NCBI GenBank assembly: GCA_030141605.1
Contig: JAQGDQ010000018.1
Location: forward strand, 496,001 to 560,000
Length of the DNA stretch: 64,000 nt
Reading direction: 5' to 3'
From: Tubiluchus corallicola
Taxonomy: Eukaryota; Animalia; Priapulida
Notes under the pieces: generated by a model
Seen by the model: only the letters and a program-made list of their open reading frames with translations
Told to the model about the DNA's origin: nothing
The model's database searches: none
Part shown: piece after piece, positions 1 through 64,000 of the stretch
How positions within the stretch are numbered: the stretch's first letter is position 1
Layout: each line of letters opens with the position of its first letter
Translations under genes and position numbers: made by a program

Positions 1-345
1 AAATGCCTGTCAACGTTACATGTTATTTTTTGTGGCGGTGGTCAAACTGATACTCTTGCAGCTGCATCTATTCAGTTTCAACTAATTGAAAAAACTCCTT
101 TGAAAATATCGGGCATGTGGCTTAGCATACTTCATCTGGGCATCTGGTAAAATTTGATCTTATGCTTTCACACTCTTTGTCTTTCCTCATTTTTCACCAA
201 ATACTTTGCAATACTTTGCATTGCATTTTTTGACCCACATACCAAATATTTTCAAAACTTTCAGCTTATCACACTAATCGCTTATTAATAAGGTAAAATT
301 TGCTTTTTCACGTCTATTTTATATCAACACTATTTTGTGTACGTT

Positions 346-480
<135 letters not shown>

Positions 481-3400
481 TTTTCTGCAAAATTACATTA
501 CTTGATTAACAATCAAACTTTTTGTCACCATACTATTAGCTAAATGTATACATAGATATATGACAAATATTTATTCAGATTCGCTGTAATACAATGAATT
601 TAATTTCATCACTAAGCCTTCGGCGGTCGGTGTATTAGTTTGTCTCCGCTTTGCATTTAGTACATTTCGCTCTTCTTCTCCTTTAGCCTACAAAGTGAAA
701 CTTCTTCAACCACGTATTCTGAAACGTACTTTCCGTATATAAATGCAATTCGTTCACACTGCACACTCTAACTTGCCTGAATCAAACTTGTAACTCTCAT
801 CGGCTGAGGGCATAAGTACATTTCCATTTCATGGCTATAACGTCTTTTATGTAAAAGTTTGCTTGTTTCAAAAATTAAAATTAGCGAACAATGAAAACTG
901 GAATTTTTTAAATTGTTATTATATTTAAACAAACGCTAAACAATACGTCGCTACATTCCCATGACAATTTTCTTGTCAATTTGCTTGCGTTTCCAAAGTT
1001 CCCAACTGCCAAACTTGCATGGGAACCTCATAAGGTTTGTACCAGAAGTGGTACTTATCAGCTGGGAACGGTAATTTGAGAAAAAATGTTAATTGCCCTA
1101 TTCGACATTTACAATGGTGAGAGTGAGATTTCAGTCATAGCCCAATAGAGACTTGCATTTAGAAAGAGTTAAGAATCCTTCGAGTTAGTGACTAGTACTA
1201 ACTCATAGATTGTGGTCAAGTGTTGCTGCTAAGGTGCTTAGCTGAGAAAAGCCCCAGGACATGCATGGTTACTTTGAGGGGAGTTGCAAAAATACATTTT
1301 TGGAACATTTACGCCCAAAAATATCTAAATAATAAGACATTTCAATTTTTTCCATTAAAATAGGCAGTCCACTAAACTGCAAAAATCATAGACCATTATA
1401 ACTTGAATCAAATCTTGCTATTTTTCGCTAAAATCCTATTTGTGACTTAATCTATTTGAAGGTGCGGTCTCCACATACCAGACTTCTCGGGTTTAAACTA
1501 CAATTATCACCCTGGGGCCACGGAAATGTTTACAAAAGACGGCGGACATTTTTCACGCCATAAATCTCCTTTCAACTTTCATTTCTTAATGAAGGAATAA
1601 TCCTCCCGCTGAGTTTATGCAACCGCGTGGCCGATAACGGTCGCTTGGTGCCTGTCAAAATTTCTTTGAATATAGATTTTGAAATTTATAATAAGACGCC
1701 GTGGTGAAAGGCCCACACGTCTAGTATTTTTTTGTTAATATACTATTCGCTCTTGAAAACGGATAACTTGGAGTCATTGTTATTCACATAATTACTGTGC
1801 TATAATGCAGCCTACAATTTATGCAACTTTTTGTGTTTTTAAATTTGATTATACATATCAAAGTACGAGTAAGTAATGCAAAAAGTTACATGGCTGGGCC
1901 TAATTAGTTTATATGAAATAAATAGTTATAAAAATAGAAACCGGGCTAGAGTGGTTGTGTTACTGGTTCTGTGTTCATACTATAAAACATTTCTAACTTA
2001 AAGCAAAACCCGATCGTAAACTGTAGATCAAAACAATCTACTTTTTAAAATATTGAACGTGAACATACTATTTTTAAAAAATGACTTATGTGAGAGAATT
2101 AGTACCGTGCAAAAGTAATTCGTGTTCCCACGGCTAGTTCTTCGCTGTTACATGCATTTCACCATTCGTTAGCTAGACCGGGCACTAGCGCCTGCATTTC
2201 GGAAACGCGTTGCATAAAAAGATGTTCGTTTCTGATGTAGTACACACGTTCGAAAGTGCATGCGTAGCACAGCGGTAAATTTGAAATTTGAATTTTTGTC
2301 TTAAAATTTGCCGACTTTTTGTATATCACACTGAAACTTGTACAGTAGCACTGTGGCTAATTTTGCAAACACGCGCAACACGCTCATGGAATGTTTGTTC
2401 TGTTGAAAATTATTTTCGTTTGTGACATCATCACTAGCTGGGCTGGTCCCCGTTACTTAAGTTAATCTATCATTTCATTATCTTAAACACCGTGGAGTTA
2501 TTATAATTGTTAAAATGTATACATTTTACCCTACTTCAAAGTGGAGTAGGATATGAAAAATTGTTGTGTTTTGATTTAATAACCTTTGAGGAAAGATAAA
2601 GGCTGAGTGGTCATGGTGCCTGATTGGCTGCGAAAACCGGCAGTATCCGGCATAGTTAGTAAATGGAAAGATAATCGCTGCTTCTAGGCGGTTTCATCAC
2701 CATCGACTATTTCTCTTGCTTAGGGAATATGCAAACACAACCAAAAGTGACAAAGATACTTCTCCTCATCCGGACTATAATCAAGTTAGGTTCCGGTTCC
2801 AACCATAGCCATTCAACATTATTTATAGGCCATGCTGTTGCATACTGGATTCTGGCCTGTAGTGTATTAGTAAATGCTGAACTTGGACATATAACTATTT
2901 TCGTTATTCTGTGCCCTGTTGAAATGGGTTGTGCAGAAATGGTTCACAGGTCTATTGCCTATAATGGCGTGTAGAATTACGTACAATAATAGCGCAATTT
3001 CCTAGCTCGCTTTTACTTGAGTAAACGTTGCGGTTGTATAATCACGACAAAAAGCGTTGGCATTTTCACCTCACAATGCTGGCATTCCCCTGTCATTTTG
3101 TTGTCAATGTAGGCAGAACCAGTGAATATAATTTTCTTTTCTAGTTTATTTCTTTTTAACGCCTCTGAGGCGTGCGAGGAATTTATTAAATTCACACACA
3201 GTGTTGTTGCGTATTGTCTGCGTACGCCGCGCTTGCGTTTCTACAGCAACGAAACCGACAGTATCAAGTATTCTGTAGAAAAAAAGACAGCTGCCATTTT
3301 TATTTCACTGACCACAAGGCGAAAAAGAAAAGATTGCGTTTTATGCGGTTTTTGTTAGGAAACAACTATAAACTCGTTTGTGTTTTAGAGCTACTATATT

Positions 3401-3949
3401 TGAGTTCTCTGAGTTTTCTCCAAGGGTATCTCGATTTTGTTCAAACACATGGTTGGTAAAGGTTAGCTTGGTTGGTAAAAGCAGCTGTGTTCTTGCACGC
3501 TCATTTGTAATGGCGTTACTTTAAGATCCAATAAAAGCAATTGAAATTCAAATTAGCATTGTTAAAGATTTCGGCGTGGGCAGGGGGACTATGCAAACCT
3601 AAAATACTTGAATTTATATGCGACACAACTAATGCAACTATACTTTTTGTAAAAATGGTCCATAATCTAGGCCTTTATATTTTGTAATGTTTGTGGTGAC
3701 ACGTGAAGAACTTTTAAAGACAACACCGATTTCTTAGTTTGAAAACCTTGGGTTTCTTATTTTACTTGTTTACCACGTGGTATTTCCAGCTGCCAAGTTC
3801 GACTGAGTGGCAGGCTTGTCACAACTCAATCACCCTAGGGGTCGCCCGGGCCAGATAGGATATTTTTCTTGAAACTTAACTCCTAAATTGCGCAGATTCG
3901 CTTAATCTGAGTTTCCGTCAAACTGTTTCACAGCGTAAGCACGCACACT

Positions 3950-4095
3950 CAGTGTCTTTGTCCATGGCGCTAGTCTATTATCTATGACGTGATTTATAGC
4001 TATCCTCACTTCCGGCACGCGAGCGCGGCGGAAACAATACCGGTTTTCACTGCAGAAAAACTAGGCTTTGCGTCAGATACAAATTTATCAAATGG
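3950..4095. promoter_or_regulatory. CpG-rich putative core promoter (CRE-like, ETS, E2F-like motifs), possibly of the RA-domain gene
   Basis: Local CpG enrichment in an AT-rich background, with TGACGTGA (~3985), CACTTCCGG (ETS/GABP, ~4007-4015), GCGCGGCGGAAA (E2F-like) and TGCGTCA clustered within ~100 bp. The assignment to a gene is inference. Confidence 0.4.
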
Positions 4096-6607
4096 TAGAT
4101 ACAAAGAAAGTGTGTAATGTAAAACACTCTGTTTTAAGCGTTTCACTCATTTAAGCGTATTGAATGCAGATTATTTGACGCTTACCTTCTGTTGAATAGG
4201 CATGTCAACCTGTTTTTGGTAGTTAGTATAAATTGCCATCAACTTTATCCAAAAATGTTTATATTGTTACTGATATTATAATGAAATAATAAAAGTGCGC
4301 TACTTATTGTTTTTATAAAGATTCGCTGGGCAAAAGTATGAACTAAACTTTTACTCCTCATCGCAGCCAAAAAGGTGGAATGCATGTGCACTGAAAGTTA
4401 GCTTTGTTATGTTATGTTAAGCAATGTAATAGGAGTCTACTATGCCTGCTTTCCATATAAAGTTATCCCTAAATCCTCTGTTACCAGATGTTAGATAAAG
4501 AATGATTGTGTTTCGATTCTTTCTTCCATAATCTGTCTGTCGTCAAAAAGATTGATGTTACATACTGTTTCCAGATGTTATCAAAATTTTGAAGGATCTT
4601 TTCCACGTGTCTTGGTCACAGCGACTCATTTACTCGGTAAGCCTGTCTGTCAAGTGTCAACTCTAAGAATCACTGGCTCAAGATGCTGCAACTCTCCTTC
4701 CTTTGCTTGATAATTAGTTTGAAGATTCATTTCTCTTTCAATCATTGATTATCACCGCACGCACTGTTAATAAACTCGCTAACATCTAGCATTTTTACGC
4801 GTAGCTTACGTACTGTACATGTGAGTATCACTAAACTAGAAAAAAAGCAGTGTTTGTATATTAGACACTCAGAGAGTTATTACTCTTATCAAAACATACA
4901 TAGAAACGAAGTTCTAACGAAATTTTTTCTACAGGTCGCTACATGGTATCAGCTCTGCCCGAGTTCCTCTTTTAAGGATTTGAGTGTAACTTGGAATAAA
5001 CATAGTATTGACGCAAATATGATCTAGTACGCATTGAAATTACTTTTCCATTTGAGCATGTTGGCATTGCTCTCTGGTGCATAATATTGCTTGCTACTAG
5101 TCTATCTGCTGGTCCAGTCAGATGGATACTGCGCTGTAAACGATCCAGTGTTTTCTTCTTTCACGTTTAGTAGTCTCTGGCTGCATGAAACAAAAACATT
5201 TCTCATTCCTTTTTTTCTTCTATCCTACAGTTTCATCGCCGTGGTTCGTCATCACTTACCTTGCCCAGGTTCGAGTGCTTTAAAGAACAAGGAAAGGGGA
5301 GTGTTAAGTAAGTTTAAGAAAGCTTGCGTTAAAAAAATATATTACCTAAGTATGATCTTATGCGAATAAAGTACTCACGTTTTCATGTCTACTCCAATTG
5401 TGTCGCGGGAGATTTGAAATGAAAGCAAACAGGTATTTCTTTTAGCGTGAATGTGATATGCGTGAATGCGATATACGCTTAAGATTGCTATAAACTAATA
5501 TAATTATTTAAGGCGCCTTTTCCGAACCTATTTTACGGACCCATTTTCTTGTCCTTTAAGATACTGTGACTGTTTGCTATTGTTATCTTTGTTTAAAAAA
5601 TTCGAACTTGACTATAGTTTTGAGCTGAGTGAAATATTACGATTATGCTTAGTCAGCGTCCACAGATTTTTTTATTGCACGTGGCATTTACAGTTTGTTC
5701 ATAAGCATAACTCAAAGGTACTATTCAAGACTCGTGCTTTAATATACGTAAGACCCGCATCAAAGTGGCGACCATGTGCTTTTTATAAGGACCAGTGATA
5801 GTTACAAAACCGTAGCGTAATCGAAAACGGTGCGACCGGCAGTTATTTTCCAGTAAAATGAGAAACTTTTCATTACATTGAAAACCTTTGATCTCTTTTG
5901 TTGTTAACTGATGTGAAATGTGTTGGGCTAAGATTACCAACAAATAGTCGCATATATAACCACTTCGAGACGTTAGTATTGCCAATCATTTCATTTAATT
6001 CAAAAGCACGGTTGGCGAAAAAGCATGATCTATTTGACAATACAACGACACCAAAACCACAACAGGTCAGTTAAAAGGCACAAAATTGATAAAATTGCAG
6101 CAGCAAAATTAGAGAATGTTAGATAATAAGCGGCTCTAATATAGTCTAGATAAACTATGAGAAAATGTTAAAGTTATTCATGAGTATGATATACAAATCA
6201 TGTAAATCTCTGTAATTGATCTTGCAAACAGACACTTTTTATTTCCTATTTGCACGCTGACATGGCGAAGAGGATCGGGCGTAGCCACGGTAATTTTGAT
6301 AAGCCAAAATCTCTTGGGCGTTTTTAATAAAAGAAGAATATCTCAAATAAAAGTAATTATTAGTTTAAAAAACTAAAAACATTTCATGAAAACGAACAGT
6401 TGTAGTGGTAAGCTTGTATTATGTACTTGCTAATACTTCTACAGTTTTCTTGTAAGTAAAATTTTACTGTTCTTCTTAAGGAAAGAGGCTAGCTGACTGT
6501 GTGATGGGCTGCCTACCATCTAAAAAAAGTAAAGCATTTTTTTATTGATTTATTGATTTTCCTCTCCCTCCCTCTCTTAGAGAGAAAGATATGGGGAGGG
6601 AGGAAGG

Positions 6608-6688
6608 GAGAGAGACAGACACACGCATGCATGCGCACACACGCACACACGCACGCACGCGCGCACGCACACACACACACACACACAG
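6608..6688. repeat. compound (GA)n/(CA)n/(CACG)n microsatellite
   Basis: gagagagacagacacacgcatgc...cacacacacacacaca. Confidence 0.9.
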
Positions 6689-8193
6689 ATCCTTCTTTTC
6701 CTTTTGTTAAAGGTTCTGCCATTCGTTTCTTGGTCGTTTTACTCCAATGCGAGGTGACGGATTTGGCACATTAAAAACTGCACCCATTTACGTGCCCTGC
6801 AATGAATCTATATAATTACACATATATTATATTGTAGGTTTGTATATAAATAATGCGCACACGCACGCACACAAGTAATTGCATACGGTGCTCCATAAAC
6901 AAATCATCAATACAGTAGTAGAGATGAGCAGGACTGAACTGCCAGCCTAGGGCATTGTAACGTCTTGATACACCCATGCACACACACTCATATACAGGTA
7001 TGATGTATGCGTTATTACATATAGAATTCTATAAAGCTGAGCCTATTATATTTAACAATATAAATTGATTGCCCTTAGCACCTAGGCCTATATAAAATCA
7101 ATTAATTTAAGCCCATCAATAAATAAATTATTTATCAAGACTTGTCTGTGGATTTAGCCACAGGTGTTTTATTAGTACACTTATACAAGTACATTTTTAC
7201 ACATAAACAAACTGTATTTAATGAACCTTTATTTTGACGTAAGCCTAACTGAATCTTAAAGAATTACGCTAAATATAAATGACGTCTACACATGTTACAT
7301 AAGGTGTTATGACCCGCCTGCAGATTCTAATTTATGCGCCAGGTTGGCTTCTCACCTGAATTCTGTAGCTTGATTTTAACCTATTAGTATATTAGTTATT
7401 TTGATATTATTTTTGATATTGGTTGCTTGTTGTAGTAGAAATTTATTGATTTTTGGCCAATAGAGCCGATCAAACAACAAACACCTATACAACACGATTT
7501 TACATACAAATGCGAACAAACTTAGCTACAGCACATTGAATAGTGACATCACGAGATTGAGTCAAACAAGTTAGTCTGTCATCAATATTTAAAAAGTAAT
7601 GTCTGGAAGAGGTGGAAGTAATGCCGGCTGCTTAGGATGACAGCTCTGAGGTTTCGTTTTGTTATTTTTTGTTCACTTACAATAAAAAAGAGGAGTAATG
7701 CCGTAAATGCATCTCCGTTTGTTCAAGCTGCTGTAAATCGCCAAAGACAGATGTAGGCTTTGCAGTCTTTGATTAGTGTACAAATATTTAACTTGTAACA
7801 AAAGTTACAAAACTGCGTTATGATTAGGAATTTGTTATAATTACCTGGCTACATCCTCGGGCAATTTAAGAAGATATTTTTATTTGTGTTTTTGCAACTC
7901 ACTGCTGAGCAAGTTATGAGCACCTGTCGACTGGCCTGGCTTTAATGGTCTCGTCGATTCATCTGTTACAGTACACACCGGTGCGCAAATAGCTTACGTT
8001 ATAGCATACCTGACAACAACAAACCGTATTGCTGTGCCGCTAGTGCGACAAGAACTGCGCGAACTGCTGCGCAGTAGGGCTTTTGCTTGTACTACGGTGT
8101 TTGGAGCAAATAAGGAAGGGAATTAAAATATTAAGTTAAATTGCTCGTGATTTCCCTTATTGCCCACAGTTGAATAAATGTATCAGTAAAATT

Positions 8194-8559
8194 AAACTAC
8201 AGGAACATTCTAGTAATAAAATGGCCAAACAATATACCAAACCAGGATCTGTACAATAAAGTCAAAGCAGAGGAATGGACAATTAAAATCAAAAGGAGAA
8301 GATGAAGATGGATAGGACATATTATACGACTACCAGATGACTGTCCATTAAAGTTAGCTTTCAAAGAAGCACTGCAGAAAGAAAAGAAACCGCAAGGAGG
8401 ATAGCTTCTGACTTATATCAATTTCATCCAAAAAGATCTTATCGACATACCATTAGATATCAAAAATGCAGAGACGTGGAAAATTGCTGGTGACAGGGCA
8501 GCATGGAGTAAACTGATCAGCAAGGTCATGTTGAACGACGTGTGACTCCAGAGATGATG
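8194..8559 (+). mobile_element. 5'-truncated RTE-clade non-LTR retrotransposon (3' end) with target-site duplication
   Basis: Translates YRNILVIKWPNNIPNQDLYNKVKAEEWTIKIKRRR*RWIGHIIRLPDDCP...KKPQGG*...AGDRAAWSKLI, a typical RTE ORF C-terminus with in-frame stops. Ends in a (GAT)n tail and is flanked by the 9-bp direct repeat AGTAAAATT (8185-8193 and 8560-8568). Confidence 0.85.
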
Positions 8560-11298
8560 AGTAAAATTGCACCAGTAAAATGTTTATTGCTTTAAATAAA
8601 TAAATTTACATGTACTTGGTCGGCATGCTTGCTTATGCGTTTACCATTGTGCGGCTTTTATATTTGACTTTGTTGGAAAAGAAAGAAAAAAATCTTTCTT
8701 TTTCAAAGGAGAGGGACAATGGACTGAAATATATAGGAAATAATTTTTGAGTTCACGCTACGAAAAAAAACGATTTAAAACATGGCTTGCTGAATTACCG
8801 CTTTCTGATAACCATCATCAGCTTTGTCTGGCGAGACCATAACAACAATTTGCCTGATCTACATGCTTTATAATGTTACCGGAACTGGGAAAAGAAGTTA
8901 AGTCGAATTGCTATAATTCACTTCTCTAGTGCAAACGTAACTATATAGCTAGAGACCTAATGCAGGGTAAGCGCAAAGTCATGGAAAATCGTATCTCGAC
9001 GACCATGCCCGGTTAGAAACATGTTTGTTGTAGCATTGTAGAGACGAACTCGTGGATTTTCTTTCACGAATATTGTACAGGCATTAACCTATAGGCGGCA
9101 TTGCAATCACTAATATCAAAATGTAGTAATTATTACTATCACTATTAGCGATCTAATGCATAAAAAGCTTCTTTTTTTACGGAGACCATCGTTCTACAAA
9201 TGTTTACCTGGAAATGTTACGGCGTTACGTTGCACCTTACAGTTACAAGATTGTCAGTCATAGGTCATATTTGCTGCATACTTGCTTATGTAGTTGATTT
9301 TGATGAGTTTCGCAATGTTTTAATTAGCCTCAAGATCATCTAGATTATCATCTCATGATTTGTTAGTTAAAAAAGGCACGTGGGCTCGTGTCCCTAGTGA
9401 TAAGACAGTGTGCACATTTGGTAAAGTAAGTGTTCAAAGCAAAGAGGATACGTTCTTTGTTATTGCCCATTTACAGCATGTGTTAGAACGAAATGTAGCA
9501 CTGAATATAATTTTAGTATTTGCATGTGTAAGGTAACTGTTTGAAGCAGACACTAAGGCGTTACGCCTATTCGTTTGATTGTTTTTCTGTTATTAATGGA
9601 AGACGGTAACGAATAATACCTTCTTAAAATATAAATTAAGCTCTGATTATGACATTCGTTTATGAGAGGTGCGGATTTTTATTGTATATTATCCGTGTGT
9701 GGACAGTCCACACTCCATCCATATTATCCATATTTTTCCTTTTTTTATGATTTACTTTGTAATTTTGGTAATTGTCAGTAAATTTAAACAAAATAATAAT
9801 ATTGTACAATCATACTGCAATATGGATTTCATTTATCAGGACACCCTGCGAGATGGGATAGGTGTGACTTCTAAATAATGGTCACTCTATAATATTTCTG
9901 CCGCTCCAGCTCAGATTTCTTTGGGTCTCAGATTTTTATACAGATCTTCCCAAACAAAAGACGTAGCAAGTGGGACGAAGCAAACTGCGAAAAAATAAAA
10001 ATATGAATACAGATCCAGGGCAGCAGAGAGAATATTATGGTATAATTTGGTAGTGATGGGAAACATCTGGTGATATTTTTCTGGAAGTAATATTGTAATA
10101 TGTATATTTCCACTTCAGACAAAATTCTGTTACAAAATTTATCCAAAATACACTCAATTTCTACACAGTAACACAGAAACAAATGTGGTTAGAGTTAACT
10201 AAGAAATAATTTTCTGGTAATGAATTCCGTGGGTTTAGAGACTCGAGGGAAAACTGCTAGAGGTCAAAAAACGTGGGCACCTGCACCATCAAGAACGTAT
10301 ACTTTAGATTACTTTATCTTTGCGTCCTTACGTCATCCTAATTTTTGTATCCTAATTTGACTGCAAGTAACTTAGCAAGTGCCTATTTATAAACGCTTTC
10401 ATTTTCTGAAGTGAAGTACATACAAAGAAATAATATACACTTGATCGTTGTATTTATTTACGTACCCCCATTCTTGGTAGGCTATTTGCACGGATTGCTG
10501 AAGCAACTGTTTTGACTACACACTTGCATGTTTCAAAATTTGCTGCTGAGCTTTTGTACATAAATACCCGTTGAGAAAACAAGCATAGTTTCATTGGATG
10601 CATGCGTCTGTCGTTGTAACTCATTTAAAGAAAATGTCTGGTAAAAGTTAGTGAACAATGTTTCCTCGAAGTTTGGGAATCCAAACAAGTAATAGTTTCG
10701 GATCTAAAAACGAATGTTTGCTACGGGAAAGGAAAAACGTGTTTCATTTGTGAGAAAAATTTTCCTGTCAGTAATTCCCAGTATGAGGAAAATAAATTAG
10801 CAAATCAACTAATCGGTTACTCAGATTTCAGAAGGAAGTTGTGAGATTATTATTATTATATGTTCAAGTGAACGAGATTTTCCAAGCTATCAGACTTTAT
10901 TCTTATTTATTGATTTCATTTTGTCTCAGTGCCTTTATCGCTAATGTTTTTGCGTATTATATACGCGTATCATCTACTTATATTTAACATCGAAAATATC
11001 TTAAATAGCAACTATTAACTTTTCGTTTCTGATATGATAATTATTAGCCAAACAATTTATTCAAACCAGGTGTTTTTTCCTTCAATTAGTAGTCTTTTAA
11101 TGAGGTCAGAAGAAACAGTGTTTGCTACCACCCTAATGATTGTTTGATTGTGTGTTTCAAACTTCAAACAAACCATCAGTTATCGGTGGTGAAGGACAAT
11201 GAATGGAGTAAATAAGATGCTTAGTAACACTTGACATTGACAAAATGCATACTTGGCATTCACTTGTGTCATTTTGTGTTTTCTGTTGTTGATTGCAG

Positions 11299-13607
11299 GG
11301 TCTAGTTAAAGTATACGCACGGGTTGTGTGCCCAGATATCGAGTATAAGATGTTTCGGATATCATCCAACATGACTTGTCGGAACCTCATCGAACTTGTT
11401 CTTAAAAAGTGCAAAGTCAAAAACAAGGATCCGAATTTATTCTTTGTTACTATGGAAGTTGCAGTCAGGAAGCGAGGTAATTAAATTTTGCTTTCGTATA
11501 AGACTGAGTATGTAGTAACATATCCTCCAACATTGATTATTGGTTACATACTTATTGCTTGTAACAGTATTGCAGTCCGAATTTATAAACATGTATCACC
11601 ACCTGGTGTGTATTTGGATAACTAACGTGAAGGATATGGGTCTTAAAAATAAATACAGTATTGCACTAAGTACTGTTACTGGCAATTTCTTGCCTCTACA
11701 AGTAGCCCTAGTTCTAATAGGCCTAATGTGTAATTGTATGTCTAATCTAATTGTATGTTTCGTTTTAGGGATACCATTGAAGAGCATGCTTATATTAGAA
11801 GATGATGCTCATCCACTGGTTCTACAGAGCTGTCAAGGCACTGGCGGTTCAAAATTTTTCCTAAACATGAAACGAGGTGGTCTTGTCAAGATTCACGTGG
11901 GAAATCTCATACGTGGCGTAAGTTCACATAGTTATTTGAATTTTTAAACCATTAGCCTGCATGATAATTATTACATAACCTTTAATTGTCCAGATGCACT
12001 GATTTTCAACAGTAGTGCAGTTGTTGCTAGCTTTTGTAGCTTCAATGCTGCATTTGGCCGAATTGAATACTACTGATTAAATTTATTGCAAGAAGAGTAG
12101 TGATTATATGCAAATCATCTGTCATTTGAGCCATGCATTCTACTTTAATAAACTGCTCCAGTGATCTGAACTAACTCTTTTTCATGAACTAATTTTGCTG
12201 TAATAATAATTAGGTCTAAATACGATAAGAAACACAATACTTACCTGTTGATTCTAAGTGCCTAGCTTTGGCATTGTTTTAACCTTCTTTTAGTATTACC
12301 AACTCAGCAACACAGAAGAATTAAAGTTTCTAGTTTTCATTACATTCTGAAGGTATCTGTACTCCACATACCTAATTAAATAGCCATATAATATACTGTC
12401 ATAGTGTTATAATTATGTTCTATAGTTGTAAATTTTCCAGCCAAAACGCAATTAATTTTGTAATTTTATATTTCAGTTGTATTACAAGAGTCTGTTGATT
12501 TCACAAACCACGACGTGTCGGGAAGTTGTTCGTCTACTGCTTCAGTGCTACAAGCTTGAGGAAGACACAGACAAATTTTCACTGAGAGAAGTTTGCCGAA
12601 ATCCTGATAATTTTTGTAAGTACAAATTTGACATTGTGGATAAGAATTCGAAGTTTAGGCTAATGCTTTACATTTTTGCATAAGTTCACCCACATTTGTT
12701 AAAATTATTGTAACTTGGGATTACTTTTAGCATGATAGGGTAAGGGGTAACTACTAATACAACTTTTCATTTAGTTAATTTGCCTAGTGGCTCCATCTAT
12801 GCTCAGCCTTCATAATATTAAAGTATATTAATACAAAAAGCTTGCGATGTATGCATAGAATAAAGACTCATTTTTATTAATCAACTATGAAATTATTGGA
12901 AAGTCATAATTGGCTTTCATGTCAGTCATTTAAATTATATTTCTAGATGAAAAGAAGCTATTAGCAGATGACTGCCCTTTATTTATTCAAGAATATTGGA
13001 GTGACCCAAAACAGTATGCATTTGTTCTGCGCAGGGAACCGATGGTGAGAAAACGACGAGTGAGTAGACCTGCCCACTTTTTTACTTGGAAATAACACTT
13101 ACATGCAAGCATAGTCGTAGTAATTATTAATTTGTTTATTCTGAAGCAATGACAATTTCTATTTTATACAATTCGGTACCCTGTAAGTTGGGATTCAGCA
13201 CTTAATGGTACAGCATACCAACAATGTGGATGTTATGAGGGGACTGGAATCTGCTTCATTATCAAGGGTAACTGATTGTGGCAACTGGCAGAGGTGTCTT
13301 AAATATGTGTGAATGTGGTTTTACAAGTTTTAGAACTTTTTTTAGGTGTGTTTAAACTTTCCTAAGTAATTCGAATAGTAGAATTTTAAATTTTCCTAAG
13401 TAACTAAGTAGAATACCTAGCTTAATTTATTTTTCTTTGTTTTCTTTGCAGAAAAGAAACAGAGCTCAGAGTTTGGTGGTAACAGATGATAGTCTCATGG
13501 GATCAGACAACTATGTTGTAAATTTATTAGTTGGTTGCATGGACAATGAATTAAATTTGCACGAACTGAACACGGGAACTCAGCGAAACACGTGTTATTT
13601 TGTGTAG
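11299..13607 (+). CDS. Tandem Ras-association (RA) domain adaptor protein, Drosophila rau-like (5' coding exon(s) not resolved)
   Basis: Phase-compatible GT-AG exons 11299-11476, 11769-11917, 12477-12615, 12947-13059, 13452-13607. They give two RA-like repeats (GLVKVYARVVCPDIEYKMFRISSNMTCRNLIELVLKK...LEDDAHPLVLQ and GLVKIHVGNLIRGLYYKSLLISQTTTCREVVRLLLQ...LADDCPLFIQEYW...FVLR) and end in ...RNTCYFV*, a hydrophobic PDZ-ligand-type C-terminus. Confidence 0.8.
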
Positions 13608-13855
13608 TGATGTCATTGTGAAAGCATTTCTTAGCGCTTTCAAAAGTGCATTTATAATGGAAATTGTAAATATTGGATTTATGGACACCTAAAGCACTCA
13701 GGCAGTGCTGTCATAGCTTCTGCTCTCCTTGAAAAGACTGTTTATTAAGACAGTAGAAACACTTCAAGAAAGAACATTATTGTAATTATATGGTTTGTCT
13801 ATTTCTTTAGCATGCTCTTTTAAGTCTTAATTCAGAAACTATTTCTTTTTTAATA

Positions 13856-14313
13856 CAGTGATACCTCGAAATAAGAAATTAATTTGTTCCGGAGGGGCTT
13901 TCGTATCTTAGAACTTTCGTATTACGAGACAAGATTTATTACGATTTATTATTTATAAATGGCGTAATTCATTCCAGCCCTCCCTCAAAAAAACAGTCGT
14001 ACAAAGTGTAAATATTGTACCAATCCGAAAGAAATACATAAATGTTAAAGAACAATGAGAAAATAATAAAATCAATGAAAAATAATAGTAATTGTTGTTA
14101 CGAATAATGACACTTTACCTTTCGAAGCGTTCATGCGTTGTGCATGAACGTGATGCTACGAACTGCGTTCTGGGAGGACCGCTGTCGGGCGGCACTTTCA
14201 ATTTTCATTTTCGTATCTTGAATATTTTTTCGTTAAATGGAAATTTCTTCGAAGCCTGATTCATATTCTGAATTTTTTGTATAATAGGGTTTTCGTAAGT
14301 CGAGGTTCCACTG
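13856..14313. mobile_element. Tc1/mariner-superfamily (pogo/Tigger-type) MITE in the 3' region of the RA gene
   Basis: TA|CAGTGATACCTCGAAATAAGAAA ... TTTTCGTAAGTCGAGGTTCCACTG|TA: imperfect terminal inverted repeats beginning CAGTG, TA target duplication, no ORF. Confidence 0.85.
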
Positions 14314-16225
14314 TATTTAAATATAAAAACTTGTAATGTGATAATATTTGCTTTGATAACTGTTTAGTATTTATAACAGCTAGGTTTTCGAGTTAAAGTT
14401 GTGATTGAATTAGTTGAATTAAAACTATGTAAAAGATTTAAATGTTGTTAAAGCCATAGCATGTAAAGACTCATTCTCATTACCTGACATAGTTCTATGA
14501 CAATAGTAACAGTAGGGTTAGCTGCTTTGTCTGACAATATAACCCAATTTGGTGTGCCCTAGTTAAATCAATACCTGTTATATTTAAGTGGATAACAGGC
14601 AAATACATCTGCATGATGGCACTTGTAATGCAAAATTGTTCTTGTGTGCTTCCATACAGCAAATTCAGATTCTTTTACATAAATGTGATTTAGTCATAGC
14701 ATTGGCATCACCATGTTTGAACATGCCTCAACAGGCAATTCTGTGTTAACTATGTTTTTAATTTATTTTTTATTAATCATGTTCATTTTGTTTAAGAGTT
14801 CATTTAAGCTCTAGTTTAAATTATTTCATATGAATCACAAATGAAATGCATTAGCAAAACTGAGACTGCTTGCATTACTGCATTATAGATTAGTTTTGAC
14901 TGGATAAAAGCTGTTTTGTTGCTTTTGTAGAATAGGAAAAATTTTGAATACCTGTGTAGGTGATTTATTTATGTAATATTTAATTAATTGAAAATTTATA
15001 ATATAAAATTAATTTATGAACTTTAATTATCGTACATATGAGTGAACGGTTGCTATTTTTGGATAAACTGTAAATATAGTTTTTGTATTGTACAGTTTTC
15101 ATATGGTTTTGTAAATAAATGTTTTTTAGTCGTACAGAAAGTAAATTTCTACATTTTTATTCTATGCCTTTTGCAAAAAATATAATGTAAAATTAAGTTG
15201 ATAGTATACCAAATTTTGTTATTGTAAACAGAACCAGTCTAAGTTTTCATAGCTATCTACATTAGTTTAGCGTGCATAATATTTCCGACATACATTTAAA
15301 GTTTTTTTTAGCTAATTTTGAAATATAAATTCTGTTAATATGCAGCACAGCCTGCAAACCATTATTTGGTTTGGTACAGGTGACTGTTTGCTCACAAATG
15401 CCTGCTATTTCTTATATTTACCAGTTTATCTAAACCTAAATAAATGTGCTAGTCCAGCAATGCTTTATTGAATACTTACTTATTGACCAGTCAACACACT
15501 TGTTAGTATAATGCAAACAAACTTGAATTGATGGAGAGTCAAAATACATATTTATACGGAGGTATTCTACATCAAAAATAAGAAGCTAACGTTACTATGC
15601 CAACATGTCCTGAACCTAATGATAGAAATGCATTGATGCTGTAGGACTAGTGGACCTCACATTAAGGAATGACCAGTGCCCGATTAAGGCAAGCTAAAAA
15701 CTGTGTTTTTCAAGTTCATTATGTAACAAAAGGCTCATTGTTTTCATGTATTAAACAGCAGTATTTTTATTGACAGCTATTTTCTTCTGTCTGTGGAATT
15801 ACTAGCTTTCTAGGAAAGTGCTATTAGTAAGTTTTTTCTGCTACGCAGTAGTAGTTCGATCATCGATATAGCTTTAGATATTACCATGCCCGTTGCCGAA
15901 TACAAATTGTTCTTGCCGTGGCCTGGCAGCAGCTGTTGCAATGAAAGCAGCAGCAAAAAATTATGCATCGTTATGCATGTAGGTAAGATACAGGTGTGTG
16001 CAGATTTCGTGCAAACAAATGTGCAAATTGTTTGGTCAATAAATAGTTATACGTTACCTCGTGACTGTGGTAATGATTAAACCTATTCGCGCTTTACCTG
16101 GGCACTAAGGGAGCGGTGTAGCGTAATATACCTGTTCAGCCTATTCAACTTACCTCCATTTTAGTTAGTGTTAAGCAAACTGATGTGTTATGAACTTTAG
16201 CTGAAAAGCTCAACGAAACGCAAAT

Positions 16226-19000
16226 ATGCTACGCAAGAGTTTTGTTTGTTATTTATTGGTGTTTGGTGCACTAAGTTGTGTAAAGGTAAGAATTCTGTTT
16301 CTTTGAGCATGCGTTTCAACTTTAAGAATGCCGCTCTCGATATCACTCATATCAGTCGTTCTTAGAATGTCAAAATTTTATTGTAAATTTGCCAAAATGT
16401 CGCAGCATTGCTGTCTGTTTTAGAGGGCATTAATTTTAGTGAAAAAAATTGTGAATAGGCACATGTGTCACAGAAAACTAGAAAAACTGGAGTTTGCTCT
16501 CAGTTACTGACTGTGTTTTAAAGCGCGCCAAAATAGTTAAAGTAATAATTTAATGTTTGTCAAAACATTGTATTTGTAGACCTACTCTGCTTTTTATTAT
16601 CGAATTTAGGCTTTTTTTTCATTTTTACTAAAAAGTAGCAAATAAATAAAATTGTGAAGGGATTTACAGGCCGACACTGTGGCGGCACACAAATAGCAAA
16701 AGAAATGAAAGCAAAGCTTAAACAACAAGAATCTACCATTCCTGCTGCACATTGCTACATCAACAGCTGTCTTCTTTTTAGGAGTTACGTCCACAATAAC
16801 AACGACGAGAACCACGTTGGAACGTGACAGGACTGACCACTTGGTCCCCATATCTGGAATGGGTCCAATGAAACAATTTATCAACGAAACACCGTCTGAC
16901 GATGCATTTTGGCGTGCTGACAATTCAAAGAATGTTCACTTGCTATTGTAGGCCTGTAGTCGTTCATTGTTATCGTGAAGAGTGAAATGCTGTGTATATA
17001 TAGTAGCAGAAAGTGAGAGCATACGAAATGGTGCATTTTGATTTTTTGCATCTTACAGATTTGCTAAAGTTACACTACTTTCTAATTGTTCAATAATAAT
17101 TTTCATAAATATTGGCCATGCTATTAGTGGTATAAGCTGCAGTCAGAATAAACCTTGTGGCACCATCTGTTGACCATATCGTAACAATGACGATGGCGAC
17201 ATTTATGATGACGATGACGACAACGACTATGCTAATGACGACGACGAAGATGACTATACACATTTTTACAATAAACTGTTACAATTTTTACAATATGACT
17301 TTTCAGGCGACGATATTAGTATGACCCTTACGGTATGATGGTCGGGAAGCAAATTTTAACAACTATTCTTATTTACAGGCACAATCTTGTCGTGATTATT
17401 ATGAGTACGTCGACACCATGGCCATAAATGATATTGTCCTTTCATCAAGAATAGATTTGAAGTTGAACTTGACAAAAGACGGTGTTTCAAAAGAAGAATT
17501 TGTTGATACCTTGGAAACCACGGAGTCTAATGGCAAGAAAGCATCGTGCGGAAATACGCGGTAAATCTTTTTTTAAATTGTAAGCAACAGTTATTCATAT
17601 GTCGAGGTCAGCAGCGACCCCAAAACTACGCTCTGAGGCCCTCTTCAAAACTATCCAGTGTATCCCTCTCTTTCAAAAAATAAAATTTTGCCTCCTTCAG
17701 GTGCGCTACAATTTATAAAATTAGTTAGGCCCATAAAGTTAGTCACAACTTGACTTTCATTATTTTCTGATTACATGCTGGCAAAAGTATCTGGTAAAGG
17801 TAATTATGCATTACCTTTTTGGTGTCTTTTGTTAGTTTTTTCAATTCCAAACGTCTCTTTAATCCATGCCCCTTCCCTGCAGTTACAGAGCTGTGGGTGT
17901 GTACTGTATAGTTACATAGATGATTGTATATTAATAATTTCCTGTATTCCTATCACAGTATAACCTCACCATAGTAAAAATAATAAAATGTGACAAAGAG
18001 CTGAAAACCAATCATATGCGAGGGATTGTTTTGAAGATCTGCTATGGGGTTATGAGTTCTTATTATGCATTACATGCGTTGCCTCCTGGTTACAATTATA
18101 TTCCAACAAATATTTCGGTTTTGCAGTTCGTGGGTATGCGAAATTTATGAAGGTCTAGAGGCTCAATATGAAGAACTAAAAGGAGGTGTTACTCAAGGAG
18201 AAATTGCAGGTTATAAAAACTACATTGGCGAAGACCTGGTCGATTTGTTTACTAGCAAAATGGACAGTAGACAACGCGTTTTATTCAAGATGCAGCTAGT
18301 GGGACCTGTTGACCATGTGTGGCTAATAGAACAAATGGCAGGACCGAAGTACCGAATCTACCAGAGCTATAATGATGCATATGATTTGTATGCTTGGCTT
18401 GGTAAAACAACAGATGGGATGTTTGGTGTTCACATCATTCTGTGGGATATGGTTGTCCAAATTGCTGACGATTTCTTGAAAACTCAAAATTGTTCACTTG
18501 CAGACCTTGAAAGTTGTCCTCCAGAGCTTGACTTTGCCATGGAATGGGCAGAATACATTCGTGACTACGATGAAGAAGAAGCAATAAAAAACTTCAAGAT
18601 GGCGTGGACCGACCTGGGGAGTGGAAAGGTCATAGACAAAAATGAATTTTTAGATAGATATCTGTCCAAATTATCCAAATTGACAGAGGACATTGAACAA
18701 ATAGCTGGCACGAGTGAAATCTGGACGGAGGAAATTCACACGACTTGGACTGAGCTCTTTGCTAGTCCCAATCCACTTGCGTATCCCGGCATCCCTTTTG
18801 ACATGTTAACCTCACATCTACCTCAAACATTTGAAATGCAAGTTAGGATTGATGAATTCCCAGAACCTTGTTCAAACTACAAGATACTTGGTAATTCAGT
18901 TGAAGGCTGGACGGATCCACTAGAAGGCGGTTCAGCTACATTACAGTTTTCTACTGTCATTACTTTGTTGTCGCTGGTTTCTGCTGTTCTAATTTTGTAA
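16226..19000 (+). CDS. Uncharacterised secreted/GPI-anchored protein (~371 aa) with a putative papain-fold Cys-His-Gln triad (Cif/CHBP-like motifs)
   Basis: Exons 16226-16285 (MLRKSFVCYLLVFGALSCVK, signal peptide, donor AG|gtaaga), 17379-17560 (phase 2) and 18127-19000 join in frame. The C-terminus ...PLEGGSATLQFSTVITLLSLVSAVLIL* looks like a GPI-addition signal. Motifs: ASCGNT, VDHVWLIEQ, YRIYQSY. The gene model is solid; the family assignment is inference. Confidence 0.8.
17188..17256. repeat. degenerate (GAC/GAT)n trinucleotide repeat, intronic
   Basis: gacgatggcgac...gatgacgatgacgacaacgac...gacgacgacgaagatgac. Confidence 0.7.
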
Positions 19001-19109
19001 TTGTTTGGAAATTTGTCATGTTTTTGTCAGGGTATTTTTTCTTATATTTTCTTTCCATTTTTTAATATTCTACACCCTTGGCCGCACCAAGGGTAATTTA
19101 ATCATAGAT

Positions 19110-19868
19110 AGTTTATTGTTTATAGTTTGAGATGGATCAGTCGCCTACCTGAACATTTTAAATGATGTGCACCAGGGAGGGGTCTTGTTATCCTTTTTTT
19201 TGCAAAAAAAGCAAAATATTTATAAATATCTCCGAAAATATGCAAAATATTGTAACTGGAAAAGTTTTTCAGTTTAATGGTAAATCAATTAACGTCAGGA
19301 AAAGTGAAAAATATCGTGGTTACATGTTATCTGGTGTTTTAACTGATGACGTAGATACTACGCAAGAGCTAATACACTATGAAATTTGTTCAAAAGAAGT
19401 TAAAAGTAAATTATTCAAATCATATTGCAGTGGAATTTATTGTACCAGTATATGGACAGCCTATAACAGATATAATATTGCAAAGCTCAGATCGGCATAT
19501 AACGTTGTTCTTAGTACATTTTCTAAATAATATTATTACGAATCGGGCATGTAAGCATGTTATATAAGTGTTATAATAGCTACTATATACATTAAGGCAG
19601 AGCTACTATAGCTCATGATATTGTCTACTAGCAAGTACTAATAACATTCTAATTAGCGGTCATATAAATTGAAATGTGTTTTTTTTAACTGGCAAAGGGT
19701 ACACAGTATTGTGAGATGATTTTAAATTGTAAATTTCTAGGCTAAGGTATTTTTAGTACGTATTTAGTTAGTATTTTAAATCTATCTTATCAATAATTTG
19801 ATGTGTTGTAAATGCATGTAATATGGTACTATGTGTGCTGATTTAAAATAAAAACGAAATAAAAAAAT
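19110..19868 (+). mobile_element. Decayed L2/Daphne-like LINE fragment (RT motif plus C-terminal region, 3' A-rich end)
   Basis: NDVHQGGVL resembles the RT motif NGVRQGGVLSP. KYRGYMLSGVLTDDVD and CSKEVKSKLFKSYCSGIYCTSIW...KLRSAYN match the conserved post-RT region of L2/Daphne/Kiri-type LINEs. There are internal deletions, and it ends in aaataaaaacgaaataaaaaaa. Confidence 0.75.
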
Positions 19869-19994
19869 ATGTTATTAATAATTCATAATTCGTGATTATG
19901 GCACAAACATAATGAACATTATCGTGTTATCGTTATTAGTAGGCCGTAATGATAACATGAACTGTTATAACTCGCATGAATTCATATGAGTATA

Positions 19995-20165
19995 TCATCA
20001 TCATCTCTGGAATCAGACATCCTCTGACATGGCCCTTGCAATCACTTTACTCCATGCTGTCCCGTCACCCACAACCTCCCATGTCTCTGTATTTTTAGTA
20101 TCTAATGGTGTGTATTATCTACAGTTTTATGCTGGTCATTTTATGGCTATGCGTCTTGTTACCTG
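19995..20165 (-). mobile_element. Short RTE 3'-end fragment, same family as 8194-8559
   Basis: The reverse complement reads cattagatactaaaaatacagagacatggg...cagcatggagtaaagtgatt...tgattccagagatgatgatga, colinear with 8450-8560 including the (GAT)n tail. Confidence 0.85.
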
Positions 20166-20809
20166 CAACTTTCTCAGTTTATGCGTATACACACAATTGT
20201 TCAGCGTGAAAGAGGGATAGCGGATCGACTAATTTCCCAATCTCCACAAAATTTGGTCAGCGAGAAAGACATCCGAATTTTGCTATTAACAGTGAACCGC
20301 AACCTCTCAACCAAATTAATTCAAATACGCGATCCGTCCTAATCCCTAGGTTTCTGAGCCTCCTCTTGCTTACATGGCTATTTTTACTTCAAATCCGCAT
20401 AATGGTTTGCAATTTAGCTAACCTTGGTATAATAAACGAAAAGTATTTTAAATCAATGAAAATTGCACCTTGTTGCTTCCCCTGTGTGTACAATGAGGGG
20501 TTTGATTTTCATTGATTAATTGTAACTCTAAGACGGAATATTAGAATAATTATTCTCTAACTGATGTTATGTTATTATTCTAACATTAGTATTCTTAATA
20601 GCAAATAAAAAGATTTTACAACTGCTGCAGGTGCTACGTACTGCTATTAGTACACTGGTATGTTCGCTTAATGATTAATGAAGCTAATTATTATTTTCAT
20701 TTCATTGTTATTCAGCCTTGGTAGCTTGTGATGAGTGCCAGTCTGTCATTTTCTTCCCACACATTGTTATCTATCGCTGATCAGCGCTAATGAAAATTAA
20801 AAATAGCAA

Positions 20810-20920
20810 AGATCCGATTCGCTGCTTTTGATCCGCATCTGGTTCGCACTTCCTTATCTTCAATAGTAGATCTGCATCCGATCCTTCAAAGATTACGCGG
20901 ATCTTGGCGCGAACCCTCCG
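20810..20920. mobile_element. Possible hAT-type element end with GATCCG subterminal repeats
   Basis: Repeated gatccg/gcatcc/ggatc motifs ending ...ttggcgcgaaccct; the partner end was not found. Confidence 0.3.
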
Positions 20921-20969
20921 TATCGTGGTGCTCTAATCACTGGGGAGTCAGTTGTTGCTTGGGGACCTG

Positions 20970-21660
20970 ATTTGTCTCCGACTACGAGAGAAACTAATGC
21001 ATTAAACTGAAATTATGATATTGTATTGAATGGTCGACACACCAAAGGAAACGGCCAAAAGACTACTGATCGACACTATAATAATGAGTAAAATATCCGG
21101 GCGCCACAGCAGCGTTCTGCAGTTGTCGTTGCTAAAGAGTTTGACATATGGTGATGAATTTCTGGTCCAAGAGCCTTGGGTACCCTCACCAGGAACGTGA
21201 TTTCCGAACATTGCATATCGTAGGTACAAGTTTGGCATTTCACAAATGACTGTTCGTATGTAATGGGAGCAGGGCTTTCAGGAGGTACAACCCAAAATAG
21301 GTAACCCCCAAAAGGCATAATCTCCTATCACGAACATGACTTTAGACAATTGCACATCATAGGTGTGAGTTTGGCATTCTACAAGTGGCCACTCGTTTTT
21401 GATGGGAGCAGGGCTTTCGGGGGGTTACATAATTGTATCATAGACCTGTATGCTTTGGGTCTATCATTTGACAATTTAGTAGATTATTTTGCTTGGGACG
21501 GATGTGGTGTTCTTATAATCATAATCACTAGAGATTATAATATCAGGAATTTGTTTTCACCATCAACAATGCGTTCACATAACTTGCAGGGATTAATTGC
21601 CACATCCCCAGATCAGTCCAGGGCAAATCAGATATTGATGGCCAGAAAGAATTTAATTTA
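20970..21660. mobile_element. Non-autonomous repeat with internal ~139-bp-period direct repeats (Helentron/HINE-like)
   Basis: agtttggcatt...atgggagcagggctttc...gg(t)taca occurs at ~21229-21290 and ~21368-21430, followed by a long microsatellite. The class assignment is inference. Confidence 0.35.
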
Positions 21661-21696
21661 AAAAATTATTTTTTGCAATCACACCATGCTATAATT

Positions 21697-21765
21697 CATT
21701 ATTATTATTATTATTATTATTTTCATTATTATTCTTATTCTTATTATTATTGTTATTACTACTAC

Positions 21766-21814
<49 letters not shown>

Positions 21815-21845
21815 ATCATCATCATCATCATTACTATTATTATTT
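21697..21845. repeat. (TTA)n/(CTA)n/(CAT)n compound microsatellite
   Basis: Long TTA run with TAC and CAT blocks; this explains the poly-Tyr/His ORF 21673..21873. Confidence 0.95.
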
Positions 21846-22244
21846 ACATTATTGCGTAATTTATATATATTAGATTAGTTACAAAAAAATTAATCACATT
21901 TTCACTAGCTACATAAAACATAAGTGATTCGAAAAAAAATTTATAAACCTTCAAATAGTTTGTCGTATTGTCACAGTTTTCATCGTAAGAGGCTGAAATC
22001 TTGCAGGAAGCAAGTGCGTGTAACGGAGACCGATTTCTCACCTTTCCAAAACGGGTCGCAAATACACCCGTTAAGTGGATCTGACTTAGACGTTGTTATG
22101 TTGTTGGGGTTTCTTTCATTCTAATACAGAAATGGATCTGCCCCAACATAAAAACATTCTAAATTTTTACGAAAACACATCCGAAATAGATTTCATAACC
22201 ATAAACGTTTTCCGTGATTTTCTTATGATTAAACATTACATTAA

Positions 22245-23222
22245 AATGAAAATTTATACACCATAATGAAAGAAATTTCTTGGAGTTTAAAAGTCAAATT
22301 CCGAAGATTAAGATAGCTAGGACATCTTCTAAGATTACCAAATGAAGAACCAATAAGAATCACCTTAAACTGAGGCTTAAAGGAAGCCTTAAAACATGGG
22401 CGCCGCCAGATGTTAAAAAAATTGGACACACAAGCAGCTAGGGGATCTGGGAGAGCACTGTAAACTCCCCCAGCGGGGTCCGGGGGGATTGCCACTAACG
22501 CATTTTCCTTTATTTAAGCATATTTTGGAATCCTGAAATGAGATCTAAATTCTGGCACATAGACTAGCTCAAAAGTGAAAATTTCTGCTTTAGTAAATAT
22601 ATTTTACCTACATTTACCCAGGTAATGTTCATTGTATTCTATTGCAGTAGACATACATCTTAAAAACAAGTTCGTAATACACCGCAATGCGGATGACCCA
22701 TTACTTAAGCTTAATTTATTTAGTGTCAAGATTATTCATCCCGCAAAATGTGGATAGTCAAACACGAAACTGATCTGAGACTGTTAAGTTTACTGCCCAC
22801 CCACTGATCATACAAAATTTAATATGTTTGCTAAGTGTTCCCACTTGATGCAGCTAAATGCAATTTTACTGCATTATAGACCGCTTTGCGGTTGCTAGAA
22901 GCTGTTTTCTTATAAGTTCACCTCAAACTCGTGTCTCATAATTTCACTACTACCGTGAAAGGGGGGGGCAGGCCTCTTGGGCCAACTCCCTAAATGCAGA
23001 AGTGCAGTTACAGTTAGCTAAAAACTGTCTAGTCCACTTGCCGGCGCCTATGCCTTGAAACCTTGCAAAAAACCACCTGGCAAACAAAAAACAACTTGCA
23101 TAGCTAAGATAAATAATAAAGATGTTCAACAACTTCAACCAAATCTATCTTTAGAAGTAGAAGAACTTACGCTGTTAGCTACAGATAGAAGTGGGTGGAA
23201 GCTTTCTGTTAACTCATGTAAA
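22245..23222 (+). mobile_element. RTE-clade LINE 3' fragment split by a nested hAT MITE
   Basis: Left part LYTIMKEISWSLKVKFRRLR*LGHLLRLPNEEP...LKEALK; the right part resumes after the insertion as PCKKPPGKQKTTC...LATDRSGWKLSV. Same motifs as the 8194 element. Confidence 0.8.
22395..23052. mobile_element. hAT-superfamily MITE
   Basis: TIRs CATGGGCGCCGCCAG / TTGCCGGCGCCTATG (reverse complement CATAGGCGCCGGCAA); 8-bp TSD CCTTAAAA (22387-22394) / CCTTGAAA (23053-23060); G-rich internal stretches typical of hAT MITEs. Confidence 0.85.
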
Positions 23223-24947
23223 TATTTTATGATTTTTTACATGGTATGGCTTTTATGCTGAACTAAAAAGTAATCTAATCTTAGCTAATTAAGATATGCT
23301 GCGTCATTAAGAACAATTTAATAAACGACCGACATTAATGTTCGACATCACCCAGCTATTATGTTATGATATAATTAATAGTACCAAACGCAGTTTTTCC
23401 AGCTGTTACTTATCCATTTACTATATTCCTTCTTGGTACTACTTAAGTACTATAGTTCACTCAGCTATTCTGTTCATCCTATATGTGTATAATATATCTC
23501 CAAATTTTTGCGGAATATACTAAAAGGTATGAAGTTAGGGTTTTAATTATTGCAAGTTGACTCTATTTAATGGATTTTTAAAAGGAATTTCTATAATTAC
23601 TGTTTAAAAGGTAAACTTCAATGGCTAATGGCGGGGACACACAGAGAAGCTGAAATGTGTTGACGCTAGTGCTAACTAAAGTGGTGTTTACGTAGCACCT
23701 GGAGTCCTGTGCGTTTCTATCTGGTAAATAGCTGCGGAAAAAATCAATAGGCAAAGCTGCAGGAAAGAAATCGCACAGCACGCTGCATAAACCGGTGCAG
23801 TGAAAACAATACAAACTGATTTTGTCTATACCCCCCCCCCCCACCCCCCAAGAAATAGCGTCCGGATGCTAGTCATACTACGTAAACTACACTTAACACG
23901 CGTGGCTGCAGGATTTTGCACGTGTCCAACCCGCGAGAGATACATGCATGGAGGCTCAAGCAAGGGGAGATGGCATTGAGACTGGAGAGATATTGCTTCT
24001 GAAACTTAACTCTCAGCCGGCCGATCTATACGTCACTTAACAAGGAGAATGTTTGCATATTTAACCAAGAACTTATGGCTATAAATTTATTCTTATTTTA
24101 TGCCCTTATTTATGATTTTTATTATGAAAATTAATACGCCCTCGCGGTTAATTACGATCACAGCCACAAACAGAGTTTAATAAATAATCACTGCCAACAT
24201 GCAACAACATAAACACAACCCTCAATTATGATAGCTCACATGGCTTGGCAATGCGAGTTGACAGGCTCTAGTGAAAGAATTTCGCATTCAATACTTTGCT
24301 CACGTTGACCCGTGTAAACCAAAAAATCTATTTTCTTTGCATAATGGCTAAAAAATAAAAATAAATGTCGTTTATACGCTAGTGGTACATGTAACTGAGG
24401 TGGAGATATCTGTCTGTGGGTGGAATTGAGCGACTCCTTGTTATTATATCTTGAACAGGTAACTGTTATAGATTGAACAGGTAAATCGATTTTTATAAAA
24501 CCATTGCATACGTAAAAGTCTCAATAATTAGTACGAGTTATTAAGCAAACTTTCAGGGAGAATAAAGCAATAATAACCGTATCAAATTTAAGAAGCTGTT
24601 GATATTGTTATATTGCATCATCTTAATTATGTGCCTCTAGCGCCATGCCTAAGCTAAGCATAAAAAGCAGCAAAATGTTTGTCATAACACAGCATGTACA
24701 TATAGGATACTGAGCAAATAAGAATTAGGTGTGTAATTTCCGTTTAACCTTTGATCGACCGTATTCACAGTACTGTATGTGAAAAATGTGCTTCAAAATG
24801 GCGCGTTTATGTATGATTTATAGAAATGAGATCTATGAATTATTAGTAACCTATTAAGTGGAAATATTCTAACATTTTAAACTTTTAAAATTACTTGTCA
24901 TAATCGCAACAGTGAATACATAAGTAATAAAAGATAAATTAAGTCAC

Positions 24948-26508
24948 ATGAATGTTAAATGGCTTATTTTTCTGCTAATTGTTGGAGTATCTGCTCTGTG
25001 CATTACTTTCTTTGGAAGTAATTACGACGCACTACCGAGGGAAAGGCAATATCAGATGACAAGAGGTAACAAAAACGGTTTTTAATTAGAATTTGAATTA
25101 TAAGCTAATTTTGTTAATATTTAGCACTTTTCAGTACGCAGATGAACAGCCGCAAGAAACCGCAGAACGGAGTGTTGCCATTGAGTAAACTATAATAATC
25201 TGCTGTTCTTTACTGAGTAGAGAAAATGATTATTGGACACCAGTGTGCCAGATAATAGTGCCTGATATGTTTTTGCTAGGCTAGACTCACTACAATATTG
25301 TTATGCAGCTACAATTTCTGAACTTTACAGTTATATCTTATTCTTAGTTACAACTACAGCAGGAAGACAGGGATGCTTATATAGTTTAAACGAATTAAGC
25401 ACTACATGCGTTCCTAGGTGTATGCGTGACTATACTGCATTGGTATAATTAATGCCTATAATAATAAATAATTATTATTATCAGTTATGTAACCCATACA
25501 TGGACAGTCTGTATAACAACACCAATAAATACCCAGTATTAAATTAATTACTACGTACTATGTCAACGTTTTTCTTTTTTGAAAGGTGAGCAACTGACAT
25601 CTAATGCCTTTTTCAAACCTAAGTACAAAACAATTTTTCCAAATACAGAAGACACTGGGCCACAAGACCACTTCAAAACGAGCAACTTCAAAGTGCCTAA
25701 CATTGTACATTATGTATGGTCAGAACCTGACGTGTGGTCTTGGACAAGTAAAGACCACGAGTTTAATCTGTGGAGAATCATTGGACCAATCAGTGCGTAT
25801 GAAAACTTGAAGCCAGACAAAATACTACTGCACAGTAATAAGAAGCCCACTGGGAATTGGTGGGACGAGCTATTGAGGATCGTGCCTATTGAATACAAGT
25901 ATTACCCTACAGTAAAGGAAGTTTTTGGAAATTCCATAAAGCAGCCCGCCCATAGGTCTGATGTGACACGAATCGACATTTTAAAAAAATATGGTGGCAT
26001 CTATTTAGACTTTGATGTGGTGGTGCTGAAGTCATTTGATCCATTGAGAATTTACGATTGTGTCTTGGGTGTTGAAACTGGCGATCTCAAAATCACAAAT
26101 GGTCTTCCAAATGCGGGCATAATCTTATCGAAGCCGAACTCAACTTTTCTGAACAAGTGGCACCATGGATACAGGGACTATAGAGGCAGTGTGTGGCTTC
26201 ATAATTCTGCTATTGTGCCTAACCAGATAAGACAAGCTGGCCCTGAGCTCGTGCACATCGAACCAAATTTGTGGCATGACACAAGTTACGCCATCTTTGG
26301 AGGATATGTTGATCTCAGTCAAAAATATGCTTACCACATGTGGGTTAAAGCGGGTCTCGTGAAGTATCCAGTACCAGGAGTAAAAACAATCTTGATGATA
26401 CCAGGAGATGCTTACAAACTACGTAACACATTTGGTGAATTGTTAAGAAGATTTTACGTCGATAGTTACTGGACAGGAGACACAGAATATAAAGAACGGT
26501 TTCACTGA
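24948..26508 (+). CDS. Glycosyltransferase family 32 (DXD sugar-binding; alpha-1,4-galactosyl/N-acetylglucosaminyltransferase-like), type II membrane protein
   Basis: Exon 24948-25065 (MNVKWLIFLLIVGVSALCITFFG, signal-anchor, phase 1), probable 60-nt exon 25125-25184, and terminal exon 25586-26508. Motifs VPNIVHYVW, HRSDVTRIDILKKYGGIYLDFDV, NAGIILSKPNSTFLNKW. Confidence 0.88.
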
Positions 26509-29087
26509 TGAATATCGTTGTACTTGCACGGTTATAGGCTCGAAAAATTACACGAAAATTGAGAAATAATCAAACGTACATGTAGAATTATTTGGTCGTT
26601 GTAAATTTGTCGGTAGTCTTCTACCTGGAGCACTTTGCAACTACAGTAAAAATGCTATTAAATTGTTATTAGTCGTAATGATAATTAGACTCGTCAATTT
26701 TGACTTGAAGAGATCAGGCCCAACCTCTAACACATCTTGCAGATGTCTCACAAACTTATCTTTTGTGTAAATGTTGATCAATGACATGTTTTTGATCATG
26801 TTAGCATCAGCTTTGTCTTTCAAGATAGGACCAATATGCTTAGCAGGTATTAAGGTTGAGTGGTTTTTCAAGCCACTCGATTCGATCTGCTCCAATGAAA
26901 GACATTGTTTAATTCTAACATTATAAATTGGACAATAAAAGGTTTTGGTTTCACAAACGTTTATTTGTATCATTATGACCAAGCACTTTAACATTATAAT
27001 TATAACCACAAGTAGCACAAAGGCACAAAAATCTCAATACAAAGCACAATATAAAGTCAGTTTAGGTGCACCATAATTTTAGTTATAATTGAGCACTACA
27101 GGCCTATAATAGTTAGCCTAATCCGTTAGCCAATGAAGGCTAAAAGAGTCATCCTCCCTGATCAAGTCGAGAGCCTTATATAAACTTTTCCTTCATAAAT
27201 TAGTCTAAATAGCTGGCTTCGTGTAATGCATGCCAGTAAGGTTTGGATCTCGACTATTGCCTAGATACAGACCTATTCTAAGGGCAAATGTATGTTAAAA
27301 CATTGATAGCCGAATTATAAGACTATATTTAGAGGATTTAGAGGAAAATTCATTAAAAATTAGAGAAAATAAAATGCAAGAGAAAATTTAATGGTGGTGG
27401 TATACGTCACATAGAATTAAAATGGCTTCAGGAAATATTTGTGATTTCACGACAGCATACTTATCTATTTACAGCAAAAATCTGTAAATTAACGATGTAC
27501 ACATAGTTCAGGACTACAGAATTTAAAAGTATAATATTGTTTAGTAAAGCTATGTACCACTTTTAAGTTTTTACTAATTGATACATAAGCACAGTTAAAA
27601 TGCAAGTTTTTACATAAACGCCGTTAAACACAAAAGTAAAATAGCAGCACTTCTGGGTGAACTGCAAAGTTTTGCAATGCGTGCTTCAATTTCTGTCCAC
27701 CAGCTTACGCCACTTTTTTAAAATGCCTGAAAAAAAGAAATATTTAAATTTCTTTTTCATTTTTAAGCAAGGCAATTTATGCATTTGTAATTGTGGTAAT
27801 TTCAATATTTGTCATTGCACTTTCAAATCTAACGAATGTTGTTTGAGAATTGTTTTTTACTTTAAATTCGCTTTTTCAACAAATTATTTGTACTTTTGCT
27901 TTCTCCAACCAAGAAAACATTACATTCAGTTCATAACTTGCCCTGAAATATTTAAGTATACACTTTATACTCAAACGTGAAACTGTTCTTTTATGGTAAA
28001 AGTGTATGCTAATTAAGCATATTCTTCATAACTTTGTGAAAAATTATTTTTCTGCTGCGCCTTGTCCCTGCATAGTCGTAGTCGTGGCAATTTTTCAGAT
28101 GCCCTGCTACCTGCTGAGCTTAAAGCGAACTATGCCTAATGCACCAATTTCTAAAATCAACGATGTTGACTCGCTAAATCGTTTTGCATGGGAAGCAATG
28201 AGGAAATTTAGCCAAGCGAGAATTTAAGAAGTTGATGAAAGTTCCGAAAAATCTAATATTTTTTCGTTCGTGTAAATGTATTTGACTTTTGAGGTATGTG
28301 AACTATATTGCCGTTGAAGTGTTTTGCGTACTTATTGAATTAGTCGTTTATGGATTTGAATTTGACTTTGAGCCATTTTGGACATACTTGTCGATCGGTA
28401 GGTTATGTAGGCGTAAATCGCATTTTTGTTGGGTCAGGCCACATCAAATGCAGCTAAAATCGGATGTTCTTTAAATAGGCTTACGAAAAACGCATCGCCG
28501 AATTAGTTTAAGCTTGCATTGCTTAAACTGATGTCTTTCTACAGTACAGGTTACCTTACATGCGAAAATATCACAAAAATAATCACATACTATACTTTTA
28601 ACAGAAAATGCCTGTGCGCTTCTTTTCTTCAGCCGACGAACGACATCATTGGTGGAAAAATTGAGCACACAGACATGAAATGATTGCGACTTTAAAATGA
28701 TTTTACTAAATACACGAGGTGCTTATCACACTTTTATGCTAAATGCTTTTTCAGAAACATTGAAATAAGCCTAACTTCCCAGAAGGCTTGGCCTTCCCTT
28801 TAATCATTCATTACATCCTAATATTCTCGAAAGTCTTTACCTCATTGGGAGAGGATCTCAGCTTAAACTTTGCAGAGTCACCCTTATTCTCAAGTCTTTC
28901 GTGTCAGTGTTGCACAAGTGCAACAATAAATTAATAACTGAAAGTGTCTTTTATGTTTGGTATGTCTGTCATTTATTCTGGACTATAGAGGTGTTGTAGA
29001 CATTACAATGTAGTGTAGATTACCAGTTCATACAACATATCAAAATCAAACAGTGTTTGATTTAAAATTAGGATCCAAATTGGATCC

Positions 29088-29200
29088 GGCCACTGGGGCA
29101 GCAATCCAGCCCTGGTAAATGGGGAGGGTTTTCAGGATACGGCTAGCAACTCACTGGCGTAAAAGACCTGTTATGCTCAAGAAACACATGGTGAACCAAG
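29088..29200 (+). mobile_element. Possible 5' UTR remnant of an RTE-type LINE
   Basis: GC-rich ...cctggtaaatggggagggtt...ggctagcaactcactggcgtaaaa..., resembling stem-loop motifs I recall from RTE 5' UTRs; no downstream ORF. Confidence 0.3.
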
Positions 29201-31259
29201 AAGAAATCAGGGGTTCACCAGCTGACGTATTTATCACAACTTTAAGTCTATTTAATCAAATACTGGATAATACAGAAGTTTCAATAATTAATCAGGCTAG
29301 CCACTTGTTGTAAAGTTTCTCTAATATGATTTAACTCTCATTTCTTATCATCTTCTATTTCTTAAACATTGTAGTTACTTTGTAAACAAAACAAGGAGCT
29401 GTTTGAATTTGGTCAGCTGAACAAGCAACTGAATTTGTGCAAAATGCATTTTTTAAAGTTAATATTATCATGATGTTCACAACAAAATAAGGAAAAATCA
29501 TATGGGAAGTATTTAGATTGCAAATGACTTAAATGGAACATCCCTGTTTATAACTTTCACTGTATAGATACCTAGGCTTATGCTTACACTAGTCATAGAA
29601 ATCGTGGGGAGATTACCTGTTAACAAGCGTATTTACATTGGAATTCGAGATTTAATTCCAACCAAAATAAAGCTAGTAAGGTTTTGTAAAATGATTTGGT
29701 TTTATATTATGTCACAGAAATATACTAGTATAGCTGTCTGTTAAACTTATGTGCATTATAACTACTGGTTAAAGACATGCAGAGGCTAAAAGGCATGCAG
29801 CTAAGATTGTTTTTCAATGTAATACTTATAAATTTCAAATATAGCTACAAACGTAAATGAAAACAATTTTTAACAAGTTGCTAGAATAAAGTTTAGATCA
29901 ATTATATTGGTGTATATAAAAACCATTGAATTCTGAAGTACATTGTAGAAAGTCCATACAATAAAATTGTTCAGCTAATAGCTAATAGAACAGAAAACTG
30001 CCAGTAATTTAAATAGCACAGAACTTTAAATTTTCAAGTTATTACTTGATTCTTGAACTGAGTTATTTAATCGCAGTTTAATCTACTGATGTAAATCGAA
30101 CAACCCTGTTTTTATCATTTTCATTGTACAAATGCTTATTCTTACACTATTCATAAAAGTTGTGGAGATATTACATATAATTGTTTTCATGCATGTTTAT
30201 ATCTGAATTTAAGCCAAAGTCGTCTAAACTGCTGGCCCGATAAAACTGACATGTTAGATATCTACAAGTTAAAAACAAATTTAGAGACCATAAGACATGC
30301 AGTTAAGGTTGTTTTTTAATGTAATACAGGCTAATTTCTGATACTGCAGACAAAATTTAAAAAATAATGTCGTTATAAACCTACTGTTGAAAGTAAACAT
30401 TTGCGTGGTGAGTAGAAAAGAAAATTCTTAGTAATTTAAATATCATAGGATTTTAATTTTTATCACCATTTGCTGTTCAGTGAGATTAATGTGTAGGCAG
30501 TGTCAAATCTGAGAACATATTTTTGAAGTGATATGAAACACTAATCCTGTTCTTTAAACTACTGTTTTTATAAATTTTGATCGTGTCTAACTACATTGTG
30601 TTAATTTTCATTTACTCATCTGCAAAACTGTTGGGAGAGAAATGGTGCATTTTTGAATTTACAAGCTCTTTATTTCTCTACTGGAAATTAATACTTAGAG
30701 AAAGACAGCCTTAGTAACTCTGTTATTCATAATTGATGTTAATGGGATTATACCTTGATGAATTAATACAATCTCGTTGTTTTTATTTTGTGCCAGTATC
30801 TGCTATGCACTTATGCAGACAACCTTAACTCAGCCTTATGGTGCATGGTGCATATAATCAGTATATATAATATATTACTTGCTTATGTACATTTTCAAGC
30901 CAGCACACTTATTACACCTGGCTTTTGTTTGATAATGGACACATTTTATGTCAGCTGCTGTTTGCAATATTAACTGTTTACTCTCAGTCAGATGTCCCAA
31001 CTGTCAATTTTGTCTGTTATCTATATTGTGTGGTGCAATAGAATGCAATCTGCAAAAAATGTCTATAAACATGGTATTAAATTCATAGGTGCAATAAAAA
31101 TAATTAGGTGACTGGTTTTTACAGAACTTACAATAGTTTTGAATTATTTTTCAGAAAAAACGATACATATACCTAGGAAGTGCTATAATTGCACATGATG
31201 ATGTGTAAGATTATGTGCAGGAGCATGTAAATTTTTGTCAGCCTGTATGAAACCCAGTC

Positions 31260-34200
31260 ATGGCAGCAACAAAAAGAGCTTGGAAACTACGTATGTACAG
31301 AATATACTATTGTATTTCTAGATACAATTTCAATAATTTTATTATGATTATGTTTATGTCATTACATGAATAACTGCATCTATACACAGGTTTTGCAATA
31401 AATTTGGCCTGCTGCCTTCAGAATAGTGCTGCTGGTCATTATTGTGTGCACTATGCACTATTGCCCTCAAGCTGTTGCATTATTTGCATACTATTCTAAA
31501 GCTGCAATGTGCAGAAGAAATATACAACAGAGATTGCTTATTTTTGTTTTTTTAACTATTTCAAAAGAATTAGAAAAATGATACCCATGAAGTGCTAGAA
31601 TGGCACAATAATAATGTTTAACAATATATGCAACGTCACATTAACCTTTGTTGCTCTATGTGAAATGCAGTCATTGTAGCAACATTTGTGTTTTCTAAAA
31701 ATTTTATTTTTTAAGTATTTTTAGTTAAATGCTAAAAACATACTTTCAGGAATATTATTTTTGCTTTCGTGTTATGGCAAAAGTAAGGGAAGACGTATTA
31801 AGATATTTTTGAACACAAAACATGTAAAAAACATTATTAAATGTTACCCTATTGTGCTTATGGATTCCATTTCATTATTTGTATACTATTTGTATTTGTT
31901 AAATCATCATATGTATTAAATATTACAGAAGAATTTGTTGCTCATGCTGGCAATGTAAACTGTTTGGCTCTTGGCCATAAATCTGGCCGGGTTATTGTCA
32001 CTGGCGGAGATGACAAGAAGGTCAATCTGTGGCTTGTTGGGAAGCCTACTTGCATCATGGTAATGATTGTAAAGACTGTTATGTCTAAATAATAATCCAC
32101 TAATGTGCTTGTAATTTATACTATACTGTTTATACTTATCAGAAATGCATATTAGCAATAAGAGAGTTAAGCTAGCTTGTCTTCTACCAATTTACCATTG
32201 GAACGTGCTGACATGCAACAAAGGAATGAATTTTTTATTGATTTTGCTTTACATTCGAAGCCTTCTCAAAAAGGTTGTACCGCAATGTGCTTTTAACTTG
32301 CTTTAACAACATGCAGGCATTCACCTCGTAGGTGCATTAATCAAACGTGAATAATCATAGGTGCTGTAGTCTATTAATTTTAACTTGCCTTATTGAATTT
32401 TGTGTCATATTGTCATTCTATGTCAATACTTAATTAATAAATTTGCTATTAGTCCATAAATTCCGTCTATGCTATATATCAAATGAATGATGCTTTTCTA
32501 TGTTAGTTATTTCACAGCATCTTTGTCTAATTTACATAAAAACAGGTTGTAAAGAAATTACTGAATTTAAAAACACAAAAACACCATGTTCGTAACAATA
32601 CTTTTTTATTTTTTTTTGTTTTTATTTTTCTCTGTTTGTTTTTCAGAGCCTTTCTGGTCACACTACACCAGTTGAAGCTGTTCGCTTTGGTGGGACAGAA
32701 GACAGCATGGTTATTGCAGGTTCTATGTCAGGTGCACTAAAGATATGGGATCTCGAAGCAGCCAAAAGTAAAAAAATATTGTATTGTGTAACTTGTGGCA
32801 AAGCCTGTTTTATTACGTTCAAGTACATGTAATTTGATTCTCCTTTAGTTATGCTTATTCGTAGATCCACTAAAGATGTCTAAAATTTACTGTTGCACTT
32901 GAATGTTAGGCATAAACCCATCCTCTATGAATAAACTAAAATGAATACTGTAAACTTTCTTATAATCTATTGCTATCCGTAATATTTTTTGTTTCAATAG
33001 GTGTAGGACTTATAGTATGAAATTATTGATTTATTCTTTTGGGACATTAAATGTAAACAAATTGAGTTTAGACTGGTAAATTTTGGTAGTTTTCTTCTTT
33101 CATTGTCTGGTAACTGTGTAAACTATAAACCTATTGCTTATAAATCCTTTACTTCCTGTAAGTAGTGCAGAAATCAAATTAGAGATTTTTAATTTTGTAA
33201 TCAATATTTTGAGTTCTTACATGTCTTCAGATATTCCTGTATAAGGAAGTGCTTTTATTGACATTTTATATAGTCGTGCGAACGTTGACAGGCCACAAGG
33301 CTAATATAAGAAGCCTGGATTTTCATCCGTTTGGCCACTTTATAGCATCAGGTTCAATGGATACAAATGTGAAACTGTGGGACATTAGACGGAAAGGTTG
33401 CATATTTACATATAAGGTAAAGTCATCATTGTCTTGCCACCAGTACCATTACTGCTTCGTCTGTAGAAGAAATTCATTGCATCTAACTCTGGTGGTGATT
33501 TATGCCTTCATTGTGATTTATTGATCTAGCCATTAAAACTATTAAGTATGCACAACATGTTGAGACCATAGTATATTGATTTCTGGTTTCTTTCATAATA
33601 GCTATAACGGTTATGCTCGCATTTTTATTCTGACCTCACATTTAATATTATTTTGTATTACTTTCAATATTCGTCATCATGAAGGAGTTGAACAGTATTT
33701 GATTACAGTGTTTTGCATTTATTGCAGGGCCATTCTGATACTGTTCGATGTTTAAGATTCAGTCCTGATGGTAGGTGGCTTGCATCAGCAGCTGATGACA
33801 GTCTAGTTAAGGTATTATTTAGCTTTGTTTACACATTGTAATTTAGGTTGCACAGTGTCATATGTTGATGTGATCTTAAATAACATTTTTCTGTATCCTA
33901 GATATGGGATTTAAGTGCTGGCAAGCTATTGACGGAATTCAGGGAACATTCTGGGTCAGTAAGTGGTGTAGAATTTCATCCAAACGAATTTCTTCTAGCA
34001 TCTGGCAGTGCAGACAGGTTAGAGTCATTTCGTACTATTAAATTTCTCTAAGCAGATTTTTCAAACTGTATGATTAGCGTACTTGTTGAGATTTGTGTGG
34101 TACAAGTGACCATATTTTTTATTTTCAGAACTGTGAAGTTTTGGGACTTAGAAACATTTAAATGTGTTAGCTCCAGTGATGGTGATTCAGGGCAAATTAG

Positions 34201-37200
34201 GTAAGCCTTTGCATTTTAATTTTTAGTATTTTATTTTTATCTGATTATTTTTAATGGAAAGTTGGTAAACATAAGGTAAACAAAGTTGGAATACTAAATG
34301 TGTTTATACTTTTAATCCAAAAAACACCAAATGTAGTGCAATTACACACAAAACAAAGCAAAACAAAAGTTAAGGAAATAGTTGTGCGGCACAAATATTA
34401 CCTTTTGAGTACCTGCTTTTCAATGCCCAATACACTTCATTTTAAAACTAATGAACTGTATGACTGTTAGACAACCTAGGCATTCTTTACTATTCAAGAG
34501 GCTGTTTATGTTTTTTTCAGAAACTATTTGTGACTGTATGTTACTATAGCAATCCAATTCTGCTATAAAATGTCAACAACTGTTTTATGAAATTGTAACT
34601 GTTCTAAAACTGTCCGCGGATTTTGTTCCACTCGTTTTCTAGGATTCAGTTTGTTGGTGCTTGACGTATTTTATAATGCAGTTGACTTTCTTTAAATATA
34701 ATTCTACTGGAGAGTTATTCACTGCAGGTGTATGCTTTATCTCATATCTCTTGTTCTCTGTGCAATTCTTTATTTAACACTGTAATTATAGAGTTTAAAA
34801 CTGAAATTTCTGTAAATCTGAGAATTTGGTTAGCTTAAAATGGGTCATTTTTGGCTTTGATTTGTTTTGTAGAACCTTATCCTTCAACTCTGATGGTACT
34901 GCAATATTTGCAAGTTGTGTTGATGTGTTGAAAATTTATGGCTGGGAGCCTTCACGGTGCTATGATTCGATTGCCTTAGGTTGGGGCAAAGTAGCAGATA
35001 CTGCAATTGCTCAGAACCAATTAGTAAGTATCCTTAATTACTACACACTGATGGCAATTTCTGATGGAAATGATGCAAGTGTAGCATAAACACGTCTTTT
35101 TCCTTGACTGTATAAGGCCATGTAATATATTGGTAAATTGCTTGTTTTTCTTTGTAACATGTAGTCTAGCTAACATTATCATTAAGATACATTAGGTGCC
35201 ACTTAATAGACTCACTTTGGGACCGACATATATTGACCCAATTAACCGATTGAACCTATTAACTGAGGTGTGAATCACAGCTTACTATGCACTACAAATT
35301 TTTTAATGAATTTTAGAAACAAAGTAATGCCTAAATTCCTTTGTGCAGTTAAAAATTAGAAAAAAACTATTTTATCATATTAATTTATATAAGTGAATTA
35401 GCAATTTACTGTAAACTAAACAGTAAATTAAAAAGCATACTTTTCTAAATCACACAAGTCTGTTTATTTGCAAAAATTACAAAAATTCTTTCAAAGTCGG
35501 CTGCATTTCTCTTCTATAGTATGCCTTCAGTGTTCGAATAATGCCTTGATCAAAGGGTTGCATAAGTGATGTGGTGTTTGCAGGCAAAAACGCAACTTCA
35601 ATGTGTTTCAATGATGTACTGACTACATGGGCAGTGCTGTTGTCTACCAGTAAAACGATTTTTTTTAAAGCTTTCATCCCTTTTCACTAACCATTCATTA
35701 AACACTACACCGTCATCCAAGCATTCGAGTTTTCATGGTAATCTACTGGTAACGTTGCAACACCTTTAAAACGCCGGGGATTCTTGCTTTTACCAATCAC
35801 TAGCAGTTTTTCCTTTTTTCCTGACATACTTTGACATGCTTACACAGCATAGCGCTGTCACACGTTGTTTTGAAATCTTACACCCCTTTGCATTCTCGTT
35901 CCCAAATAAGTAGGTGCGCTCAGGCAAAGCTGTAAAATAAAGTCCAGTTTCATCCGCATTGTAAATGTTGTTGGGTGAATACTCTGCAATAATTTTTTGC
36001 CACTTTTTCTATCCAATTTTCAGCAGCTGGAACATCGGCATCCTTTTCCTCACCATGGGTACATTTGTACATGTTTTCACGCTTTCTCCATCGCTAAAAC
36101 CACCCCTCTGTTGCAACCAAGTCTTCCTTTCCCATTTTCTTCGCCAAAACTTCTGCTTTCTGTCGCATTAAAGGAAGTTCGCTCGAGCATCTTTTTGTCT
36201 TGCATTTGTAAACCACACTTTTAACGCTAGCTCCACTTCACAGTATTTCCTGTGCGTCACCTCTTAGATGCTAGGTTCTCATTTTGGCTTGCTGACTGCT
36301 CAATTTCAGATCGTTTTTCAATATTCTGCCGAGAGTACTTTGGGAAATTTTCAATTGCGCTGCTGCACACCACTGTCCCATCCTTGGAAGTTTATCATAC
36401 TGCTCTAAAATTTTCAACTTCTCCTTAACTGTCAGGTCTTTACGCTTATGCTCCACGCTTAATTGCAGAAGGCGAGTGAGCAACAGATTCAAAGCAAAAC
36501 CGCTACGCTAGCATATTAGCACATGATAAACGTACCTGCTTACAAACAGTTCGGTACTTAACATGATTGTTTCTACATACATGTGCACAAAAGGGAAGTA
36601 AAGATGACATAAAAGTAGGAAAGGCTCTTTGGGCACATACAAATATCTTATTTTAAGTACGTGAAGGAAAAATATTGAGTCAATTATGCGGAGTTATTTG
36701 AGTCAATTATCGATAGTTTTTATGTATGTTTGAATAGAAATAGCCGGTTCCAGGCGTTTTTGAGTAAATTAAGCGACTGAGTTTATTTACCATGAGTCTA
36801 TTAAGCGGCGCCTACTGTATAATCTTAAGTTAAGAAAAGAAGCACATACACATGTTTCTGTATAATTACATTATAAATATAATTATAATGTTCAGGTAAT
36901 TATTCAATTAAAAAGAAAGAAAGCATTTATCGATTTATCAAATGTTATTTAGAAACCCGCTTGAAAGGAATATCTTCATTGGAAACCAGATTAATTTGAT
37001 ATTAAGAGGAATCGTGCTATTTGCAGGCAACGCAGATAAAACATAAACTCATTCAGCTCAGTACATGGCCAGTTTCAAGTAACATGTAGTTCACATATCA
37101 GTAGCAAGAGAGAAAGGCTTTTTATTTGCGTTAATATCTAGTTACCTCTAACGCAGTAATTTTGGGCAAATGAACACAACATTATACCTTTTCCTACAGT

Positions 37201-40200
37201 GTTTTTTATCTTGAATGGAGCAAATAATATGAAAAGCTACAATAAACTTAATTTGTATATAGTTCATTAGTGAAATGCAATTGATCTTATTTATTGAAGA
37301 GCATTGTTTTTCTTCATTTCAGATCGGTGCCTCTTTTAATCAAACAAATGTTATGGTATATGTTGTGGATCTAAAGGTATTATTCACACAGGTTAATAGT
37401 AGTACGTTTTCGTCACTTTAATTAGCTACTGTAGTTGCATGATTGATATAATTTGTTGCTTTTCCCGACTAATATTATTCTCATTTTTACTTCAATGATG
37501 TTAATTTTGTCATTGTCAAATTCAGAGTTCTATAAAATGAATTGCTGAAATATGGAATATGAGTACTGAAAATGGTGTTTTATACAACTTATGTTACTAT
37601 TACAGAGATGCTATCCAATAACACAGAATCAACCGTCCACAGTTTCAACTACAAATGATTCAAATGTGAAAGTGCCAGTAGCCGTCTCTGTGAGTTCCAG
37701 TGAACCGGTGCCTATACCACACCATAGAAAACATTATAGTGAGCGACCGCCTACGCATAGTTCTAGCAAAAAGTATAAATCTTTTTTAAGTTTAAGCCTT
37801 TATAAGTTAGTTATAGTGCACAAAAGGATGACTGTTGATTGGAATATACCAACAAACTGTAGTTTATATATCTCTGATTTTCGCCTTTTACAAAGAATTG
37901 TACTTGCGTAGATATTTCAGAATTTAGAAATGTTCTAAGCTCTTTTCAAACTGTAAAATGCATTTGGCAATACCATTTATATGTTGTTTGTAGTGTAATA
38001 TTCAACAACTGCAGCATATATGAACATACACCTGTATGAGTGTAAACAAAAACAGTTTACGTATTTGTTTGCTTATGGTTTTATTTCAAAAATATTTGAT
38101 ATTTTGAATACTTTGTTCTATAGTGATGTGAAGACTGATCCCGAAGAAGACTCTTCAGCAGCAGTAACTGACGGCGATGAGGATGATAAAGATGTCCAGC
38201 TTACTATCTCTGATGATTATAGAGATGTTTTTCAGCCAAGAACAAACACCTGTATGTTTTCATTTCATACTTGTCTTACAGTAGGCCATACACAAAGAGC
38301 ATTAGGATAATCTCTTTATAGTGCTCTTGTAATAATTATTAGTTATCTTCATATTTGTGTAAAACCTATTTTGCCCAATCGTAACACAAAACATAGTTTC
38401 ATGGAAATATCATTTATCATAAATTTATTTTATGACCTATGCAGCTTATTGCAGAGTAGAAACTTTTTGCTTTTCATCTGATGAATTTTTGTGCTGTTAA
38501 ATGTTGTTATTATATACGCCTTGTAGTACTGGCTAAATGCATCAATCATGTGAAGAAAACAAATAAAACTGCCTTGTTTAAAAGTTTCATCAACATGTTT
38601 TTTTTGTTGCAGTAAGTCGTACTCCACCGAAGCCTGTTGAACCGTTTGTAGCCCCACCAGAAGATATTCCAGGTATATGATCAATCAATAAATCACAAAC
38701 AAATATTGATTCCTTCCATTAGGATTATAAGAAAAGTCTTGGGATGAAGATTGTCATTCAAACATTTTTATTATACCTCTGAAACTGCTAGCAGCCTATG
38801 TGGACCAAAGGATCGGGGAAAGGTCACCCAATGTTCACTTCTGTTCATTGAACTTGGGTTTATAACCCTTTGGAAAAAATTTTTTCTTTTTTGTTTGTAA
38901 TTATAAATTACTTAGTGCAGAAAATTTACAGAAGGTGCAATAAATACAAACCAACTACTGTTTCCTTACTGCCATTTGTAGCTTATACTCAAAATTACAT
39001 GACTTGTAAAAAATGAATGAATCTTACCCATGGTAAATATGTGCATAACAAACAAAGATATCTTTCAGTTTTTGCAATTTGTTAACAAGAAAAGATATGT
39101 TTCACTTTTTTACCTTGAAATTTTCTTTCGCATCCGTAAAAATCAAATTAAACAAAGAGTGTTAGATCCTTGAATAAATTTATTGTATCACTGTCAAGTT
39201 CGTAAAGATTATATAGCTGTCTACAAGTGCTACTTTCTGCCAGAAAGCAGTTCCTTAGTTTATTCATTCGCAGAAAAGCACATTAAGAGACTAATAATTA
39301 TTGATAGTGTAGTAGTAACATTTGGAGTGTGTTAGCTGAACAGAATTTAAAAAAAAACAAGCAGAAGAAGAATGTCCAATTCAGCAGTATCAACACAAAC
39401 TGTCAGATATGGGACATTTGCCACTGCTCGTGGGCATTTTGAATAATGTGTCATCATTAAATTAAGCAATTATCCAAATAGGAATTGTCAGATTAAATAT
39501 GCTTCATGCTATTCATTTTATTTCAGGCCTTATTTATGATTATAAGTTTTCTCCGCCCGGACTTGTATTGGCTGATTTTAAACGATATTATGCACGCCCC
39601 GGTAATAATTTCATTGAGTTGTAGTACGTATGGCATCTGATTTGACAGCTACCAAGTTATTCATAATCAGCTATTAGGGAACACAGTAATTTATTCTCTT
39701 GTAAGGCTTCTAATGATGTTTCTCGTGACAGCATGCTGATACTTTGTACCGGAAGCTTTATATATTTTCCAAACGAAATAGTTAGTCCACATTTAGATGT
39801 TTGTAACTAACTGAATAATTTAAATTTTTTGAACACCAGCAACACCTTGTGCTTGGAATACCCGATTATGACATTTTATTTTTTAGTTTTGCGAAAGTTA
39901 GAGTGCACTGATCTAGGTAGCTGAAACAGTTGTCAATTGTGAATAACTGAAATTTAATTGACGGAATTAAAATTATTCTACGAGAAGTAAACATAACAGA
40001 ACCAAATATGCTGGCCATTTTATTTCTCGCGTATGTTTTATTAATGTCACTGTTAAAACTGCCTACAATATATGCGTGTAAATCTCACGAAGTTATTTTG
40101 ATTTTTTTTTTTGGCGGGGGTTAGGCTGTTTAATTTATAGCTGATTTGCTGATAGTAATGGTAACAGTCAAATCACTGATGTTTAGTACTGTGTTTTCTG

Positions 40201-43200
40201 TATTGCACTGCATAGTTTCTAGTGCAATTTGATTGTTTTGTGTTTTTGCACAGCGTGCGGTGTAATTTAAATCTGCATGATTCCATTCCTAGGTGAAAGT
40301 ATTGCACCTGTTGTAGCTGCAGGTATACCATCGGTAAAAAAATTAGAGCCAGCTCATGTTAAGAAATCAGATTCCGCTGCATCTTTACCAGATAAGGAGC
40401 GCAAAATCAAAGAAAAAAGTACAGGTTTGGTGTGCTGTTTTATGCATACTTTGTACATTATGAGTTGCAAATTTTCCGCAAAGAAATAATTTGTTTTTTG
40501 CTTTAATAATTTGAGTTTGCGCAAAATGTTTGCTTGTGCAAGTGCAGTGTCACAGATGAATCACAACTGCTTGCCTTTACAAATTTTGTTGCATTTTTTC
40601 CATTTTATCTCAAACTTTTTTGTGATTTCAAGTCATAATTATGCTGTAAGCATTTATGCAGTAAATGTTTCAGTTCTGATTCATTATGCACAATATAATT
40701 TTTATTACATTTAGTTAATAAGAGTTTGCATGTTTTGCATGTTTTATAGTTAGAAGAAGTACCTCATCTTCATATTTATATCGACCTCAGTCACCTGGTA
40801 AGAAACAACTTTTCATTTCATTTTTCTATTGAAAGCAAATATACAAAGCTTACTGTGTAAAGTGCAACAATATGTGGCCAACTCTACAGCCACTTAGGCT
40901 TCTTAAAAATGGTCTGATATTTTTTGACAAAACAGAAATAATGTTATTGCCCAGAAACATTTGTACAAAGATTGTAGTCAATGTGAATTTCAGATGCTTG
41001 AAATTTTATGACATACCTCTTTCTGTTTTTGTGTTTGTGATTTTTAGGTTGTTTTTAGCAAAATTTATTTTCATTAGATAAAGTAGCTCGAAGTAAATCT
41101 GGAAGTCGCCACGGTTCACCTGCTGTGGTTCGGCGCAATTCACCTTTGACAACTAATGCATCCACCACTAATATGGAAACAAATACAAGTAAAATTTGAG
41201 AGCTTAGTCTGGCTGCTTTTTTTGCTAACAGGCATAGCATTTTCTAAAACTGTAGCTATAATTGAAAATAATGAACTGCTAACAACTTTTGTGCACTGAT
41301 CGTATTAAAAACAAGTTTTGTATCTGTACTAACTACATTTGAAACACATCTGACATTTTGAGCTTGCATATTATGTGTGCACCCTAACATTTCTTACCTA
41401 CAAAATATTTTAAAATTTGAATATTTGGAACAATTACAGTCTTTTCATTTTGATTAACTTTAAATCTGTATTTTTTTATTTCCTTTTGTGTTGTATTAGC
41501 TATATTTATTTATTGCTTTTATTTATTGCTTATGTTTTATTTATTCAGAATTATATGTTACAGTTAATGTTCTTATAATGTGAATTAAAACAGTTTTTTG
41601 GCATGACATTATCCTTAACATAATGTGACATCAACCTATAGTTTAACCACAATGTATTGCTAATTATTGTTATTGTTAACTAAATCGTACAGCAGATTAA
41701 TCAACTCTAACAATAACAAACAACACTCAATCATTGGTGACTAGAGGTGAGCTAAAATTCTGTGTGGCCAAATATTTAGTTACGAATGCAAGTCAAGTAT
41801 GTAATTTTGGCTTGTGTACTTCTTAAGCTTCCTCACCACGCAAGGTGTCATTTGTTATTTATCGTAAAATAATTATTCAATTTTTATACAAATAGCAAAA
41901 GCAGTTTTTAACTGAACATTCAGTTACAAGAAAGCACATTTCACATTTTAATGTGGAAATATTGGGTTTCGTTCAGGGCAAAAAGCCTGGCAGATGTACA
42001 TTCAGTTTGATGCGAAACAAATGCCAGTCTTACTTCTTATTTTATGTGTTGTGTGAAGATTCAGTAACATGTATTTCTTATTTACTTTTGGTATAGTCTG
42101 ACTTACATGTGGTAGATATTTTTGTGTTTAGGTAAATTCAATATACTTTTAATATTCCAAAAAATGACTGAAAAGGCTGTTTAGTACTTAAATAACTGAT
42201 AGATTTTGTTTTTGTAGAAAAAGAGAAGAAAGCCGCTGCTGTTCGACAAGAATCTGCAGGAAAAAGTCCAGAAGTTATACCAGTCCCAAGTGACCGACCT
42301 GTTGGACTGAATATGTGTGACTTTTTACCTGTATGTTGAAAATTTAGTCAAATATTCTATAAATCAAATTTGTTAAATGAGGAGAGTGGCTATTATCTTC
42401 AGTCTTTATGTTTACCAAAATGAGTGAATGACACCAATTTACATTTAATGCTATTCTTTTTTCGGTTCTTATTTTTGCCAAGAAGTTTCCATCCCATTGA
42501 GCAAAAAATAACCTATGCAAAATAAATAATATTAAAATAATCGTTAATCTTGTTGGTTGCTTAATTCAACTGCATTTTCCCACAGAAGCAGATAAGCAGT
42601 AGTGCCAAGGCTTCGCGTTCTGTGTCTGAAGAAGAATCAATGACTGCATTAATGTCTGGTCACAATTCTATGGCAGCTGTTCTCTCAACACGACAAAAAA
42701 ATCTTCAGGTTGTACGAACTATGTGGACAAACAGGGATATTAAAGTAAGACTTATTTGCATAATTCTTCTTGTTGAGATCCTTAGAACTGTATTACATTT
42801 GTTATCAGTTTACAGAGAAAAATTTGAACAACTGTAATAATAAGGAAAGGTTACTATGTCGAACACAGGGAAGGCTATACTAGTTCGTTGCAGTTCTGTG
42901 TAATTGTTTTTGTTGAGGGGTGATACCATTGCTGTAAAGGCATTTCTAAGGTACATACACAACTTGTAACGATAGCCATTAACAAAACAGAGGAAGGCTT
43001 GTAACCCAATGCCTCTTTAACATTAGAATGATTGAGAAATTTGCCCACCTGGAAAACCAAGTGGCCAATTTTCATCTCTGCCATTTTTTAAAGAAAAAGA
43101 AAGGGAAAAACATTCTTTTTTTGTTATTAAGGTTAGTAGTATCGATTAATTAATTTGCTTGGCTAATTATTCAGACTAACTAAAAAGTTAAATACACTGA

Positions 43201-45986
43201 TTAGTTATTTGCTTTCTGTGGCCACAATAAAGCATGACAACACTTTTCTTGGAAATATCTTGTACATTCAAAAGTAATGTGAACATCTAAATAGTTACAA
43301 GTTTCTAAATAAACTGAACAGTAACCATAAGAATTATTATATTAATATCACCAGCTATTTTTTCTCGAGTTCATGTGCTGCAATTCCTGCATTTTATAAC
43401 ATTGACTTTGCTCCCAGAATGTATACCTTTCTACAAAATCAGCACGTCAAGAGCCGTCTTATTTTTGCATTTAGTAATCATATAAATGCAAGAAAGCAAT
43501 AATTAATTAAATAGTCTGAAAAAGTTTAAATCTCCACTGGAACTCGAATCCAAGTGCTGCTTTCCAGCAGCTATTATATATCATTTCATTGATTCACCAG
43601 AATCAATATTCTGCCAGTACTGCATAGCACAGGAAGTGCAGAAATACCTGGGATGTGGGCTTGCCAGTATATTTGACAACAAGCAAAAAATAAGAACAAA
43701 AAGTAACTAATGGTTTGCAGCTCTTAAATCTTACTATTACATGTATGCAATGTACTGTAACCATCATTATCTAACTGGCATGAAGTATCCTAGTTGAAAT
43801 GGGTTCATTACAATGTACCCCACAAGTAGACTAGCTGACTATAAATTTGCACAACATGTAAATGCAGATAGTGTCCATTAGTTTACCATCAGTTTGCCAA
43901 AATGAATGCAAATTTTGCTTAGTGATGAAGCAGGAATGATTGTAAACTACTGGAACAATCAAAACTGATTAAGGCATAAAGTTTGTTGTAAGTTTTGTTT
44001 CATATTAGTTTCACTTTCAATCTCAACTGACCAAAAATGTAAAGCACAAACATTTTTATCAGACAGGCACCAACATTCCAGACTCATAGCTTCTATTCGT
44101 CAATGAAGTGTGTTGTTATTGAATACAAATAGGTGTCTCCTGATGAAGTGTCATTTTTGACAACATTCTCTTCCTTCAGACGTGTAAAAAGCTGCCAGTA
44201 TGTTAGCTACTGAAATATAATCATGACAGCAGCATTATAAGGTATACGTAAATTAATAAAAAGTCATACAATGGCACTTTTCAAAGAAATTATTTGGCTC
44301 CTGGGCAAGTACTAAAATTTCAAAGTGGTCAAAAATGACTGCTCTCTCGTAGTGTTAATATATTATTTGTTTTTTCAAAAATATAATTGGAACTACTTTT
44401 AATTATAACTTTACTTAAACGTCTTATAGCTTAAGTGTCAATTTGTTATACATTTAAATTCATATCTTGCAGACTGCATTAGATACAGCAATCACAATGA
44501 GTGACCAAGCGGTGGTTGTGGATATATTGGGAATCATATGCTTACGAGAGTAAGTGTTGCTTTCGTTTCTATTCTTAACAACAGTATTATTTAAATATAG
44601 GCACTCGTAACAACAGCCCCTTAACTTTTATGTTTAGTTGCATTATCAAAAATTAGGATGCTACATGCTATGTTTTTGCCTAGCTGTAATAAATTTTTTG
44701 CATGACTAGTGGTGTTTGTAGTGCTTGTGCAACATAAGGCTGACGTCAATTCTGAATGTTTGGCACAGGTTGACCTGACACTTGACTTGTTTTAAGTAAC
44801 TTTCTAGTTAAAACTGGGCCGCTTGCCATTGACAAGTGCTTCAGTTAAATCATAGTGTGGAGTTTAGCTACCAAATCTGTCCAATTATATTTGTAAAATT
44901 TTATGTTTTTTATTGTGAAATTGTCTAAATATGCAAAGTTTTTCAAAAGTTAAGTGTTATTAAATAATTAACTAATATGTTGACGTGTTATTATTTAATT
45001 ACTTCTTGGTGTTTTTTGCAAGGAGTCACCGAAGATTTGTTAGAAAACCCTACATATTTAATATTTATAGCATTTACACTGCATATTAATTAAACTTTTA
45101 TAGTTGATGTTAAAGTTCAATTTCTCCATATTTAGATCTTGGTGGAATTTGGACCTTTGCGGCTTAATTCTGTCACAACTTCAGGATTTGTTGGAGAGCA
45201 AATATGAAAAGCAAGTACTATTACTTACATACAGTGCTATATTTCTTATTTTGTACAAAATACCGCTTTGTTTCTGTTTGTAACTGCATGATTGCCAGAA
45301 CAAGTATGCTGTTATGATAATGACAATAATATTTAGTGCTGTCGTTGTCAATAAATTATATTAATTTTTTGTTAATTTGTTGCTTTAGTTATGTGATACG
45401 CGGCTGCAATGCACTGAAGCTCATTCTAAAGAATTTTGGTTCAATAATCATGTCAAATCTAGCTGGAGGCTCTGCTATAGGAATAGATATCTCAAGAGAG
45501 GAACGGTATATCATTACATTCAGTTGCCAAGTGTAAAATGAAATAAAGATTGTGTAATGCCTCTTTACTAAATTCATTTGGGTAGTTAACCATAAAGCAT
45601 TTTTATAGTTATATAAATAAAATTTATTGTTTCTTCTGACCACTTTTTTTGTTATTGGAACTTCTCATTTGTTTGCGAATCCAGTTCATAAGGAACTAAA
45701 CCACACTTCATGCATTTTATGAATTAGTTTTTAATTAAATTATTGAAAGTAAACTACTATACATCTGTTTTTGAATCAAGTTCTTGTGGTTTTCATTATT
45801 CATGAAAATTGTTGAAGCCTGGCGAGCGCTAAGCATCTTCTCATTGTTAATTTTAGGCATAACAAGTGCAAGATCTGTTATGAGTATTTAACAAATATTA
45901 GACCAATCCTGGAGAAGAAAGCAAAGTCTGGAAAGCTTCATAATCGCTTTAAAGACTTGATAATTCTTATGGATTCTCTTGGGTGA
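31260..45986 (+). CDS. KATNB1: Katanin p80 WD40 repeat-containing subunit B1
   Basis: Exons 31260-31290, 31929-32059, 32647-32767, 33274-33416, 33728-33811, 33902-34017, 34129-34200, 34873-35023, 37323-37376, 37606-37772, 38124-38251, 38613-38672, 40293-40424, 40750-40797, 41078-41188, 42218-42330, 42586-42744, 44473-44549, 45136-45210 (GC donor), 45389-45505, 45857-45986. Protein: [31 protein letters not shown]..., [15 protein letters not shown]...[19 protein letters not shown]...PFVAPPED, and a C-terminal con80 domain ([12 protein letters not shown]...SKYENYV...DISREERHNKC). Confidence 0.97.
35190..36817 (-). mobile_element. pogo/Tigger DNA transposon with disrupted transposase, in KATNB1 intron 8
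   Basis: TA|CATTAGGTGCCACTTAATAGACTCA ... TGAGTCTATTAAGCGGCGCCTACTG|TA (22/25-bp TIR, TA TSD). Confidence 0.92.
35480..36460 (-). pseudogene. Tigger/pogo (CENP-B HTH + DDE_1) transposase pseudogene
   Basis: Frameshifted pieces: [19 protein letters not shown]...[12 protein letters not shown] (HTH), [27 protein letters not shown]...[19 protein letters not shown]...[27 protein letters not shown]. Confidence 0.9.
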
Positions 45987-47749
45987 TGTAAAATGAGTTT
46001 TGCAAACTCGTTTTTATAAACATAACATAAACATGTAGTGTTCTGGGCATTGCATGTGTCTTGTTTTGTTTAAGATTTTAATAGTATTGTTCATATAATT
46101 GTTACTGAGAGTGTTTTCTGTGATGAGAAAATTTTGAGATCTAACGCAGCAATAACTCACCAAGCACGTGAGTTACTTGTTCAAATGTTTATCTTAAATG
46201 AACTGTGATATTATTTATATGACACACGACTATTTACTCACTATGAAGTAAGAGTAGATTTTTATCACAAATCATTTTTGCATGTTGCTTAACTTGTTAA
46301 TTTGAAAAAAGTAATTAAAGAACAATTGCCTGAAGCAAAAAATTGATTAACATTGATATTATTTGGAGTTGAAAAGAAATGTATTATTATTGTAGGATTA
46401 TTTTCTGCATAATATTTCTGCAAGATATTTGCTAGTCGGACCAGAATAATGTTCACTTGATACCTTAAATAAACAGAGCCACTGATTAGACAAAGTAACA
46501 CCAGACGTCATATAATATTCTGGTGTTTATCTGTTGACACTGTTATTAAGTTCACTCAGGATTATAAAATGTTTGGTATTGTCGAACAAAGGAAAAATTG
46601 CAGCTTTTTGTGTTTTGTCCACAAAAATTGACGATTTGCAAAATTCACACTAGGTAGTATTTTGCTTGTGTATGGTCTCTTTTCATGGCAGAAGTTACAT
46701 TGCTGGGCAAGTTGTGCAAGTTGCTTGAGATGCTAAAGGTTGTCAACTGATTTAACATAGCCGTTTTTTCTTTTTTATTGAAAAAATAGACAATGAAACA
46801 TTCTTAAGAGTTTTTGTGAAAAACTGAATGTGATGTTCCTCTTTCAAATAAAATCTAGAAGAATGCTGTGTTTACTTTTTCGAGTATCTCTCAGTTATTG
46901 CCTTTCAGTTGATTGGTGATGGCCACTCATTGATGTGGAATACTCATTATAAATGACTTGGGTATGCCTTTTTGTCTCTAAAAATTCATGAAAAACTCGA
47001 TGTTGGCCAGCTAACTAATCACCATTCCATACTATGCATTTGTATGTAATTATTTTCTCATTCTGTCTGTTAATTAATTCACATTATGCAAATTAATTTA
47101 CTTTTATTCTACTTTGTTAATGCATTTGTGTTTTTTAATCAAACAATGGATAACAAAATTACTATCCTCATATCTTTTTTAAAGCTACTTTTTCATCAGA
47201 TATGGACCAAAAATTTAGAAAGTAATTGTATGCAAATTGGGTACAAATTTAATCTCGATCAGAAATATCTTAATAGGTAATACGCAGTGAAAAATTATGG
47301 TTGTGTATGTTAAACTGTCAGCTGAGGCATAGTTTATTGCCTTTGCAGGTGAAATGTATGATGTAATCTGGTGGTGCAAAGTTCATAAATAATGTAAACT
47401 ATTGATGCTAATGGATATTAGTTATTTAGAATAGTATCAGCTATACAAGTTAATTAGAAAAAAGGTTAACTAGTTACCTGTCAAAAATGGGACCAGCATT
47501 AGCTGCACTAGAGTTCATACAAAATTATTTATTCAATAACGAATACTGATTTCGTAATGTGTGAAACGTGTAAAATGTGTAAATAACTTTTGTGTATTTT
47601 CACACTTGCTTAAAACTACTAGTTTCATAAAAAACTTCATAGTAATGACCTTTAATTAATTAAACTGTTATATTTATTATTAAACTTTAGCAAAACATAT
47701 ACTGTATAATTACTGTATAAAAGGAAATATCGTACGGGATAGTTTATAA

Positions 47750-47768
47750 AATAAACTGCACTTTTATT
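47750..47768. terminator. Opposed AATAAA poly(A) signals at the junction of the convergent KATNB1 and zinc-finger gene 3' UTRs
   Basis: AATAAA on + (47750-47755) and TTTATT (47763-47768, AATAAA on -). The + strand changes from T-rich to A-rich around here. Confidence 0.4.
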
Positions 47769-47893
47769 ACCTCAGTGTTTACTATTTTTACTGCAATGTA
47801 CTGTGTAGTAGTCAATATTATTGGGTACAAATTTGGGTACAAGCTACATCAATACAAGTAAACTTACAATAATGCTTTTATGGAAAACCACAC

Positions 47894-48567
47894 ATAACAA
47901 TAACTTTCCACCAGAAAATGTACATGCAGTTTAGTGATTTAGCACCAGTCTATGCAAGCGTTAAAACAATTTACAATGAATAACTGTTTGGTTTATTGAA
48001 GGGATATGTCCTGTGTAGCAAAACAAAACCTGCAACACCATGATTAAGACCAAATACAGATTATCTAGATACCAAAATGAAAATTGTAATTAAACAAATA
48101 TATAGATATGCATTCATAAAACTAACAAGACAATTTAAAAATGCTACGCTGTAGTACACACTCTGATTATGATATGAAATACTAGTTCAGACAGAACTGA
48201 CAAAACTAAAGTAACTCCCTTGTTCACTTTATAACAATAACTTTTCACCAGAAAATGTACATGCAGTTTAGTGATTTAGCACCAGTCTATGCAAGCGTTA
48301 AAACAATTTACAATGAATAACTGTTTGGTTTATTGAAGGGATATGTCCTGTGTAGCAAAACAAAACCTGCAATACCATGATTAAGACCAAATACAGATTA
48401 TCTAGATACCAAAATGAAAATTGTAATTAAACAAATATATAGATATGCATTCGTAAAACTAACAAGACAATTTAAAAATGCTACGCAGGAGTACACACTC
48501 TGATTATGATATGAAATACTAGTTCAGACAGAACTGATAAAACTAAAGTAACTCCCTTGTTCACTTT
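47894..48567. repeat. Near-perfect 337-bp tandem duplication
   Basis: Copy 1 is 47894-48230 and copy 2 is 48231-48567; both start ataacaataacttt and end tgttcacttt, with only about 6 substitutions. Confidence 0.95.
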
Positions 48568-49529
48568 AGTATCGCTTGAGCTCATCACCATGTTTCAAAC
48601 TATACAAGAATATTCCACCACTTTTAAGTACCAAATTGAGGTTATCACTAGGACGTCAAATTATACAATAATAACTTTGCAGTGACTTCACAATAACATA
48701 AGAGCACATAAGTTGCCACTTAAGAAATAACAAGTTATACGGTCAAATATGCTTTCCTAATTACATCTAACACATAATGCTATCAGTTATCACCCACTCT
48801 GTTACATCATACTTGTAAAAATATTCAGTAATTGTAAAATTTACTGGTAGATACACAAATTGTTAATTAAAGCATCTAATTTTGAATACAGTTATGAATG
48901 TACAACAGCACCGCTGTAGCACGTTTCTAGCGCTAATCATTTTCAATTGAAAGCAACATCATTTAGTTCTAATTATAAGCAGTTAAGTGGAAAATCAAGT
49001 ATTTTTGATTGTGCAATTACTAAGCATTTTAAGCAATGCAAACAAAATAAAAATGACAGCACTCAGCTTCTAAAACTCTTTCCGCAAAATAAAGTAAAAA
49101 ACTAAACAAAATGTCACACTAAAAAATATAAACCAGCAAGAAAATGGACACTTAAAAACTAGTGTGTGTGCGCACATTTCTTCATAAAATATTCTACTTA
49201 AAAGAAAAGCATTCATGGAATGCATATACCTATGTGTTGCAAAATTGAAACAAAAACAATAATAAAATATCTCTGTTTGTTAAAACTTATAATAAATATA
49301 AACCAATTAATGAAAACACCTTTAATGTAATAATAACGATAATAGAGAGAACATCCTGTCTCCAAAATATAACAAACCATTTGACAGTAACTTAAATTAA
49401 AAAAAATGATAATTAATAGGCAGAGTTTTCACAAGTGGATTACCCTTTTAATTGGTATCAATTATCCAAATGAAAATTAAGTTTACATGGCTTTAAAACT
49501 TGTTGCCATTCACTCACTAGCACCACATT

Positions 49530-52500
49530 CTAAAAAGGGACTAAATAACTGTCATCATCATCTGTTGTAATCTTTCGCAGAGGTGGAAAAGTTACTGTAG
49601 CATTTTGATTCATCTCATTGGCTGCACAAAAAAGAGCCTCAAATTCTTCCAATCCGTAATCATCCAGTACAACTTGATTAGTAGCCATGTCACATACACT
49701 GTCTGTGACCTTCTTGTTTGTGATTTTGGGAGAATTCAGTTGCGGTAAAGCTTCTTGTCTTGTCTTGGTTGGTGAGCTATGAATATTACTGCCAATTTTC
49801 TGCTTTGACGGAGATATTAAGGACCCAAATGGTCTGTTAGTCATTCGGCCACGAACACCGGTGCTCATGGGGGTATCCCTTTTGTTCTCTATGGCTGATC
49901 GATTTGCACTCTTGTTTCTGGCTAGCAATGTATCTAGGCGATTTGGTATAAACATCTGACCAGCCTCGATGGACAAACGTTCTTTAACAGACAAGCTCTT
50001 ATTTTCTGTATACCCGTTTGATGTGTTTTTGTACTGCAGACAAGGAGTGTTACTTTGTGATTTTACTTTGCTAAGGTGAAACTCTGGAATTAAAAAACGG
50101 TAAAAATACAGTTACAGCATTGACATCTATTGAGTAGAGGCAACAACTTTCATAAGCAAAAAATTGTTTTCATTGAACACATGTATACATTGCATAAATT
50201 AAAGAAAGCAAGACCTAATTTAGATTCAACATATAGATTTTGAAAGGAGAAATATTACTTTTTCAGGAATCTCAGGAAAACTGAAATGAAAATATTAGAA
50301 AAAAAGAAAAACCTAAAATGGTGCGATAGGATATGTTCCCAGAGAATTTATCTGGATTTTCTAGTTTAGTATAATCAGTATAAATCGATAATTGCATGGC
50401 ATCTTATTGGCAGCTGGCTTGAACATCAAATGTTGTTGTACCTAGCACTAACTGTGCAAAACGTTGCAAATGTGCTCTAAAAATTGTACATTTCAACATA
50501 CTCAAAGCTCAAAGTACAACTGGAAGTCAAAGTGTTTACACAAATTAATAAGCCTTTTCACAGTTCCAGCGATTGATGATGATCATGAAAAGGTCAAAGA
50601 TTAAGTGTACCAGACAACGTATTTATGTACTTGACAATGCCTTGCAGACCATGCTATTGAAAAAGTAATTAAGAAAAGGTACGATTGCTAGCTATAGAAC
50701 CTTATCTAGTACATTTTTCTTGTTCCCAAGAAAGATTCTGCTAGTAAATCACCCTACACACAAACTAATGCATAATTAAGTAAAGTCCACGTAAAACAAC
50801 TGAAATTACTGAACTGATGAGACAGACGGCTTTGCTTTACTTACATATCATGTGACAGTTGTAGTTAGGATGCACTGCTGTGGCACACTTAACCTTTGAC
50901 CTACAGCAACAGTGCATGCGAACACGAAACTGTGAAAATGTTTATTCTTAAAGACAAGAATAGTTACAATGAATTAAAAAACCACACAAGGAAAAAGAAA
51001 CTGAACATTACACTAAAAAGGATACAGGTACATCAAAGAAAACACAGCAGCACAGTAGAAAAACACTATGCCAGTGATTTCTTACTTCTGTGTTTCTCCC
51101 TTATTTTTTGTGCTGCATTGGTGTTTTTTCTTAGTGCTTAGCTATATCATTTCTATGTAAAAACAAAAAGTGCCAAGAAAATAATTTAGTTGTGATATTC
51201 ATTTCTTGTAGTATTTTGTCTTTTACGTCCTTTTTTGTTAACCTGAAAAAGAAGTAGTAGTGCAAAACATTGTGCCCTGTCTTCGTTTTTCCTTGATTTT
51301 TTTTTTTTAATTGTAGAATTCATTGCTAAAAAGTATCACCTCCATCAGTTGATGAGTTGCTGCTAGATCTAAACAGGCCAGGTTTTTGTTCAATAAGATG
51401 ATTTGCAGCAAAATTCTTAACATTCTGTGTGTAGTGATAACGATGCTTAATTTCAGGTGTGGTCAATCTCGAAGGAAGTTGTTCCATAACTGCTGTTTCT
51501 TCAGTAGCATCAAGATTTTCTTCATCCTAAAAAGAAACCAACAGTTTCAGTATAAGTGTCACAAGCACAACACAGTAGGTTTCCAAACTCAAGCAACCAC
51601 TTATCTTGTTGTGGATACCATTAGTGCTCGGAATTTCCAAGATATGCATCGTACAAATTTGGTTATTAAAAACCATAATAAAAATTACACAGCACTGAGT
51701 CTCATAGTGTCACAATTATGTTCAGAAGTTACAAATTATCATGATAAAGCTAACAGGCTTGGTTAATTTTTTTGAGTAAGGAGATATTATAGACAAGCAG
51801 TCAATATAACCACCATGCAAAGCAGTTTTTGCCACTATTTACGACAAATTAGCTTTACTATTCATCAAATTACAATAGTTTTCTTGTACTTACATTGTAA
51901 AGAGCTTCTGTACTAGTTAGAGCACGTGCTAGTTTTTCTAGTGTGTCTCTTTCTACTAGTTCCAATTTTTTATGTTCTCTTCCTACAGTGTGTCTGTTAT
52001 AGAAACTTTCTGAGATGAAAAATTTTTTGCACAGCATGCAGTGATTCATTTCGGACACACTACATGGTTTATGTTGTTGGAGTTCATCCTGAAATAGTTA
52101 TAAAAGAATGTAGGTGAAAATATAGGTAAAACAATATCTGAAAGAATCTATATCATTCACATGTCAATGAATTATGGTAATAGCAAATAATTGCCAGATG
52201 GAGTTTACAATTCCCCACACAATTTAAACACCCTAACCCAACCCTAATCCTAATCCTAACCCTAATCTGCTTCACAGATTAATTTCTTGTGTGGGGAATT
52301 GTAAACTTTAGCCACAATGCCAAACAAGTCAACAAAATGTTGAAGTTTTGAAACAGACTACACTCACAAAAACAAATGAGCAGATAACCGGAAATCACAG
52401 ACACTACATGTATATTGAGTTTTATGCATAAAAATCTACGGTGATCATGACATTCTTTTTCACAGTTTCACCTATACTACATGACAAAACAAAACTAAAC

Positions 52501-64000: not shown

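Follow-up and report, generated by a model that had tools for sequence, protein, structure and literature searches.

The gene described here, from the priapulid Tubiluchus corallicola, raises the question of why an animal protein apparently destined for the cell surface should carry a Cys-His-Gln triad like that of the bacterial effectors Cif and CHBP, and of where such a gene came from. In the available portions of PMC7472693 and PMC13296761, Cif, CHBP, MavC and MvcA appear only as pathogen effectors acting on ubiquitin or NEDD8 inside the host. A cellular family with the same predicted fold and triad, and facing outward, makes the origin of those effectors testable and points to a predicted extracellular enzyme activity that is so far unrecorded. 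A first-pass annotation of the window, by which we mean the whole 64-kb stretch of genomic DNA analyzed, had proposed that one of its genes encodes an undescribed, exported protein with a Cif/CHBP-like triad, of a toxin-like family, possibly acquired horizontally and then furnished with introns.

A spliced gene with predicted export signals

The window locus is a genuine spliced gene, whose exon structure and second splice junction are observed and whose first exon is predicted (Table 1). Its exons, separated by GT-AG introns, join into an open reading frame of 1113 nt, or 371 codons, 20 of them from exon 1, and the intron ends, phases and codon counts agree with the three-exon, 371-aa protein bearing C77, H144 and Q160 that the first-pass annotation had assembled. 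Exons 2 and 3 match a homologue from Priapulus, P0001, in order. The match to exon 2, of 46% across 65 aa (E 3e-10), supports this exon independently; that to exon 3 is of 51% across 292 aa. The junction 17560/18127, likewise proposed earlier, is bridged in frame by one 259-nt contig from one run, X2, which is only probably RNA (its kind is given as 'RNA?', a guess of the tool); the contig joins 17557 to 18131 with seven letters between, the length predicted by the gene model, and with the same T-R-S reading. Since it is ~90% alike, this contig would stem from an allele, a paralogue or a relative of the window gene, and among the differences listed at least 33 codons are changed, 15 synonymously and 18 not, with none of those listed at the triad codons; there are at least 20 further differences. 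No X2 contig reaches exon 1 or its junction, which speaks neither for nor against them. The X1 contigs continue unchanged into both ends of intron 2. Exon 1 is the only hydrophobic candidate among three phase-0 ATG..GTRAG mini-exons in 5001-17378, and 3 of the 11 mini-exon candidates on the whole + strand are as hydrophobic as exon 1. No paralogue of the gene was found within the 64-kb window. Intron 1 also holds a GAC/GAT-rich simple repeat, near 17190-17260, that draws unrelated contigs.

Table 1. Features of the gene, numbered from the first letter of the window; row counts refer to the aligned homologues that span each site
Feature	Position	Strand	Basis
Exon 1: start codon; residues 1-20 form the predicted signal peptide	16226..16285	+	ATG, hydrophobic core, donor GTAAGA at 16286
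Intron 1, phase 0, GT-AG	16286..17378	+	acceptor AG 17377-78
Exon 2: predicted helices that match the 'tail' domain of Cif; C24 (conserved); end at Cys77	17379..17560	+	donor GT 17561
Cys77, predicted nucleophile, N-terminus of 13-residue helix	17547..17549	+	C in 29/35 rows; helix 74-86 in P0001 model
Intron 2, phase 2, GT-AG	17561..18126	+	acceptor AG 18125-26; skipped in one X2 contig
Exon 3: predicted papain-like sheet (His144, Gln160); helical insert peculiar to the family; SPNPxxYP loop (conserved); C329; GPI-like tail; stop	18127..19000	+	stop 18998-19000
His144, predicted general base, start of core strand	18314..18316	+	H in 49/54 rows
Gln160, predicted third triad residue, end of next strand	18362..18364	+	Q in 48/54 rows
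Cys329, which probably forms a disulfide with Cys24 (17388-17390)	18869..18871	+	C329 in 53/58 rows, C24 in 23/27
Predicted GPI signal: G348-G349-S350, spacer, hydrophobic C-terminus, no cytoplasmic tail	18926..18997	+	hydropathy and by eye
Two AATAAA hexamers, candidate polyadenylation signals	19847..19863	+	sequence motif

Hydropathy of the window protein peaks at residues 10-15 and 360-366, and from its sequence the protein is likely secreted or at the cell surface, where a predicted GPI anchor would hold it. The secretory location that had been claimed for this one protein is supported as a trait of the whole family: by a crude hydropathy cut-off, the N-terminus looks like a signal in 23 of the 27 rows that are near full length, two of the 27 representing one cluster and three of the four signal-negative rows looking truncated. 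By the same kind of crude measure, a hydrophobic tail is present in 11 of these 27 rows and absent from 16.

A predicted papain-like fold and its triad

The family is strongly predicted, from structure modeling, to have the papain-like fold of the Cif/MavC clan. The model is that of the Priapulus homologue P0001, not of the window protein, with 92 aligned rows as input (pLDDT 92.8, pTM 0.89); in it the equivalent of exon 2 forms helices 23-64, C74 opens helix 74-86, H139 lies on strand 139-146, and Q155 comes just after strand 150-154. The papain-like cysteine proteinases are defined by a Cys at a helix N-terminus, followed by strands that carry a His and a third, polar residue (PMC10318531), and in the P0001 model the Cys stands at the N-terminus of the core helix with His and Gln on the next two strands. 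CifPl has the same placement, with Cys at the start of a helix and His and Gln on consecutive strands, and the Cif triad is hydrogen-bonded, at S-N ~3.9 Å and N-O ~2.7 Å (PMC2679143).

Compared with 48,161 chains by VIA, a method independent of Foldseek, the model reached Z>=8 for five only, all of them Cif, CHBP or MvcA: MvcA (Z 13.9, rmsd 3.6, 198 aligned), CifYp (Z 12.9, rmsd 3.5, 189 aligned), CHBP (Z 12.0, rmsd 3.8, 195 aligned), CifPl (Z 11.9, rmsd 4.0, 202 aligned) and CifEc (Z 10.8, rmsd 3.7, 163 aligned). A Z of 13 can arise by chance between helical proteins, but the clean gap down to the next chain, at Z 6.4, and the confinement of the high scores to a single clan argue against a chance helical score. 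In a second structural comparison of P0001, 25 Cif, MavC and MvcA entries stood at Z 10.8-14.1 and the next at 5.9; the Cif/CHBP-like fold proposed in the first-pass annotation is thereby supported. The superpositions have an rmsd of 3.3-4.9 Å over ~200 of the ~330 mature residues, with an aligned range of 17-346. The tail-like part of the model, residues 17-70, falls within the range aligned to CHBP 78-327, so that the Cif tail is covered besides the head, and residue 72 is aligned to residue 107 of CifEc, which would place C74 on C109 if the start is ungapped. Foldseek with the P0001 model returned no match at E<=0.001; its best E was 4.8e-3, at prob 0.99, and the matches listed down to rank 20 all belong to Cif, CHBP, MavC or MvcA. 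A single-sequence model of exon 3 had a pLDDT of 37.8. In the ESM Atlas, P0001 is represented by a poor model (pLDDT 0.31) with TM by query <0.3, and the scores for P0009, 0.76-0.77, are at chance level.

Conservation was counted over 87 proteins aligned to the family profile, with only the rows spanning each site entering its count. The catalytic-position Cys is kept in 29 of 35 rows, the others having Ser (five) or Ala (one), and the full triad is found in 21 of the 30 homologue rows that span all three sites. A profile of 20 Cif proteins, aligned to the family profile by hhalign, gave a probability of 0.3-2% (E 0.02-0.23), which is not significant alone; the alignment pairs SCG with SCG, DH with GH and YQS with YQS, together with a downstream Trp, and puts all three residues on the Cif triad. 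The claimed triad is supported, being conserved among homologues and in register with C109, H165 and Q185 of EPEC Cif. In global mode, hhalign gave no sensible alignment of family and Cif. The triad is degenerate, with at least one residue missing, in 9 of the 30 rows, including that of Hydra (Cys to Ser), so some family members are probably not enzymes. One of these nine, P0006, has an N-terminus that is probably intron-derived. Two other cysteines, C24 and C329, are retained together in P0019 and P0043, both of which are without the catalytic Cys, and lost together in P0017 and P0060. This covariation, independent of the catalytic Cys, suggests a C24-C329 disulfide in the window protein and would leave C77 unpaired.

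Membership in the Cif family proper (PF16374) was considered and rejected, on the absence of a profile match, on differences at four of five active-site neighbors, and on the spliced gene with its signal-like N-terminus. The Pfam CIF profile matched neither exon 2 nor exon 3 (E<=10) nor any of 29 members (E<=1), and found E. coli cif, the positive control, at E 2.9e-19; a search of three myxobacterial genomes and 14 controls with this profile also found nothing. The neighbors conserved in Cif are Gly124, Asn175, Gly180, Asp202 and Leu203 in CifPl numbering (PMC2679143), of which the family keeps only the Gly after the Cys (25 of 35 rows, in a register taken from the weak alignment). In that same weakly aligned register, the family has H/I or Q/R in place of the Asn, Asp in place of the second Gly (43 of 54 rows), Tyr in place of the Asp (45 of 55) and Asn in place of the Leu (32 of 55).

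An unnamed family and its history

By sequence matches, the family is unnamed and is held by animals, many protists and myxobacteria. A phmmer search of 1.84 billion representatives with exon 3 gave 82 matches at E<=0.001 (49 at 1e-10, 19 at 1e-30), the longest of 455 aa, and a profile search added five proteins. For 30 clusters looked up an organism was named in 10 cases, namely Priapulus, Hydra, Sphagnum, Edaphochlamys, Chroomonas, Pavlova, Mucochytrium, Rhabdomonas, Effrenium and Corallococcus. Members carry only the labels 'uncharacterized', 'hypothetical' or 'unnamed', with no family name among the 82 matches. Pfam has no family for exons 2 and 3 and gave five scattered weak single matches among 29 members, and NCBIfam gave only weak matches below cut-off, for two of six proteins. 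Because neither database has a model and the members are merely uncharacterized or hypothetical, one assay would annotate ~90 clusters at once. A word-indexed search with exon 3 matched 0 of 430 candidates, sequence searches of the PDB gave no meaningful match, and viral contigs, phages and plasmids gave no sequence match to the family. The literature covered, from which subscription journals are largely absent, describes no eukaryotic or secreted Cif-like family and none of its accessions, and to that extent the family is as undescribed as had been claimed; nor does anything like it figure among the new papain-like families listed in the available part of PMC10318531.

Among 301 Myxococcota genomes eight match, five near full length, and these myxobacterial proteins are the only bacterial members found. 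At three myxobacterial loci (L001-L003) the gene stands alone among differing neighbors, with no conserved partner gene apparent, and the N-terminus is presumably a lipoprotein-type signal. A different arrangement occurs at L014, an intronless, transcript-like contig with a 768-aa frame, open at its 5' end, that holds at least three tandem family copies, the last of them degenerate and followed by a GPI-like tail. Tandem expansion and decay are typical of surface conflict proteins, though they do not prove such a role.

In a first tree of 39 rows (midpoint root; rows <270 aa left out, 36 of 87 kept; long branches present), the window and Priapulus rows group together with 99/97 support; Hydra, Sphagnum and unnamed rows join them in a set of 15 (97/96), and the myxobacterial rows form a tight clade amid mostly unnamed and protist rows. 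Topology tests were run on 24 selected rows, with most long-branch rows omitted and the groups chosen after the first tree; grouping the window and Priapulus rows with those of myxobacteria was rejected (p-AU 2e-6), and a clade of seven animal-type rows was marginally rejected (p-AU 0.03), as the Sphagnum row and P0003 lie between the animal-type rows. In nine other genomic open reading frames, as seen from the proteins, homology is lost at the same R/S-x-W spot as in exon 3, hinting that an old intron may be shared.

These sequence relationships favor a family that is old in eukaryotes and likely passed into myxobacteria, in a direction that is unrooted, over a recent gain from a bacterium. 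We consider it highly improbable that the animal lineage recently took up a bacterial effector gene and added introns later. Such a gain would agree with the patchy distribution, with the nearest solved folds being all those of bacterial effectors, and with animal-type rows that form no clean clade; against it stand the close kinship with Priapulus, the rejected clade with myxobacterial rows, the hint of a shared old intron, and the lack of phage, plasmid or viral-contig matches. The earlier suggestion of horizontal acquisition followed by intron gain is thus not sustained, the family being present in many eukaryote groups and its myxobacterial rows lying among protist-type rows, and recent uptake of a toxin gene is further disfavored by the distance of Cif (~12% structural identity).

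Predicted chemistry and relation to known systems

Members of the clan act as deamidase, transglutaminase or isopeptidase on Gln40 of ubiquitin or NEDD8 (PMC13296761; PMC7472693). Since the characterized members of the Cif clan all act on the glutamine gamma-carboxamide, we infer glutamine chemistry for the window protein also. Our best reading, in which confidence and doubt weigh about equally, is that of a probably GPI-anchored surface enzyme that would use Cys77, His144 and Gln160 to deamidate glutamine side chains on an extracellular protein or to cross-link them. In such an enzyme, Gln160 would orient His144, which would activate Cys77 for attack on the substrate Gln, giving a thioester with release of ammonia; water would then resolve the thioester to Glu (deamidation), or a Lys or other amine would take it up in an isopeptide cross-link. 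Substrate choice would lie with the tail-like helices and with the helical insert of ~90 residues that follows the Gln. The substrate is probably not cytosolic NEDD8 or ubiquitin, given that four of five Cif neighbors differ and that the enzyme would face outward. From the patchy spread and the tandem and degenerate copies, a role in cell-surface defense or feeding can be guessed at.

Corallococcus, Hydra and Priapulus are predators or microbe-eaters. Their place among the named holders would suit a surface or secreted peptidase or amidase that has no more than the scaffold in common with Cif and cuts, for example, prey proteins or the wall peptides of microbes. The replacement of Cif substrate-side residues in the family agrees with this reading, and papain-like folds, which also include acyltransferases, are often peptidases or peptidoglycan amidases, a shared fold showing no function in itself (PMC10318531). 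However, peptidases and wall amidases score far below the Cif clan in structure (AvrPphB Z 5.5, phage lysins Z<=4.3), glutamine chemistry is common to all characterized clan members (PMC7472693; PMC13296761), and a moss and a green alga hold the family too; we regard a peptidase or amidase as unlikely. The surface glutamine-modifying enzyme must also be weighed against a Cif-like weapon, shed or secreted, that would deamidate Gln40 of ubiquitin or NEDD8 in prey, microbes or competitors, or of extracellular ubiquitin. The tail-like domain, in Cif the likely substrate surface (PMC2679143), is kept and aligned, 16 of 27 rows lack an anchor by crude hydropathy, and the spread is patchy, with five near-full-length copies in 301 Myxococcota genomes. 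Yet a translocation domain is missing, the longest of the 82 matches having 455 aa, the window protein itself appears, by prediction, to be GPI-anchored, the N, G, D and L positions conserved in Cif are H-I, D, Y and N in the family, and L001-L003 show no conserved partner gene, all of which makes a weapon distinctly unlikely.

That the protein is a non-catalytic surface receptor or an adhesion or binding protein, its triad left over or structural, seems very unlikely to us. The degenerate triads in 9 of 30 rows and the degenerate copy beside the anchor at L014 speak for it, but the window protein has all three residues, His and Gln are conserved (49 and 48 of 54 rows) from animals to algae and bacteria, between sequences of 25-50% identity, and the catalytic Cys has no conserved partner, as C24 and C329 vary together. 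A broader interpretation, which we offer tentatively as possible rather than probable, sees in the family an unrecognized eukaryotic branch of the Cif/MavC clan, made up of old secreted or GPI-anchored glutamine deamidases or transglutaminases, a cellular stock from or alongside which the ubiquitin-targeting effectors evolved and which moved from protists into predatory myxobacteria. If true, this would mean a new extracellular glutamine-modifying activity in animals and protists.

Among known systems, Cif and CHBP (PDB 3efy, 3eir, 3gqj, 4f8c) resemble the family in the predicted head-and-tail papain-like fold (Z 10.8-13.0), in the order and register of Cys, His and Gln, and in the Gly after the Cys, the YQS motif and the downstream Trp. 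The resemblance is accompanied by a structural identity of 11-13% and by a different spacing of the triad, with C-H 67 and H-Q 16 in the window protein vs 56 and 20 in Cif. Unlike Cif, which is type III-injected, the family spans eukaryotes and myxobacteria and has a signal-like N-terminus and often a GPI-like tail; it also differs in a likely disulfide and in ~90 extra, mostly helical residues after the Gln that end in the conserved SPNPxxYP loop. With strands paired by eye, 146 residues separate the post-Gln Trp from the last strand in the family vs 57 in Cif. The Legionella proteins MavC and MvcA (PDB 5tsc, 5ym9, 7bxf), which are Dot/Icm-injected and act on ubiquitin and UBE2N (PMC7472693), give the highest Z, 12.3-14.1, at 16-19% identity, and like the family they combine the C-H-Q triad with a helical insert added to the Cif core. 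In these proteins, however, a long spacer lies between Cys and His (MavC triad C74-H231-Q252; Cys-His pairs C74-H231 and C83-H244 in MavC and MvcA, spacing ~157-161; PMC11696984), whereas in the family the extra helices follow the Gln, and an insertion domain of that type is absent from the window protein with its C-H spacing of 67. AvrPphB, RavD, MCF, the VTD deubiquitinases and the vasohibins share the Cys at a helix N-terminus and the His on the following sheet, but at Z of only 3.3-5.9, within the background range of the tool. Some other papain-fold triads are C-H-D. Others are C-H-S (PMC10318531). Uncharacterized proteins of giant viruses supply weak structural leads: those of Homavirus (A0A3G5A4U5), Pithovirus, Cedratvirus and Orpheovirus take the first four places in a Foldseek comparison with BFVD, where the best E is 3.4e-3 (prob 0.99), the TM is 0.16-0.45 and no match reaches E<=0.001. 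Placed among these systems, the window family is clan-like in fold and triad, but is neither Cif nor MavC.

Intron position and catalytic-site variants

In the gene under study and in nine genomic open reading frames encoding homologous proteins (P0002, P0006, P0037, P0039, P0040, P0090, P0091, P0093 and P0100), homology starts at one common R/S-x-W spot, which in the former is the beginning of exon 3 (window position 18127). Because the starting point is the same, this protein-level view suggests that a phase-2 intron directly after the catalytic Cys is common to all ten. The catalytic Cys itself is replaced by Ser in three homologs, P0017 from Hydra, P0019 and P0043, and the Hydra protein additionally lacks both Cys residues of the predicted disulfide; as judged from their sequences, the three are possibly pseudoenzymes or serine variants.

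Tandem copies and an unexpected tree placement

An intronless, transcript-like contig (L014:2-2308, + strand) carries a single 768-aa frame, open at its 5' end, in which at least three copies of the domain lie in tandem, one with a complete triad. The last copy is degenerate and is followed by a GPI-like tail; the same degenerate type is found in homologs P0006, P0020 and P0100. In a tree of 24 chosen rows, P0024, recorded as Sphagnum tenellum, and P0003 form a pair adjoining the window and Priapulus proteins (support 97/92), a placement for which transfer, contamination or hidden paralogy might each account.

Other features of the window

The WD40 exon is similar to katanin p80. A Pfam search assigned no clear family to the three minus-strand frames; in the one of 433 aa, CxxC motifs of a zinc-finger-like kind are visible by eye. 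The intron 1 repeat pulls in unrelated contigs.

Additional features in the window
Feature	Position	Strand	Basis or location
DXD-type glycosyltransferase domain in long open frame	25543-26508	+	PF04488, E 5e-13
WD40 exon	33213-33524	+	Domain match
Long open frames (193, 433 and 1091 aa)	49530-58763	-	No clear Pfam family
GAC/GAT-rich simple repeat	17190-17260		Inside intron 1

Myxobacterial copies and possible giant-virus relatives

One myxobacterial copy (L010, genome G271) aligns in two short pieces only (profile 9-96 and 154-187) and, by its sequence, is apparently broken. Upstream of the C. terminator copy, L003:1044-5794 holds what by eye is a cluster of radical-SAM-, NUDIX-, transporter- and GMC-oxidoreductase-like genes, which is absent from the myxobacterial loci L001 and L002. 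Among viral structures (BFVD), the best matches are four uncharacterised giant-virus proteins (A0A3G5A4U5, A0A481YQZ8, A0A2R8FDE5 and A0A2I2L5X7), whose modelled folds make them possible further members of the Cif clan.
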